From Calditrichia bacterium (GTDB lineage: Bacteria > Calditrichota > Calditrichia > JAJRVZ01): a stretch of 64,000 nucleotides of DNA. The translations under genes and the position numbers were made by a program. How positions within the stretch are numbered: the first letter of the stretch is position 1; each line of letters begins with the position of its first letter. Positions 1 through 64,000 of this stretch are shown here, piece after piece. Under the pieces are notes generated by a model. That model saw only the letters and a program-made list of their open reading frames with translations, searched no databases and had not been told where the DNA came from. The stretch is from assembly GCA_963796965.1 (NCBI GenBank), contig CAWCNS010000016.1, forward strand, positions 206,769-270,768. The letters run 5' to 3'.

Positions 1-2
1 TA

Positions 3-986
3 AAAATTGTAGCCGATTCAAACGATGCCCTGTGGGATGAATTCGTAGCCAATTCACCACAGGGCACTTTTTTTCAAAAATCAATCTGGATTAAGCTGAT
101 TACAGAGGCATTTGGTCTAACCTCTAAACGCTTGTTCTGCCTGCGCAATAATCAAACAATTGGTGGGCTTCAATACTATGAAAGCAAAAAGTTGATTTGG
201 AGAGTGGCGACACCCACTCCCCTGGTCCCATTTACAGCTCCTCTTTTTTACGCACCTAATGATGAAAGATTACAAAAAAGAATATCAAATTACTTAAACA
301 TATCATCTGCTTTTTGTAAATATCTGGATGATAATCTCGATTTCTGGATTCTTGATGCGTCGCACACATTCACAGACTCCCGTGCCTTTATATGGCAGGG
401 TGCTTTAGTTGAACCTCGTCATACCTATGTTGTCAATCTTACGGAAGAAGAGGATTTAATTGATCAATTTAACCAAAGCACGCGTAAAAAATTGAAGTTA
501 GCGAAAAAGGAAAAAATTAAAATTCTTGAATCAGATGATCCTTCAATTCTCATCAAACTTGTTTCAAAAAGTTATTATCGTCATAATAGAAATCCTTTGC
601 TCCCTGAAATAATGCTGGAGAAAATAATAAAACCGATGATTAAATTACCCAATGTGAAGCTTTATTATCTTTCCATGCAGAATCGGGTTCGGTCAGCCAG
701 ATTAATTGTTGAAGACCGTCAAATCGTCTATGATCTATTGGCTGGGGGTGATGATGAAACAGGATTTGCCTCTGCCTATCTCATCAGCAACATCTTAACC
801 AGATATTGTCATAGCCATCGGCAATTTGATTTTATGGGTGCAGATCATCCTGATATTGAAAAATTTAAAAGAGGTTTTGGCGGTGAATTAAGGCAGGGAT
901 TCAGAATTTCAGGGAAAGTAGGTTTCCCACTTTCGATGCTTATTAAATTAAACGAATACCGTTTGAACAAAAATCGTGAATTATGA
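3..986 (+). CDS. GNAT/FemAB-like acyltransferase of a surface polysaccharide cluster (5' partial)
   Basis: Frame is open from position 3 (KIVADSNDALWDEFVANSPQGTFFQ), so it starts upstream of the window; C-terminal FDFMGA..IEKFKRGFGG is typical of this family. Confidence 0.75.
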   Translation, partial: KIVADSNDALWDEFVANSPQGTFFQKSIWIKLITEAFGLTSKRLFCLRNNQTIGGLQYYESKKLIWRVATPTPLVPFTAPLFYAPNDERLQKRISNYLNISSAFCKYLDDNLDFWILDASHTFTDSRAFIWQGALVEPRHTYVVNLTEEEDLIDQFNQSTRKKLKLAKKEKIKILESDDPSILIKLVSKSYYRHNRNPLLPEIMLEKIIKPMIKLPNVKLYYLSMQNRVRSARLIVEDRQIVYDLLAGGDDETGFASAYLISNILTRYCHSHRQFDFMGADHPDIEKFKRGFGGELRQGFRISGKVGFPLSMLIKLNEYRLNKNREL

Positions 987-2662
987 CTATAAATTTTTAT
1001 ATAGATAAAAAATATTTTTCCCGTCGGCTTGAATATATCATTAGAATCATTGCCAGGAGACTTGGTTTCCCCTATCAGTTCATTCTATCGCCAGATAAAA
1101 TTGGCGATGACCAATTAACTATTTCTTATCTACCTCTTCAGGAACTTAAATCCACATGGTCTCGATCGATCATTAATATTTTCAATTCACGTCAAATATC
1201 CGACCTGGATGCAGCTGAGAAATCAATCAATCTTTTTGAGTGGGGAAACTACAGTATACCCTTGGTTGGCAACCAGATAAAGAATGATCTGTTGAAGGGT
1301 TGGAAAGAATATTCCAGGGGCACTTTGTATAAGAAGGGTAGTTCAGGTCATTGGTTTATACCTTGTGATATCTTTTTAAATTCATTCTATCATCTCAGTC
1401 GTTATGAGGAGAAATGGCGTCATTTTACTGAAGAAACTATAACAGACCATTCGTCATCTATTTTATCACGCTATGAAAATTTACATGTTCCTGTTGTGGA
1501 TTTACTCATTGCCTACTTTGATGAGATTATACATCAAAGAGTAAAAGCGGATAAAAAAGTAGCGATTCGTGTTTTGCCCTGGCCTGGCGGGGAAGATTTT
1601 GGCGTTGCTCTTACCCATGATGTTGATTTGACACGTGGGGTCCATTTGTATGAACGTGCGTTAATGAAAAGTCAGGGATTAGTCCATCGTCTAATGGGCA
1701 ATAAAGTCACTTCTAGTGAGATAAATAATTCTATTCAGGAGAGAGATGATCAGGCCTGGGGTTTTCCGGAACTCCTTTCAACCTACTCTTCTCTGAAGTA
1801 CAAAGCCACCTTTTTCTTTCTTGCAAAAATGTTGGAGGGACGGCATTTTCGTTATAATATCACATCGAAAAAGTTCAAAAAATTATTTAAAGATTTAAGA
1901 ACTACCGGGCATGAAATAGCCTTACATCCCAGTAAATTTGCCTTCGATAAGCCAAATTATTATCGAGAGGAAAAAGAAAATCTGGAATCGGCAGTAGGGA
2001 GCAGCATAGCAGGAATGCGACAACACTATCTGCGGGCAAAATTTCCCCGGCTCTGGATTTTGGCCGAAAAGGCTGGCCTGACTTACGACTCATCACTCGG
2101 ATATAACTATAAGGCTGGCTTCCGTGCTGGCACGACACATCCGTTCCAAACATTTGATGTACTAAACGATACACCTCTCTCCCTTACCGAATTTTCATTG
2201 AACTTATTTGAATATAATTTGCCAGAGAAAGGTGAAAATATTGAGGCTTCAAAAATAATGATTGATATATTAGTTGATGCCAACTCAGCGTATGGGGGAT
2301 TGTTGGTTGCACTTTTACACCCAAGTAATTTAAAAAAGCAACCTTTTGAAGAACTATGGAATTATCTGCTGGATGGACTGAAGAAGAAAAAAGTTTTTGT
2401 TGCCACTCTTTCCGAACATCTGAGCTGGCGAAGAAGGCGAGATCGCATAAAACTTAAATTTAATAACAATAAAGACCATAATAAGATAGTTCAAATCTCA
2501 TTGCCGGATGGCATTAATCACTTGGCCGTTGAAGTTATCGGTGCCCAATTAGGAGAAACGTCGAAAAATGTAATTGTGAATAAACAAGGGCGAAATTGTT
2601 ATATAATCAAAAGCCGCAATAAAAACATAACCATTCCTTTTGAGCCAAATGGATCACAGTAG
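983..2662 (+). CDS. Polysaccharide deacetylase family protein
   Basis: LTHDVD, GHEIALHPS, RQHYLR and YDSSLG motifs; ATGA overlap with upstream gene. Confidence 0.8.
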   Translation: MTINFYIDKKYFSRRLEYIIRIIARRLGFPYQFILSPDKIGDDQLTISYLPLQELKSTWSRSIINIFNSRQISDLDAAEKSINLFEWGNYSIPLVGNQIKNDLLKGWKEYSRGTLYKKGSSGHWFIPCDIFLNSFYHLSRYEEKWRHFTEETITDHSSSILSRYENLHVPVVDLLIAYFDEIIHQRVKADKKVAIRVLPWPGGEDFGVALTHDVDLTRGVHLYERALMKSQGLVHRLMGNKVTSSEINNSIQERDDQAWGFPELLSTYSSLKYKATFFFLAKMLEGRHFRYNITSKKFKKLFKDLRTTGHEIALHPSKFAFDKPNYYREEKENLESAVGSSIAGMRQHYLRAKFPRLWILAEKAGLTYDSSLGYNYKAGFRAGTTHPFQTFDVLNDTPLSLTEFSLNLFEYNLPEKGENIEASKIMIDILVDANSAYGGLLVALLHPSNLKKQPFEELWNYLLDGLKKKKVFVATLSEHLSWRRRRDRIKLKFNNNKDHNKIVQISLPDGINHLAVEVIGAQLGETSKNVIVNKQGRNCYIIKSRNKNITIPFEPNGSQ

Positions 2663-3776
2663 AATGCGCATCTGCCACATCACTATAAATCCCATAGAAT
2701 ATGAAAGACGGATAATTAACCAAGCTGAAAGTGCTATCGAGGCAGGATACAAGGTAAATATTGTGTCACTGGAATTGCCTGATAAAAAGGCTGAAACGAT
2801 ACAAATAAGATCAGAAATTACTGCTCTCAAGACACCATTTTATAAAGGAGGTGTTTTTAAATTTTTGCATTTTAATTGGAAAGTTTTTTTATATCTCATT
2901 AATAAACCTCTAGAAGTTATTCATTGTCATGACCTATGGATACTGCCGTCCGCAGTCACTTTATCATTATTTAAAAAATGCCGTCTAATTTATGATGCCC
3001 ATGAATTCTATGGTGGGCTAGAGATATTTATTCGCCATAAATTACGAAAAAAGATTTGGATGGCCATTGAATATCTGGCTATTCCCTGGGTTGATGTATT
3101 AATTACCGTTTCTGCGCCCCTGGCCGCCCTCTATCTTAAAAAGTATCCCCGACTGAGGCAAGTGGTCGTTATTAGAAATTTACCCAAAATAGAGCCTCTA
3201 CCAGACAGAGATGCGCCGCTAATTAAAACAGATGAACCGGTAATATTATTTCAAGGACATTTTAGACCAGGTCGAGGATTAGTTAATCTCTTTGAGGCAT
3301 TTTCTCAGACCCAAGGTATGCATTTGGTAATGATTGGGGGCGGAGAACTTGAGGATGAATTAAAAGGGATGGTGGTAAAAAAGAATATGGAAAAGAGAGT
3401 TACCTTTTTGGGATATGTACCAACAGATGACCTGATCCAAACCACTGCCCAGGCTGATTTGGGAGTGGTTTTGTTTGAGCCTACGAGCATTAATTATTCA
3501 TACGCTCTACCCAATAAGTTTTTTGAATATATCATGGCTGGAATCCCTGTACTCGCAAGCAATATCGAAACATTTAAGGAATATATAGATTTCTATCAGG
3601 TAGGTTTGACAGTTGATCCCAAAGATGTTGCAGGTATTCGAGAAAGAGTAATGGAAATGGTTTTTGACAAAGATAAAATGGTCAAATGGGGTGTCAATGC
3701 ACGGGAAGCATCTAAAGAACTTAATTGGGAGTTAGAAGCAAAAAAAATGAATCAGATCTATGAAAATTTTAGATAA
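2649..3776 (+). CDS. Glycosyltransferase family 4
   Basis: IHCHDL, YDAHE and LPNKFFEYIMAGIPV motifs; ATG at 2649 preferred over TTG at 2640. Confidence 0.85.
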   Translation: MDHSRMRICHITINPIEYERRIINQAESAIEAGYKVNIVSLELPDKKAETIQIRSEITALKTPFYKGGVFKFLHFNWKVFLYLINKPLEVIHCHDLWILPSAVTLSLFKKCRLIYDAHEFYGGLEIFIRHKLRKKIWMAIEYLAIPWVDVLITVSAPLAALYLKKYPRLRQVVVIRNLPKIEPLPDRDAPLIKTDEPVILFQGHFRPGRGLVNLFEAFSQTQGMHLVMIGGGELEDELKGMVVKKNMEKRVTFLGYVPTDDLIQTTAQADLGVVLFEPTSINYSYALPNKFFEYIMAGIPVLASNIETFKEYIDFYQVGLTVDPKDVAGIRERVMEMVFDKDKMVKWGVNAREASKELNWELEAKKMNQIYENFR

Positions 3777-3819
3777 TATTTCTCTTCGGTTTACATCACA
3801 ACGGTAGAAAGATCTGAAT

Positions 3820-5058
3820 ATGGAATCCAGAAGAGAATCGATTGATAATACGTTGTTTTTTTACGCGGCTATGGTTTTAAATATTTTTTTAGGTTGGATC
3901 ATAGCCAGACTTAATACCGATTATCTTGAAGTACCTGTCTACGGTCAATTGGCATTTTTTACAACGATTATACTTTTTGGTCGTACATTATTTGATTTTG
4001 GGTTCTTTGAAGCCTCATCTCGACTCATGGCTATTGAAAAAGACAAGGCTGTGAGAAGTCGGCTCTTGGGTGCAAGCTTTTTATGGGCCATCTTCTTTGC
4101 TCTTCTCTCTGTCGTAATTCTCTATCTTCTCGGTGAATTTATCGATAGCATTTTTGAAGTTAAAGTAGGCTTCCTTTGTCAAAAATTTGCCTATGGTTTG
4201 GGTCTTTACGTCCTTTTGGCGTATGTTTCTCGTATCATGCGGGGTTTAGGTCATATTAAAATTCTCGCTTTACTATCAATTGCCCCCAGAATTATATATA
4301 GTCTGCTTCTAATTTTAATTATATTCGTTGCTGAATTCACATTAACTTCTACTTTAGAGATGATGTTTTGGGGGATTCTTCTTACTCTTCTTGCCGCATG
4401 GATATATCTTAAACCATCGTTGAAATACCTTGCTGAACAATCAAAGCGCATTAAAACTGAAGTGAAAGCCTATGGGCGTCATATCTATGTAAGTATAATT
4501 TGGGGAGAGCTGCTAATACATGCAGATAAGTTTCTCGTCTCATATTTCCTTGATAGTCAGTCACTGGCTTTTTATGCTTTAGCCTTCACCTTAGCAATAC
4601 CTCTATCTCTCTTTTCAACCTCATTAGCCACGAGTTTATTTAATAAGTTTGCTTCTGTGGAATTCATCAGTCCTAAAATCATTCGCGCAAATTTCATCTT
4701 CGTAATCAGCTCTGTTATAATATTTCTTTTAATTCGCAAGCATCTTATTTATTATTTGTTTTCTGAGCAATACGAACCGGCGATCGAACTCCTTTTACCC
4801 CTTGGAATTGCGTTCGGACTCTCAGGGTTGAGCAGACCCTTTACGATGTTTTTAATGGCGAATAGGCATGGAAAGATCGTCAGAAATATTTCTGTCCTTA
4901 TTCCAACAATTAAGATCGGACTAAGTATACTGATCATACCAATTTATGGTGTTTATGGTGTCGCCTGGGTAACGACGATTGTTTATGGTCTTGATTTAAT
5001 TTTATTTGTTTTTTCCTACCTTCGTATCACTAAGATTCCTTTCTCACAACTACTTTAA
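3820..5058 (+). CDS. Oligosaccharide flippase (Wzx/MOP family)
   Basis: Many hydrophobic segments, ADKFLVSYFL and YGVYGVAW motifs, polysaccharide cluster context. Confidence 0.75.
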   Translation: MESRRESIDNTLFFYAAMVLNIFLGWIIARLNTDYLEVPVYGQLAFFTTIILFGRTLFDFGFFEASSRLMAIEKDKAVRSRLLGASFLWAIFFALLSVVILYLLGEFIDSIFEVKVGFLCQKFAYGLGLYVLLAYVSRIMRGLGHIKILALLSIAPRIIYSLLLILIIFVAEFTLTSTLEMMFWGILLTLLAAWIYLKPSLKYLAEQSKRIKTEVKAYGRHIYVSIIWGELLIHADKFLVSYFLDSQSLAFYALAFTLAIPLSLFSTSLATSLFNKFASVEFISPKIIRANFIFVISSVIIFLLIRKHLIYYLFSEQYEPAIELLLPLGIAFGLSGLSRPFTMFLMANRHGKIVRNISVLIPTIKIGLSILIIPIYGVYGVAWVTTIVYGLDLILFVFSYLRITKIPFSQLL

Positions 5059-5745
5059 TCCTTCTGGTGGGGGGTGTGCAATGGTAAATACATCCACACG
5101 TTCAACCCCTGCGTTTTTCAAGCAGGTCACACAGGCTTCTACGGTGCTTCCCGTAGTAATTACATCATCGACTAATAAGACTACATTCTCAGAGATTCTG
5201 TTGGGACAATAAAAAGCATTTCTAACATTAAGATCTCTTTCTTTTTTTGACATTGTTGTTTGAGAAATCGTATTGCGTTTCCGCAGCAGTAGTTCGCTTT
5301 TAACTGGTATCTGGAATTTTGCCTTAAGGGCAAAGGAAATTTGTTCACTTTGATTGTATCCCCGCTCGCGTTCTCTTGTTTTATACAATGGAACAGGAAT
5401 GATTGCATCGTATTTATTGTTTTTCAAGTGGGGAAATCGAAGAAGGGACTCTTCTGCAAAGTAATGGGTTAAGGATAAGTAGCGATTATATTTTAACAGG
5501 TGAATTAGCATCTGGACAATCTCTTCATATTTAAACAAGATATAGATAGTGTCGAAAGACCTTTCTATCAGAGATTGATCTAAGTCCCCCTCAAAGGGAG
5601 GTATTCTCTCCCAGCATGTTTGGCATATGATCTGTCGGTCTTCGGTTAATAATTGATCACAATGATGGCAGAGTGGTGGGTATAGTACATCTGTCAGAGG
5701 CGTGAATATATATTCTTTTAACAAATAAATGATTGATGAGGTCAT
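5050..5745 (-). CDS. comF: ComF family protein (Zn finger plus phosphoribosyltransferase)
   Basis: CxxC...CxxC N-terminus, RGYNQS, LLVDDVITTGST. Confidence 0.9.
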   Translation of the reverse strand: MTSSIIYLLKEYIFTPLTDVLYPPLCHHCDQLLTEDRQIICQTCWERIPPFEGDLDQSLIERSFDTIYILFKYEEIVQMLIHLLKYNRYLSLTHYFAEESLLRFPHLKNNKYDAIIPVPLYKTRERERGYNQSEQISFALKAKFQIPVKSELLLRKRNTISQTTMSKKERDLNVRNAFYCPNRISENVVLLVDDVITTGSTVEACVTCLKNAGVERVDVFTIAHPPPEGLK

Positions 5746-5791
5746 TTAAATCTCGTTTATCATCAATCGCGCAATTATTGGACCAATTTGG

Positions 5792-5819
5792 GTAGGGACG
5801 ACCCACAGGGTTCGCCCCT
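5792..5819. repeat. GTAG-type REP-like palindrome
   Basis: GTAGGGACGACCC-ACA-GGGTTCGCCCCT imperfect hairpin in intergenic DNA. Confidence 0.55.
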
Positions 5820-5828
5820 GATAATATA

Positions 5829-7106
5829 TCACATGTTAAATATCAATGATACCCTTGGTTCAAATCTTTCCTGTGTCTCATATACATTTGGAGCGATTTG
5901 GATAAAATTCCATCGATATCGGAGCGAAACATAAAATATACTATAGGCCCTATAGCCCACTTCGGCAACAGCCTGGGAAAAAATATCCAGGGTAAATGCA
6001 TCTTTAAATGTCTGAATATTTGTTTTATCATAATAAGCCAAAAGCAAAATATTTGGTAGAGCATCAATTAAGCGTGCCTCAAGATGCATAATACCGCTGT
6101 TAGACATATCATCCTGTTGTTGATAGTTTCCCATGAGCCTGATTATATTGGCGATATTACCGGCCAATTCGCCAAAATATCCACTGGATCTAGTCATTTG
6201 AGCCAACCGGCTTTGCTTATCATAACCATCGGGTAACCCTCTTTCCAGTTCATATAAGGTGTTGAAATAGTTTGGAATAAACTGATCGCCAAGCCAACGT
6301 CTCTCAAATCTTACATCAAGACTTAACAGGCCAAGAGCATCAGGAAAACCAAAATTGATACCTGCCACCCTGCCTTCACCGTAATCAATAAATTTTGCAT
6401 AATCGAAATACAGGGTTGTTTTAAAAAAATCACCTTTAATTACCGGAAGGGCAACATCAAGACCCCATTCAGTTATATCATCATCTGTTTCAATATTATT
6501 ATCAGGATTTCTATCGCTGACTACAGTTCCACCGAATTCAAGATTACTTAGAACCGGAATCTCAGCGGTATGTAAGGGTCTGTAATAAAGACGTCCACCA
6601 ATAATTTCAATTTTAGCCAGGTTACTTGTTACCGATTCCATCCCAAATGCACCCAGATCTAAGTCAAAAGCTAAACCGAATTTCCGGTTATCATATTCTG
6701 CCTCATTGCTGTAATACCACATTTGGAATCCATGACCGAGCCTGGCTGCCATAAGAGAACCGAGGCGTATATATACCGGATCGTCTTTATGGGCATAGCG
6801 AATATATCGTATGGCACGGGCGATGGCAGAAGCATCCTCCCAACCAACTGTCCTAAATTTGAAATTCTCTTCGTTATTGAAGAGTAAATCAATCCGGAGG
6901 CCTAATCCAAACTTGCCGAAAGTGAATTCAGGGCTTATTGAGACGGTAGTATAGCTAATACCATTTATCCAAGTTACACCCAAACCACCATTAAAAAAAT
7001 TCGGGTTTTGATTTAATGGATAGGGCAAAGGCTTGTCTGACTCATCTTGGGCTAGGAGAGGAGAAATGATTAATAAAGATAAGAGAACAACTATAAGTAT
7101 CCGCAT
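5829..7106 (-). CDS. Exported protein, probable outer-membrane beta-barrel of unknown function
   Basis: Signal peptide (..SPLLAQ), amphipathic strands, C-terminal RVSLIFNM; GAGGTGG RBS before ATG at 7106. Confidence 0.65.
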   Translation of the reverse strand: MRILIVVLLSLLIISPLLAQDESDKPLPYPLNQNPNFFNGGLGVTWINGISYTTVSISPEFTFGKFGLGLRIDLLFNNEENFKFRTVGWEDASAIARAIRYIRYAHKDDPVYIRLGSLMAARLGHGFQMWYYSNEAEYDNRKFGLAFDLDLGAFGMESVTSNLAKIEIIGGRLYYRPLHTAEIPVLSNLEFGGTVVSDRNPDNNIETDDDITEWGLDVALPVIKGDFFKTTLYFDYAKFIDYGEGRVAGINFGFPDALGLLSLDVRFERRWLGDQFIPNYFNTLYELERGLPDGYDKQSRLAQMTRSSGYFGELAGNIANIIRLMGNYQQQDDMSNSGIMHLEARLIDALPNILLLAYYDKTNIQTFKDAFTLDIFSQAVAEVGYRAYSIFYVSLRYRWNFIQIAPNVYETQERFEPRVSLIFNM

Positions 7107-7169
7107 GGTCCACCTCACTATGCTGATGCGATAATTTCGATTATTTTTGCTTGATCAATTTCAATATGA

Positions 7170-7196
7170 TACTCGGCATAATCGATATAAACTTGA
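7170..7196 (-). promoter_or_regulatory. Sigma-28 promoter
   Basis: Minus strand TCAAGTTT-N11-GCCGAGTA versus consensus TAAAGTTT-N11-GCCGATAA. Confidence 0.7.
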
Positions 7197-7427
7197 TCAT
7201 TCCAATTGAAATCGGTGATATTTGCTTGATTTGATTCTATCTCAAATGCGATCAAATATGCAGAAGTGTCGAATATTCGTCAGTTTTAATGTCGAAAAAT
7301 CAGTCACATTTTTGCTAAAGTGGGTAAGGATTAGACACAAAAAAGTAAAAATAGAATTATATTTATGCCTACAAGACATTGTTAAATATAGGTTTAGGGC
7401 GCTATAAATGAAAAGGCATGGATTTTT

Positions 7428-7443
7428 TGGCACAATAAATGCG
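7428..7443 (+). promoter_or_regulatory. Sigma-54 (-24/-12) promoter upstream of fliA
   Basis: TGGCAC-AATAA-ATGCG with exact GG-N10-GC spacing, ~50 nt before the start codon. Confidence 0.65.
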
Positions 7444-7494
7444 AATATTCAAACTCGCCTATCAATTAAAACCCTTATGAGGAGGATATAGACC

Positions 7495-8253
7495 ATGTAT
7501 AACACGAACGCAGATCAAGTTTGGCAAACATACAAAGCAACGGGAAATCCAAAACTTCGCCAGGAACTTACCCTACGTTATCTCGGATTGGTCAAGTATG
7601 TTGTCAGGAAAATGATCAAGAACTATCCTCCAGCCATTGAAGAGCAAGATCTTTATCACATTGGTACCCTTGGACTGGTAGAAGCGTTGGACCGATTTAA
7701 TCTGGAATATGGCATAAAATTCGAGACCTACGCAATTCCACGTATTAAGGGTTCTATAATTGATGAATTAAGGAAACTCGATTGGATACCTCGCTCATTA
7801 CGTAATAAAACTAATATGTATAAAGAAAAAACTGTCGAATTAGAACAGAAATTCAGCGGTGCTTATACGGATGCAGAAGTCTCAAACGGACTTGGTATTA
7901 ACGAAGGTGATTTAAACACATGGAAAAGAGATATGAACAGCCTGAACATGCTATCACTTGACAGACCAATCGATGATGCCAATAGTCAAAATCTATATGA
8001 TATGATAGAAGTCGATGAAGAAACATATGCCGATAACACTATAGAAGAGGAAGAAATGAGGAAAGTATTATTAGAATCTGTAAAACAATTGCCAGAAAAA
8101 ACACGGCTGGCCATTACGTTATACTATTACGAAAAACTCACCTTCAAAGAAATCGGTAAAATTCTGAATGTATCGGAATCCCGTATTTCCCAAATTCATT
8201 CTGAGACAATGACGAAACTGAAAAAGTCAATAACAAAAATGATCTATGCTTAA
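7495..8253 (+). CDS. fliA: FliA/WhiG family RNA polymerase sigma-28 factor
   Basis: KFETYAIPRIKGSIIDELRKLDWIPRS and LTFKEIGKILNVSESRISQIH; GAGGAGG RBS. Confidence 0.93.
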   Translation: MYNTNADQVWQTYKATGNPKLRQELTLRYLGLVKYVVRKMIKNYPPAIEEQDLYHIGTLGLVEALDRFNLEYGIKFETYAIPRIKGSIIDELRKLDWIPRSLRNKTNMYKEKTVELEQKFSGAYTDAEVSNGLGINEGDLNTWKRDMNSLNMLSLDRPIDDANSQNLYDMIEVDEETYADNTIEEEEMRKVLLESVKQLPEKTRLAITLYYYEKLTFKEIGKILNVSESRISQIHSETMTKLKKSITKMIYA

Positions 8254-8260
8254 TATAAAT

Positions 8261-8315
8261 TATAACCGTTAAAATCCAATTTTCATATATTGAGTATTGG
8301 ATTTTAACGGTTATA
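8261..8315. terminator. Perfect 20-bp inverted repeat after fliA (terminator/stability hairpin)
   Basis: TATAACCGTTAAAATCCAAT-N15-ATTGGATTTTAACGGTTATA. Confidence 0.6.
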
Positions 8316-8579
8316 CTCAGATTTATTCCTTCCTATCAAGCCTCGGCTTAAAATTATTTGCACTTAAATACTTAAATATCTTATATTAATACCACTTAAA
8401 TTACTTTTTTCATACCACGAAGACACCAAAACACAAGACTTTATTGTTTTCAAAATACAACTTATTAAAATCAATATTTCAAACTGATAGCAATAATAAA
8501 TTATTAAGTCGGTGGTTTTAGGGTGCGATTTAATGTATTGGTGAGAAACCTTTCAATCAAATGAAGAATAATTAATATT

Positions 8580-9728
8580 ATGGCAGCCGAAAAAAATCAA
8601 AAAATTTTAATTGTTGAGGATAACCAGGAAAATATAGATCTTCTGGTTTATTTTTTGCGGCCTCAGGGCTACGAACTGGTTACCGCCAAAGACGGTTTAA
8701 GTGCTTTGGAAAGAGTTGACGAGGGGCATCCGGATATTATTTTACTGGATATTATGCTTCCCAAGATGGATGGTTACGAGGTCTGCGAAAGATTAAAAAA
8801 CAGACCAGATACAAAATTTATCCCAATTATCATGTTGACTGCCTTGAAGGAATTGCAGGATAAGGTGAAAGCCTTAGAGGTAGGCGCTGATGATTTTCTT
8901 TCCAAACCCTTCGAAAATGTAGAATTACTTGCCCGGGTAAAATCTTTACTCCGTCTCAAACAATATCATGACGAGTTGCAATATAAAAATAAAGAATTAG
9001 CAGGAAAAAATGCTTCACTTTTGCGTATGGATAAGTTCAAAGAGGATCTTATCAACCTGATCGTCCATGACATGAAGAATCCTTTATTCGTTATCCAGGG
9101 TAATCTCCAAATGATGTCAATGTCCATGCAAAACCTCTCTGCTGAATTTCTAAAAAAGTATACCCAGCGTATTGAGCGAAGTAGCCAACAATTGCTAAGA
9201 ATGGTTGTAAATCTCCTGGATATATCCAGGATTGAAGAAGGAACTATTAAACTTAAAGAAGACAATGCCAGTCTCAATGATATTATAAAAGAAATCGCTT
9301 TACGTATCAGTGATTATCCTGAAAATGAACAAAAACAAATTGTAATCGATCTTGATTCTGATTTGCCGGAAATTAAAGCAGATAAGTCAATTATTGAGAG
9401 AGTTTTGGAGAATATTATTAATTTTTCTGTTACAAATGTTGATGATGAAGGGAAAATCCTTATCTCCACTTCCACGCGCGGATCTGAACATGTACAATTT
9501 ATAGCCCACGATAGCGGTACACAAATTCCTAAAAACTATCACGATAAAATTTTTGAAAAATTTTCCCAGGCAGAAATTAAAGATAGTGGATCCCGTGTTG
9601 ACCGGGCCCTTGGGTTAACATTCTGTAAACTTGCAGTAGAGGCTCATAAGGGAAACATGTGGTTGGATCTCGAGAATAAGATCGGTAATAAATTCATAAT
9701 TGAACTTCCTTTATCCATAAATAGCTAA
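8580..9728 (+). CDS. REC-HisKA-HATPase hybrid protein with degenerate ATP-binding boxes
   Basis: REC (IVEDN, LLDIMLP, SKPF) and H-box IVHDMKNPL intact; N, G1 and G2 boxes altered. Confidence 0.85.
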   Translation: MAAEKNQKILIVEDNQENIDLLVYFLRPQGYELVTAKDGLSALERVDEGHPDIILLDIMLPKMDGYEVCERLKNRPDTKFIPIIMLTALKELQDKVKALEVGADDFLSKPFENVELLARVKSLLRLKQYHDELQYKNKELAGKNASLLRMDKFKEDLINLIVHDMKNPLFVIQGNLQMMSMSMQNLSAEFLKKYTQRIERSSQQLLRMVVNLLDISRIEEGTIKLKEDNASLNDIIKEIALRISDYPENEQKQIVIDLDSDLPEIKADKSIIERVLENIINFSVTNVDDEGKILISTSTRGSEHVQFIAHDSGTQIPKNYHDKIFEKFSQAEIKDSGSRVDRALGLTFCKLAVEAHKGNMWLDLENKIGNKFIIELPLSINS

Positions 9729-9762
9729 ATCAATATATTACGCACTCCTTGAAATCTTCCAG

Positions 9763-9779
9763 ACGCGATAAAATCGCGT
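9763..9779. repeat. Degenerate REP-like palindrome
   Basis: ACGCGAT-AAA-ATCGCGT. Confidence 0.35.
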
Positions 9780-10098
9780 GCTTATAATTATTTAATCTTC
9801 ACTAATACGCCTGATGTCGTTATCATTTCAGATTAGAATAATTTTCCTCAGCTACTCTTCATAATCATGATTTGTATTTGATAAGATCAAAAATGCTCGG
9901 TCAGTATTATAGTGAGACACAAATTTGAGTATTTGTACTATGGGGTGAATTAGAACTTCGATCGATCTGGTATTTCACAGATTTTTCGCACTATCTAAGT
10001 CGCTACTATTTGAAAGAATTATTGTTTTTGAAATTTTATACCTGGGAAAGAAAAGGAACAAATTTAATAATATTCGGTAAAAACATTTAATAGAATGT

Positions 10099-10125
10099 TA
10101 AAGTTTAATAAGCCAGCACCGATTA
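10099..10125 (+). promoter_or_regulatory. Sigma-28 promoter
   Basis: TAAAGTTT-N11-ACCGATTA. Confidence 0.75.
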
Positions 10126-10163
10126 TAAAAATGTAATCTTTGAATTTTAGTTGTATAAAAGAA

Positions 10164-10325
10164 ATGAAAAAAGATAAAATGATTAAAAATGAAACCCCAG
10201 ATTCCTTCGAGGATCAGAAATTAGATTTAATCCGCTTAAGGATAAAAAATGGATATTATAAAAATCATCATATTTTGGAAAATGTTGTAAAGGAAATACT
10301 AAACAAAGAGATAAAACGAAAATAG
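10164..10325 (+). CDS. Small FlgM-like anti-sigma-28 factor (C-terminal domain only)
   Basis: KLDLIRLRIKNGYY..ILENVVKEIL resembles the FlgM C-terminal K-V-x-x-I-K-x-x-I-x-x-G-x-Y motif; directly behind a sigma-28 promoter, 2 kb from fliA. Confidence 0.6.
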   Translation: MKKDKMIKNETPDSFEDQKLDLIRLRIKNGYYKNHHILENVVKEILNKEIKRK

Positions 10326-10534
10326 ATTTTAAATTTTACCGATTGATTATCTATCTGCAAAAACATTCTTAACCGCAGTAAAACTTAATATAACCCACTT
10401 TTTACTTGACTTTTAGACTACCATTTGGGAAATTTACGCATTCCACAATTGAATTGCTTATTTATTCAAAGTTATCTAAATCATCTGAAATTAATTACAA
10501 AAACAATTCAAATTCACTTATAGGAGGATTCTTA

Positions 10535-10807
10535 ATGAGCAAGCAAGAACTAGTAAACTTTATCGCTGATCAGGCAGGTTTGTCAAAAAAAGATGCAGAG
10601 GCAGCCTTAGCAGGATTTGTTGATGGTGTAAAATCATCTCTAAAAAAAGGTGACAGTGTTACTTTGGTTGGTTTTGGCACATTTTCCGTTAGTCACCGTG
10701 GTGCCCGCACAGGAAGAAATCCGCAGACCGGTGCAACGATTAATATACCTGCCCGTAAAGCGCCAGTATTTAAGGCTGGTAAAGCCCTTAAAGAAGCTGT
10801 AAACTAA
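10535..10807 (+). CDS. hup: DNA-binding protein HU
   Basis: [34 protein letters not shown]; GGAGG RBS before ATG at 10535. Confidence 0.95.
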
Positions 10808-10809
10808 AT

Positions 10810-10836
10810 AAAAGGGCGGTATAACCGCCCTTTTTT
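10810..10836 (+). terminator. Rho-independent terminator
   Basis: AAAAGGGCGGT-ATA-ACCGCCCTTTTTT. Confidence 0.85.
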
Positions 10837-10860
10837 ATTTGACTTAACCCTACAAACCCC

Positions 10861-12399
10861 ATGCACAGACAACCCACCAGGAAGGTATCGGTTAGTAAGT
10901 ATCTGTTAATTATTTTAATAACCTTTATTGTTTGTGTCTTTGGTTGTACTTCCACATCTAAAGTTGCTCCTCATTCAGTTAATATATCGAATTTAGATGC
11001 GCTTTCAGCAAAAATCACTTCTCTTATATCAGATCCTCGTCTTTTCAATGCTCAGGTCGGCGTATATATTGAATCTGTTGACTATGGTGAAACTATTTAT
11101 TCTCAAAATGAGCATAAATTATTTATATCTGCTTCAAATATGAAGATTTTTACAACGGCAACGGCATTACTCCGTTTCGGACCGGATTTTAGATATAAAA
11201 CAGCGGTGTTTACTAATAGCACGATTAAAGGCGGTGTCTTGGAAGGCGATCTTATCGTTAGGGGGAAGGGAGATCCGACAATTGCACCAAGGTTTAGCGG
11301 TGGTGACCCGCTAACATTTTTTCGTTCCTGGGCAGATAGTTTAATTGATAAAGGAATTACTGTTATTAATGGTGATATCGTTGGGGATGAATCCTATTTT
11401 CAGACGGATCGGCTTGGATATGGTTGGCAATGGGATGATGAACCCTTTTGGTATTCTGCCCAAATTAGTGCATTATCTTTTAATGACAATTGTATTGATG
11501 TAACAGTGACGTCTAATAAAAATTCAGGGGAACCCCCACTGGTAACTTTATCACCACCAACAAAATATTTCACTATTGAGAACCAGGCTTTAACGGTTGA
11601 CCCGGATTCTACCCGCACATTATTTTTAACCCGTCCCCGGATGCAAAATGTACTACTTGTCCAGAACCATATTCCCCGGAATAAACCAAAATATTTAGAG
11701 TCAATTTCGGTTGATGATCCAGCAAGATACTTTGTCTTTGTGCTCAAGGAAGTGCTTGAGGAAAAGGGCATAGAAGTAAGGGGGACTATAAAAACTAACA
11801 GACAAAAAGGGTATTATCAATATGATCAATTGTCGCGTCTATTTACCCATCAGTCACCACCTATGACCGAGATAATAAAGGTTGTGAATAAACGAAGCCA
11901 AAATCTCTATGCTGAACAGCTTTTAATTACACTCGCCGCTGAATACGGTACAGAGGCCACAGCAGATGAGGGGGTTCAGGTGGTAAACAGTACTCTTTCT
12001 GCTATGGGTATTTCAACCGGTGAATTTCTTATGCATGATGGGTCAGGGCTTTCACGCGTTAATCTTATTTCTCCATACAGTGTTGGATTGCTTCTGCGTT
12101 ATATGTCTAAAAGTGACTATTTCCCATATTTTCATGATTCACTCCCCATCGGTGGGGTAGATGGTTCTTTGCGTCGCAGAATGGTTGAAACCCCGGCACA
12201 GGGTCGGGTAAATGCCAAGACCGGCTATGTTGGACATGTACGCAATCTTTCAGGGTATGCCACGTCGCTTGATGAAGAAACCTTTATATTCTCAATTTTA
12301 GTAAATAACTATCTGATTCCGACCTCAGCTATAAATCTTCTCCAGGATCGAATTTGTATTGTACTTGCAAATTTTAGCCGTTCCCAATCCGTTCGCTAA
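10861..12399 (+). CDS. dacB: D-Ala-D-Ala carboxypeptidase/endopeptidase (PBP4, peptidase S13), probable lipoprotein
   Basis: SNMK (SxxK), SQN (SxN), KTG, DGSGLSR. Confidence 0.92.
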   Translation: MHRQPTRKVSVSKYLLIILITFIVCVFGCTSTSKVAPHSVNISNLDALSAKITSLISDPRLFNAQVGVYIESVDYGETIYSQNEHKLFISASNMKIFTTATALLRFGPDFRYKTAVFTNSTIKGGVLEGDLIVRGKGDPTIAPRFSGGDPLTFFRSWADSLIDKGITVINGDIVGDESYFQTDRLGYGWQWDDEPFWYSAQISALSFNDNCIDVTVTSNKNSGEPPLVTLSPPTKYFTIENQALTVDPDSTRTLFLTRPRMQNVLLVQNHIPRNKPKYLESISVDDPARYFVFVLKEVLEEKGIEVRGTIKTNRQKGYYQYDQLSRLFTHQSPPMTEIIKVVNKRSQNLYAEQLLITLAAEYGTEATADEGVQVVNSTLSAMGISTGEFLMHDGSGLSRVNLISPYSVGLLLRYMSKSDYFPYFHDSLPIGGVDGSLRRRMVETPAQGRVNAKTGYVGHVRNLSGYATSLDEETFIFSILVNNYLIPTSAINLLQDRICIVLANFSRSQSVR

Positions 12400-12575
12400 T
12401 TTTCTTAAAACTTCTGATATTGCTATCAAACATTTTCATTTTTTATAATCTTTATGTATTATTGTTTCATTAGCTGGTCAAAACCTCTTCATAAAGTGGT
12501 TTGCAGATAAACATTTCAGGCAACATATAAAGAGAATATCCGCTTATTATATTTTCCGTAAAAGGGGAGGCCAAA

Positions 12576-12938
12576 TTGGATCTTAAATCTGATTTCAGAG
12601 GTGACTTTTTAATCATAGAAGTAAATAAGAGAAGAGCTACACTTGATCTCGCACCTGAAATGAGAGAGAAAATCATTTCAGAGATTAATCACGGAAATGG
12701 AAAAATTATTGTTAATCTTAGCTATGTTGAATTTATTGACAGTTCTTTCTTAGGGTCACTTGTTGCTGGAGTAAAATTGATTAAAGAAAAAGGTGGTAAA
12801 ATTATCATTGTCGGTCTTCATCCCCATGTTCGAGTTACTTTCGCACTTACGCATATGGATAAAATTTTTCCGGTTTATATCACTGTTGAAGAGGCAATGC
12901 GTAATGAGAGTGAAAATTCCGGGTCATTACCGGGCTAG
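12576..12938 (+). CDS. STAS-domain anti-anti-sigma factor
   Basis: VEFIDSSFLG motif, 120 aa. Confidence 0.85.
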   Translation: MDLKSDFRGDFLIIEVNKRRATLDLAPEMREKIISEINHGNGKIIVNLSYVEFIDSSFLGSLVAGVKLIKEKGGKIIIVGLHPHVRVTFALTHMDKIFPVYITVEEAMRNESENSGSLPG

Positions 12939-13000
12939 GACATTACATCATAACTTATCGTTAATAAAGCGCATACTTGCTATCAGAATTAATGGTTTCC

Positions 13001-13537
13001 ATGAAAAAGATCTATAACTTATCTCAAGGAATAGTAGAATTAATTGAAGATGATCTCACCAACCTATCTGTTGATGCTATTGTGAATGCGGCTAATTCCC
13101 AGCTTGTGCTTGGTGGTGGTGTTGCCGGAGCAATTAAACAAAAAGGAGGACCCTCGATCCAGAAGGAATGCGATCTAATTGGGGGAACCTTTGTTGGTGG
13201 GGCCGTCTTAACAAACGCGGGGAATTTACCCGCTCAGTATGTTATTCATGCTGTTGGGCCTAGAAGGGGAGAGGGAGAAGAAGACGACAAATTAAAAAAC
13301 GCGACTTTAAACTCTCTAATAATTGCTTCAGATGCTAAACTAAATATTATTGCTTTTCCCGCTTTAAGTACAGGTATTTTCGGATTTCCGGTTGATCGCT
13401 GTGCACGAATCATGATCAATACGGTCGTGGTCTATTTGCAAACTCATCTTATTCCCCAACGTGTAATATTTTGTTTATGGGGGAGAGAAAATTATGAAGT
13501 ATTTAGAAAAATGATGGATAAAATAATCAAAAACTGA
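13001..13537 (+). CDS. Macrodomain ADP-ribose-binding protein/hydrolase
   Basis: DAIVNAAN, GGGVAGAI, IHAVGP, STGIFGFP. Confidence 0.92.
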   Translation: MKKIYNLSQGIVELIEDDLTNLSVDAIVNAANSQLVLGGGVAGAIKQKGGPSIQKECDLIGGTFVGGAVLTNAGNLPAQYVIHAVGPRRGEGEEDDKLKNATLNSLIIASDAKLNIIAFPALSTGIFGFPVDRCARIMINTVVVYLQTHLIPQRVIFCLWGRENYEVFRKMMDKIIKN

Positions 13538-13551
13538 ATATGACGAGATGC

Positions 13552-14277
13552 TCAGATATTTAGTGATTTTTGAATATATGCTACATTATCTGTAATGACA
13601 CCATTTACAGAATATTCCAGTACTTTTGTGAGTATTGGCTCTTCATTAACCGTCCAAACATATAACTCTTTATTGTACTTTTTTGCTTTTTTAACCAGAC
13701 TATCATTGACAACTCTAAAATGGGGATGCCAGGCGTCAGTCCAGGTTATTAGATCATAGAAAGTGTGCATCCAGGTCATACGTTGGAATAGATAGCCAGT
13801 TTTGATATTTGGGTTAATAAGTTTTATAATCTGAAGAAGAAATGGATTGAAGCATGAGATCCATACTGAATCCATTAGATCGTGTTTTTTGATTGCATTT
13901 ATGATTTTATGTGCAAATTTAAAATCAAAAAAGTGAATCGTTTTAGCATCGAGGTTTATCGGAACCCGTTTACCAAAATGTTCAAAAAAATCATCCAATG
14001 TTTCAATATATTGCGGGTTTCCTACTCCCAGAGATTGTTTGTATGGATAGGTTCTGAGCTGCTCATACGGTGTCCTACCCACGTAACCTTGCATCTCAAA
14101 CATTCTTTTTAGGGAAAAATCGTGAAATACTACAATCTCACCTGTGCTCGTTTGACGGATATCAATTTCGAGCGCATTTGCACCGGCCACAATGGCCTTT
14201 TCGCAGGCATCAATGGTATTTTCAATCCCTTTGGCGCGATCTCCCCTGTGAGCAACTATTAATGGTTGACTAGTCAC
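13552..14277 (-). CDS. Glycerophosphodiester phosphodiesterase family protein
   Basis: AHRG, ENT, EIDI, VFHD, VWTVN, GVITD. Confidence 0.9.
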   Translation of the reverse strand: MTSQPLIVAHRGDRAKGIENTIDACEKAIVAGANALEIDIRQTSTGEIVVFHDFSLKRMFEMQGYVGRTPYEQLRTYPYKQSLGVGNPQYIETLDDFFEHFGKRVPINLDAKTIHFFDFKFAHKIINAIKKHDLMDSVWISCFNPFLLQIIKLINPNIKTGYLFQRMTWMHTFYDLITWTDAWHPHFRVVNDSLVKKAKKYNKELYVWTVNEEPILTKVLEYSVNGVITDNVAYIQKSLNI

Positions 14278-15391
14278 TTAATATCTTTTCGTAATAATCA
14301 ATATACTTAGGAACAATTATTTCAGGTGAGAATTTGGAGGTGGCAATTTCCATACCCTGCTTACCCATCTCCTTTGCCAATTTATTGTCTGAGAAAATGA
14401 CATCGATGGCTTCGGCAAAGCCTTCAATGTCACCAATATTCACAGTAAAACCTGTCTTGCCATCAAGGTTAACTTCTGGCAGACCGCCGGCATTTGTGGA
14501 GACACATGGAGTACCACAGGCCAGCGCTTCAAGTGCTACAAGTCCAAAACTTTCCGATTCACTCGGTATTAGGGCAATGTCAGCGATAGATAATAATTCT
14601 GAGATATTTTCCTGTTTACCAAGAAAAATAACTTTATCACATAAATTTTCATTTCTACATTGCTCTTCTGTTTTATATCGGTCAGGACCATCGCCAACCA
14701 TCAACATTTTAACTCTATGCTTTTTACTAACTTTTTTAATTATTGGCACGATATCAGTAACCCGTTTGAGTGAGCGAAAATTTGAAATATGAATTAAAAT
14801 CTTTTCATCATCGGAGGCAAATCGTTGACGGATCTCTTTATTCGTCTTAATTGTGCCGAACTCGAATGGAACAAAATTTGGAATAACTTCAATTTCTTTT
14901 TTTGGATTTAAAACTTCAATTGTTTTATTCTTCAAAAATTCAGAAACTGCTGTAACACCTGAACTTTGTTCGATACTGAATTTTGTAATTTTAAAAAATG
15001 AGGGATCCCCGCCTAGTAAAGTTATATCAGTTCCATGAAGAGTTGTTACAAATCTGATGTTTTTATCTTCTAAAATTTGCCTGGCCAGATATGCACTCGT
15101 CGCATGGGGGATAGCATAATGAACATGCATGATATCTAATTTTTGAAATTCAAATACTTCGGCCATCTTAGAAGCCAGGGCGAGGCTATAGGGTGGATAT
15201 TCAAATAAAGGATAATGGATAACTTCAACTTCATGAAAAAATATTTTTGAGGCAAAATTTGTCAGACGATAGGGAAGGGCATAAGAAACAAAATGAACCT
15301 CGTTGCCTCTCTCGGATAATCTTTTCCCAAGTTCAGTCGCAACTACACCACTTCCGCCATAAGTCGGATAACAGGTTATTCCAATTCTCAT
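14270..15391 (-). CDS. bshA: N-acetyl-alpha-D-glucosaminyl L-malate synthase
   Basis: CYPTYGGSGVVATELG, HVHYAIPHA, TTLHGTDIT, HISNFR. Confidence 0.92.
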   Translation of the reverse strand: MRIGITCYPTYGGSGVVATELGKRLSERGNEVHFVSYALPYRLTNFASKIFFHEVEVIHYPLFEYPPYSLALASKMAEVFEFQKLDIMHVHYAIPHATSAYLARQILEDKNIRFVTTLHGTDITLLGGDPSFFKITKFSIEQSSGVTAVSEFLKNKTIEVLNPKKEIEVIPNFVPFEFGTIKTNKEIRQRFASDDEKILIHISNFRSLKRVTDIVPIIKKVSKKHRVKMLMVGDGPDRYKTEEQCRNENLCDKVIFLGKQENISELLSIADIALIPSESESFGLVALEALACGTPCVSTNAGGLPEVNLDGKTGFTVNIGDIEGFAEAIDVIFSDNKLAKEMGKQGMEIATSKFSPEIIVPKYIDYYEKILSD

Positions 15392-16908
15392 GACGAGGTG
15401 GTCATTTCAATTGAGAATTGTTTGACACAGTTACGCCCAGCATGCTTGGCAGCATACAATGCTGTATCTGCCTTATAGATAAGATCTGTTGAGTCTTCTG
15501 CATCGATAGGCAAAGATGCGGTTCCAACACTGACTGAAATCCTGTTCAGAGGTTGTACATCTTCATCAGGGAAGATGGCATCAGCCACATGAGCACGGAT
15601 ACGCTCAGCGAGTATGATGACACCATCGCGTCCGACACTGGGCAGGATGACGGCAAACTCTTCCCCACCATATCGGGCGACGATATCATTTTCACGTACC
15701 GTATCTTTTAAAATATTAGCTAATTGTTTTAAGACTAAATCACCAGCCTGATGCCCAAGGGTATCATTGTAATTTTTAAAATGATCGACATCGAGAATAA
15801 TTAGAGAAACACCTTGTTTATTTCTGGTATGTCTTAGGATCTCTTCTTTAAGTCTCATCTCAAAATAGCGAAAATTATGTAAATCTGTCATACCATCCGT
15901 ATAGGAAAGCTGAATGACTTCGTCATACAATGAAGCATTTGATAATGCTGTCGAAACAATATTATTGATTGTTAATAGAATTTCAAGTTCATTCTTTTGA
16001 TAGGGTTTTTCATTTACCCGCGACCCTAAACATATAAGCGCATCTTCCTGATCCCGGACTGTTGTAATGGGAGAAATCAATTCAATGTTGATTTCCGCCA
16101 AAGCAGAAGTACCCGAGGACTTCAGGACATATTTAGGTAATTTTGTAATAAATTGTGGCGATTGGTTCTTATGCAAATATGAGATGAGTTCGTCACTTTT
16201 TTCAATGGTTAAATCCTCTACATCAGCTTTATAAAGTCCCTTTGAGTTCAGAACAGAGAGACGCTGTTCATTCTTTTTTGCAGGGTATAAAAATACAGCG
16301 CTTTTACAGCTAAATTTTCCGATGAGCGAAAGCAAAGTTGAGTTTATCAGACGATCTACATCAAGAATAGCATGCAATTCGAGAGAAACATCAAATATAT
16401 TTCTGAGGTCATAGATTTTCTTTCTTAATTCTTTATTTTTATCGACAAGATTCTGATTGAGATCATAAATCTGCTTGTTTGCATTTTCAAGCTCGTGGGA
16501 TTCTTGGCGCAGGTTGTCACTTAGTTGTTTGAATCGTAGCGCCGAGTTGATACGTGCAATGAGTTCCTCAAAACTAAACGGTTTAATGATGTAATCATCT
16601 GCACCAACCTCAAGCCCCTGGATGACATCTTTAATCTCACTTTTTGCTGTCAACATCAAGATGGGAATGTATTCATCTAGCCGGCCATTTAGTCGGATTT
16701 CTTTTGCGACTTCAATTCCCGAAATACCTGGCAACATTACATCAAGTAGAATAACATCCGGTTTGGACTGATAATACTTTTTAAGCGCAATTTCACCGCT
16801 CATTGCCTCTTCAATCTCGAAGCCCTGTTCACGCAAAAACTTGCTTAATACCTGTAGCATTTCCTGATGATCATCGACAATTAGGACCCGGAAAGACGTC
16901 TTTTCCAA
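15388..16908 (-). CDS. Response-regulator diguanylate cyclase (REC-coiled coil-GAF-like-GGDEF)
   Basis: N-terminal REC; RxxD I-site (REND) and RYGGEEF active site. Confidence 0.9.
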   Translation of the reverse strand: MEKTSFRVLIVDDHQEMLQVLSKFLREQGFEIEEAMSGEIALKKYYQSKPDVILLDVMLPGISGIEVAKEIRLNGRLDEYIPILMLTAKSEIKDVIQGLEVGADDYIIKPFSFEELIARINSALRFKQLSDNLRQESHELENANKQIYDLNQNLVDKNKELRKKIYDLRNIFDVSLELHAILDVDRLINSTLLSLIGKFSCKSAVFLYPAKKNEQRLSVLNSKGLYKADVEDLTIEKSDELISYLHKNQSPQFITKLPKYVLKSSGTSALAEINIELISPITTVRDQEDALICLGSRVNEKPYQKNELEILLTINNIVSTALSNASLYDEVIQLSYTDGMTDLHNFRYFEMRLKEEILRHTRNKQGVSLIILDVDHFKNYNDTLGHQAGDLVLKQLANILKDTVRENDIVARYGGEEFAVILPSVGRDGVIILAERIRAHVADAIFPDEDVQPLNRISVSVGTASLPIDAEDSTDLIYKADTALYAAKHAGRNCVKQFSIEMTTSS

Positions 16909-17219
16909 TTCAGAACCTTCTTTAATATTTTAGTCTTGTGGATTGATATATGCGAGACAAATCGTTAATTTTCTAAAATTAACAAAAATGATATATTAAT
17001 ACAAGCAATAACCTTAGGTATAAATTGAAACAAAGTAATATACATTACTATCGACAGGAGCAGGTTTGCAATAAGAGTCGTGAGTAAGTGCTCAATAAGT
17101 GAAACATTTTTATTCTTACCGGGTTAAATTAGATCTGAAGGATAAAAATCATATATATTTAATGAAATCTCATCCATGGTTGACTCAAATGATATAAGAA
17201 ATTAAGACAGGATATAAAT

Positions 17220-17663
17220 ATGAAGAAGTACAACAAAATATTTGGTTTTACCTTTTATCTGATTATTGTTCTCGGTATAAGTTTATTTTATGCGATAGCC
17301 TGTAACACAAATTCAACGGAACCGGAAAAGGAAATATCGCTACCGGATAGTAATCTGAATTATATCGAACATATCCAGCCGTTATTAATAACAAAATGTG
17401 GCAGTAGAAATGGTTGCCACGGTAGTTTCGAACCTGCTCGTGGTTTAGATCTGACAGATTACCAGCTTATGATTTCTCATATAGCTGCCGGGAACCAGCA
17501 GTTGATTATCCCAGGTAGTTCCGAGGTGAGTTTTCTATACAATATTCTGCAAGGACAAGTTTTGAATGTTCCAAGAATGCCATTGTATGAACCCAAACTT
17601 GAAGCAAAGTATATTCAGGGTATCAAGCAATGGATTGATGAGGGGGCAGAAGAATTTCCCTAA
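17220..17663 (+). CDS. Lipoprotein with planctomycete-type cytochrome c-like domain
   Basis: Lipobox AIAC, CGSRNGCH, GLDL, RMP, IKQWIDEGA. Confidence 0.65.
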   Translation: MKKYNKIFGFTFYLIIVLGISLFYAIACNTNSTEPEKEISLPDSNLNYIEHIQPLLITKCGSRNGCHGSFEPARGLDLTDYQLMISHIAAGNQQLIIPGSSEVSFLYNILQGQVLNVPRMPLYEPKLEAKYIQGIKQWIDEGAEEFP

Positions 17664-17774
17664 ATCAAAAATGTACAATTATTGCTCACTTTACCATTTT
17701 CTATTTTGATGATTATCATTAGGGGGTATTTGTAAGGCCAATATTAACAATGATTTATGGAAATATATATTTTT

Positions 17775-17790
17775 TGGCACCGTAATTGCA
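17775..17790 (+). promoter_or_regulatory. Sigma-54 promoter (consensus match)
   Basis: TGGCAC-CGTAA-TTGCA. Confidence 0.85.
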
Positions 17791-17800
17791 TTATTTAAAA

Positions 17801-17866
17801 GCGAGCACCTAAATTCCTCTTTTGTTCCTCACCAAAATGCCTCCTCCTGGAGGCATTTTTCTTTTT
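17801..17866 (+). ncRNA. Putative sigma-54-dependent small RNA (~66 nt)
   Basis: Predicted +1 near 17801, CU-rich body with no credible ORF, ends in an intrinsic terminator. Confidence 0.65.
17834..17866 (+). terminator. Rho-independent terminator
   Basis: AAAATGCCTCC-TCCT-GGAGGCATTTT followed by a T-rich tract. Confidence 0.85.
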
Positions 17867-18074
17867 ATCTCATTTATGTTTTGATGATAAATAGATTTTT
17901 TTGCTGTCTCTTGCTGCACATCGTTACCCGTACTCCGAAAAGATGAATTTGAAGTCTGTTTTTGATATGAATTTTTGTATTTTTTAAGTACTTTTAAACC
18001 TGTTCTGAATAGATCTAAATCCTAAATAAAGAACATCGAAATCTCATTTCATTCAGATAGTGTAGGAGAAATTT

Positions 18075-19046
18075 ATGCAATTCCACATACCAGATTCACT
18101 GGGTTTTACAAATGTACCTACTCCGATCGTCAAACTTAATGCCCCGGGTGGATACAACCTGTGGCTAAAAAGAGATGACATGACAGGACTGGAGTTAAGT
18201 GGGAATAAGATACGAAAATTGGATTTTTTGGTTAATGAAGCAATTGAAGACAACGCTGATGGAATTATCACATGTGGTGGCTTACAATCGAACCACTGCC
18301 GTGCTGCAGCCTATTTATCTCAAAAATTGGGGCTCGAATGCATCTTGTATCTTCGTGGTGTCCCTGAGGATCTGGCGACGGGCAATCATTTTCTTAATCT
18401 CCTAACCAATGCTATCATACATTATGTTTCGGCGGAAGAATATCAGGAAATTGATGGCATGATGGAAATGGATTCGAGAAATCAAGCAAAAAGAGGTAAA
18501 AAGTTTTATGTTATCCCGGAAGGTGGATCCAATGCAACAGGAGCCATGGGATATTGTCAGTGTTTTTATGAAATATTAGATCAGATAAAACACCAACAGC
18601 TGCCCGTGGAGGCCATAGCAGTTGCTACGGGGTCGGGAGGTACCCATGCCGGCCTTCTTGCCGGTAAATTTTTAAACAATAGTAAGATAGATATATTCTC
18701 AGTTAATGTTTGCGATGATGCATCATATTTCAGAAAAAAAATCATCTCGATTATTACAGATTTTGACAAAAAGTATAAGACGAATATTGTCCTTGAAGAA
18801 AAAGATATTCATATTATTGATGGATATGTTGGTGGCGGTTATGGTGAGATAGGCAAAGAAGAAGTCGATCTGATAAAAAGAATTATACGACAGGAGGGTA
18901 TCATTCTTGATCCGGTATACACAGCAAAAGCTTATCTTGGTTTAGAACATCAAATGAAAATAAATAATTTAAAATATAGGAATATTCTGTTTATTCATAC
19001 AGGGGGTGTTTTTGGACTATTTCCTTATGCAAAAAATTTTGCTTAA
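18075..19046 (+). CDS. D-cysteine desulfhydrase/ACC deaminase family PLP enzyme
   Basis: KRDD..SGNKIRKL, QSNH, GSGGT, LDPVYTAK, HTGG. Confidence 0.9.
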   Translation: MQFHIPDSLGFTNVPTPIVKLNAPGGYNLWLKRDDMTGLELSGNKIRKLDFLVNEAIEDNADGIITCGGLQSNHCRAAAYLSQKLGLECILYLRGVPEDLATGNHFLNLLTNAIIHYVSAEEYQEIDGMMEMDSRNQAKRGKKFYVIPEGGSNATGAMGYCQCFYEILDQIKHQQLPVEAIAVATGSGGTHAGLLAGKFLNNSKIDIFSVNVCDDASYFRKKIISIITDFDKKYKTNIVLEEKDIHIIDGYVGGGYGEIGKEEVDLIKRIIRQEGIILDPVYTAKAYLGLEHQMKINNLKYRNILFIHTGGVFGLFPYAKNFA

Positions 19047-19140
19047 TTCGTTATTTGGAATTTATAACTTTGGTATATCACATTAGCTCACATGAATTAA
19101 TCAGATTAGAATATGAATAGCAAAATTCCTGGTTATAAAA

Positions 19141-19914
19141 ATGACAGATGACTTAAAAGCAAGAACTAAATTTCGTTGGATGTGGGTGATTTATATTCCA
19201 ATTGGGATGGTTTTACTCATCCCAGCCCTCTACCTGTATATTCTCATCACGATGCCTGATGTGAGTGTACTAAAGAACTCAAATCCAGAAACAACAGCGC
19301 TTATTGAAGCACGAAAAATAACAGCGCAGGAGGAAGGAAAAAAGTATAAAGTCAGACAATACTGGGTCACCTTTGAACAAATTCCGGTTTTGCTAAAAAA
19401 GGCGGTACGTATTAGTGAAGATGCAGGTTTCTATTTACACGATGGTATCGATGTTGAAGAGTTGGAAGAATCTATCAAAAAAAATTGGAAAGAAGGGCGT
19501 TTTGCCCGCGGTGGTAGTACGATTACCCAGCAATTGGCAAAAAATATATATTTAAACACTGAAAAATCTATCTGGCGCAAAATTCGGGAGTTTTTCATTG
19601 CAAGAGAACTGGAAGATGTCCTATCTAAGAACCGTATATTTCACTTATATTTAAATTTAATCGAGTTCGGACCTGGTATCTTTGGGGTGGAGGCCGCCTC
19701 CCGATATTATTTTCGAAAACCTGTATCATTGTTGTCAGAGGATGAGATGATTCGACTCGCATCTATAATACCACGACCTCTGATTTCACGGCCCGATAAG
19801 AATTCAAAGTGGTTATTATGGCGGTGTCGCTGGATAACGGGAAAACTTTATCTTTATAAATATATTGAAAAAACTGAGCATGATTATCTGCTTAATCTCT
19901 TTAGTCCTCAATGA
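19141..19914 (+). CDS. mtgA: Monofunctional biosynthetic peptidoglycan transglycosylase
   Basis: SEDAGF..H.GID, RGGSTITQQLAKN, RKIRE, YLN. Confidence 0.9.
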   Translation: MTDDLKARTKFRWMWVIYIPIGMVLLIPALYLYILITMPDVSVLKNSNPETTALIEARKITAQEEGKKYKVRQYWVTFEQIPVLLKKAVRISEDAGFYLHDGIDVEELEESIKKNWKEGRFARGGSTITQQLAKNIYLNTEKSIWRKIREFFIARELEDVLSKNRIFHLYLNLIEFGPGIFGVEAASRYYFRKPVSLLSEDEMIRLASIIPRPLISRPDKNSKWLLWRCRWITGKLYLYKYIEKTEHDYLLNLFSPQ

Positions 19915-21841
19915 CCTTTTTACCATATAATCTAACCACGCCAATACAAAGAATGATGCCGATTGGTAGCAATATCCAGGGACTTACCCCAAATCCAATG
20001 GGAAGATAGCCAACCAGAATACTAAGAAATCCCCCAAGCAGGGCATAGGGGATCTGTGTCCTAACGTGATCAATATGATCGGCGCCACTGGCCATAGAGG
20101 ACATAATTGTTGTGTCGGATATGGGTGAACAGTGATCTCCAAACGTAGCGCCTGCAAGTACGGAAGCGATGGTGCTCAATAAAATCCCTTCTTGTTGTAG
20201 TAGTGATATTGCCGGGTCCGATTGGGGAACGAGGTGGGCAATAGGGATTATTATTGGCATTAGAATGGCCATTACACCCCATGATGTTCCAGTGGCAAAA
20301 CTGATCAGGGCTGCAATAAGAAAAGACAAAATGGGAATAAAGTAGGGCGATAAAAATCCCTCACTTATGTGAATGATATAATCAGCTGTGTTCAAATCCT
20401 GGCAAATATTACCGATTGACCAGGCCATGGTTAATATCAGAGCTGCCAGGACCATCGCTTTTACACCACCAACCCAAGCCAGAATTGATTTATCCAGGGA
20501 CATTAATTTTTGACTCATTGCCAATATGATTGCTGTAATACTGCCAAAAAGCGAGGCCCACATCAGAACCGAATAAGAATCAGACGCGCCAATAACCAAA
20601 CTTACATATTGAACAAACCCCAATGATTCTAAATTTACCCCTTCCCCTGTTAACGAAGAATATCCTGTGAACCATAAACCCAATAAGGTTGTTATCATGA
20701 CAACAACGATAGGGATAAAACCATTATACCATCTCTTATCCGTTTCCTCGTCAACAACAATTTCACTGCTGTCAAGACTAGATACAGGTGTTGCATTGGG
20801 TGCAAGGACCTGACCTGTTTGGTAACTTCGACGTTCCGCTCTAAGCATCGGTCCAAAATCACGGCCGGTGATTGCAATTGAGATTCCAATTACCAGGGCA
20901 AAAATGGGATAAAAATTGTAGGGTATCGTCTGGAAAAACACAAGATAGGGATTGTCTGTAATTCCAAGAGATTCAAATGAATTCCCGATTAAACCAATTT
21001 CAAACCCTATCCAGGTGGATATTATCGCGATGTTCGCCACGGGAGCAGCAGTAGAATCTACAAGATAAGAAAGTTTTTCACGACTGATCCGAAGTTTATC
21101 TGTGAGAGGACGCATCGTATTTCCAACAATTAGGGTATTCGCGTAATCATCAAAAAATATAAATATGCCCATGAGCCAGGTAACGACCTGACCACGTCGG
21201 GGTGTTGAGGCCTTTAATGCTAATTTCTCAACGATTCCCTGCATGCCACCCATTTTTGAGATGACCCCAACCATCCCACCAAGCGTAAGACTAAAAACGA
21301 TAATGGCCATTTTATCCGGATCAGCTGCTGCCACACCGATATAATCTGTTAAGGCATATAAAAGTCCTGCAAAGGGATTATAATCATAAATGAGGGCGGC
21401 TCCGAGCCAAATACCTAAAAATAGTGCAACCAATACCTGCCTTGCAATCAGCGCCAATACGATAGCAAACAAAGCGGGAAGAATACTCGTCCAACCTGGA
21501 ATAACCCTGAGGTCGGATTGCCAGTTTATACCCTCGAACTTTATGGTTCTCCATCCACTCTCAGGAAATACTGCTGTAGGAATCACACTCGTACCTGCAT
21601 GAAAATCCAATGTGGATAATTTGTCAATCTGTCCATTCTGAATATGCGATAGACCCCTTACCTGCAAAGTGGTATCAATAGTAACTCTCTCTGCATTTTG
21701 ATCTATAAGTGAAAGTTGTATCTCTACTGGGATGTTAGCCAGAATTACTTTTGGTGATTGTAATTTTAGTGAAAGTTCCTCTCCAAAGAGCGGGAGAACA
21801 AAGATACATGTCGTCATTAGGGTAATAAAAATAAGTTTCAT
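19901..21841 (-). CDS. Na+/H+ antiporter NhaC-family transporter with N-terminal exported domain
   Basis: FFDDYAN, DSTAAP, TGTSWG, GDHCSPISDTT, HVRTQIPY. Confidence 0.88.
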   Translation of the reverse strand: MKLIFITLMTTCIFVLPLFGEELSLKLQSPKVILANIPVEIQLSLIDQNAERVTIDTTLQVRGLSHIQNGQIDKLSTLDFHAGTSVIPTAVFPESGWRTIKFEGINWQSDLRVIPGWTSILPALFAIVLALIARQVLVALFLGIWLGAALIYDYNPFAGLLYALTDYIGVAAADPDKMAIIVFSLTLGGMVGVISKMGGMQGIVEKLALKASTPRRGQVVTWLMGIFIFFDDYANTLIVGNTMRPLTDKLRISREKLSYLVDSTAAPVANIAIISTWIGFEIGLIGNSFESLGITDNPYLVFFQTIPYNFYPIFALVIGISIAITGRDFGPMLRAERRSYQTGQVLAPNATPVSSLDSSEIVVDEETDKRWYNGFIPIVVVMITTLLGLWFTGYSSLTGEGVNLESLGFVQYVSLVIGASDSYSVLMWASLFGSITAIILAMSQKLMSLDKSILAWVGGVKAMVLAALILTMAWSIGNICQDLNTADYIIHISEGFLSPYFIPILSFLIAALISFATGTSWGVMAILMPIIIPIAHLVPQSDPAISLLQQEGILLSTIASVLAGATFGDHCSPISDTTIMSSMASGADHIDHVRTQIPYALLGGFLSILVGYLPIGFGVSPWILLPIGIILCIGVVRLYGKKVIED

Positions 21842-21900
21842 GGATACCTTTCTTATAGATCGATAAAAAAGGTAGTTTATGTGGGAATTAAAGTAAAGAA

Positions 21901-21927
21901 TAAATTGTCATTTAAAATGACAATTTA
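21901..21927. promoter_or_regulatory. Perfect 27-bp palindrome, candidate operator
   Basis: TAAATTGTCATTT-A-AAATGACAATTTA in a divergent promoter region. Confidence 0.5.
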
Positions 21928-22185
21928 CAGTCCCTTCACGGTGGTATTTCGGTAATTTAAATGTTTTTTTCAAAGTCTCTAAATTGGTTCTCTTTAGTTG
22001 TCTTGGTGGTTAGCCCGTTTTCAATATAAATCATGTCTATAGAATTATAAAAATTGGTACTTACAGGGGAACCTTTAATTGATTATCAGAGTAAGGAATA
22101 AAAAAGGTCATGTCTGAATTTTTATAGTTAAATGGACGATAGAAATTTTGATACAACTAAACAAAAAACAAATAATTATCGATCC

Positions 22186-22214
22186 TTGATTTGAAAATGC
22201 AATATATTTAAATT
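22186..22214 (+). promoter_or_regulatory. Candidate sigma-70 promoter
   Basis: TTGATT-N17-TAAATT just upstream of the GWxTD gene. Confidence 0.4.
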
Positions 22215-22232
22215 GAAATTTTGGGAGTTGTT

Positions 22233-23519
22233 ATGAGAAGAATAATTATACTACTGTTTCTCTTACTTATTATTTCGAGTCTTTTTGCGCAGATGCAAGG
22301 CAAGAGACCCACACCTTATGGTTTTGATGTTAATGTAAAGCCACCAATTTATTATGATCTTTATTTTTCCATTAATCCGGAGAATCTTCAACCTCAGATC
22401 AATTTTATGTTAAATATTCAATACGATCTATTATTCTTCACCCGGACTGACAGTGGCTACACCAGTGGTTATAATATTTCATTATTTATTAAAAATATCG
22501 AAACTGAGGAGATCGTTTACTCTCATCTTTGGAAGGAGAAGGTTCACGAGGAAAACTTTAAGATCACAAACTCACGAACTCATTATCATCTAAATTCTAA
22601 AATATTTCCTGCTGATTTTTCTCAAGGAAAATATGTGTTAACTTTGGAATTGACTGATGAAACATCACGAGACGGATTTAAAAGTAAAAGAGCGCTTGAA
22701 ATTCCAGACTTGAACGCAGATAGTTTTACTTCGCAGATAGTGTTTATTACAAAAGATAAAAGTCGTTCAGCAGAAATTGTGGTTGGTGAGAATCAAACAA
22801 CTCTTGAATTTAACGAAGATATTTATCCATACTTTGAAACCATTCTTCCAGATCCCGGTCGTGCAACCTTAACTTCAGAATTATTTCGTGTTGAAGAAGA
22901 AGAGAAATCATTAATCAAGAGCGAACAGTATGATTTAGATTTTAAGGGAAATCACGCGCGTCATTCAGAGGTTATTAAAAGGAAAAACCTTCAAGAGGGC
23001 GATTACCTCCTAAAGTATCAATTAAAAGCTGGTGATTTTTCAAAAGTAATAGAAAAAAAGTTTATTGTTGTCTGGTACAGAAAACCAATTTTTCTCTATG
23101 ACCGGGAGATGGCTCTTTTACCCATGCGATATATACTACCTGAGGATGAGTGGCAAAAAGTTGGCGATTATTCGGATGATGAGCAGGATGAGTGGTTTAA
23201 GAAATTTTGGGAGGACAAAGATCCTGATCCGGAAACACCATTAAATGAGGTACAAATTGAATTTTATCACCGTGTTTCCTCTGCGAATAAAAAATTCCGT
23301 GCCGAAGACTATGAAGGTTGGGATACGGATAGAGGCAAATCCCTCATACTTTATGGTGAACCGGACAGGGTGGATTCGCAGCATTATCTGGATAATTCGC
23401 AACCTTATGAAATTTGGTATTATGAATCAAAGAACAAAAAATTGATCTTTGTCGATGCAGATGAAGATAAATCGTTTCGTCTTGTAAGTGTCGAGGAAAT
23501 TGGAGAAAAAAATGAATAA
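22233..23519 (+). CDS. GWxTD domain-containing exported protein
   Basis: FWEDKDPDPET..GWDTDRG..YGEPD..YEIWYY; signal peptide. Confidence 0.88.
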   Translation: MRRIIILLFLLLIISSLFAQMQGKRPTPYGFDVNVKPPIYYDLYFSINPENLQPQINFMLNIQYDLLFFTRTDSGYTSGYNISLFIKNIETEEIVYSHLWKEKVHEENFKITNSRTHYHLNSKIFPADFSQGKYVLTLELTDETSRDGFKSKRALEIPDLNADSFTSQIVFITKDKSRSAEIVVGENQTTLEFNEDIYPYFETILPDPGRATLTSELFRVEEEEKSLIKSEQYDLDFKGNHARHSEVIKRKNLQEGDYLLKYQLKAGDFSKVIEKKFIVVWYRKPIFLYDREMALLPMRYILPEDEWQKVGDYSDDEQDEWFKKFWEDKDPDPETPLNEVQIEFYHRVSSANKKFRAEDYEGWDTDRGKSLILYGEPDRVDSQHYLDNSQPYEIWYYESKNKKLIFVDADEDKSFRLVSVEEIGEKNE

Positions 23520-24532
23520 AACGTCTGTTGGCGTTATTGGAGTTGGTCATCTTGGTAAAATCCATGCAAAACTCTATCAGCAGGTAGAACCGGCGCATTT
23601 GGAAGGTATTTACGATACCGATCATGATAAAGCTGATAAAATTGCAGGTGAGTTAAATATTAAGGCTTATAACGATTGTGATGAGCTCCTGGAAAAAGTA
23701 GAAGCTGTAAATATCGTTACACCAACCTCGACTCATTTTGAAATGGCCGAACGTGCTCTGGAAAAAGATTGTCATCTTTTTATAGAGAAGCCGATAATGG
23801 CTACAGAAGAAGAGGCCAATAAAATTATTCTAAAAGCAAAGGAAAAGAATAAAATTATTCAAGTTGGCCATATTGAAAGATTTAATCCGGCAGTATTGGC
23901 CATGTCCGATGTACCAATGAATCCGGTATTCATTGAATCTCATCGTCTTGCCTCCTTTAATCCGCGGGGAACGGATGTCGCCGTTATTCTTGATCTGATG
24001 ATCCACGATTTGGATTTAATATTGTCATTGGTCAAAAGTAAACCCGTACAGATCGATGCGAGTGGTGTGGGTGTGATCTCAAATACAATCGATATTGCAA
24101 ATGCAAGGATTCAGTTCGAATCTGGATGCGTCGCAAATGTAACCGCAAGTAGGATCTCGACCAAAAAAATGCGTAAAATGAGAATATTTCAAAATAATGG
24201 ATATATCTCGGTTGATTTTATCGAAGGATTTTCTGAGATCTATTATATAGATGATAAAAATGTATCACAGTTTAAGGATGGAACCCTGGCGTTTTCGCTT
24301 GGCCAGATCGAATGCAGGAGACAACCGTAAAGATATAAAATACAATAAGTTACAACGATCTGATGTTAATCCGTTAAAGTATGAGTTATCTGGATTTATC
24401 GAGAGTATTCAGACAGGTGTTTCTCCCCTGGTCAGTGGGGAAGATGGTTTTGCTGCTTTGCAATTAGCGAATAAAGTTCTTGAAAAAATTGCCGAGCATA
24501 CCCGTATAGTTAAGAGGGAGAAAGCTAATTGA
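23512..24532 (+). CDS. Gfo/Idh/MocA oxidoreductase (GnnA-like), frameshift near 24312
   Basis: GVGHLG, EKP, VGHIERFNPA, DLMIHDLD; C-terminus (NPLKYELSGF..SGEDG) continues in ORF 24251-24532. Confidence 0.85.
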
Positions 24533-25103
24533 CCTTTGGAAAATTTCTTTTTGAATATCGTGGGTATGCACCTATTCCATTCTATATTCTTGCCGTAATT
24601 TTTGCAAATCCTCGTGAAGACCTAATTGTCTTAGGCTTGATATTAATGGCAATTGGAGAATTATTACGTTTTATTGCTTCAAGTTATTTAGGGATTTCTT
24701 CACGCTCCACCCTCCTTGAGTCAAAAGAATTGGTGACAAACGGTCCCTTTGCCTATGTTCGTAATCCAATCTATTTTGGAAATCTATTACTTTATATGGG
24801 CGCAAGCATTTTATCAGGCGCATATTTACCTTATTTGCTGTATCTGACGATCATTTTTTTTGCTATATTTTATGCATTTATAGTTAAATATGAAGAGTCG
24901 TTTCTCGGGGACACTTTTGCAGCAAATACGAATCCTATTTGATCAATGTACCAAGGTTTTTTCCACGCCTTTCTGCTTACCCTGAAGGGGGAAGCACTAA
25001 ACCAAATTTTTCTGAAGGTCTAAATGCCGAAAAATCGACACTTATGACCATCATTAGTTTTATTGTGTTCGTCTTGATAAGTTGGTATATCAAAAGTTTA
25101 TAG
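24529..25103 (+). CDS. Isoprenylcysteine carboxyl methyltransferase (Ste14/LmtA-like) family protein, frameshift near 24919
   Basis: LVTNGPFAYVRNPIYFGN, KYEE; shifted frame gives KYESYLINVPRFFP to stop at 25103. Confidence 0.8.
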
Positions 25104-25116
25104 AAAGACAGAATAA

Positions 25117-26523
25117 ATGAATCATATTCCTCTAAATCTAGATAACATTGCAGAACAGGTCGTCGGAATCGATCATCAGGTTCCTCTCCTGAGTGGCGAG
25201 AAAAAACGCTATATCTATTTTGACAATTCTGCAAGTACACCAACCTTGAAGCCGGTTCTTGAATCGCTGAATTTATTTATGGAGTGGTATTCCAATATTC
25301 ACAGAGGAACTGGTTTTAAGTCACTTATTAGCACACATTATTTTGAACAAGCGAGAGAAATTGTTGCACAGTTCTTTAACCTTGATCCAAAAGATCATCT
25401 GGTCATTTTTGGGAAGAATGGGACTGAGGCAATTAATAAATTAGCGCATCGTGTACCATTACCTGAAGACTGTGTGATTTTGCTTACCAAAATGGAACAC
25501 CATTCCAATGATCTGCCATGGCGCTTCCGTCGCCCGGTCATTCATGTAGATGTAGATAATCAGGGAAGATTGGATTGGCAGGATTTTGAATCAAAACTGA
25601 ATGAGCAAAAAGGAAAAATCGGGTTGATTGCTGTAACAGGCGCTTCTAATGTTACCGGGTATATAAACGATATTTATCGGATAGCCGAAATGGCACATCA
25701 AAACAATGCAAAAATCATGGTTGATGCTGCGCAATTAGCGCCTCACCGTTTTATTGATATTAAAGCGCCCGGACATCCGCAACATATTGATTTTTTGGCC
25801 TTCTCAGCTCATAAAATTTATGCACCCTTTGGACTTGGTGTATTGATTACTGACAGAGAGATGTTTAAGGAAGGTGATCCTGATATTGTTGGGGGAGGGA
25901 CGGTTGACCTGGTGTCTGAAGATTATGCTTATTGGACGGATGCTCCGGAAAAAGAAGAAGCGGGTACTCCAAACGTAGCGGGAGCGATCGCACTTGCTAA
26001 GGCTCTTAAAATCATCCAGGAAATTGGCATGGATAATATTGCCAAACATGAAGCGGATCTCACCCGTTATGCCCTACATAAATTAAAACAAATCCCAGGA
26101 TTGATTTTTTATGGTGCATTACGTGAAGATGAGGTTCATAAACGACTTGGTGTCATTTCTTTCAATGTTAAAGATATGCCCCATGCCAAGGTTGGGGCAA
26201 TTTTAAATTATGAGGGTGGGATCGGTGTCAGAAATGGATGTTTTTGTGCACACCCCTATATAAAATGTCTCCTCGGTGTGACAGTTGAAGAAACAAAAAT
26301 CCTGGAAGAAAAGATTCTGAGCCATGACAGAAGCACTATTCCGGGGGCTGTCCGTGTTAGTTTTGGTATGTATAATACGGAAGAAGAGGTTGATAGCCTT
26401 GTGGAAGTTGTTAAGATGATTTCAGAAGGAAAGTATAAAGGGAATTATTTGTTAAATTCAGAGACCGGCGAATATTTTCCTGAGGGATTTGAGATTGATT
26501 ATTCTGAATATTATCAGATTTAA
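25117..26523 (+). CDS. Class V aminotransferase / cysteine desulfurase-like
   Basis: YFDNSAS, MEHHSN, DAAQ, SAHK, EAGTP, RNGCFCAHP. Confidence 0.88.
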   Translation: MNHIPLNLDNIAEQVVGIDHQVPLLSGEKKRYIYFDNSASTPTLKPVLESLNLFMEWYSNIHRGTGFKSLISTHYFEQAREIVAQFFNLDPKDHLVIFGKNGTEAINKLAHRVPLPEDCVILLTKMEHHSNDLPWRFRRPVIHVDVDNQGRLDWQDFESKLNEQKGKIGLIAVTGASNVTGYINDIYRIAEMAHQNNAKIMVDAAQLAPHRFIDIKAPGHPQHIDFLAFSAHKIYAPFGLGVLITDREMFKEGDPDIVGGGTVDLVSEDYAYWTDAPEKEEAGTPNVAGAIALAKALKIIQEIGMDNIAKHEADLTRYALHKLKQIPGLIFYGALREDEVHKRLGVISFNVKDMPHAKVGAILNYEGGIGVRNGCFCAHPYIKCLLGVTVEETKILEEKILSHDRSTIPGAVRVSFGMYNTEEEVDSLVEVVKMISEGKYKGNYLLNSETGEYFPEGFEIDYSEYYQI

Positions 26524-26604
26524 TAAATAGATGCTTCATTGTTCATTAGGATTTCCTTTATAGATCAGTTATCAAGGATTTTTAGCTTGATCTATTGATA
26601 ATTG

Positions 26605-26765
26605 CTCACACAAAGACGCTGAGTCCCAGAGAAAACTAATACAAAATAAAGGCTAAAAAATATAAAATAGAATTAAATTCTTTCACAATACCATGTGTGA
26701 AATGTTTTTATATTTTATATTTTATATCTTATATTTTTTATTTGCGCACTTTACGTTTCTGCGAG
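26605..26765. repeat. Nested inverted/periodic repeat element without ORF
   Basis: Degenerate CGCAAAG-type outer arms, (TTTTATA)n inner tract, central TTTCACA-N8-TGTGAAA. Confidence 0.5.
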
Positions 26766-26840
26766 AAATGAATCATTTGGGTTCGTTCATTCTACAATAA
26801 TTATAGTTACCTTTTATTATGTCCTATAAATAACTCATTC

Positions 26841-28025
26841 ATGTCTCTAAAAATGAAATACTATACTGATCCTTACCAGACTGAATTAAAAACTGATCTC
26901 GTCTCCCAACGGAATGATGAGCGGGGGATTTGGTACACCTTTGCAGATACCATTTTTTATCCTGAAGGAGGAGGTCAGGAGGCTGATAGGGGACAGATTA
27001 ACAATATACCGGTTCTGGATGTGCAATCAGAAAATGACATTGTTTGGCATTTATTAAAATCATCTCTTTCGACACCAGTCATAATGGAATTGGATTGGAA
27101 TAGTCGATATGGAAATATGCAGCAACATACGGGTCAACATATTTTATCAGCTTGTTTTAAAGACCTGCATGATTTGAATACGGTTTCTGTTCATCTGGGA
27201 AGAGAGATTACTTTAATCGAGCTCGAGACAGAAAAAATTACTGATGAAATTCTTGAGGATACGGAAATGGCTGCAAATGATATAATTCGTCAGAATCTGG
27301 CTATTAAACCATTCTGGGTCAAGCAGGAAGAATTGCATGAATTTAATCTGCGGCGCAGTATTAAAACGACAAATAAAAATATCCGCCTGGTTAGTATTGG
27401 TGAACTTGATTATGTTGGATGTGGAGGTACACATGTCCGTACTACGTCCGAGGTCGGGTTAATAAAAATTGTAGGGACAGAAAAAATCAGAAAACATGTT
27501 CGGATTAAGATAAAGATCGGAGATTCGGCATATCATTATTTCAGAGAATTGCACTCTACTTTTTTCGGGCTTTCATCTCAATTGACTACCTCTCTTCCTG
27601 ATCTGCCAAAAAGAGTTGACCAACTTGTTCTGGAAAATCGTGATCTTGGCCGGAAAATTAATAAAATCAATAACTTGTGGTTATCTGAGTATGTAAAGAA
27701 TATACCAATTACAGAACCCTCAGGCTGTTACTTTTTAGAAGATTTTTCCAAGGAGAACTTAAAATCTCTTTCAGAAAATTGGAGCAAAATTTATCAAAAG
27801 CCCTGTTTGTTTATCAGCCGTGAAGAGGGAAAGTTCAATTTTTGTATGCGCCTCTATGGGGATAGTGACCATGATATTCAAAATTTTATTCAGGAAAATC
27901 GGGAGAAGTATTCACTCAAAGGAGGGGGTAGGAGAGATTTTGCCATAGGAGAGATCGATAAAAATAGTGCGAATACAAAATTAATCGAGAACCTGTTCAA
28001 AACCTTTGATAAGTATTTTAACTAG
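26841..28025 (+). CDS. Alanyl-tRNA editing protein (AlaX family)
   Basis: FYPEGGGQ, QQHTGQH, CGGTH. Confidence 0.88.
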   Translation: MSLKMKYYTDPYQTELKTDLVSQRNDERGIWYTFADTIFYPEGGGQEADRGQINNIPVLDVQSENDIVWHLLKSSLSTPVIMELDWNSRYGNMQQHTGQHILSACFKDLHDLNTVSVHLGREITLIELETEKITDEILEDTEMAANDIIRQNLAIKPFWVKQEELHEFNLRRSIKTTNKNIRLVSIGELDYVGCGGTHVRTTSEVGLIKIVGTEKIRKHVRIKIKIGDSAYHYFRELHSTFFGLSSQLTTSLPDLPKRVDQLVLENRDLGRKINKINNLWLSEYVKNIPITEPSGCYFLEDFSKENLKSLSENWSKIYQKPCLFISREEGKFNFCMRLYGDSDHDIQNFIQENREKYSLKGGGRRDFAIGEIDKNSANTKLIENLFKTFDKYFN

Positions 28026-28040
28026 GGAGTGGACCACTCT

Positions 28041-28601
28041 ATGCCATCAATTAGAGGATTGGTGTTAATGAGCCGTCTTGAGTATTTAGAAAAGAAATAT
28101 GGAGCAGAAGAGTATCGGGGATTTTTAAAGAAAATCAGTACAGATGAGATGAATTTACTACGCCAGCCCCTTGACGGTGCACAAATTTATCCGGATAGTC
28201 TCCTGACGACGATAGATCAAATTTTATTGCATGAATATTTGAATGAGGATATGGGGGAATTTAAAAATCTGGGTAAATGGGGGGCGGAAAATTTTATGTA
28301 TCGATTTTTCAGCCAATATGTTGACGATTCTGAACCTCTCAACTTTCTTGCCCAATATGATCGTTTACGTGACTATCTTATTGGTTCTGGTCATATGAAG
28401 ATTCAATCGATCAGTGAAAAGCATCTAATCCTTTCAATAGATTATGGCCAACAAATTCACAAAAGTGTATGTCTGAGTGAGCAGGGTTTTATTGAAGGTG
28501 GAATGGAGCAATGTGGAGCCAAAAATGTGAGAATTGTTGAAACCACCTGTGCCAGTGAATCAAAGGGCTTAACCTGTCAGTTTGATGTGACGTTTGAGTG
28601 A
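28041..28601 (+). CDS. Hypothetical protein with V4R-like C-terminus
   Basis: VCLSEQGFIEG..ETTCAS..CQF pattern; alternative GTG start at 28029. Confidence 0.5.
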   Translation: MPSIRGLVLMSRLEYLEKKYGAEEYRGFLKKISTDEMNLLRQPLDGAQIYPDSLLTTIDQILLHEYLNEDMGEFKNLGKWGAENFMYRFFSQYVDDSEPLNFLAQYDRLRDYLIGSGHMKIQSISEKHLILSIDYGQQIHKSVCLSEQGFIEGGMEQCGAKNVRIVETTCASESKGLTCQFDVTFE

Positions 28602-28625
28602 ACCAACCACTGGGCTTCTTCAATT

Positions 28626-29045
28626 TTACGCCCCAATAATCTTCACCAATACCCGTTTGCGTCGTCTTCCATCAAACTCGGCATAAAAAATTTGCTCCCA
28701 GGGACCAAAATCCAACTGGCCATCAGTAATAGCAACAACGACTTCTCTCCCCATGACTTGTCTTTTTAGATGTGCATCTCCATTGTCTTCACCCGTCATG
28801 TTATGCCGGTAATGAGATATAGGTTCATGGGGGGCCAGACCTTCAAGCCAATCATCGTAATCTTGAATTAATCCATTCTCATTGTCATTAATATAGACAC
28901 TTGCAGTTATATGCATAGCGTTAACAAGACACAGACCCTCTTTGATTTGACTCTCCCGCAGACATTCATCCACATCACGGGTTATATTTATATAATCTCT
29001 GCGGTTTTGGGTACTAAACCAGAGTTCTTTGCGATATGATTTCAT
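28626..29045 (-). CDS. yjbQ: YjbQ (UPF0047) family protein
   Basis: [25 protein letters not shown]. Confidence 0.9.
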
Positions 29046-29055
29046 TATTTATTCC

Positions 29056-31413
29056 TTATGCGTTTTCTGTAGATTTTTTTATCTCACTAGATCTCTCGAA
29101 AAATTCGTCCATGGTCATTTTCTTTAAGAGTACCAATCCACGTGTGGAACGGGTTCTTGAGTCTTCACTTTCATAGAAAAATCCCCTTCCAAGCAAAGTT
29201 TTCAACTTTTGATACTGTTCCACCTGAATTTTTTGTGCAAGATCAACAAAAGGTCCATCATGCTCGTAGCTTGGGAAAGATGCCTCTGCCTGGGAAGCAA
29301 ATGAATTCATGAACGAATGCTGTAAGATGGCAAATGTATTTAAAGTGACCGGAATAAACATATTTGTATCAGCCAGATGAAAACGGAACCATACATTGCG
29401 ATAGCCCCATACTTCAATATCTTTTCTCCCTGTCTCCTCCCGATAAATCTTTAATGCTTCTGAAACCGTTTGTAATACCTTATAATGCGTATCAGGGCCG
29501 CTGCTTTCCGGGTCAAAGGCTACAGTTACGATATCGGGATTTATTTTTTTTAAATTATTGAGTACAGGCAATACATCTCTTTCAACTGTAGGCTCTTCAG
29601 TAAAGATATCACCTTTGTAGAATCCCAGTCGAGAATGGAAGACTGAGGAACAACTAAAACCAAAATACCCCCACAAAACATCCGCTTCCCATTCTCTTGT
29701 CATACCTTTTAATTGTTGAATATAAGTAAGATCCTTTTTACCCGGGTATTGGGTTTTAAAATAGTTTTCTAACTCATATACCCGGTGATGAAGATTGTCT
29801 ACACTGTCTTCTTCAAAAGTCTCGATTAGATTACGCATCAATCGCCGGGCCTGCGCTTCCTCTCTAACTAAATGATGATCACCGGCAACACCATCTAAAT
29901 AGAGCCACACATCACGGTTTCTGGCAATGAGATTTGTGGGATCAAAGTAATTGGAGTCAGCTAAATGGCGGAATTCTTTTTTATTTAAAAACCACTTAAG
30001 CCGCTGGACCAGTCGCAACATATGTGAATTTGTTACGGCATTAAATCCACTGGTTAGATAATTAAAATAATGGGTATTGGATTGTTCTCTTACCAGTCGT
30101 ACAATGTAGGGTAAATAACCTAACATGATGTCGTCATGGTGGGGGGCTGTATGGAGCAATGTCTTGTTTTTTGGTATCTCAAGAGTGGAACTAAATCTTT
30201 TTTGAAGTTCCTTTTCAACCTGAACAAGTTTTGTTTTTATGCCCTCATTAAATCTACCCAATAACTCTTTGCTGCTGCGAATGCTCTCAAAATCTTTTTT
30301 AGTCAGATTAACAATCTTTTTTCTTTTATTTAAGGCTAAATCAATTATGATTTGTAATTCATCTTGTTCGGAGAGCACTTTATTTTGTTTGATGTGCAGA
30401 TATCTTCTTTCTGTTAAAAGCTTTGCTGCTCCCTTGGTCAAATAAAAAGCAGCAGAACCGAGGTCCTGAAGTACAGTTGCCGGAAATTCGTTATCCTTAG
30501 CTCTCTGGATAGCATCAAATACTATTTTAGCCTTTGCCTCTCCGGATGCAATTATTATTGCTACCGTGTCCGGATTGTAAGTAATCGTTTGAAGACCAAT
30601 AGTGATTACGAGACGGTTGCGCGAGATCTCGATTCCTCCCAGATCGGAAGCCGCAGCAGCTTGTGTTTCATAATTTGTAGGGGTGAGTCGGGTGGTTGAA
30701 TAATGATCTGATCCTTTTACATTAAAACCAATGTGTCCATCGGGGCCAATACCTCCCAGAAAAAATCCTATCCCCCCCAGTGATCTGATTTTGCTCTCAT
30801 AGTCTGTACAAAATTGATCGACGGATTCTAAGACTTTTTTCTGCCTCGCCTCATGTGCGGTTTTGGGTTGGAGAATACGTAATTCCAGGTCAACCAGGTG
30901 ATCGGGCCAGATAGTTTCCAGTAAATCATCTCCTGATAGCCCAATTGTATTGGGATTGATCAATAAAGCTTTCTGAGCATCCAGCCCAAATCCCTTGATG
31001 TAATATTTGTTTACATAGTAGTAGAAGCTATTATGCTGCTCGGTATTGATAGGATAGAACTCGTCTATCTGGATAAAATGAAAACTTTTCATGTCTGGTT
31101 TATGTCCGGGATCAACACCATTCTCTTCCAGAAGTTTCCTTGTCGCTGGTTCGTTCCACCCATTAAGTAAATGAGCCACCCATTTGATAAAATGTTCAGG
31201 GGTCTTACCTGTAGGAAGGGAAATAGTCCATCCTTCATTATTCTGAGCCCATTCCAAAAACCGGAAAGCCGTTAGTTTCCCCAAATCCGGAAAGTTATCT
31301 ACAACTATGACATTTATTTTTTCTATGGGGGCATAGCGCAAGGCTTCGCCACTTTTTTTTATCGCTAAATCTTCAACCTTTGAAGGATTAGCTGTTCTTG
31401 GGACATCTCCCAT
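29056..31413 (-). CDS. nagB: Glucosamine-6-phosphate deaminase fused to a PIG-L-type deacetylase domain
   Basis: LPTGKTP, IDEFY, GIGPDGHIGFN, then APHHDD and GPDTH. Confidence 0.85.
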   Translation of the reverse strand: MGDVPRTANPSKVEDLAIKKSGEALRYAPIEKINVIVVDNFPDLGKLTAFRFLEWAQNNEGWTISLPTGKTPEHFIKWVAHLLNGWNEPATRKLLEENGVDPGHKPDMKSFHFIQIDEFYPINTEQHNSFYYYVNKYYIKGFGLDAQKALLINPNTIGLSGDDLLETIWPDHLVDLELRILQPKTAHEARQKKVLESVDQFCTDYESKIRSLGGIGFFLGGIGPDGHIGFNVKGSDHYSTTRLTPTNYETQAAAASDLGGIEISRNRLVITIGLQTITYNPDTVAIIIASGEAKAKIVFDAIQRAKDNEFPATVLQDLGSAAFYLTKGAAKLLTERRYLHIKQNKVLSEQDELQIIIDLALNKRKKIVNLTKKDFESIRSSKELLGRFNEGIKTKLVQVEKELQKRFSSTLEIPKNKTLLHTAPHHDDIMLGYLPYIVRLVREQSNTHYFNYLTSGFNAVTNSHMLRLVQRLKWFLNKKEFRHLADSNYFDPTNLIARNRDVWLYLDGVAGDHHLVREEAQARRLMRNLIETFEEDSVDNLHHRVYELENYFKTQYPGKKDLTYIQQLKGMTREWEADVLWGYFGFSCSSVFHSRLGFYKGDIFTEEPTVERDVLPVLNNLKKINPDIVTVAFDPESSGPDTHYKVLQTVSEALKIYREETGRKDIEVWGYRNVWFRFHLADTNMFIPVTLNTFAILQHSFMNSFASQAEASFPSYEHDGPFVDLAQKIQVEQYQKLKTLLGRGFFYESEDSRTRSTRGLVLLKKMTMDEFFERSSEIKKSTENA

Positions 31414-31664
31414 ATTTTCTCCAAACTGTGATTAAATTTGATCATTTTTTAATAAAGACATAAAGTTATCTAAAGTATATGGTTAATCACAAATTTAAAT
31501 TTGTTTTAATTTTATGATTTTGTGAAATTACGCGCGGTATAATACTGCAAATTAAGTATATTATCTATTATTGATGAGCTTAATTAAATATGTTACTTCT
31601 AATCGGTCCTTATTAAAATTTAAAGGGCCAGATTAACTATATTATTTAGAGGAGATTGATAAGA

Positions 31665-32471
31665 ATGTATCCTGAATTATTTTCAATAGGACCAATTACG
31701 GTTTATAGTTATGGGCTGATGGCTGCCATAGGATTTTTGCTTGGCGGTTATCTGCTTGAACGGGAACTCGACAGAGTGGGCAAAAATAAAGAATTAGCAG
31801 GCTCAATTATTATCTCAGCTATTGTCGGTGGAATTGTCGGATCAAAAATATATTTTCTAATTGAGAATCCTGCTCTTTTACAAGATGATTTTTTTGGGGC
31901 CGTATTCTCTGGTGCCGGTCTTGTCTGGTATGGTGGACTGATTGGTGGTTTTTTGGCTGTGGTCTGGTGGATCAGACGGAAGGGATTACCTTTTTTACTT
32001 GTAGCGGATCTTATGGGCCCTCTATTATTGATGGGCCAGGGTATGGGACGTATGGGTTGCTTTCTCTCAGGAGATGGTTGCTATGGACCACCTGCTGACG
32101 TTCCCTGGGCCATGTCTTTTCCCAATGGCGTAGTTCCTACTATGGAACTTGTTCATCCAACACCGCTATATGATGTTATTTTGTTAATGTCTCTTTTTGG
32201 ATTGTTATGGTTGTTACGCAAAAGAAATTTTAAACCGGGGACAATATTTGGATTATTTGGTATGTTTATGGGAACAGAAAGATTTTTTACTGAATTTTTT
32301 AGAACCAATCCCAAAACAGTTTTTGGTATGTTTAGTCAGGCCCAGTTTATCAGCATCCTCCTTTTCTCAGCTGGCCTCGGCCTTATCATATATGTGAATA
32401 AGAGAAAAGCTTATCCTGAACAGATAATTGATAAGAGTGATAAGGTAAAGCATGTAAAGCGTAAAGAGTAG
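31665..32471 (+). CDS. lgt: Prolipoprotein diacylglyceryl transferase
   Basis: SYGLM, GLVWYGGLIG, GRMGCFLSGDGCYG, HPTPLY, RFFTEFFR. Confidence 0.92.
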   Translation: MYPELFSIGPITVYSYGLMAAIGFLLGGYLLERELDRVGKNKELAGSIIISAIVGGIVGSKIYFLIENPALLQDDFFGAVFSGAGLVWYGGLIGGFLAVVWWIRRKGLPFLLVADLMGPLLLMGQGMGRMGCFLSGDGCYGPPADVPWAMSFPNGVVPTMELVHPTPLYDVILLMSLFGLLWLLRKRNFKPGTIFGLFGMFMGTERFFTEFFRTNPKTVFGMFSQAQFISILLFSAGLGLIIYVNKRKAYPEQIIDKSDKVKHVKRKE

Positions 32472-32778
32472 AGCGTGGAAAAGATTTTAGAAGAGCGACG
32501 AGAGAAGAGAGAATTGTGAAATATATGAATCCTATATTCATTAGTTGATTATTCTCTGTTAGATATTGGATATTGATCTTCACACAAGATTTAATTATCC
32601 AATAATCTAAAGTCAATATCCTAAAACGTAATTTTCAAGTATCAAGCATTGGGTTCGAACGTCGTATCAATAGCCATCAACCTTAAAATAAACTAATTCC
32701 ATCTAAGATATATTTATCCATAATGTATATTTTTTTGAATAAATAATTGCCCTACGTGTATAAGGTTACTATAGAACA

Positions 32779-33333
32779 ATGAATGAAGATCAAATAGCAA
32801 TTATGGAATGTCAGACGGGAAAAACCGAGAGTTATCGTTTTCTGGTTGATAAGTATAAAAACCGCGCTTATTATACGGCATTATTATTTACTGGAAATCG
32901 TGAAGATGCGCTGGATCTATCTCAGGAGGCCTTTTATCGCGCTTTTAAATCTATAAAATCTTTTACGCCGGGCAAGAATTTCTACACCTGGTTTTATCGT
33001 ATTCTTAAAAACATATCTATCAATCATTACAAACGTGTTAAAAAAAGAAGTGTTGTATTCTCTGATGCAGAAGAATCTACTGGTGCAAGGCTTTATATCT
33101 CTCCATTAGCCAAACCTGATGAAGTATTTGAAGAGCATGAGATGCGGGAAGTTGTTTGGAATGGTTTAGCAAAATTAAAAGCAGATGATCGGGAGATAAT
33201 TATTCTTAAAGAATTTCAGGAAATGTCTTATAAAGAAATTTCGGAAACATTAGATATTCCTCTGGGAAGTGTGATGTCCAGACTGTTTTATGCAAAGAAA
33301 AAACTGGCAAAAATTCTGGAGGAGTTAGCATGA
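32779..33333 (+). CDS. ECF RNA polymerase sigma factor
   Basis: DLSQEAF, FYTWFYRILKN, SYKEISETLDIPLGSVMSRL. Confidence 0.92.
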   Translation: MNEDQIAIMECQTGKTESYRFLVDKYKNRAYYTALLFTGNREDALDLSQEAFYRAFKSIKSFTPGKNFYTWFYRILKNISINHYKRVKKRSVVFSDAEESTGARLYISPLAKPDEVFEEHEMREVVWNGLAKLKADDREIIILKEFQEMSYKEISETLDIPLGSVMSRLFYAKKKLAKILEELA

Positions 33334-33791
33334 TCAAAAATGAACTATCCTGTGACGAGATTGAAGTCAAGGTCATGGCCTTGCTTGACGGGGAACTATC
33401 AGAACAGGATATAATTATAGTAAAAGACCATCTTAATTCCTGTAAAAGATGCTCTGATGAATATGCCTCGTTAAAAAAATTGAAGGAGGTGACCAGCGCA
33501 ATGAAAATGAAAAAATTACCCGAATATTATTGGGATGATTACTGGACCAATGTCTATAATCGTCTGGAGCGTGGCATTAGTTGGTTATTAATATCTCTTG
33601 GTGCCATTATTGTATTAGCCTTTGCAGGCTGGGAAGCACTTTCCGCTCTGATTGCAGATCAGGAGATGAATCCGCTTCTAAAAATAGGGATATTTGTTCT
33701 GTTGATAGGTTCGGTTATTCTGATTGTTTCCATATTGCGCGAAAAATTACTGGTAAAACGGATCGATAAATACAGAGAGGTGAAAAGATGA
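33330..33791 (+). CDS. Zinc-binding membrane anti-sigma factor (ZAS)
   Basis: HLNSCKRC (HxxxCxxC), two TM helices, coupled to the ECF sigma gene. Confidence 0.85.
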   Translation: MIKNELSCDEIEVKVMALLDGELSEQDIIIVKDHLNSCKRCSDEYASLKKLKEVTSAMKMKKLPEYYWDDYWTNVYNRLERGISWLLISLGAIIVLAFAGWEALSALIADQEMNPLLKIGIFVLLIGSVILIVSILREKLLVKRIDKYREVKR

Positions 33792-34108
33792 TAGTGACAA
33801 CAATAAATGAGGTTCCTGGCAAAAAATTAGTTAAATCGCTTGGTCTGGTCAAAGGAAATACAATCCGGGCAAGAAATCTGGGGCGGGATATTATCGCCAC
33901 TTTAAAGAATCTGGTAGGTGGAGAAATTGAGGAGTATACAAAACTTCTTGGAGAATCCCGCGAACAGGCTGTGGACAGGATGATTGCTACTGCTGAAGAA
34001 TTAGGTGCTAATGCAATTGTCGGGGTAAGATTCAGCACGTCTTATATTATGCAAAGCGCTGCAGAAATTATGGTTTATGGTACGGCTGTGATTGTTGAGG
34101 ATGAATAA
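33788..34108 (+). CDS. YbjQ/UPF0145 family protein
   Basis: LKNLVGGEIEEYT..SREQA..GANAIVGVRF..YGTAV. Confidence 0.9.
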   Translation: MIVTTINEVPGKKLVKSLGLVKGNTIRARNLGRDIIATLKNLVGGEIEEYTKLLGESREQAVDRMIATAEELGANAIVGVRFSTSYIMQSAAEIMVYGTAVIVEDE

Positions 34109-34117
34109 GTTAAGTGG

Positions 34118-34244
34118 AATTAGTAATTAGTAATTGGGAATTGGATTGATTTTTACTTGTGGATATTATAATACTTCAAATCACATAGATTTTAACTATA
34201 TTCCATTCCTAATCCCCCTAAATACCTAATTTCAAATTACTAAT
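34118..34244. repeat. Inverted heptamer-repeat element without ORF
   Basis: AATTAGT AATTAGT AATTGGG AATTGGA ... CCTAATT TCAAATT ACTAAT. Confidence 0.55.
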
Positions 34245-35059
34245 CACCAATATTTCTCCATATGTATCGATCCTGGCTCTAACTTAGTATGCTCACGAAA
34301 ATTGGATTTTTCTAAGAGTTCTACCATTTCCCGGATCATCTCCGGATGGCCACATAAAAAGATGCGCGTGTTTTCTGGAGATGAGTCGTGACCCCACATA
34401 TTCTGAATAACTTTTTCTTTCCATATTTCCTGTACAAATCCAATCCTGCCTCCCCACGGAATTGGCTCCTTAGAAGGTTCACTAATTACCGGAATGTAAT
34501 GAAAATTAGGACAGAGTCTTTCTATCGTAAGTAGTTCAGATCTATACCCCAAATCCCAGGAGTTTAGAGCGCCGTGAATTACAGCATAATTTCGTTTTTC
34601 CTGAATTATGACATTAGAGCGAAGCATACTCATATATGGTGCAACCCCGGTGCCGGTAGCAAAAAGGACTATATTTAGATCCTCAGACACTTCATCCATG
34701 GTAAACATACCCTTGGTCTTGTTAGACATCCATAATTTGTCACCGATATTCATGGCAAATAAACGAGGGGTAAGAGAACCAGAAGTGACCAGGCGTACAT
34801 AGAACTCTACGTATTGTTTCTCTTTAGAACTTGAGGCGATTGAATACGCTCTACGTACTAATTTGTCTTCCCTTGGAGGTGTTGGTTCTGGGTCCGAGTA
34901 CATATACCGTGGTGAATTTGGTGGTAATCCGAGCACCACGTATTGTCCGGGGGTGAATTCGGGCAATTCCCAACCCTCCGGTACCACCCTGATAATGATT
35001 AAGCCGGGGGCTACTTCTACTTTCTGGGCCAAAACACAATTCAACTCTGGAAGCACCAT
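34244..35059 (-). CDS. Ferredoxin-NADP+ reductase (bacterial FPR type)
   Basis: RAYSIAS, GSLT, ATGTGVAPY, LCGHP, terminal EKYW. Confidence 0.88.
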   Translation of the reverse strand: MVLPELNCVLAQKVEVAPGLIIIRVVPEGWELPEFTPGQYVVLGLPPNSPRYMYSDPEPTPPREDKLVRRAYSIASSSKEKQYVEFYVRLVTSGSLTPRLFAMNIGDKLWMSNKTKGMFTMDEVSEDLNIVLFATGTGVAPYMSMLRSNVIIQEKRNYAVIHGALNSWDLGYRSELLTIERLCPNFHYIPVISEPSKEPIPWGGRIGFVQEIWKEKVIQNMWGHDSSPENTRIFLCGHPEMIREMVELLEKSNFREHTKLEPGSIHMEKYW

Positions 35060-35486
35060 TATATTACTCCATATAGGTAAAATATTACCTCATATTTACT
35101 GATTTACATGAAAACATTCAATGTCATGCTTGCATAAATATTTTGAAATATGGCTCATGGAATCAAATTTAGTGAAATAATCCTATGGGACTTCTCCCTG
35201 AATTGAGACTTATTTAATGAGGCAGCTAGGGGAAATGCGTTTATCAATAAAACATGAAGTGATATAAATAAGTAATTACATAAAAATAGAAGAACTCTTT
35301 GTGAGAGAAATATTTCTTGAAATATATCTTGCCATATCGCCGCGTTCTTTTTAGTTTAATCTATATTTCTCACCAGAGACTCATACAGTCCGTTTCTTTA
35401 CTTCTACAATTTCAACTCTAAGTGAAATTAAATGAAATCTTTGAGGATCAATAATCGTTTGAAATTTGTAGGAAGAGATCCATCAA

Positions 35487-38400
35487 ATGAACTATGATCT
35501 AAAAACATTCATATATTTAATTCTACTCAATATTCTGACTTTCAATTTCGCAGTCAACGCTGCAAACCCTGTCCCGCCACCCTTAATATCGCATGGGCAC
35601 TGGCATCATGATAAATATCGAAATTTAGATCGGTTATTGATCATGAGTGATGCGGAAGTGACAGAGATAAGAGCCAGAATTCTTCAGGCTAATAATATTT
35701 TCAGCCAGATTTACTCCAACACATATTTAAATCGCGAGGGTGGCTATATAGGTGGGATATATCAAGATGCTCTTCGATCCACCTATAATAATCGCATGGA
35801 TCGCGCCATAAGAGCAAAAAATAAAGCGTTTGTTGCTCTTATGGGAATTGGTGCGCAGGGCGGTACCGGTGAACTATATGAATTGTCGGAATCAGAGAGA
35901 AATATTTTTAGAGAACAAGCGCTGGATCATTTACGTAATTTTGTGAATTCCGCCTGGTCGGATCAAGCGCGACCCTTCAATCCATTTGAAGATTTGCTTT
36001 TTACTGCTCAGCATTTAGATGAGCTGTATGATTTGCAATACCGCTCCCGGGAACTAATATGCTATCTGGAAGCATATGATATGTTGAGACCAATTGGCGG
36101 AAACCGTGTCTGGGAGGAGAGCATCGCAAGACGCTTGATTAAGTTTGCTTCCAACATCTATTTTATGGCAGATTATTTTGGTTTTACCTATGCTTATAAT
36201 AATCATCGTATCATGACTGGCGCAGCCTTGGGGATGGCAGGTATCTTATTTGGCGATTGGGGGTGTGATGATGGTGATTTCGATGATCGTGATGCCCGCT
36301 CTTATATGCCAACCGCCTGGATTGGCTATGGCATGATAAATATAAATACGGTTCTCTATAATTATCAGGTTTTTCCGGATGGGGGATATAATGAGGGACC
36401 GCATTATTTACGTTATGCCTTTATACATGCGCTGCCTTTTTTCAAGGCAATGAAGAATTTTGGCGAAATTTTTCAAATGAATAATGCCGGTGAACCCTAT
36501 GGAGATTGGATTGAGTCATACTCAACATTCCCGGGTAATCACTATTCATTACGTTCTCCCTGGTATGGCCGCATAAATGATAGCAAACCAGATCTCTGGG
36601 ATATCCTGGGTTGGGTTAGCAAAATTCGCCAACCGGAAGGCCGCGTTCCAGGCATAGCGAACACATTTAATGATACCTATTTCCCTGAAACTGCTATTGC
36701 TGGTGGTCCTTATTTTTGGCCACTCGCATCCTATGAATCGACCATCGGGGATAATGCAATTCTCAACTTGTCTCTCACAGCTTACACAGATAGCCGAGCA
36801 GACTTTATAGTCGCAGGCAATAATGTTGAACAATCTCCTCCAAATTGGGGTAATCTTCAAGTCTTTCCGAATACGGGCAATATTGTTTTTCGAAGTGGTT
36901 GGGGATTAAAGGATATTTATATGCATGTGTCGGCGAGAAACTATGCCTATAGTTCTTCAGACTATCATCGCGATACTCATACCCAGCATGATAACAGCAG
37001 TTTTCTGTTAGGATATAATGGACGCACTTTAGCACTTGATGCCGGGTATATTTCCTGGAATGACAAAGATCAGGTTAATAATCCTTATAATCACAATCTT
37101 ATACTCGTACAGGGTCTCGGCCCATCAAAAAACTCAACTACAGCCAATATTGAAAATATTCAATCAGGTGGATTTTATGATTATGTCAGAATTGCTACCA
37201 ACTATCGAGATACTTTTATAAGAAGGGGATTTCTTTTTTATGATGATCGCTATTTTATTATTAAAGATCGGATCGCTGGCTCCGGTACAAAAGTCTATCA
37301 ATTTTTACTTCATGGTAACGATACAAATCCGGTGAGTGGGCCTGATGGGGTGCGCTGGCTCCAGGAGGATGCTGTATTACAATCTTTCATTACTACCAAT
37401 GGAGGAAATTCAAATCTGACTCTATCATTCAACGATTATATACATGATAATGGATATGGGATGCATCGTGTTAAAAACCATAAAAGACTTAGCGCTGGAA
37501 TGGTGGCGAGAAATATGCAGTTTTTATCAATCCTGTTTCCCTATGATGCCAACCTGCCAGTAGAACCTGAAATTATCGATGCCTCAGCAGATAATGCTTA
37601 TGCAGCGGTTTTTGTTGACCGAACAGCACATGTACAACTCGGTAATCGCTATGAATTTATCATGTCGAGATTTAATTCTGGTAATATTATAACAATCCCA
37701 GAATCACAGTATGGTTTGAATAACAGGACAATTAAAACTATTAAAACCGATGCAGCTTTACTTACGCTCGGATTTGATCCTGCTGATCCTGAAGATCCTA
37801 ATAAAATTGAACTTTTTCACAAAGACATGACCACCTGCGAATATGGTGATTACGTGTTATTTCCACAGATCGCACCAGAAATTTCTGCTATTGAAAATAT
37901 TACAATGAATGAAATGGATACCCTTGATATTGCCATTACCGCTTCGGATGTCAATGGTCACTATCTCAGTTTAAGCGCGGTTAATCTACCTTCATTTGCC
38001 CAACTTGTTGATAGCGGTAATGGTAGAGGAACAATTCGATTTACACCACGCTATTTGGATGCCGGAACCTATCTGTCGATTCAGATTATTGTAACAGATA
38101 GTGGGAAGCCTCCCTTAACTGCAACCGATACATTTGATCTTGAAGTACATAATCTAAATATTCCCCCACGTGCCAATGCGGTTTCTAATATTATTGAGGG
38201 CTCTCCACCCCTATCGGTAGCCTTCTCTGCTGAGGGCAGTGTCGACATAGATGGGATGATTCAGAGTTATCTCTGGGACTTTGATGATGGTACCACAGCT
38301 TCATCATCACAGGTCACTCGCAATTTCAATATCGCCGGAAAATATTATGTAGTTCTTACGGTTACTGATAATGAGGGTGCGATTGCCCGTGATACGATTA

Positions 38401-39570
38401 TTATAAAAAATCACCCTGAACTTTCACAATTGTTTATTAGTGAAGTTTCATTTGCTGATGAAGAATATGGTGAATTTTTAGAGATCTATAATGGTGCCCC
38501 CTACGACATCAATTTAAGAGAATTCAAACTGGTTAAACTCCACTGGAGAGGATATATAAAGGAAATCTATGATATCGGAAAGGATGAGGTGTGGGATGGC
38601 TCAGATAGTGATCGTACCCTCAAAACAATTTCTCCTTATTGGTAGAAATACTGATGTCACAACATTTGCAGATTACTGGCATTTAGATCCAGAGACGATA
38701 CATTTTAATGCTGCGGATCTGATATTTGGTGCACAGCCAAGTCGCTGGCAGTTGCGCTACTTTGATGGCATCATTGACCAGGAAGATGGGACTATCATTG
38801 ATGATACACAAACGAATGTCAGTGGCTTAGAATTAAGATCCTATCAATTCGGAATTGGATTGTGGCGTGACTCTTATTTTGAGGAAGCAACCCCCGGTTA
38901 TCTAGATGGGGATCAATCCCTGCCTGTAGAACTCGTTTTCTTCGAGACAGAAGTGAGCACTAATTCTATCATGTTAAAATGGGAAACAAAATCTGAAGTA
39001 GATAACATGGGATTTAGGATCTTGAGGAGTGTCTTTAGAGATAGTCTTTATATGCAAATTGCTTCATTTCAGGATAATGATGATTTGCTTGGTCAGGGGA
39101 ATAATTCAACTGGAGGAATATATGAGTATCTTGATAAGAATGTTACCAGAAATGTGACTTACTGGTATAAAATTGTTGATGTAGATTATTCAGGTAAAGA
39201 AAGTTACTCTGGTCCTGTTAGTGGAATACTTTTGTCTATCAACGATCATCTGTTTCTTGTGGATGCAGAGACCGTGCCCAATCAATATAAATTATATAAT
39301 AATTTTCCAAATCCATTTAATGCCAGCACATCAATTCGATTTGATATCCCTGATGGTATAAATAATCAAAATCGTTTTTTTATTACCGTCTATGATCTTT
39401 CTGGAAGAATCATTAACCGTCTATTTGATGGTACTTTGAATCCGGGCACATATCAGATACATTGGACTGGTAAAAATGAGGCGGATATGGATATGGCCAG
39501 CGGTCTCTATGTACTCGTTTTAAGATCATCAGTATATTTTTCATCAAAAAAAATGATTTTACTCCGATGA
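35487..39570 (+). CDS. Secreted heparinase II/III-like polysaccharide lyase with Ig, PKD, lamin-tail-like and T9SS-like C-terminal domains; frameshift near 38605
   Basis: Signal peptide, NNH, NEGPHY, FRSGW, HTQHD, HN; YLWDFDDG (PKD); FISEV; DQSLPVEL; NFPNPFN..KMILLR in ORF 38569-39570. Confidence 0.72.
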
Positions 39571-39579
39571 GTTAATAGA

Positions 39580-39799
39580 AATTCGTAATTAGGATTTGGG
39601 GATTCCGGATATGAGATATGGGATTCGATGATGAATGGAAGTTTGATATTTCATTGATATTCAGATGTTGACATTAAACTATATAATCTCCAATTCCAAC
39701 CAATTCCAAATGAAATCCCAATGCCCAATGCAAAATAAATGTACATTGACCTAAGGATTTTAATATTTAATTGACATTTAAGCTTTGTCATTTGACATT
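39580..39799. repeat. Compound decayed heptamer inverted-repeat arms
   Basis: GATTTGGG/GATATGGG-type units, CCAAATG/CCCAATG units and TTGACATTTAAGCTTTGTCATTTGACATT. Confidence 0.45.
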
Positions 39800-39868
39800 A
39801 TAATCTATTTCTCCCTAATATCTCTTCAAATTCACTCAATCCTATATTCTACTCAAAGGACACCTTAT

Positions 39869-40927
39869 ATGGCTCTCTTAATATTTTATATCTCCCTCGC
39901 ACTCAGCGTTTCATTTCTCTGCTCTATCATGGAAGCAGTATTACTCAGTGTTTCTCCACCTTTTATAGCAAAAACAGAACAGGAGAACAAAAAATTAGGG
40001 CAGCGATTAAAGATGCTTAAAGATAATGTTGACCGTCCTCTGGCTGCAATTTTGAGTCTAAATACGATTGCACATACTGTTGGTGCAGCGGGTGCGGGGG
40101 CTCAGGCCACAGCCGTATTTGGCAATGCCTATGTAGGTGTTATTTCTGCTATATTGACTTTTCTTATCCTGGTAATCTCTGAAATCATCCCCAAAACCCT
40201 CGGTGCAATTTATTGGAGAAAATTGGCCTCTTCTGTTGTTACACTTGTCATTCCCATCATCTGGATCATGTGGCCGTTGGTTAAAATGGCCGAGTTAATT
40301 ACCAATATGCTGGGAAGTGGTAAACAGAGTGTCATGATCCGCCGCGAAGAGTTTATAGCCTTGTCAAGACTAGGAGCCCAGGAAGGTGTTCTTGAAGAAA
40401 ATGAATCGCGTATCCTAAAAAATCTTTTTCGTTTTAATCAGCTTTGCGCTGCAGATATCATGACGCCGCGAACGGTTATTTTTGCCCTTGAAGAAAATCT
40501 CACGATATCAGAGGTGTTGGATAAAAATGAGAAACCACAATTTACACGCATTCCCGTCTATCAAAATGATCTTGATGAAATAAGCGGATTTGTGCTTCGC
40601 AGTGATCTTTTCTATGATGCTCTCAGAGGACAAGAAAATACGAATCTAAAGAAGATCCGTAGAGAACTGATGGCCATACCCGCAGATTTAGGATTGGATG
40701 AGCTTTTTGAGAAGCTAATCAGAAAGGTAGAGCATATTGCCCTCGTCATAGATGAATATGGTGGAACCCTCGGGATTGTAACCTTGGAAGATCTGATTGA
40801 AACTTTGATTGGTCTGGAAATTGTGGATGAAACAGATTCTGTTGAGGATATGCAGAAGTTGGCCAGAGAACAGTGGAAGAAGAGGGCTCAGAGACTGGGG
40901 CTAACAATAGATGAAAAAATAAAGTGA
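39869..40927 (+). CDS. CNNM/CorC (hemolysin-like) membrane protein with CBS pair
   Basis: SFLCSIMEA, ILSLNTIAH, SEIIPKT, IMTPR, DEYGG..TLEDLIE. Confidence 0.88.
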   Translation: MALLIFYISLALSVSFLCSIMEAVLLSVSPPFIAKTEQENKKLGQRLKMLKDNVDRPLAAILSLNTIAHTVGAAGAGAQATAVFGNAYVGVISAILTFLILVISEIIPKTLGAIYWRKLASSVVTLVIPIIWIMWPLVKMAELITNMLGSGKQSVMIRREEFIALSRLGAQEGVLEENESRILKNLFRFNQLCAADIMTPRTVIFALEENLTISEVLDKNEKPQFTRIPVYQNDLDEISGFVLRSDLFYDALRGQENTNLKKIRRELMAIPADLGLDELFEKLIRKVEHIALVIDEYGGTLGIVTLEDLIETLIGLEIVDETDSVEDMQKLAREQWKKRAQRLGLTIDEKIK

Positions 40928-40937
40928 TACTCATGAA

Positions 40938-42821
40938 ATGTCAAATGATCAAGCCTCAAGGCCAATTCAAATCCAAAATTCGCATATGCGTTCAATTACA
41001 GTATTAGTTCTTATGTTTGTCTTCCTCGTTTCTGGTGAGAAACTTTATAGTCAGGAAGGTTATGTCCTCGATAATCTATATTTCGAGGGGAATAAGACTT
41101 TTTCAGAAAGTGAGTTAATAAGTCAGACGTCTCTTTTTACCATAAATTGGTTCGAAAAATCAATTTTCAGAAAAGATAAGTTCATTGTCAGTGAAGATTA
41201 TCTGGCAGCTGACCTGGATAAACTGGTTTTCTTTTATCAACAAAATGGATTTCTATATGTTCAAATAAGCTCTGAATATAGTGACCTTGATCATTCCAAT
41301 GAATCGCTTGACCTAAAGATCATTATAGAGGAAAATGAACCTGTCTCCATATCGGCAGTAAAACATCATAACAAATTAGATAAATCACCATTTAATAATA
41401 CTTGCGATTCTCTCTTTAGAGCACTTATTCCCGAACTCAAACTTCGTGAAAATGAAAGATTTTGTGATGATTATCTGGAAGAGGATCGCCAAAAGATTAC
41501 GAATAACTTTCTGAATGCAGGCTTTGCCTATGTTAAAGTTGAACCTGAACTTCTGTTATCTGATGATGAGAAAGAAGTAGAGATCATTTGGGGAATTAAT
41601 TCCGGGCCGCTTTGTTATTTTGGCCAGGTAGAGATCTTTGAAGTAAAGGATGTCTCTGAAGAATTAATTATTGATAGAATTGAGTTCAAAGCAGGCGATT
41701 TGTATCAGAAAATCCTATTGGACACGACGCATCACAGCATTTATTCTCTGGGATTATTTCAGGTCGTTTCTGTTCAGGCCATTCTAAATCAAAAAAAGCC
41801 GCATATCATACCTGTGCGAATTACTGTAAAAGAAGCCTCAAAATATACCACAAAATTTGGCGCCGGATATGGGAGTGAAGAAAAATTCAGGGCCTTTGCT
41901 GATATTTTAAAAATTTCATTCTTAGGAGGCGCACGTCGCCTCAACCTGATACTCAGTCATTCTGGGATACAGCCCTATAATGTTGATCTGCGTTTTATGC
42001 AACCGGCATTTATTGTTAGACCCCTGGCTCTTATTTTGAATCCTTTTATGAGGAAACAGGATGAACCAGGTTACAAGGTTGAGAGAATAGGAGTGAAATC
42101 TACATTCTTATATTCTTTTGCTTCAAGATTGACATCATCCTTTACCTATACCTATGAAGATGTGCAAAGCGACACAATTGATCTTGGTTTAATAAATGAT
42201 TTAATAGAGGACAGATACAAAGGCTTATACGACAAATCTATGATAAATCTGGGGTTTAACTGGGATACATCTTATCCAATGTTCTACCCATCCAGGGGGT
42301 TTCTCGCGTCCATAAACTTACAGTACAATGGATTCATTTTAGTAAGTGAATATCCCTTTGAAAAAACCATTCTCGATATACGAACGTATCAAAAAATATC
42401 AGAAATGGTACTTGCTCTCAGACTAAAGCTTGGAGGCATTATACCCCTACGGGGAAATGATTTTATACCGGTAGAAGAACGATTTTACTCGGGTGGTAGT
42501 TATTCTGTCCGTGGATGGTCCAGACAGGAATTAGGACCCAAAGATCCTATTGGGGGACCCATTGGAGGTCAGAGTCTGCTTGAGTTTAGTAGTGAATTCA
42601 GATTTAATATCTATGATCCGGTTACCGGTGTTGCTTTCATGGACTGTGGAAATGTATGGTTAGAGTCCTATAAATGGTATCTCAATGAAATCAGATATTC
42701 ACTGGGTGCCGGGATCAGAGTTAAAACGCCAATTGGTCCTGTCCGGTTTGATGTGGCCAGACCGGTTTTTGATGAAGAGAATACATGGCAGTTTCATTTT
42801 AGTGTGGGTAATGCTTTTTAG
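40938..42821 (+). CDS. tamA: Omp85 (TamA/BamA family) outer-membrane protein
   Basis: POTRA-like repeats, SVRGW, TPIGPVRFD, terminal FSVGNAF; adjacent to a TamB-like gene. Confidence 0.82.
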   Translation: MSNDQASRPIQIQNSHMRSITVLVLMFVFLVSGEKLYSQEGYVLDNLYFEGNKTFSESELISQTSLFTINWFEKSIFRKDKFIVSEDYLAADLDKLVFFYQQNGFLYVQISSEYSDLDHSNESLDLKIIIEENEPVSISAVKHHNKLDKSPFNNTCDSLFRALIPELKLRENERFCDDYLEEDRQKITNNFLNAGFAYVKVEPELLLSDDEKEVEIIWGINSGPLCYFGQVEIFEVKDVSEELIIDRIEFKAGDLYQKILLDTTHHSIYSLGLFQVVSVQAILNQKKPHIIPVRITVKEASKYTTKFGAGYGSEEKFRAFADILKISFLGGARRLNLILSHSGIQPYNVDLRFMQPAFIVRPLALILNPFMRKQDEPGYKVERIGVKSTFLYSFASRLTSSFTYTYEDVQSDTIDLGLINDLIEDRYKGLYDKSMINLGFNWDTSYPMFYPSRGFLASINLQYNGFILVSEYPFEKTILDIRTYQKISEMVLALRLKLGGIIPLRGNDFIPVEERFYSGGSYSVRGWSRQELGPKDPIGGPIGGQSLLEFSSEFRFNIYDPVTGVAFMDCGNVWLESYKWYLNEIRYSLGAGIRVKTPIGPVRFDVARPVFDEENTWQFHFSVGNAF

Positions 42822-42823
42822 TC

Positions 42824-42885
42824 GCAAAGCACCAGGCGCATAGCATTACTCATATGAAATGATTGCTCTGCTCGTTGCGCCATGC
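42824..42885. repeat. GCA-heptamer inverted repeat element
   Basis: GCAAAGC ACCAGGC GCATAGC ... GCTCTGC TCGTTGC GCCATGC. Confidence 0.55.
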
Positions 42886-42919
42886 ATAATCGTTGGAAAT
42901 GATTGAAGTAAAACCAAGT

Positions 42920-45900
42920 ATGAAAAAAGTATTTAAAATATTATTGTGGATGCTGATATCCCTTATAGGATTGATTCTTATTGCCGGATTAATCACCCAA
43001 ACGTCATTTTTTAAGGGTTGGTTAAAGGATATTGCCGTCTCTGAATTGAATCAGATTCTCAATGCTAATACTTCTATTGGAGAAATAGAAGGCAATCTCT
43101 TCAGCAATCTTGTGATTCAAGATGTGCTTTTTATAATGGAGAATGATACACTCGGCTCAGTTGAGGAAATTTATATATCTTATAACCTTTTTAAATTTCT
43201 GTCTGATGAAATACATGTTAATGCGTTGACAATCAAATATCCAAGATTTTTCCTGTCAGAGGACTCTGTACAGGGATGGAATGTCACTAACGTGATTCAC
43301 CAGGACGAATCCCTACCCGACACGTTATCCCCGGAAGAAAAGGAGCCTTTTCAGCTAAAAATAGTGATCGATTCATTTAATCTTCAGGATGGATATGCGG
43401 AGATTAAAGCAAATGATGATTTAATATCCGAGAAGATAAGCAATCTAAACTTAAAGTTGAATGGTTTATACTGCACTGACTCATTGGCTATCCAACTCGA
43501 TAATCTGGCTTTCCAGTCTGAACGACCAAACCTGCTCCTCAAAAAGTTATCTTTTAGTTTTAGACAAGATCATGAAGGATTATATTTAAAAAACCTGGTT
43601 ATTCAAACAGATGAAAATACGATCATCTCAGATGCTACTTATCAGGAGTTGAAGAATAATCATCTGAATCTTAACGCAAATAATTTAAATCTGAGTGAAT
43701 TTGAATTTATTCTTCCTGGATTCAGCCTTAATAAAAATCCCGACATCCAGATTGAATCAAATTTTAATCGGGATTCTCTCCAACTTGTCATCGATATAGG
43801 TACTGAAGATGAAAGTTTTAATATAAAAGCAAAGGCTGTAAATTATCAGTCCTTCTTTGAAGATATTAATTCTGATCCGATCCACTTTAGTCTTAATCTC
43901 CTGATTCCCCAATTAAGAGTTACATGATTGGTCAGATCATATTCCTGTAGAAAAAATCCGTGGTGAGTTAAGCGCAAGTGGTACTCTCACTACATTGGAT
44001 GACATTCAGGCAAAAGTCAAAGGAGCCTTTTATGATATAGAAATAGAGGGGCTTACAGCAGATTCTATCCATATTGATGCTAGAGTAGATCAAAATAAGG
44101 TCAGTGGAGATATGCAGGTGTTATCTGAATTTATCAATCTGGATCTGGAATTTAATGTCGATGATTTCATGGATCAGCCCGGTTACCATGGTGATCTTAA
44201 CGTGGTTCATCTGGATTTGGGACCCATATTATCAGAAGACAAAATTAACACAGATCTTAATTTTAATTTACTTTTGCAGGGAGCCGGTGATGGTCTTTCA
44301 AATCAAATAATCTCCATGAAATTAGATCTTCAATCATCCCGGTTTAATGAATTCATGATTGATACATTATTTGCCCGGGGCGTTCTAACCGGGACTGACT
44401 ATAATCTTGAAACCTTACAGATTCAAACCAAGCTCGGTTCGCTCGCTCTGGCAGGTTATGGTAATATAGATTCCCTTCTTACGCTTACGTATGATATTAC
44501 TATTGGTGATTTACAGACATTGGCAGCTACGGTCGGTGCTGATACAATTCAGTCATCTGGTCATATTTCAGGCCAGGTAAAAGGCAATCTGACATCATTG
44601 AAAAATGAAGTAAGTTTTGAGATGAGAAATCTGCAATATAATAATTTAGAACTTGATTCATTAGCAGGAAATGCATCATTAAGTTTACAGGATAGCCTGT
44701 TTAGTGGCTCGACAGAGTTCGAATTTAAAGATCTGATGGTTGGAAGTAAATTGATTGATCTAGTTAAACTATCAGCGGTATATGAGTACGGTCGAATCAC
44801 ATCGGAACTTGAGGTAAAATTTGATCAGAATCTTCGTTCATCATTAACAGCAACGATAATACCTGACAGTGTCCTGGAAATTTCAATGCCTAGGATAGAT
44901 ATAGATTTTGTGGATGAAAACTGGAATGGCAGCATGAATAAACTCTCCTTTGATACAGGTACAAATAATTTGCAAATAGAGGATTTTCTTTTAAAGTGCC
45001 CAAGTGGTGAGAGTCCAGGTCAATTGGCAATGAACGGATCCTTAAGTCCCACTGGAGAAGAGGACTTTACTCTGAAACTGGAAGGTCTGCGCCCGGGTAG
45101 TTTTTTATTCTATCTGGGAATTGAAAGTGAAATCGATGCACGAATAAATTCGAATCTGGAAATTACGGGCACAGCTGATAAACCGCTCATTCAGGGTAAT
45201 TTATCATTTGAAAATGGATTGGTCGGAGGTGTAAAATATCAAGGAATTTATAGCGCTTTCGATTATCATGACAGTCGATTTAATTTCGATTTTTTAATGG
45301 ATTTTAATGGCCAGGATAGTTTGACAGCCGGGGGTAATCTTCCTGTTCATCTATCATTTGCAGATACGGTAAAGATCCTGGATCCGAATGAACCGATCCA
45401 CTTGAATATCCGCTCAGAATCAATCCCTCTGGCCATGTTTTTGTCTAATGTGAAATCATTTCCTGAAGTCTCTGGTGTCTTTTTATGTGATTTAAGTATT
45501 GAAAATAATTTAAGTGATCCAAGAATTAACGGAAATTTGCAAATTAAGGATGGCTCGTTACGTTCAACCTATTGGGGAATCAATTATCAGAAAATTGAAG
45601 TCAATATTTTAGCTGAGGATGATAAATTCTTTTTAGAAAAGTTTCAGATCATCACAAATCAAGGCAAAGTAGAAGCTGCCGGTAAAATTCAGTTTGATTT
45701 TGATAATATCGAGAAGCCAATATTATACAGCGATATGAATCTGAAAGCAGAAAATTTCTTTCTTCTTCAACACAAGGATTTTGAAATCCAGGTGTCAGCA
45801 GATATTAAATATAAAATGGAGGAAGAACACCCAAAGGTAGACGGATATATTGAGGTTAATCGGTCAAATTTTTACTTGCCGACGGTCAGAGACCGTGCCG

Positions 45901-46815
45901 GATATGTAACTGAAGTTGGTGAAACAAGCAAACCGGTACTGGTCCAGGTGCGAAATAAAAAATTGGGATTGGATAAAATTGCAAAACAGGATCTGACTCA
46001 ATCGGTCAAAGGAGATACCTTACGTGCCCCAGGATTTCTGGAAAAGCTGGAGGGCAACTTAGTCATTCGTTTCCCCAGGAATACCTGGATTCGTAACCCA
46101 CAGCTTCGTCTGGAACTTGGTGGCGATATTCAGATAACTATGGTAGATGGCGATGTCCTCCTAAAAGGACCCTTGAAATTTGTTCGAGGTCAATATGATC
46201 TGTTTGGACGTCGGTTCACCGTAATAGAGGGAAATGTCGATTTTCAGGGGAAGAAGGAAATAAATCCTCCTATTCTTCTTGAGGCGGAATATATATATAG
46301 AACTACTAGCAGAGAGAAAAAAGCATTGGTTTTAAAAATAACAGGTAACTTGAATTATCCCGTCGTATCTTTTTTTGAAAATAATAATAAAATTTCGGCA
46401 GAAGATGCCGTCTCAATTGTATTATATGGTCGTAAGAAAGACGAGTTAAGCTATGGGACCCAGACCAATTTGGCTGAGTCGGGTGTGGCGAACACCGCTG
46501 CAATGGGGATTGTTTCCAATATGTTATCGGACCGATTATCGCAGTGACTGTGGGTGATGATCTATCTTTGGATGTCATTGAAGTCAATGCCCAGGATAAT
46601 TGGCAAGGTGCTAATTTTGTTGTTGGTAAATATATTACAGAGGATATTTTTCTTGACATATAAACGAGAATTTGGGCAGAGCCAGGACAATAATCTTTAT
46701 CCGGAGACCATCATCCATGGAGTATGAGATTATAAAAAATTTCTTTTTCCAAATGATTCAGGGGGATCCAAGGGAGAGTGGATATGATTTATTGTTTAAA
46801 TTCGACTGGGATTAA
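42920..46815 (+). CDS. tamB: TamB (DUF490) family protein, frameshifts near 43910, 46545, 46650 and 46712
   Basis: N-terminal TM anchor, beta-rich body, RGQYDLFGRRF, VGKYITEDIF and GYDLLFKFDWD in successive frames. Confidence 0.8.
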
Positions 46816-47346
46816 TGAAGGAAAACAAGAAGCGAATTTATGGTATGCATTCTATTTTGGATTGCTGCTTCTGTCGTTTCCATGGGATTAGCCACAACTG
46901 TCTGGGATATTAAGGCGCGTGAATAGGTTTTTGTACGCGTATCATGCCAAAGTTAATGATTGAACAAATAGAAATAATGTCCTACTAAAATTGTGAATCA
47001 TGATGTTTATGAATCTGTTAGATATAATAATTATTGGTTTAATTTGTTTTTCTGGCTTGGCTTGTAAGCAGGCGGAAATTTCATCATTGGCAAATTACGA
47101 TGAAAAGGGCAGAGGTACGCTATATATCCATTGGGGAACGAAATAGAGTTAAAAAGTTGTTCGGATTATTTTCCCCAAATAAATGTTATTAATAGGATCT
47201 GGTTTTTCACGCAGTTCAACGGGCCATCACATCATCGTTTAGACCTAATCTATATCTGAACAATACCAAAAATTCAAAAGATTTAGAGATAAAAATTTGC
47301 TAAATTATGGAAGTTAATACTTTAGGATAACAAAATTGAGAGAGGA

Positions 47347-47823
47347 ATGATTATGCCTAAAACGTTAAATGATCTTTTGGATGTCGCCATACATGATGAA
47401 ATTAATGCTCAAAAATTTTATCGGATTATGGGTGAAAAAACAAACAACCCAAAATTAAAAGAATTTTTTGACTCTTTGTCAAATGAAGAAAGGGGACATG
47501 AAAGGATACTTAAGGGTGTTAAGGAAATGGAACTCTATGATGGTAATTTAGAAGTAGATGAGGAGTCTTTGCGGCAAATAGAAGGGGCACATGTTATCGA
47601 TGATAATGAATCAATTGAAGATATGACCATCGAAAGAGCGATGGAAATTGCGATGAAAAGAGAAAATAAAGCTTCCCAGGTCTATGGTCAAATGGCTGAA
47701 AGCACCAGTCAGGAAGAGATAATGAAATTATTTACCAGTATTGCCTCAGATGAACGTCGCCACTTTAAAACGATAGAAGAAAAATATAAAATCCACACGG
47801 GTCAAATGGGGCAGGAAGCGTAA
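47347..47823 (+). CDS. Ferritin-like/rubrerythrin family protein
   Basis: E..A..FY, EERGH, E..A..VY, DERRH diiron motifs. Confidence 0.85.
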   Translation: MIMPKTLNDLLDVAIHDEINAQKFYRIMGEKTNNPKLKEFFDSLSNEERGHERILKGVKEMELYDGNLEVDEESLRQIEGAHVIDDNESIEDMTIERAMEIAMKRENKASQVYGQMAESTSQEEIMKLFTSIASDERRHFKTIEEKYKIHTGQMGQEA

Positions 47824-47835
47824 TCTGGTCCTATA

Positions 47836-47863
47836 ATTTTCGATTTTGGATTGAGGATTTTGG
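47836..47863. repeat. Left arm of 28-bp heptamer inverted repeat
   Basis: ATTTTCG ATTTTGG ATTGAGG ATTTTGG; complement of 48364-48391 with 2 mismatches. Confidence 0.8.
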
Positions 47864-47908
47864 ATTATAGAGTACTTTTTATTGAATTAAGTTAGAAATA
47901 TCGCACTA

Positions 47909-48268
47909 TCAAAGGTTTTTTCTGACCGTTTTTATAGATGCTACAGTGATTGCTAGAAGTTCATCGCATTCTTTTAATAAAATGTCTATGAGTGGATTGG
48001 AAGAAATTTTCATTTCTTTAATGAGTTCAAGCCATAATTGAGATTCATCTGCTTCTTCTTCGACAATACCCATTTTTGATATAAACTCTGCTTTGGACCG
48101 ACCCCGACAAGCTGCTCTGTAATTTGCCGCTATAGATGTTCCAGATCTAAATAGTTGATTTCCAATTAGCCTTCCTTCTCTATTATTAGGCAGAGTGCGA
48201 CAAAACTGAATTATATCTTTAGCAAATCTTTTTGTTCTCTCTCTTAATTCCTTCTCATTCAATACCAA
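47909..48268 (-). CDS. Four helix bundle protein (23S rRNA IVP/Avd-like family)
   Basis: QLFRSGTSIAANYRAA..SKAEFISK..EEADESQLWL. Confidence 0.92.
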   Translation of the reverse strand: MVLNEKELRERTKRFAKDIIQFCRTLPNNREGRLIGNQLFRSGTSIAANYRAACRGRSKAEFISKMGIVEEEADESQLWLELIKEMKISSNPLIDILLKECDELLAITVASIKTVRKNL

Positions 48269-48363
48269 TTCCTCTTACTTTCGAATAATGAATTTAGATT
48301 GTGGGGCATATGTTAGGCATTGCAAAAATTATACCATATACAAGAATTTAAATTCAAGCTCTT

Positions 48364-48391
48364 CCAAAATCCGCAATCCAAAATCCAAAAT
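48364..48391. repeat. Right arm of 28-bp heptamer inverted repeat
   Basis: CCAAAAT CCGCAAT CCAAAAT CCAAAAT. Confidence 0.8.
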
Positions 48392-48430
48392 TAGAAACGG
48401 CAAGCATCCCTTGTCGAGAACCCAAACCCT

Positions 48431-51400
48431 TCATCTCAATAAAATCAATTTCTTTGTTTTTACAAATTCTCCCGCCTTTATTCTGTAGTAATAGACACCA
48501 CTGGCAAACGCGGAAGCATCCCATTCTACTTGGTATGATCCAGCATGTTGTTTCTCAGATACCAGAGTAATTATCTCCTCACCCAAAAGATTGTAGATGC
48601 TCAACTCCACCTCATTGGTCATTGGTAATTGATAATTGATCATTGTAAGGGGATTAAAAGGATTTGGATAATTTTGTTCAAGGTTATAATGTGATGGTTT
48701 TAATTCATTTTCAGACAACATAATGTTTGTTACGACACCACTAATCACCAAACCGGTTACACCGGCTTTTCCGGTTGACCCAATTAGAGATCCTGTACCA
48801 TTTGTCGTATCAATAGAAATAAAGGAAGTAATTTCTTTTGGAGAACCAAATCCCGATAAACCAAATAATTTTCCTGCAGAATCAAAGCATATAGCCAGGC
48901 TTGTATTAAATCCACTCTTGCCAATATAGGTTGCAGACGCATTGCTTTTATCGATTTTGTATGATGACCCATCTACCGTAGACACCCAGAGCTGATCATT
49001 AAATGGGTTGACAGCAGCCCCCAAAATAATCCCGATATTTGCGGTTCCCAGAAGTGAGGCTGATCCTGTTGTATCATCAATTGCATACAGTTCTCCTGCG
49101 AATGCATTAAACCCGAAGAGGTTTCCCTCCTGATCAAATGTTATTGCGCGAAGATTTCCTTCCGGGATGGTATATTTCTCATACGCTTTTCCATTCCTGG
49201 CATTAATTCTGTAGATGGTTGTTTGATGCCCCAAAGCCAGGGTTGCCCAGAGTTCTTTAGTAAGGGGATGTAAAACTAGACCGGTAATATCTGCTAAACC
49301 GGTGGATCCAATGGACTCTGTCTGACCATCAGATTCACTTACCGATAATAGTTTCACCTGGTCGTATTTGCTTGTGACAGCATATATCTTGTTTTCTTCA
49401 GCCGGATGTATGATCCAACCGGTTCCATGAAGATATAGTCTGTTTAGCGGATTTAAACTATCATTGGTAAAAACAAGAAGTGTATCGCTAATCGTTTCTT
49501 CGTTAGTTGCGGAGAATATCACTTCAATGTTTTTATATTGATTGAATTCCGATAAAACGATAGGATAATTAATCCCCGGTGAGAGTGTGAAGTTCTGTCC
49601 TGATATTTGAATAGTATTGATAGTCAGGGTATCTAAGCCACGATTGTATATTTGGATAATATTTGTATCAGAGGAGGCAGCAACTTCTGCTGAAAATTTT
49701 AGCGTGTCCACACTAAATTCAAGCGAAGGTTCTAGCGTTGGATACGCAACACCAACAGCACTCCAGGCATCAATTACAGAATTTAATTCTTCTGAAGAAT
49801 CGCCAAATAGATCTTTAGCCGCGTAGATGGCCGCTCTTCGGGCATCATAAAATCTGGAGGTGGGCATCAGGTAAACTGTCAACATCCGATAGGCAATTCT
49901 TCCGGCCTTTTCGGATCCAATTCCATCTACTTTAAATGAATGACCATGATCATTTGTCCCTGTTCCTCCCTCTGCAAGCAAGTAAAACCAATAGTTCTGA
50001 ACGCTGCTGTTAATGTGGACCCCACCATAATCATTTTCTTCCGATGGCCAGGGAGTTTCCGGAAACCAGAAATTACCCAGATAGGTGTCTGGGTAACCCA
50101 GGGAATTTGGATCTTCCATTGATCTGAATACCATACCATCAGGCATGAAGTCTTCGCCCATAACCCAGTCACCATTAACACCCTCAATATAATGTTCAAC
50201 CATAGTCCCGAAAATATCACTGAATGATTCATTTAAAGCACCAAATTCATTTTGGTAGATAAGACCTGCAGAATACTGGGTCACGCCGTGAGTCAGTTCA
50301 TGTCCAACTACTTCAAGTGAAACAAGTGGTGATTCATTGCCGGCTCCGTCACCGTAAACCGCCAAGTTCAGATAACTATTCCAGAAGGCGTTAGATAATT
50401 TATCATCAAAATGCACAAAAGAGATTATTCTTCCCTCTGAGTCGTCATAACTTTTGCGTTGATGATGATTGAGGTAATAATCATAAGTTACTTCTGAAGC
50501 CCAATGTGCACTGACCCCTGTTTTTGAATCAATATCTGTGAAACTGCTGTCCTCATCGACAAAATCCGATGCATAACCCAATTCAATTTCGTTATGAAGA
50601 TTATATGTTGCGATTCCTAATCCCCTGGATTCTTCCCGTAACCTGTATTTGCCATCCTCGATATGCATAACCTCGCGGGCCAAGTTTCGGGGAGTTAATC
50701 CCTCTTGAACACCATCATTAAAAAATAATATACCCTGATCACCTGAAATCTGGATACTGTCAATTTGCCAGCCAAATAAATCCGGCCGAATATCCTCAGC
50801 AGAATAATCATAATCAGAAGCAAAAGCGAACCTGAGTCTAACGGTGTTTCCAGATAAATGAGATAAATCAAGATCCACTTTTGACCAATCAAGTACACCA
50901 CCACTCCAACCGGGAATTCCCGGTCCTTCTCCAAAAACGCTTCCAAAACTATAGATACTGGAATCAGTATACCCTGGACTGGGGTGGTTTAAAACTTGCC
51001 AGCTTTCACCATTATCTATTGAACATTGTACATTCATCCCTTCCCAGGAGTCGTAACCTTCAGGATAGTTTTCCATAGGCTCCGTTACAGCATAGCGATG
51101 GTAAAATGAAAGATTTATATCTGAACCTCGTAATGTCATGGTGTCCGTATCTAATACTTCATACCAACTGTTGCCATATCCCCCATCGTCTCCAAGCAAA
51201 GTATCTGCCATCCACCAACTATATCCCTGTCCACCCATGGCCTGCCAGGTGTCAGGATGCCATTTTGGTGGCGATGGTATCGGCTCACTAATCGTATCAG
51301 AGACGGTAATCTCTCTCATACTATTATAAAGGGTTAATCCCTTTCCGATAACATCTTCTGTCAATACAGATGGATAGACATTAATCACCGATCCATCAAT

Positions 51401-52060
51401 GGCGTCGATATCAATTATTTTGCCTCCAAAGGGGATCTCGGTATGAATATTAAACCGGTAAGCTAAACGGAACTCCTCCTTTAGCATAAGAAAATTCTTC
51501 GAGACAATGAGCAATTTTCCCTCTGGGAAAAATGAAGCAGATGGATCATTTAGCATTGTTTTTATAAATTTATCATTACTAACTTTTTCCCACATGTAGG
51601 AAGAAGCATTGATATGTTGCATAGCCTGGGCGAGAGCTTGTTCTTCTGATAAAGCAGGTTTTACATTTAGATTAAGATCATGAATCAATTTACCATGAAC
51701 ATAAAAGATCTGTCCGTTTTTTTCATGAGCAAGTAATTGTACTCCGGCGAGCTCTAAGCCTTTATAATATTGTTTGAGTCGGTAATGAACCTGATCAATC
51801 TCATCGAGGAAAATCGAAGATTTCTTGATTTGGGTGTCTGTGGTTTTTAAATACTGTCTCTGATAGTCCAAAATAAATCTATCGACGCTAACTTCATCAG
51901 TCAGTTTAAAAGTGATTTCAAGTGGGGTATCATCCCGTTGATCATATATAATGTTTGCCTTATTCAGACTATTTTGAGATTTGGCATCTGAGAATGCGGA
52001 TATCAAAAAAGTTATAAAAATGAGAAAACGAAATATGGAATATCGGATTGTGTTCTCCAT
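48431..52060 (-). CDS. Secreted M4 (thermolysin-like) metallopeptidase with accessory domains and T9SS-like C-terminal domain
   Basis: FTP/PepSY propeptide, NAFW, HELTH, GALNESFSD, GVHINS, NYPNPFN..KLILLR; AGGAG RBS before ATG at 52060. Confidence 0.9.
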   Translation of the reverse strand: MENTIRYSIFRFLIFITFLISAFSDAKSQNSLNKANIIYDQRDDTPLEITFKLTDEVSVDRFILDYQRQYLKTTDTQIKKSSIFLDEIDQVHYRLKQYYKGLELAGVQLLAHEKNGQIFYVHGKLIHDLNLNVKPALSEEQALAQAMQHINASSYMWEKVSNDKFIKTMLNDPSASFFPEGKLLIVSKNFLMLKEEFRLAYRFNIHTEIPFGGKIIDIDAIDGSVINVYPSVLTEDVIGKGLTLYNSMREITVSDTISEPIPSPPKWHPDTWQAMGGQGYSWWMADTLLGDDGGYGNSWYEVLDTDTMTLRGSDINLSFYHRYAVTEPMENYPEGYDSWEGMNVQCSIDNGESWQVLNHPSPGYTDSSIYSFGSVFGEGPGIPGWSGGVLDWSKVDLDLSHLSGNTVRLRFAFASDYDYSAEDIRPDLFGWQIDSIQISGDQGILFFNDGVQEGLTPRNLAREVMHIEDGKYRLREESRGLGIATYNLHNEIELGYASDFVDEDSSFTDIDSKTGVSAHWASEVTYDYYLNHHQRKSYDDSEGRIISFVHFDDKLSNAFWNSYLNLAVYGDGAGNESPLVSLEVVGHELTHGVTQYSAGLIYQNEFGALNESFSDIFGTMVEHYIEGVNGDWVMGEDFMPDGMVFRSMEDPNSLGYPDTYLGNFWFPETPWPSEENDYGGVHINSSVQNYWFYLLAEGGTGTNDHGHSFKVDGIGSEKAGRIAYRMLTVYLMPTSRFYDARRAAIYAAKDLFGDSSEELNSVIDAWSAVGVAYPTLEPSLEFSVDTLKFSAEVAASSDTNIIQIYNRGLDTLTINTIQISGQNFTLSPGINYPIVLSEFNQYKNIEVIFSATNEETISDTLLVFTNDSLNPLNRLYLHGTGWIIHPAEENKIYAVTSKYDQVKLLSVSESDGQTESIGSTGLADITGLVLHPLTKELWATLALGHQTTIYRINARNGKAYEKYTIPEGNLRAITFDQEGNLFGFNAFAGELYAIDDTTGSASLLGTANIGIILGAAVNPFNDQLWVSTVDGSSYKIDKSNASATYIGKSGFNTSLAICFDSAGKLFGLSGFGSPKEITSFISIDTTNGTGSLIGSTGKAGVTGLVISGVVTNIMLSENELKPSHYNLEQNYPNPFNPLTMINYQLPMTNEVELSIYNLLGEEIITLVSEKQHAGSYQVEWDASAFASGVYYYRIKAGEFVKTKKLILLR

Positions 52061-52502
52061 TTTAAACTCCTGTTGCTCGTTCATATCTGGTTAAATATTT
52101 TGATATTGCAAGGATTAATCTTGAGGTAAAACCGGAAAAACAGTAAATCAAATAAATCTATATAGCACAAATCTAAAACTAGTCAGAGGATATTATTTTT
52201 TAATTGATCAGGCTAGATACATTAAAAGACGTGAAACACTAAAATTAGTTTCAGAATTGGTATCAGTGACTATCTTTCAGATTGTGAGAAACACGAAAAA
52301 CATACAATAGCTGGCTCAATTCCGGGGTTGTAATGCTTGTTAATTACTACTAAATTTGTAACAAAATTCACGTGATGTTTTAATAGAAAATATAAAATTT
52401 ACATAAAGAATTGTGGCTTGCCTGTATTCATTGTTTCAGATATCCAGGTATAAAAAAATAGTTAAGTATCAATTGGAATTGATGATAGAGAAGGGGAGAA
52501 GG

Positions 52503-53357
52503 ATGTATCTCATTACTGAGGCAAGGTTTCTTGCAGAAGATGTAAAACTTTTTAAGATTAAGGCACCAAAAATTGCGAGAAAAAGAGAAGCAGGACAATT
52601 TGTTATTATCAGAGTAGAGGAAAATGGTGAGCGTATTCCACTGACAATTGCAGATTCGGATAACGATAATGGTACGGTAACTATTATTGTACAGGGTGTA
52701 GGGAAAACCACCCGACAATTGAATAAAATGAATAGCGGCGATGAAATCCTGGATGTGGTTGGCCCACTTGGGATGCCTTCTCATATTGAAAAATTTGGTA
52801 CTACAGTAAGTATTGGAGGGGGAGTAGGATCGGCCATAGCATATCCGACTGCAGTCGCTTTAAAAAAGGCAGGCAACCATGTAATCACGATAAATGGGGC
52901 CAGAACAAAAGATCTGGTCATACTGGAAGATGAAATGAAGACTGTCAGTGATGAAGCTTATATTACCACGGATGATGGTAGTTATGGACATCATGGATTT
53001 GTCACCGATATGCTGCAAAAACTCATAGACGATGGAAAGAAAATTGATTTTGTACTGGCTATTGGTCCGATCCCAATGATGAGCGCAGTGGCAGAGGTGA
53101 CCAGACCCCATGGTATCAAAACAGTCGTGAGTTTAAATCCGATTATGATTGATGGTACGGGTATGTGCGGCGGTTGCCGGGTAACCGTGGGCGGGAAAAC
53201 CAAATTTGCATGTGTTGACGGCCCTGAATTTGATGCCCATGAGGTAGATTTTAAAAATCTGATCGACCGCAACCGGATGTATGCAGCCTATGAAAAAAAA
53301 TCTCTCGAAAACTATGAACATAAATGCAATTTGATAAATACTGTTGAAAATCGATAG
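52503..53357 (+). CDS. nfnA: NfnA/SudB small subunit of electron-bifurcating transhydrogenase
   Basis: ERIPLTIAD, GPLG, DGTGMCGGCRV..CVDGPEF. Confidence 0.88.
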   Translation: MYLITEARFLAEDVKLFKIKAPKIARKREAGQFVIIRVEENGERIPLTIADSDNDNGTVTIIVQGVGKTTRQLNKMNSGDEILDVVGPLGMPSHIEKFGTTVSIGGGVGSAIAYPTAVALKKAGNHVITINGARTKDLVILEDEMKTVSDEAYITTDDGSYGHHGFVTDMLQKLIDDGKKIDFVLAIGPIPMMSAVAEVTRPHGIKTVVSLNPIMIDGTGMCGGCRVTVGGKTKFACVDGPEFDAHEVDFKNLIDRNRMYAAYEKKSLENYEHKCNLINTVENR

Positions 53358-53365
53358 GTTGAATA

Positions 53366-53395
53366 AACCACAGAAAGACACAGAATATACACAGA
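53366..53395. repeat. Left arm: three CACAGA units at 10-11 bp spacing
   Basis: AACCACAGA AAGACACAGA ATATACACAGA. Confidence 0.8.
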
Positions 53396-53401
53396 ATTTA
53401 A

Positions 53402-53776
53402 ATGACTGACTTTCTCTATAAGGATCTTTCTTATAAAATTATTGGCGCTGCGAAGGAAGTTTATAAAACTTTAGGCAATGGGTTTCTGGAGTCCGTGTAT
53501 GAAGATGCCTTTTGTTATGAATTGGACAAATTAGCCGTTTGCTATCAACGGCAGGTGGAATTAGATGTTTTTTATAAAGACCGAATATTTGAAAGAAAAT
53601 TTAGAGCAGATCTTGTCATTGATGATAAAATATTAGTCGAAAACAAAGTTATAAAGAAGATATCTAATATAGAAGAAGCGCAACTGATAAACTATTTGAA
53701 AGTAACAAAATTAAAGGTTGGATTAATTTTGAATTATGGTAGCCCAAGATTTGAATTTATGAGAAGAATTTTCTAA
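53402..53776 (+). CDS. GxxExxY protein (PD-(D/E)XK-like)
   Basis: LGNGFLESVYE, RADL..VENK, AQLINYLK..GLILNY. Confidence 0.93.
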   Translation: MTDFLYKDLSYKIIGAAKEVYKTLGNGFLESVYEDAFCYELDKLAVCYQRQVELDVFYKDRIFERKFRADLVIDDKILVENKVIKKISNIEEAQLINYLKVTKLKVGLILNYGSPRFEFMRRIF

Positions 53777-53780
53777 TTCT

Positions 53781-53809
53781 TCTGTGTTTCTCTGTGTGAT
53801 TCTGTGGTT
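53781..53809. repeat. Right arm: three TCTGTG units at 10 bp spacing
   Basis: TCTGTGTTTC TCTGTGTGAT TCTGTGGTT; inverse of 53366-53395. Confidence 0.8.
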
Positions 53810-53855
53810 AAATAATACAACACATAAAGCAAAATATAAGTGAAAAGGAAAATCT

Positions 53856-55299
<1,444 letters not shown>

Positions 55300-55399
55300 T
55301 TGTCAATTCCCTTGTATCTTTTATTTTTTTCAAATCTTATTGGTCACAATCCGCTATAGTCTCAGTGTCAAAAGAAGATATGCTAAGGGGGAACGAAAG

Positions 55400-55855
55400 A
55401 TGCGAATTGATGCAAAATCCGTAGAGGAATATTTGGAGAAAATACCAGAAGATCGAAAAGAATATTTTAAAAAACTCAGAGAAACGATTAAAGAAAATAT
55501 CCCGGATGGATTTGTGGAAGAGATGAGTTATGGAATGATCGGATATGTTGTGCCGCACAGTATTTATCCCAAGGGTTATCACTGTGATCCCAAATTACCT
55601 TTACCTTTCACAAACATCGCTTCCCAAAAAAACTTTATTGCCTTATATCATTCAGGCATATATGCCAACCCTAAAATATTGAATTGGTTTGTTCAGGAAT
55701 ATCCAAAACATAGTAAACAAAAACTTGATATGGGAAAAAGTTGCGTGCGGTTTAAAAAAATCGAAGAGATTCCCTATCAATTGGTTGGGGAATTAATGCA
55801 GAAGATGTCTGTCGAAGATTGGGTTGAATTGTATGAGGAGAAAGTAAAAAGATAA
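55400..55855 (+). CDS. DUF1801 domain-containing protein
   Basis: YGMIGYVVPH..ASQKNFIALY..DMGKSCVRFK. Confidence 0.85.
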   Translation: MRIDAKSVEEYLEKIPEDRKEYFKKLRETIKENIPDGFVEEMSYGMIGYVVPHSIYPKGYHCDPKLPLPFTNIASQKNFIALYHSGIYANPKILNWFVQEYPKHSKQKLDMGKSCVRFKKIEEIPYQLVGELMQKMSVEDWVELYEEKVKR

Positions 55856-55869
55856 TTTGGAGTATCATT

Positions 55870-55900
55870 TGTAGAGACGTCCCGTCGGGACGTCTCTACA
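55870..55900. repeat. GTAG-type REP-like perfect palindrome between convergent genes
   Basis: TGTAGAGACGTCCCG-T-CGGGACGTCTCTACA. Confidence 0.75.
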
Positions 55901-56010
55901 TACGAATGAATTTAGATAGTTTATGCATATGTAACGGTGCTATTAAACGCTCCGCTCCCCCTGATTCCCTGGTGTGATCTAAGCAATCAAGGAGATCAAT
56001 ACCTGCCACA

Positions 56011-57390
56011 TCAACTATCCTTAAACTCTGCCACAATCGCTGAAATACTTTCCTTTGCATCGCCAAACAACATCCTGGTATTGGGTGCAAAAAAAAGTTC
56101 ATTCTGGATTCCTGCGAATCCTGCTGCCATAGACCGTTTCAGAACAAATACAGTTTTAGCATAGTCAACATTGATGATTGGCATACCATATATGGGGCTG
56201 CTCTCATCATGCCTGGATGCAGGATTTACCACATCATTGGCACCAATCACAACCGCTACATCTACAGTATTGATGATCGGATTGATATCATCCATTTCAT
56301 ATAGTTTATCATAAGATACATTTGCCTCGGCAAGCAAAACATTCATATGGCCGGGCATTCGTCCTGCGACTGGGTGTACTGCATAGTAAACATCAGCACC
56401 ATTAGCTTCCAGCAAATCCCCCAATTCCCGGACAACATGTTGCGCCTGGGCTACGGCTAAACCATATCCCGGTACAAAAGCAACAGAACTTGCAGCCTCC
56501 AGAATAAGATAAGCGTCTGCTGCTACAATAGGCTTTACTTCTCCCTGCTGCTCACCGCTTTTACCCGTAGTGGTCGTGGCACCAAATCCACTGAATAAAA
56601 CATTACTGAGGGATCTGTTCATAGCTTTGCACATAATATTAGTGAGGATAATACCGCTTGCCCCAACCAGGGCTCCAGCAACAATCAAAATATTGTTCTG
56701 AATAACAAAACCTGCTGCACAGGCTGCTAAGCCGGAATAACTATTTAATAGCGAGATCACCACGGGCATATCAGCGCCGCCGATGGGAATGACAACCATA
56801 ACACCTAAGATGAACGACAAGATAATAATGCCAATAAATAGTTCATAATTAATGGCTGGATTTATTATATAAATAACACCAACCGCTAATGTACCGAAGA
56901 ATAATAGGGCATTGACGATTTTTTGTCCAGGGAAAAGTGTTGGCTTTCCGCCGATAATCTCTGCTAATTTTGCAAATGCAATTAGACTACCTGTAAAGGT
57001 TACTCCTCCAATTAGAACCGAGAGGAAAATTGTTGTAATTGTAAAACTGTCAGCCATGGGAAAAGAATGATAGGCTTCCCAACCAACCAGAAGACTGGCG
57101 ATACCGCCAAATCCATTAAATAAGGCGACCATTTCGGGCATCTGGGTCATCGCAACCATCCGCGCAGCAAAAGCACCAATAATTGCACCTATAACAAAAC
57201 CGATCGCAATCCACTGAAAATCAACGATTTCTTTGCTGATTAGGGTTGTAACTACGGCAAGAAACATACCAATTGCCGAGATAAAATTTCCCCGTCGGGC
57301 AGTTGCAGGTGAACTTAACATCTTTAAACCATAGATGAATAAAGCACCTGAAATGATATATATAAGATTTACAATAATATCTATGCTCAT
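56011..57390 (-). CDS. pntB: NAD(P)+ transhydrogenase subunit beta
   Basis: MPEMVALFNG, IGGADMPVVISLLNSYSG, HPVAGRMPGHMNVLLAEA, GANDVVNP. Confidence 0.95.
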   Translation of the reverse strand: MSIDIIVNLIYIISGALFIYGLKMLSSPATARRGNFISAIGMFLAVVTTLISKEIVDFQWIAIGFVIGAIIGAFAARMVAMTQMPEMVALFNGFGGIASLLVGWEAYHSFPMADSFTITTIFLSVLIGGVTFTGSLIAFAKLAEIIGGKPTLFPGQKIVNALLFFGTLAVGVIYIINPAINYELFIGIIILSFILGVMVVIPIGGADMPVVISLLNSYSGLAACAAGFVIQNNILIVAGALVGASGIILTNIMCKAMNRSLSNVLFSGFGATTTTGKSGEQQGEVKPIVAADAYLILEAASSVAFVPGYGLAVAQAQHVVRELGDLLEANGADVYYAVHPVAGRMPGHMNVLLAEANVSYDKLYEMDDINPIINTVDVAVVIGANDVVNPASRHDESSPIYGMPIINVDYAKTVFVLKRSMAAGFAGIQNELFFAPNTRMLFGDAKESISAIVAEFKDS

Positions 57391-57691
57391 TTTTTATCCC
57401 CTGTCGATTTTTTCTTGAACATTCCCAACATTCTGTCTGTTACCATATAGCCACCGATAACATTGATCGTAGCAAAAGCTACCGCTGAAGTTGCCAGAAT
57501 GATGCTAATCGTTTCGTTTCCCGTAGATCCGGCAGCAATAACAGCACCGACAAGAGTAATTCCAGAAATGGCATTTGATCCGGACATGAGCGGGGTATGA
57601 AGTGTTGCGGGTACTTTAGATATAACTTCAAATCCAAGAAAATTGATAACATTAAAATAAATGCCAGAAAAATTAATGTAGTAGGGTCCAT
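57387..57691 (-). CDS. pntA2: NAD(P)+ transhydrogenase subunit alpha part 2, frameshift near 57640
   Basis: Joined frames read ..GFEVISKVPATLHTPLMSGSNAISG..VTDRMLGMF. Confidence 0.88.
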
Positions 57692-57720
57692 AATATTTCC
57701 TCTATAGTTTTTCGTTATTC

Positions 57721-57739
57721 TCCCGAATGTAATTCGGGA
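57721..57739. repeat. Short intergenic palindrome inside the pnt operon
   Basis: TCCCGAAT-GTA-ATTCGGGA. Confidence 0.4.
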
Positions 57740-57752
57740 TTTCGGAATCTCG

Positions 57753-58886
57753 TCATTTATTTAAATTCTTCATCATATCACAAAAAATCTCGCCCTGATA
57801 GGTAACCAGGCATCCCTTGATAATTTCATCCTCCAACTTTAATTTGAAGGATTTCGTATCATCGTCCCAGAACGTTGCCAATAATCCTGCCAGATTACTG
57901 GAATACATTTGTGTGGCATGAACAGGGACGCGTCCGGGTAAATTCTCCAAACCGATAATACGGACGCCGTTGATATCAACTTCCTCTCCAAGTTTTGATC
58001 CTTCAACATTTCCTCCCGTTTCCACAGCAAGATCAATTATCAGACTCCCCGGTTTCATACCCTGAACCATATCCTTGGTTATTATGATAGGGGCTTTTCG
58101 ACCAAAAACCTGTGCAGTGGTAATCACAACATCAGATTGGGCACAATGGCGTGCCATGGCTTCTCGTTGTTTGGCTAATTGTTCATCAGTAAGTGCTTTG
58201 GCATAGCCATCTTTTGTTTGCCCGGTTTCACCCAGGTCTATTTTGATAAACTTGGCGCCTAATGATTGAACCTGTTCTTCCACTGCAGGTCTTGTATCAA
58301 AGGCATCAACTCTGGCTCCCAGGCGCTTAGCTGTGGCAATTGCCTGCAGGCCCGCTACTCCGGCACCAATAATGAATACCCTGGCAGGAGTAATTGTTCC
58401 GGAAGGTGTCATCATCATTGGAAAAATTTTATCTAGACGTTCTGCCGCAACAATGACAGCAACATATCCAGCAAGACTTGCCTGAGAACTCAACGCATCC
58501 ATTTTTTGGGCAAGAGTTGTTCTGGGAATCAATTCCATAGAGATGGCATTAACCTGCTTTGATTTTAATTTTTCAATCAATGACGGCTGATTAAAGGGGT
58601 CCAGATAACTTATATGGATGCAGCCTTTTTTCAACCAATCGACCTCTTCTTCGGGAGGGATCCGAAGCCGAAGAACCATATCGGCCTCACTTATCATTTT
58701 TTTCCTGTCATCTGATATGGTTGCACCAGCTGCAGAATATTCTTCATCCTTGAAGCCAGATCCTAATCCCATACCTTTCTCCACGGTGATGTCGGCACCG
58801 CGTTTAACAAGATCCGCAACAGTTTGAGGATTAACAGGTACTCTTCTCTCTGAAGGATAGGTTTCTTTTGGAACCACTATTTTCAC
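57753..58886 (-). CDS. pntA1: NAD(P)+ transhydrogenase subunit alpha part 1
   Basis: ERRV, MDALSSQA..GY, GAGVAGLQA, DLAVETGGNVE. Confidence 0.95.
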   Translation of the reverse strand: MKIVVPKETYPSERRVPVNPQTVADLVKRGADITVEKGMGLGSGFKDEEYSAAGATISDDRKKMISEADMVLRLRIPPEEEVDWLKKGCIHISYLDPFNQPSLIEKLKSKQVNAISMELIPRTTLAQKMDALSSQASLAGYVAVIVAAERLDKIFPMMMTPSGTITPARVFIIGAGVAGLQAIATAKRLGARVDAFDTRPAVEEQVQSLGAKFIKIDLGETGQTKDGYAKALTDEQLAKQREAMARHCAQSDVVITTAQVFGRKAPIIITKDMVQGMKPGSLIIDLAVETGGNVEGSKLGEEVDINGVRIIGLENLPGRVPVHATQMYSSNLAGLLATFWDDDTKSFKLKLEDEIIKGCLVTYQGEIFCDMMKNLNK

Positions 58887-59026
58887 GAATTACCTCCTCT
58901 ACAAAATCATAAATTGACTATTTTAATATGATAACTTAATCATATACAGCAGTAAAATTTGATTACAGAATTTGCTAATTGGATGGTCTAAGAGTTCCCC
59001 CTGACGACACCCGGGAAATAATAAAA

Positions 59027-59099
59027 GCATGGCGCAGAGAGCAGAGTGTACAGACTGAATAGAAATAATATGCAATGCGCCACGCTCTAAGCATTATGC
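59027..59099. repeat. GCA-heptamer inverted repeat element
   Basis: GCATGGC GCAGAGA GCAGAGT ... GCAATGC GCCACGC TCTAAGC ATTATGC. Confidence 0.55.
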
Positions 59100-59134
59100 A
59101 GTCAAAATCTTATATAAATTAATCCTGCACTGTA

Positions 59135-60727
59135 CTAGTTGTGCGGGATTTGTTCTTTTTTCCCCGATTCCTCAAATTCATCTGTGTTCTTTGATGCCAC
59201 TGTTTGCCGAATGACACATACTTTTATCTGACCCGGATATTCCATTTCTTCTTTGATCTTTTTTGCAATATCAGATGAGAGTATTGCCGCCCGCTGATCA
59301 TCAATTCTTTCAGGTTCAACGATGACGCGTAATTCCCTCCCGGCAGATATGGCATAGGTTTTTGAAACCCCCTCAAAGGAATTTGCAATCTCTTCCAGAC
59401 CGGTGATTCTTTTTGTATAAGCCTCTAATGTATCTCTACGGGCACCAGGGCGACTACCACTTATCTTATCTGCAGCGGTGACCAGAACAGAAATTGGTGA
59501 AATGGGTTCTGCTTCTTCGTGATGAGCAAGGATTGAATTTATGACAACCTCATGCTCTTTATATTGCGTACAGAGATCCACGCCTAACTTGACATGACTT
59601 CCTTCTGAATTTATGGTAAGGGCTTTGCCAACATCATGAAACAGTCCGGCCCGTTTGGCTAACTTGATATTGAATCCCAGTTCTGCTGCCATCGCGCCAG
59701 ATAGCAAGGCTACCTCCTTAGAATGTTCAAGAATGTTCTGACCATAGCTAAAGCGATATTTTAACCTCCCTAGTGTTTCTTTAATTTTTGGATGCACATT
59801 CTTCAGACTAAGAAAACTTAACGTATCTTCGGCAGCCTTCAAAATTGTCCGATCCACTTCTTTTGTTGCCTTTGAAACAATCTGCTCTATGAGGTTTGGA
59901 TTGATATTTTTGGTTTTAATCAAATTCTCCATGGATAAGCGTGCAACTTCCCTACGGACAGGATCAAAACCGGATAGCACTATGAGCTCGGGTGTGTCAT
60001 CTACAATTACTTTTACACCAGTTATCTCTTCAAATGCACGAATATTTCGACCTTCCCGGCCAATGATCATTCCTTTGTATCGTTCATTGGGCAGTTGTAC
60101 TGTTGAAAGTGTCGATTCCATAGTGACTTCATAGGCAATGTTTTCAATTGCATAGGCTATAATTTCCTTTGCTTCCTTTTGAGCCGTTGCTTTTGCTTCA
60201 TCCTTGATATCAATAGCCATCTGCGCTGCTTCCATCTTGACACGATCTTCCAGATTCTTTTTCAATTCGTTTTTCGCGTCTTCAACAGAAATTCCGGCAA
60301 TTCTTTCTAATTTGGTGTTTTGCTCAGCAATTATAGATTCAACTTTTTGTTGTTTTTGAAGAAGGATTTCCTCTTTCTGCTCGAGCTTTTCATTGTGGCT
60401 CTTTAATTTATTTTCACCAAATTTCAGATTATTTTCAAGACGTCGCAGTTCTTTTTCTTTTGCTACAAGTCTTGCATCGCTTTTCTGAATCTGATTCTCT
60501 TTTGATTTAAATTCCTCATGAAACTTTGATCTTTTCTTCTGCATTTCTTCACGAAACTGGAACAGTTTTTCCTTTTTAGCTTTTTCTACTTCCAGATGAG
60601 CGCTGTCCAGTACTTCTTTCGCCGTATTTTTTTTCTTATGCAGGTAGGCTGTATAAAGACCTAATGTAACTAGACAGCCAACAATTAAACCAACAGCAGC
60701 GGATATTATAAGATATATCTCAGACAC
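59135..60727 (-). CDS. rny: Ribonuclease Y
   Basis: N-terminal TM, coiled coil, KH (IIGREGRNIR), HD (HS.EVA..FHDVGK), SRPGAR. Confidence 0.95.
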   Translation of the reverse strand: MSEIYLIISAAVGLIVGCLVTLGLYTAYLHKKKNTAKEVLDSAHLEVEKAKKEKLFQFREEMQKKRSKFHEEFKSKENQIQKSDARLVAKEKELRRLENNLKFGENKLKSHNEKLEQKEEILLQKQQKVESIIAEQNTKLERIAGISVEDAKNELKKNLEDRVKMEAAQMAIDIKDEAKATAQKEAKEIIAYAIENIAYEVTMESTLSTVQLPNERYKGMIIGREGRNIRAFEEITGVKVIVDDTPELIVLSGFDPVRREVARLSMENLIKTKNINPNLIEQIVSKATKEVDRTILKAAEDTLSFLSLKNVHPKIKETLGRLKYRFSYGQNILEHSKEVALLSGAMAAELGFNIKLAKRAGLFHDVGKALTINSEGSHVKLGVDLCTQYKEHEVVINSILAHHEEAEPISPISVLVTAADKISGSRPGARRDTLEAYTKRITGLEEIANSFEGVSKTYAISAGRELRVIVEPERIDDQRAAILSSDIAKKIKEEMEYPGQIKVCVIRQTVASKNTDEFEESGKKEQIPHN

Positions 60728-60829
60728 GGAAAACTCCTTTAATCTATATTAAATCTGTAGATAAAAATCTATTTCACCATGAATATATATTTATAGTACC
60801 AAAGGGTCAAAAAAATATTCTAAACCAAC

Positions 60830-60864
60830 AAAAAAGGGTAACGGCATATATACACCATTACCCT
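60830..60864 (-). terminator. Rho-independent terminator after ferredoxin
   Basis: Minus strand AGGGUAAUGGUGUA-UA-UAUGCCGUUACCCU-UUUUU; G-U pairs work only on this strand. Confidence 0.75.
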
Positions 60865-60895
60865 ATAATGCTAAGTGAAATAATGACACAAAAAA

Positions 60896-61174
<279 letters not shown>

Positions 61175-61192
61175 TTATCTGAATTATTGGAT

Positions 61193-61399
61193 TCAGTCCA
61201 ACAATCTGAATCCGACCTTTAGAATAACCTGATATTCTGAGACTTCATCTTCCTTGATGCCTCCCCGCATTTGAGCAACTTCGAACCAGCTCAATCCTTT
61301 CAAAGACTTTGACGCTTCTTTGATCGCACTCTTAATTGCATCCTCGTAACTCTTTGTGGAAACGCCTACAAGTTCAATAATTTTATAGGTTTTACTCAT
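61193..61399 (-). CDS. Dodecin (flavin-binding)
   Basis: YKIIELVGVS..WFEV..YQVILKVGF. Confidence 0.92.
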   Translation of the reverse strand: MSKTYKIIELVGVSTKSYEDAIKSAIKEASKSLKGLSWFEVAQMRGGIKEDEVSEYQVILKVGFRLLD

Positions 61400-61607
61400 A
61401 CAAAATTCCCCTTAAATAGGGATAATATAGATAATATAGGGCATTAATTCAATAGCTGTTTTGTATGATAAAGTTGATGGCTGAATTAGGTTTTTTATCT
61501 AAAATCTTCTTTTTTTATCACCTAAACTAAAAAAATCATTATATTGTGAACAATCTATTTTGCTCTAATAAGTTTAGTCCAACCATCTAGCAGATTTTAA
61601 ATATTCT

Positions 61608-64000
61608 ATGAATGAATATGATATCCAATCTGACCATCCCAGAATCAAATTATATTTTAAAGAATTGCAGAAAACAAAAACCAACAAGACTTATAGTACA
61701 ACAAGATATAAGTTGTTTGCCCGGTTGATAAAGTATTTTGCCGGACAGGTCGGTTGGGTGTTTTATGAAAGATTTCCGGTACCTGCTGATAAACGGGTTG
61801 TTTCTGTAGACGCTTTACTCCTCGATTCCTTTAACATTATTCAGGGAATCTGCATAGATTTACCTGATATTTATGATAGGAAAATAAAAATTAAGGAAGC
61901 GCTTTCGACAGGAATTCCTACAAATAATATATTGTTTATACAAACAGAATGGCTAATACTCTGGCGCAGAGGGAAAAAAATGATAGAGATGCGCTGTCTC
62001 TCTCCCAAAGATACCGCTTCTGTACTGACCACTTTTTTTCGCTCTCCTTATAAGAACGCTTCTGATCTTGAACCACTCATGGAACGTGCCCATTCAGAAG
62101 GTAACCTGGTCGCCCGGACCTGGGTTGAAACAGTTAAAAAGGAGTCAGAGGAAAACGAACCCTTTAAAAAAGCGCTAAATATTCTTAAACAGAATTTCCA
62201 TAAATCGGATTTTCCGGATCAACCTGCAGATACTATTGGGAATATGCTTGTAAAATATCTGCTGATACGACGATTTTGTGATAAAATTTTTCGCCGGTCG
62301 AGTTATATCACCTCATCTCATTTATCCGCAGAAATTGAAAAAGTTATCTCTCTTGCTCCAACTCTGCGTCTTCCACCTGATCTAGTTAAAGATCTCGAAA
62401 CACAACTCCGCCAGGTATCTGGCCAGCTTAAGACACAGAATGAAAAACTACTTTTATTAGAAACGATTGTCTCAAAATTTTTTCCGCGCATTCAGAAAAG
62501 AATCACCGAAATTTATAGCCGAAACATTAGTCATGAAGTTCTTTCAAATCTATGTACAAAATTTCTTGCGGATGTAATGGAAAAGGAGTTTAATCTGAAA
62601 ATTGGTGATAATGAAATCAATATCCTTGTTCCTTTCTGCCATAATGGTGCTTATATAAGGCAAATTCTACTTGGATTATCAAAAAAACAGGTAGAGGACA
62701 AATATCGAAAAGAACTTTATGGTAATGAGACGGATATTATTTCATATTTTATATCTTTGATAAATATCGAAAACACATATATAGATTTGAAGGGACATTA
62801 TCAGGCATTTAGCGGACTAAATTTAATTAATACTTTTTCCCTTACGGACGAAGAAGATCTGTCACTTTATAATGATGAAAATAGCTTACGACGAGACAAA
62901 TTAAAACATATACCTTTCAACATAATCCTTGGTGAAACCCCTCATGTAAGTCGGAGGGAATCATCTCAAAAAAACAGAGATTCGTCTATACTTGATAAAA
63001 GAGTCTTAATGACATATGGCCGCTCTTCGAAAGCGAGGAACAAAAGTGTTCTATCAGATTCCTATGTAAAGGCGCTGCGGTGGGCGAGTGACGCCATAAT
63101 CAGGAGCAAAGAAGGAATAGTTTGTCTGGTCTGTAAAAACAATTTTATCGGAGATCTGGCTTTTGATGGTCTCAGACAACATCTCAATAGAGATTTTGAT
63201 GCCGTGTTCGTACTTGAATTGGGAAGTGATGAAAATAATCAATCCATAAATCATTTTGATACCAATAAGGCATTATTGATTCTGATTAAAAGGAAAAATT
63301 TTTCCAAAAGCGGCATATATTACCACCGTACAGGATGGGGGGATCTTCTGAGCAAATCCTGTAACGGGAATATTAATTTTTATACATGTTTTCCCTGGCG
63401 GAAGATTCAACCAGATAAACATAATACCTGGATGACGGAGGGATTACAAAAAGATTTTGAAACCCACCTTCCCTTAGGTACAAAAATATCCAAGACGGGG
63501 AGAGGTAATGCTATTTTTCGTAATTATGGCCGGGGATTAGCCACATCACGGGACGCCTGGGTCTATAATTTTAACCGTGAAAACCTGGTGAGTAATATCC
63601 AGGATCTAATTCGAATTTACAACAAACATGTCCAAACGTGGGCAGAAATGCCTTCAAAACCACAATTAGAAGCATATTTAACAGATTCAAATGCAGATAT
63701 CCCGTGGTCCGAAACTTTAAAAAGTTATTTGAAACGCCATGTACGATTACGATTTCGGGCAACGGCAATGCGTGAGGCAATTTACAGGCCCTTTGTTAAA
63801 AAACATGTCTATTTTGATCAGTATCTCGTTGAGCGTTGGTATCAGCTACCCCATATGCTTCCAACTGAAAGAAATGAACGTGAAAACCGGTTGATCTGTG
63901 TTTCATCTCCTGGCTCAAAGCATTTCTCCTGTCTTATGACCAATAGAATCCCTGATTTAAATTTATTTGCAGGAGCATCTCCGATTCAATGTTTCCCCAT
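61608..64000 (+). CDS. Type ISP/IIG-like restriction-modification protein with degenerate catalytic motifs (3' partial; absent from ORF track)
   Basis: Hand translation gives 797 codons with no stop to the window edge; YVKALRWASD, AFDGLR, GLATSRDAWVYNF, YRPFVKKHVYFD and QCFP match the LlaBIII-type MTase/TRD region. Confidence 0.8.
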   Translation, partial: MNEYDIQSDHPRIKLYFKELQKTKTNKTYSTTRYKLFARLIKYFAGQVGWVFYERFPVPADKRVVSVDALLLDSFNIIQGICIDLPDIYDRKIKIKEALSTGIPTNNILFIQTEWLILWRRGKKMIEMRCLSPKDTASVLTTFFRSPYKNASDLEPLMERAHSEGNLVARTWVETVKKESEENEPFKKALNILKQNFHKSDFPDQPADTIGNMLVKYLLIRRFCDKIFRRSSYITSSHLSAEIEKVISLAPTLRLPPDLVKDLETQLRQVSGQLKTQNEKLLLLETIVSKFFPRIQKRITEIYSRNISHEVLSNLCTKFLADVMEKEFNLKIGDNEINILVPFCHNGAYIRQILLGLSKKQVEDKYRKELYGNETDIISYFISLINIENTYIDLKGHYQAFSGLNLINTFSLTDEEDLSLYNDENSLRRDKLKHIPFNIILGETPHVSRRESSQKNRDSSILDKRVLMTYGRSSKARNKSVLSDSYVKALRWASDAIIRSKEGIVCLVCKNNFIGDLAFDGLRQHLNRDFDAVFVLELGSDENNQSINHFDTNKALLILIKRKNFSKSGIYYHRTGWGDLLSKSCNGNINFYTCFPWRKIQPDKHNTWMTEGLQKDFETHLPLGTKISKTGRGNAIFRNYGRGLATSRDAWVYNFNRENLVSNIQDLIRIYNKHVQTWAEMPSKPQLEAYLTDSNADIPWSETLKSYLKRHVRLRFRATAMREAIYRPFVKKHVYFDQYLVERWYQLPHMLPTERNERENRLICVSSPGSKHFSCLMTNRIPDLNLFAGASPIQCFP

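Follow-up and report, generated by a model that had tools for sequence, protein, structure and literature searches.

A predicted sigma-54/sigma-28/FlgM regulatory module kept without a flagellum in Calditrichota

The window, i.e., the whole 64-kb stretch of DNA analyzed here, belongs to a Calditrichota genome (labelled G000, 91% complete) and carries fliA, a kinase-like gene, a shortened flgM, and hup on one strand, with comF and a predicted beta-barrel gene on the other (Table 1). The first-pass annotation had reported a sigma-54 site before fliA, a kinase with degenerate ATP boxes, and a FlgM-like ORF behind a sigma-28 promoter, all of which held up in the profile searches and comparisons with relatives described below; it had missed the double enhancer box upstream of fliA. 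The Calditrichota hosts of this module are sediment bacteria.

Table 1. Features of the module and of its neighbors in the window
Feature	Position	Strand	Remarks
comF, ComF/GntX-family phosphoribosyltransferase	5050..5745	-	TIGR00201 below cut-off; conserved divergent neighbor (synteny)
Predicted outer-membrane beta-barrel	5829..7106	-	Model pLDDT 73, ~22 strands; neighbor, not core part
Weak divergent sigma-28-like site	7170..7196	-	Lineage-limited
Two tandem 17-bp imperfect palindromes, TGT-N11-ACA type	7267..7306	+	Predicted enhancer for sigma-54 activator
Sigma-54 -24/-12 promoter of fliA	7428..7442	+	36/36 loci; rpoN in genome
fliA, sigma-28	7495..8253	+	TIGR02479 over cut-off; trees; orthologue of system-A flagellar FliA
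Hairpin, 20-bp stem	8261..8317		-29.7 kcal/mol; between fliA and kinase gene
REC-HisKA-HATPase hybrid, predicted pseudokinase	8580..9728	+	Pfam; ATP boxes degenerate
Sigma-28 promoter TAAAGTTT-N11-ACCGATTA	10099..10125	+	31/32 loci; highest score in genome
Mini-FlgM, 53 aa (ATG 10164)	10164..10325	+	Two C-terminal sigma-binding helices only
hup (HU)	10535..10807	+	Ancestral neighbor of flgM

The fliA product scored 234.5 bits against TIGR02479 (cut-off, 189.6) and matched the Pfam sigma regions r2, r3, and r4. Comparison of 36 upstream regions, two distant and two truncated loci being left out, revealed that the aligned columns of the double box are conserved along with the sigma-54 site, and the pair at fliA had the top score among 60 sigma-54-like promoters of G000. 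Sigma54_activat gave 47 matches; no sigma-54 activator was found inside the clusters of flagellar system A in the three genomes searched. Measured against a flagellar RpoN-FliA-FlgM checkpoint, the genome has the sigma-54 promoter with its predicted enhancer before fliA, as well as rpoN, and lacks the export apparatus and flagellin.

The small ORF is, by profile homology, the C-terminal half of FlgM. Mini-FlgM and the flagellar FlgM of system A matched in hhalign (probability, 97%; E, 1e-10), and this flagellar FlgM itself matches PF04316 and, weakly, 1RP3_B (E, 0.047). Among 28 mini-FlgM members, three match PF04316 at an E value of at most 0.5 (best, 2.6e-4); the window protein alone had no Pfam or PDB match, and the mini-FlgM profile returned noise only from PDB. 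The N-terminal half with its D-K-x-E-L-S motif is what we take to be the region needed for export. The motif is found in 10/10 flagellated cases and in 0/17 and 0/28 elsewhere, being lost wherever system A is gone, and 20 to 41 residues precede the FlgM core in the mini proteins (n = 28) versus 60 to 64 in flagellar FlgM. Mini-FlgM, a putative binder and inhibitor of sigma-28, has the homologous C-terminal helices and the predicted sigma-28 promoter and lacks the N-terminal half. According to the accessible part of PMC12784957, the two helices of Pseudomonas aeruginosa FlgM(61-107) were co-crystallized with sigma-28. As the first strong terminator comes after hup, read-through from the sigma-28 promoter into hup is possible. 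Contigs from a metatranscriptome (0.05 share) and from one unlabelled RNA run cover almost none of the module, and Rfam gave no match near gathering score between positions 4500 and 13000.

The gene between fliA and flgM appears to encode a pseudokinase. The N-box Asn is replaced by Phe or Tyr in all 53 orthologues, and the second Gly of the G1 box (DxGxG) is absent from the four commonest residues, covering 48/53 orthologues. The phosphoacceptor His163 (52/53) and the receiver Asp57 (53/53) are kept, so that of the marks of an active hybrid histidine kinase the predicted protein retains His and Asp and not the ATP boxes. The gap between fliA and the kinase gene is 326 nt in the window versus 47 to 178 nt in relatives; it holds the hairpin, possibly a terminator or processing site, which occurs as a single copy and in G000 only.

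The module represents a vestige of flagellar system A of the phylum. In trees, the window FliA groups with the flhA-adjacent FliA of families f6 to f8 (support, 97), separate from the second flagellar FliA clade (system B), and in the system-A cluster fliA has the kinase orthologue behind it, and hup comes after flgM. The enhancer pair outscores each of 30 shuffles at 9/10 fliA-operon promoters (f7/f8 genomes without system A), at 7/10 fliW-operon promoters, and, in intact system A, also at the promoters of motB, flgB, and fliW, versus 0/7 system-B sigma-54 sites. Similarly, the window-type sigma-28 motif precedes flagellin genes at 9/11 system-A loci and at 1/18 system-B loci. Altogether, the predicted core, from the enhancer boxes, sigma-54 promoter, and fliA to the pseudokinase, sigma-28 promoter, and mini-FlgM, is conserved and can be traced to system A.

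Profile searches of the whole G000 assembly found no flhA, fliF, rod, or flagellin gene, which extends to the genome the earlier remark that the window is free of flagellar genes; the companion remark on chemotaxis does not extend that far, a chemosensory cluster with two CheW matches lying outside the window on contig C4. In the phylum, flagellin is missing from 34/86 genomes, of which 30 keep FliA (over the cut-off in 29, as a split gene in one) and 31 have a FlgM-like gene, and FliA has been retained through three or more shifts in flagellar state. G000 has neither a flagellar system elsewhere with a flagellin-led regulon nor unconserved promoters and gene order, the two findings that the first-pass annotation had named as telling against its reading.

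What the sigma factor controls was sought with a promoter matrix that was derived from a single set of orthologous promoters and may be too narrow. An intergenic scan of this kind had been proposed for defining the regulon and did not do so, sites in G000 being no more frequent than in reversed controls (243 versus 242); the output could hence be mostly weak promoters or nearly nothing. Besides flgM, only an IHF/HU-family gene emerged as a conserved target, with a site scoring at least 12 in 18/27 upstream regions versus 0/27 reversed controls; the site is present in only 2/6 genomes of family f1 and 0/5 of f6 to f8, a test in which one reversed control scored 21.7. A 73-aa Cys-rich gene is present in one of five relatives, with its site kept in that one. 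Sigma-28 would likely turn on only a few genes, including that for the IHF/HU-family DNA-bending protein. A large regulon whose promoters are too degenerate for the matrix (e.g., lineage-varying signaling and c-di-GMP genes) would be suggested by strict intergenic sites that precede, in single genomes, PAS hybrid kinases, a PilZ protein, an RsbW-like kinase, and a REC-GGDEF-EAL gene, and by the 15 strict matches versus 1 control in one relative (G033). We consider it unlikely, as non-flgM matches over 20 genomes numbered 80 versus 71 in controls and as tested candidates failed, namely, a 120-aa family (site in only 4/29) and an LPP20/FlgT-like operon (0/4 relatives). PilZ, RsbW, and other orthologues in G000 were likewise rejected as targets.

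The module could instead serve flagellar system B and be a decaying leftover in flagellum-free genomes. It does persist beside this second system, flhA being present in 30/49 genomes of families f1 to f5, and the flgM promoters of system B are similar to the motif (spacer, mostly 12 nt), so that cross talk is possible. However, system B has its own FliA (26 to 34% identical) and a full-length FlgM, and its flagellin promoters mostly misfit the matrix. Among non-flagellated genera, fliA is moreover under strong purifying selection (dN, 0.08 to 0.10; dS, saturated or 3.15), with dN equal for fliA and hup, and in the family of G000, where flhA occurs in 1/10 genomes, the nine without flagella all keep the module (window-type fliA, 10/10). 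We therefore regard service to system B as improbable.

Nor does the divergent side of the locus readily provide an output. In 33/36 loci the divergent neighbor is comF, either alone or together with the barrel gene, and the barrel gene of the window and of 4/21 relatives has a sigma-28-like site 65 to 98 nt upstream, from which an envelope or DNA-uptake program driven through these two genes could be argued. The site, previously described as near consensus, is weaker than claimed: its score of 9.4 falls above the 95th but below the 99th percentile of 400 random upstream regions, and a site scoring at least 10 is missing at 17/21 barrel loci and at each of the 12 loci where comF is immediately upstream. 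The barrel protein has generic barrel matches only, and its gene is found in 21/36 loci and absent from 12. In G000, type IV pilus genes and clear pilin signal peptides were not found, pilM being represented by a weak partial match only (430-aa frame; E, 4e-7). Such a program thus seems a poor candidate. In the synteny comparison proposed earlier, fliA, the kinase gene, flgM, and their promoters and also comF are conserved, and the barrel gene is a neighbor found in part of the loci; of the proposed repurposed cascade, the sigma-54 to sigma-28 to FlgM circuit without a flagellum is supported by cis-element conservation and purifying selection, and the envelope or DNA-uptake output is poorly backed, its promoter being lineage limited and type IV pilus genes not being found.

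Finally, that flagellar genes lie in the missing 9% of the assembly is scarcely credible, since four separate flagellar families are absent from G000, flhA is absent from 5/5 high-quality genomes of its family, and a single-contig relative (G082) without flhA or flagellin nevertheless keeps FliA and FlgM.

We propose, with a probability of about 60%, that the regulatory core of system A was kept after the loss of its structural genes and acts as a small self-limiting switch with few targets, most plausibly the IHF/HU-family gene. A sigma-54 activator would bind the double enhancer box and activate fliA transcription; sigma-28 would in turn drive expression of a few genes besides that of its own shortened inhibitor, mini-FlgM, which would bind sigma region 4 via its two helices. 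As the genome has no export gate, relief of FlgM independent of export is implied; as mini-FlgM would not be exportable, relief might occur by its turnover (proteolysis) or by sigma-28 synthesis outrunning it, resulting in a transient pulse. A sigma-region-4 decoy adjoins flgM in families f7 and f8; neither this decoy nor fliW was found in G000, and the decoy therefore cannot explain relief there. The pseudokinase could be a phosphate sink or a phosphatase on the upstream activator pathway, and the output could be a change of nucleoid or physiological state, in which the IHF-like protein might also act back on sigma-54 promoters. FlgM relief, the role of the pseudokinase, and the output are the least certain steps of this explanation.

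FliA and FlgM without a flagellum are already known: the non-flagellated Legionella oakridgensis retains both genes (Tlapak et al. 2017, as cited in the accessible part of the review PMC5655016), and proteolysis of its FlgM is reported there. As far as this source goes, the two cases share fliA and flgM without a basal body, a sigma-28-dependent flgM, repeated flagellar loss with regulators kept, and a FlgM relief that cannot go via export. In Calditrichota, however, the whole phylum is concerned, retention extends to the sigma-54 promoter and enhancer, only ~55 aa of FlgM are left, a pseudokinase lies between the genes, and many members have a second flagellar system as well, equipped with a FliA and a FlgM of its own. 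The RpoN-FliA-FlgM hierarchy of Vibrio and Pseudomonas, in what is accessible of PMC3930126, is similar in its sigma-54-dependent fliA (V. cholerae), sigma-28-dependent flgM, and homologous proteins and motifs, whereas the Calditrichota module has no export apparatus or flagellin target. Its TGT-N11-ACA enhancer also differs from the GTCA-N6-TGAC repeat of FlrA-like activators (PMC4641369). Our literature search, which lacked most subscription papers and supplements, found no paper on Calditrichota FlgM or this module.

A further comparison concerns hctB, which we take to encode a histone-like protein. The flagellum-free sigma-28 of Chlamydia trachomatis has, according to the accessible part of PMC12282069, a two-gene regulon with hctB as one target; the predicted Calditrichota regulon is also tiny and includes a nucleoid protein, whereas the chlamydial factor is sigma-66 transcribed and Euo controlled, with no FlgM feedback described in that part. 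The best solved-structure match of the window sigma factor is WhiG (E, 7e-54), and the actinomycetotal WhiG-RsiG-(c-di-GMP) switch resembles the module as a repurposed sigma-28 with a similar promoter consensus (PMC12871210, accessible part). The same part gives as marks of the WhiG2-RsiG switch Lys57/Gly61/Arg62 in the sigma factor and E(X)3S(X)2R(X)3Q(X)3D in the anti-sigma factor. A WhiG/RsiG reading was rejected, Gly61 being replaced by Arg in each of the 15 orphan-clade rows that show LVKYVVRKM and the RsiG motif being found in 0/28; the Calditrichota partner is derived from FlgM, not RsiG.

A bolder version, which we find rather doubtful, is that the phylum deleted its flagellum repeatedly while leaving in place the circuit of activator, sigma-54, sigma-28, and FlgM, each time eroding the export half of FlgM, and that the circuit became an export-free timer for nucleoid proteins (IHF/HU) and a developmental or resting state, gated by the dead kinase and parallel to an insulated second flagellar sigma-28/FlgM pair within the same cell. 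Our study suggests that a flagellar sigma-28 checkpoint keeps a job without a flagellum, phylum-wide and following flagellar loss on several separate occasions. The lineages would constitute a natural series of deletions, with full-length FlgM at one end, the 53-aa core at the other, and eroded forms in between, making two questions testable: how sigma-28 is relieved of FlgM without export, and how two sigma-28/FlgM pairs are insulated within one cell.

The window's own genome (G000, 91% complete) gave no match for flhA, flagellin, rod genes or fliF, in agreement with the first-pass annotation, which had described the module as flagellum-free. The sigma-54 gene rpoN lies ~3 kb left of the window, directly followed by what we take to be hslV and hslU-like genes (L023:12333-15751), and the sigma-54 activator domain has 47 matches in the genome. 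One chemosensory cluster is present (G000:C4:880888-888710), consisting of CheW, an MCP-like gene and a 1848-aa CheA-like protein, in a genome that yielded no flagellar and no type IV pilus genes. Within the window, 5 kb away from the module, a diguanylate cyclase of REC-GGDEF architecture is encoded (15388-16908, minus strand), and several family relatives carry a similar REC gene in a like position. A perfect sigma-54 consensus (17775-17789, plus strand) followed by a small GC-rich hairpin lies ~290 nt before a PLP-enzyme gene and could drive a short RNA.

Genes of the module region and the further candidate sigma-28 target
Feature	Position	Strand	Remark
comF-like gene	5050-5745	-	
Secreted 425-aa protein (barrel gene)	5829-7106	-	
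fliA	7495-8253		
REC-HisKA-HATPase gene	8580-9728		
53-aa ORF (mini-flgM)	10164-10325		
hup	10535-10807		
IHF/HU-family gene	G000:C5:1080270-1080584; L293	-	present in 84/86 genomes, very conserved

The sigma-54 site proposed before fliA recurs a short way 5' of the gene in all 36 upstream regions (a count that excludes two distant and two truncated loci), and the order fliA-kinase gene is kept in 35/36 loci (L024-L059). Upstream of this site stand two 17-bp palindromes, the enhancer pair, with the consensus TGTCGAAAATTTCGACA; the activator motif classes of Desulfovibrio include TGT-N11-ACA (PMC4641369). At the other end of the module, the predicted sigma-28 promoter of the small ORF is conserved too: TAAAG-N15-CCGA precedes the ORF in 31/32 loci, and no site in the genome outscores the one in the window. 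The FlgM likeness of the ORF also holds: an alignment of 28 members aligns with the C-terminal portion of FlgM (~100 aa) from the flagellated families f6-f8 (97%, E 1e-10), the match to the FlgM of the phylum's other flagellar system being weaker (72%), and the profile matches strongly in 45/49 genomes of f1-f5. Some 35 N-terminal residues are missing, among them the D-K-x-E-L-S motif. Because the FlgM portion in a solved P. aeruginosa complex is the two-helix stretch 61-107 (PMC12784957), the mini protein corresponds to a complex-forming fragment. Compared with two non-flagellated relatives, dN came to 0.08-0.10 in fliA and 0.09 in hup, to 0.15-0.16 in the kinase gene and to 0.22-0.25 in the small ORF; dS was saturated or no lower than 1.1.

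Two flagellar systems occur in the phylum, and several findings tie the module to system A. In a quick 55-row tree with flagged long branches, the window's FliA clade (support 97) joins the FliA adjoining flhA in f6-f8, that is, system A (support 97), and system B is a group of 10 FliA copies with 26-34% identity (support 99). System A runs flhA, flhF, flhG (the latter two labels partly presumed), a small membrane gene, fliA, HDOD, a second kinase-like gene, a TPR gene and the orthologue of the window kinase, and in several genomes its flgM is followed by hup, as in the window. In intact system A, the enhancer pair is found at the promoters of motB, flgB (both presumed names) and fliW, where 6/11 sigma-54-like sites score above all shuffles; the fliA operons of f7/f8 genomes lacking system A do so in 9/10 cases, and system-B sites in 0/7. 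In f8, the same long gene flanks the intact cluster and the remnant, whose promoter resembles that of motB, which points to deletion in place. The second kinase, a GAF-HisKA protein with altered ATP boxes, and the HDOD protein after fliA (L098:6618-8114, L120:2192-3610) outlast flagellar loss in f8.

Flagellin is absent from 34 of the 86 genomes compared; of these 34, FliA is retained in 30 and a FlgM-like gene in 31. A single clade for the FliA of system-A genomes was rejected (AU p 9e-7, 31-row tree, in a test made after an earlier tree had been inspected), and the starred branches of this tree, unrooted and without system B and outgroups, require at least three changes, which we read as losses because of the remnant synteny. 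The D-K-x-E-L-S motif, a pattern derived from the flagellated set, occurs in 10/10 flagellated, 0/17 f7/f8 and 0/28 f1-f5 FlgM proteins, a looser version being retained in 3/17 of the f7/f8 proteins. FlgM erosion runs parallel to the system changes. G009 encodes a 174-aa protein with two FlgM domains within a system-B flagellin cluster (L071:1096-1617); non-flagellated f7 genomes (G059:C8 and C5, G057, G058, G053) encode large proteins, up to 1817 aa, with only the cytoplasmic FlhA/FHIPEP part.

The ATP boxes of the kinase, first described as degenerate in the window, are so throughout: Phe or Tyr stands in place of the N-box Asn in 53/53 orthologues, and another residue takes the position of the second G1 glycine, making autokinase activity unlikely. 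Asp57 is invariant and His163 present in 52. Retention of H-D-x-x-N, a motif linked to phosphatase activity, suggests that the protein would act as a phosphatase, phosphate sink or scaffold.

The output appears small. Intergenic sigma-28 sites are not enriched in G000 (243 versus 242 reversed), and the strict pattern gave 99 matches versus 71 controls in 20 genomes, 19 of the 99 being flgM promoters; G033 was the sole genome with a clear excess (15 versus 1), about half of its matches being intragenic. Clustering the genes behind intergenic matches yielded one further shared target, an IHF/HU-family gene, with upstream scores of at least 12 in 18/27 full-length regions versus 0/27 reversed controls (two discovery cases included, three short regions dropped). 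Its sigma-28-like site, mostly at -163 to -221, occurs in most f2-f5 genomes at a distance of ~170 nt from the gene, in 2/6 of f1 including G000, and in 0/5 of f6-f8. The divergent promoter assigned to the barrel gene is present in the window but shared by just 4/21 relatives, and the protein model has a generic porin-like fold. The sigma-28 motif precedes 9/11 system-A and 1/18 system-B flagellin genes (one truncated system-B locus dropped), which ties it to the window's sigma. Three paralogues of a 120-aa protein without Pfam hit or annotation (G000:C2:68785, C7:525369, C8:264862) have counterparts in 53/86 genomes.

We infer a circuit, in all its functional steps, in which transcription of fliA, and probably of the kinase gene, would depend on an activator together with sigma-54, and sigma-28 would transcribe mini-flgM, possibly reading on into hup, and the IHF-like gene. 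The first strong terminator past mini-flgM lies at 10810-10834. As there is no export gate, mini-FlgM would be overcome by degradation or titration. L. oakridgensis FlgM is described as seemingly degraded (PMC5655016), and relief without secretion is described for H. pylori FlgM (PMC3930126). The Calditrichota module would operate like the L. oakridgensis FliA/FlgM pair, and its predicted regulon matches that of chlamydial sigma-28 in its small size (PMC12282069). A WhiG2/RsiG switch was rejected as the identity of the module on comparison with PMC12871210. In f7/f8, flagellated or not, a 70-90-aa protein consisting of sigma-70 region 4 alone is encoded between fliW and flgM, with a sigma-54 promoter in front (L135-L150, e.g., L140:2216-2479; L349) and could be a FlgM decoy; it was not found in G000.

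Our literature search found no paper naming "Calditrich" together with "FlgM", and the C. abyssi genome paper mentions flagellar genes and lacks the word "sigma" (PMC5317091). The present analysis adds the system-A origin of the module, the retention of its enhancer, repeated loss accompanied by erosion of FlgM, and a candidate IHF/HU target.

Follow-up and report, generated by a model that had tools for sequence, protein, structure and literature searches.

The stretch of DNA between a gene for a 147-aa protein and a gene for a PLP-dependent enzyme in a bacterium of the class Calditrichia is very probably the gene of a small regulatory RNA, with its own sigma-54 promoter and its own terminator. 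What the RNA does can be stated with less confidence: with a probability somewhat above even, we read it as a sigma-54-dependent, Hfq-independent RNA of about 65 nt that acts in trans by covering purine-rich ribosome binding sites (RBSs).

The window, by which we mean the whole 64-kb stretch of DNA that was analysed, is contig C16:206769-270768 of a 6.9 Mb genome (39% G+C, 20 contigs, 91% complete) from an uncultured sediment bacterium. Homologous DNA was sought in 41 genomes, namely the window's own (G000) and 40 relatives, two of which bear the RNA and are labelled G006 and G007; metagenome contigs carry labels of the form L0xx. Counts across the class refer to 86 species genomes of Calditrichia, and counts across the family to 10 genomes. 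For copies and homologs of the RNA we searched with a covariance model built on the small-RNA unit (termed R1). Segment identities are mean pairwise values for the six loci that span the full region, a set that excludes L054, the 5′ end of which is cut.

Table 1. Features of the small-RNA unit and its surroundings, with positions in the window and conservation among six loci
Feature	Position	Strand	Mean pairwise identity (invariant columns)	Remarks
Two genes beyond the 147-aa gene (BshA; response-regulator/GGDEF)	14270-15391 and 15388-16908	-		No link to the RNA found
Upstream gene, 147-aa protein	17220-17663	+		N-terminus reads like a lipoprotein signal
Last 60 nt of upstream gene		+	0.55 (9/60)	
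Candidate enhancer (activator-binding) site, 19-bp block	17672-17690	+	0.83 (13/19)	Proposed from conservation; putative function
Spacer, block to promoter			0.40 (7/81)	
Sigma-54-type promoter, TGGCAC-N5-TTGCA	17775-17790	+	0.79 (11/18)	-24 GG at 17776-17777; -12 GC at 17788-17789
Predicted small RNA, ~62-67 nt	17801-17866	+		Start from promoter geometry, end from terminator T-tract
CU-rich core (31 nt), predicted single-stranded	17803-17833	+	0.99 (30/31)	Two UUCCUC motifs, 17814-17819 and 17825-17830
Intrinsic terminator: stem, UCCU loop, U-tract	17834-17866	+		Stem 17834-17844 / 17849-17859
Downstream of terminator			0.31 (1/75)	
Downstream gene, PLP-dependent enzyme	18075-19046	+		D-cysteine desulfhydrase / ACC-deaminase-related; TIGR01275 (312 bits), PF00291

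Within the promoter, TGGCAC (17775-17780) and TTGCA (17786-17790) flank five further nucleotides (17781-17785), so that the GG and GC doublets lie 10 nt apart, and counting about 12 nt past the GC doublet gives G17801 as the predicted start of transcription. The terminator stem comprises 11 pairs, five of them G-C, around a TCCT loop (17845-17848), and is followed by TCTTTTT (17860-17866). All of the letters on which the original prediction was built, that is the promoter, the two TTCCTC motifs, the 11-bp stem, the TCCT loop and the T-tract, are indeed present, as is the CCTCC that it placed across the terminator loop (17843-17847; another CCTCC lies at 17840-17844), and the next gene, put some 200 nt further on, starts 208 nt past the T-tract. 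The 66-nt RNA folds with an energy of -19 kcal/mol (z = -5.2 against 200 shuffles), with the terminator as its one convincing helix, and the 5′-most 32-33 nt or so are essentially unpaired in the minimum-energy fold. The unit thus has what is expected of a terminator-bounded sRNA gene: a promoter of its own, no ORF, a hairpin with a U-tract, and conservation as a unit.

The last of these properties is the most telling. The single difference in the core among the six loci is one A/G change in G007, and the core of L054 is identical. TGG[CT]A[CT]-N5-TTGC[AT] is kept in all six loci holding the region, with invariant GG and GC doublets and a variable N5; the invariant promoter positions make up the words TTTGG and TTGC among the 18 columns that run from the TTT before TGG through TTGCA. 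In five loci TTGC is 13 nt from the core, and in the sixth 12 nt. The promoter and the CU motifs, the loss of which would have spoken against the original prediction, have thus been retained together. In the terminator eight consensus pairs are kept, one with a compensatory change (U-A in the window, C-G in the other five sequences), and the loops of all loci consist of pyrimidines only and contain UCC. RNAalifold also proposed a helix in the 5′ part, which we did not accept because it is broken without compensation in two sequences. This constancy is to be seen against the divergence of the surroundings: the flanking protein is 47-58% identical in G006 and G007, and the RNA-bearing branches have accumulated 0.25-0.53 changes per site, while the core shows one change. 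In a sediment metagenome, 32-nt unitigs that span exactly 17803-17834 have an elevated depth, which is what sharing of the core by several populations would produce. Contigs from four sediment DNA runs yielded strain variants only, with one further variant of the terminator, and none of the RNA runs searched was found to contain the locus. Linker indels put the mini-ORFs of either strand into different frames from one ortholog to the next, so selection acts on the nucleotides. We also discarded a reading as a small peptide, as the candidates (plus-strand MPPPGG.. and minus-strand MPPGGG..) derive from the terminator palindrome, have no preceding Shine-Dalgarno (SD) sequence, and differ in frame among orthologs. 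Taken together, the comparison argues for selection on every base of the core, on the geometry of the promoter, on the terminator, and on the unit as a whole.

The unit is found in few genomes. Of the 41 searched at the DNA level, seven including the window's own gave some match, and the true homologs besides the latter are those in G006 (85% over 121 nt) and G007 (83% over 90 nt), which represent two other genera. Likewise, a 28-nt core pattern with at most three mismatches occurs in three of the 86 class genomes, and R1 scores 92-102 bits in G000, G006 and G007 and at most 38.7 bits elsewhere in the class. Searching with a 20-nt core word gave two species-genome records, which are again G006 and G007, and nine metagenome loci; five of the latter hold the unit (L052, L053, which is G006, L054, cut at its 5′ end, L056 and L057), and the core-word matches in the other four (L055, L058, L059, L060) are unrelated and due to chance. 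The original prediction had also suggested looking for paralogous promoter-sRNA units; neither BLAST nor R1 finds another copy of this RNA in its own genome, where the single match scores 92.1 bits and the next 23.8 bits. The next-best R1 matches in the class (at most 38.7 bits) are the T-arm/acceptor 3′ ends of tRNA-Lys(UUU) with their terminators; weak matches of L071 (G008), L072 (G001), L075 (G018) and, in the window's own genome, L063 (C5:1061671-1061736) are all such tRNA-Lys 3′ ends, and the tRNA-Lys locus of G008 shares a 17-nt identical run with the RNA of L057. We dropped an origin from tRNA, given that the tRNA-Lys loci of the RNA-bearing genomes lack any such likeness, which is probably a coincidence.

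In each locus that extends far enough, the 147-aa gene lies on one side of the unit and the PLP-enzyme gene on the other. The 147-aa protein matches no Pfam or NCBIfam family; its gene is present in 81 of the 86 class genomes and in all nine other family genomes. In five relatives (G005, G001, G009, G008 and G003) the same PLP-enzyme gene comes after the 147-aa gene with no unit in between, and in unit-less relatives the two genes either almost abut or have an ordinary terminator between them. In a tree of the flanking protein the six unit-less genomes make up one clade (99/97 support), with the six unit-bearing rows forming the rest of the family, so a single gain or a single loss suffices, and the unit is a gene of one subclade of a Calditrichia family. 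Upstream of the 147-aa gene, and divergent from it, are genes for a response-regulator/GGDEF diguanylate cyclase and the bacillithiol glycosyltransferase BshA (TIGR03999, 525 bits).

This arrangement brings up the possibility of a leader acting in cis, where the sigma-54 promoter would serve the PLP-enzyme gene, the terminator would be an attenuator, and a factor bound to the CU repeat would set the level of read-through. In its favour, the unit always lies directly 5′ of the PLP-enzyme gene and on the same strand (six of seven loci reach that far), and the flanking genes of unit-less relatives are adjacent and look co-transcribed, with a gap of about 15 nt in G005. Moreover, the two UUCCUC motifs, 11 nt apart, end 4-6 nt before the stem, where a bound protein could disturb the hairpin. 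However, no antiterminator pairing is predicted or conserved, the DNA from terminator to gene is unconserved (0.31) and varies in length from about 80 to more than 200 nt, and the terminator looks strong and constitutive (11 bp, 5-9 U); nor does any leader or riboswitch of Rfam match. Inspection by eye further revealed a sigma-70-like promoter, TTGAYG-N17-TA[AT][GT]TT, located 20-60 nt past the terminator in four of the seven loci (L050, L051, L054 and L056); the equivalent region of the window (~17884-17915) has the TTGATG word and lacks a good -10. This element is probably the promoter of the PLP-enzyme gene, which suggests that the gene is transcribed on its own and counts against a leader. 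We therefore regard a cis-acting leader as unlikely, though of the alternatives it is the one that we would least readily set aside.

For an RNA acting in trans, the most economical mechanism is occlusion of RBSs, because the CU-rich tract is complementary to sites of the GAGGAA/GGAGG type. The sigma-54 holoenzyme, switched on by an enhancer-binding protein perhaps bound at 17672-17690, would start near 17801, and the intrinsic terminator would end the transcript near 17864; the resulting RNA, about 65 nt long, would have an unpaired, invariant and CU-rich 5′ part of some 33 nt. Without Hfq, the pair of UUCCUC motifs, perhaps aided by the UCC of the terminator loop, would then cover GAGGAA/GGAGG SD regions and block ribosome binding, and the outcome would be the coupling of some signal sensed through sigma-54 to translation. 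Several properties of the host suit such a mechanism. SD use is strong, with GGAG/GAGG/AGGA words peaking more than 10-fold over background at -13 to -9 (counted from the first ATG of 2461 long ORFs), and the 3′ end of the 16S gene is the usual CACCTCCTT. An anti-SD seed is thus available in the form of an unpaired pyrimidine-rich core with two UUCCUC motifs, in a host that uses SD sites. A search with PF17209 gave no match to hfq in the 91%-complete genome; CsrA is present. On these grounds the covering of RBSs in trans is a plausible step.

Searches for particular targets were less rewarding. Ungapped scoring of the core against start regions gave 883 sites with a score of at least 20, compared to 183-504 for eight shuffled cores; the reversed core gave 1007. 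The complementarity to start regions thus reaches 2-5 times the level of mononucleotide shuffles and does not exceed that of the reversed core, and because the reversed core scores as high, it reflects the CU-rich composition and not a specific seed-target pair. The original prediction holds for the unit of promoter, RNA and terminator, which comparison across genera supports, and fails for the specific pairing. The latter was a 10-mer complementary to 48267-48276, at the start of what was called the four-helix-bundle gene, a minus-strand ORF of 119 aa (47909-48268); the complementarity exists, but it is at chance level and carries no weight, as there are 137 diagonals of exact core matches of at least 11 nt in the genome (self included). 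The start regions of the PLP-enzyme, 147-aa and response-regulator/GGDEF genes pair with the core no better than background. RNAduplex was abandoned: for 70-nt start regions taken from a crude gene call, it proposed looped duplexes that are unrealistic.

A similar picture emerges for the two RNA-bearing relatives, where the target searches covered parts of the genomes. Complements of a 17-mer with at most three mismatches number 65 in G006, compared to 61 for a backward control, and 69 in G007, compared to 43. The site common to both lies inside the coding region of RNase R, over codons for K-E-E-F, and was rejected, as was the top-scoring site of the window's own genome, which is also inside a coding region. 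All that G006 and G007 retain in the pta start region is a generic SD, and for the MFS and oxidoreductase candidates either the conserved site or the ortholog is missing. None of these three start-region candidates is therefore a target conserved in G006 and G007, and the searches as a whole yielded no specific or conserved target.

These results bear on a second alternative, namely that the RNA is real and acts as a protein-binding or decoy RNA, the CU repeat of which titrates an RNA-binding protein or mimics the 3′ tail of 16S rRNA. The idea stays alive because 31 consecutive invariant nucleotides exceed the need of a typical seed of 7-12 nt, and it agrees with the 11-nt period at which the CU motif repeats, with the searches of start regions and complements, which gave no specific target, and with a genome in which CsrA is present and hfq was not found. 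A sponge for CsrA can be ruled out, though, because the single-stranded part has no GGA motifs; no candidate for a CU-binding protein was identified, and full conservation would also be possible for a seed with many targets. We consider a decoy role to have a small probability. Much the same small weight attaches to the more particular idea that the RNA mimics the ribosomal anti-SD tail under sigma-54 control, so that it would be a general competitor for strong SD sites and would re-weight the translation of many mRNAs; the core words CACCU, CCUCUUU and CCUCACC resemble the 16S 3′ end.

Occlusion of RBSs by an RNA made from a sigma-54 promoter, the reading we prefer, depends also on the identity of the promoter. 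The strict consensus matches six times in the genome, counting both strands, with about four matches expected from base frequencies, and the looser TGGYAY-N5-TTGCW matches 31 times with about 26 expected. As these counts sit near chance expectation, the promoter match by itself is not significant. Three of the 31 looser matches are within 3 kb of an activator gene, where 0.9 would be expected, and when 121 relaxed promoter-like matches were filtered for non-coding DNA with a terminator within 170 nt, two were left, including this unit.

The sigma-54 machinery itself is in place. The gene rpoN, the absence of which would have been fatal to the original prediction, was found in the window's own genome (PF04552, 199 bits) and in all 10 family genomes. 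It lies about 3 kb to the left of the window (C16:202326-203803; positions 506-1983 of locus L009), where it is read in two frames in this assembly (137 + 358 aa). We take the break to be an assembly indel, and thus an error, because about seven of some 33 genes with PF00158 domains (on C11, C16, C2 and C7) and the RNase R gene rnr (C6:184469-184895) are likewise split into two overlapping frames. The assembly probably contains frequent single-base indels, and apparent pseudogenes in this genome should therefore be distrusted. Activator domains (PF00158) have 47 matches in the genome, about 25 of them full-length; the same search finds no activator gene adjoining the RNA, and the nearest matches on the contig lie outside the window.

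It could be, then, that the small RNA is real but is transcribed by a housekeeping-type sigma factor, and that the conservation of TGG..TTGC reflects something else. Sigma-70-like AT-rich hexamers do overlap the region (for instance TTAACA-16-TATATT at 17744-17771), making a second promoter possible; most orthologs have an A[TA]ACA word and a TAnnnT word just 5′ of TTTTGG, and the sigma-54 consensus shows no genome-wide enrichment. Such hexamers are, however, at chance level (12 found, 10.9 +/- 2.9 in shuffles), and under a TTGGCA/-10 reading the -10 hexamer of the window lacks its final T. Above all, GG and TTGC, canonically spaced around a variable N5, are precisely what has stayed invariant, which is why we find transcription by a housekeeping factor improbable, somewhat more so than a decoy. 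It is scarcely credible that there is no gene at all, with a chance promoter match and a hairpin that merely terminates the upstream mRNA: the strict consensus does occur at chance frequency, and the terminator, 171 nt past the upstream stop codon, surely also ends the upstream mRNA, but this leaves unexplained the invariant 31-nt core, the conserved GG/GC geometry, and why relatives in which the same gene has a different terminator (G009, G001) or lacks one (G005) are missing the whole block.

Further upstream, the conserved 19-bp block at 17672-17690 may be an enhancer, that is, the site where the activator binds. It begins 9 nt past the stop codon of the upstream gene and 103 nt 5′ of the promoter's TGG, and relatives without the RNA lack it. 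The block is unique in the genome, with no exact copies elsewhere, and has 33 look-alikes with at most two mismatches. Two of these, other than the block itself, have a sigma-54-like promoter within 135 nt (C4:734042 and C7:967032), where about 0.06 would be expected; both are some 90-110 nt downstream of the predicted start, unlike the block, which is upstream. Promoter and look-alike are arranged in the same way in a paralog of the C4 unit, and a fourth co-occurrence, on C9, is inside a gene. The link between block look-alikes and sigma-54 promoters looks real, and it does not pinpoint the activator.

Other sigma-54-like promoters were noticed along the way. Those at C4:734172, C4:736720 and C7:967183, all on the minus strand, are followed after about 105-135 nt by a TGTG..A/T-rich..CACA palindrome resembling the block at 17672-17690 and then by genes for secreted proteins; the two genes on C4 are paralogs, one of which has a frame break and a C-terminal tail of the T9SS type. 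At C4:830129 (plus strand) a sigma-54-like TGGTAC-N5-TTGCT leads into an ORF-free stretch of about 150 nt and a strong terminator (-13.5 kcal/mol), and is itself preceded by a repeat of about 20 nt in two direct copies and one inverted. This unit may be another sigma-54-dependent small RNA with enhancer sites of its own.

The RNA belongs to no family that we could find. Searching Rfam 15 against the 64-kb window gave no match above the gathering threshold, in line with the novelty that the original prediction had anticipated; the best match below it was to Phe_leader, at 23.3 bits against a threshold of 55. The lineage had also been described as one of little-known sRNA biology, and this is borne out by Table 1 of a review, where a single annotated sRNA is given for Calditrichaeota (PMC9029176). 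Text searches for Calditrich* together with sRNA returned nothing beyond that review and an insertion-sequence survey, and those for Caldithrix abyssi together with sigma-54 returned no joint paper; a 2025 survey of sigma-54 regulons mentions neither Calditrich* nor sRNA nor non-coding RNA.

Going by that table, Calditrichota have essentially no described regulatory RNAs, and the unit provides a compact hypothesis for them, in which some 200 bp accommodate promoter, 65-nt RNA and terminator. It bears on how a genome with some 25 or more sigma-54 activators might extend regulation to the post-transcriptional level without Hfq. Its reach is narrow (three of the 86 species genomes of the class and a few sediment contigs), and it is ordinary in kind, because base-pairing sRNAs driven by sigma-54 are already known.

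Among the latter, GlmY and GlmZ have overlapping sigma-70 and sigma-54 promoters; both are structured, exceed the present RNA in size, and activate glmS by way of a protein adaptor. The Rfam comparison shows no sequence likeness between them and the RNA described here. They are reported as Enterobacteriaceae sRNAs with sigma-54 promoters (PMC3045617), and CrcZ is listed as a further sRNA of the sigma-54-driven kind.

Another parallel is found in the Qrr sRNAs, which require Hfq. Like them, the present RNA is short, bounded by a terminator and preceded by a sigma-54 promoter, and the Qrr sRNAs are described as repressing translation by pairing; unlike them, it is single-copy, has no adjacent activator gene and no likeness in Rfam, and belongs to another phylum, in a genome where hfq was not found. 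Qrr1-5 of the Vibrionaceae are described as needing LuxO/sigma-54 and as repressing the translation of LuxR (bioRxiv 10.1101/2021.07.01.450815). For Desulfovibrio vulgaris Hildenborough, four ncRNAs are given in 36 sigma-54 regulons, with the remark that ncRNA regulators tend toward free-living species (PMC4641369). That bacterium is likewise a free-living anaerobe with many activators, and its ncRNAs are presented as the only or main regulon members of sigma-54 activators. They are listed mostly by an adjacent gene, and two of them by their own activator gene, whereas here no activator gene is adjacent, and the likeness is one of description only.

In its proposed way of working the RNA resembles the RsaE/RoxS-type sRNAs of Hfq-poor bacteria, which have exposed C- or CU-rich motifs, repeated two to three times, that pair with SD regions without Hfq (AbcR-type RNAs were named for such seeds originally). 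The two share the use of pyrimidine motifs; they differ in promoter type and in the placement of the motifs, which are mainly in hairpin loops there and in an unpaired 5′ tract here, and Rfam gives no match between them. The RNA thus appears to belong to no known family, and it would work much as the known anti-SD sRNAs do.
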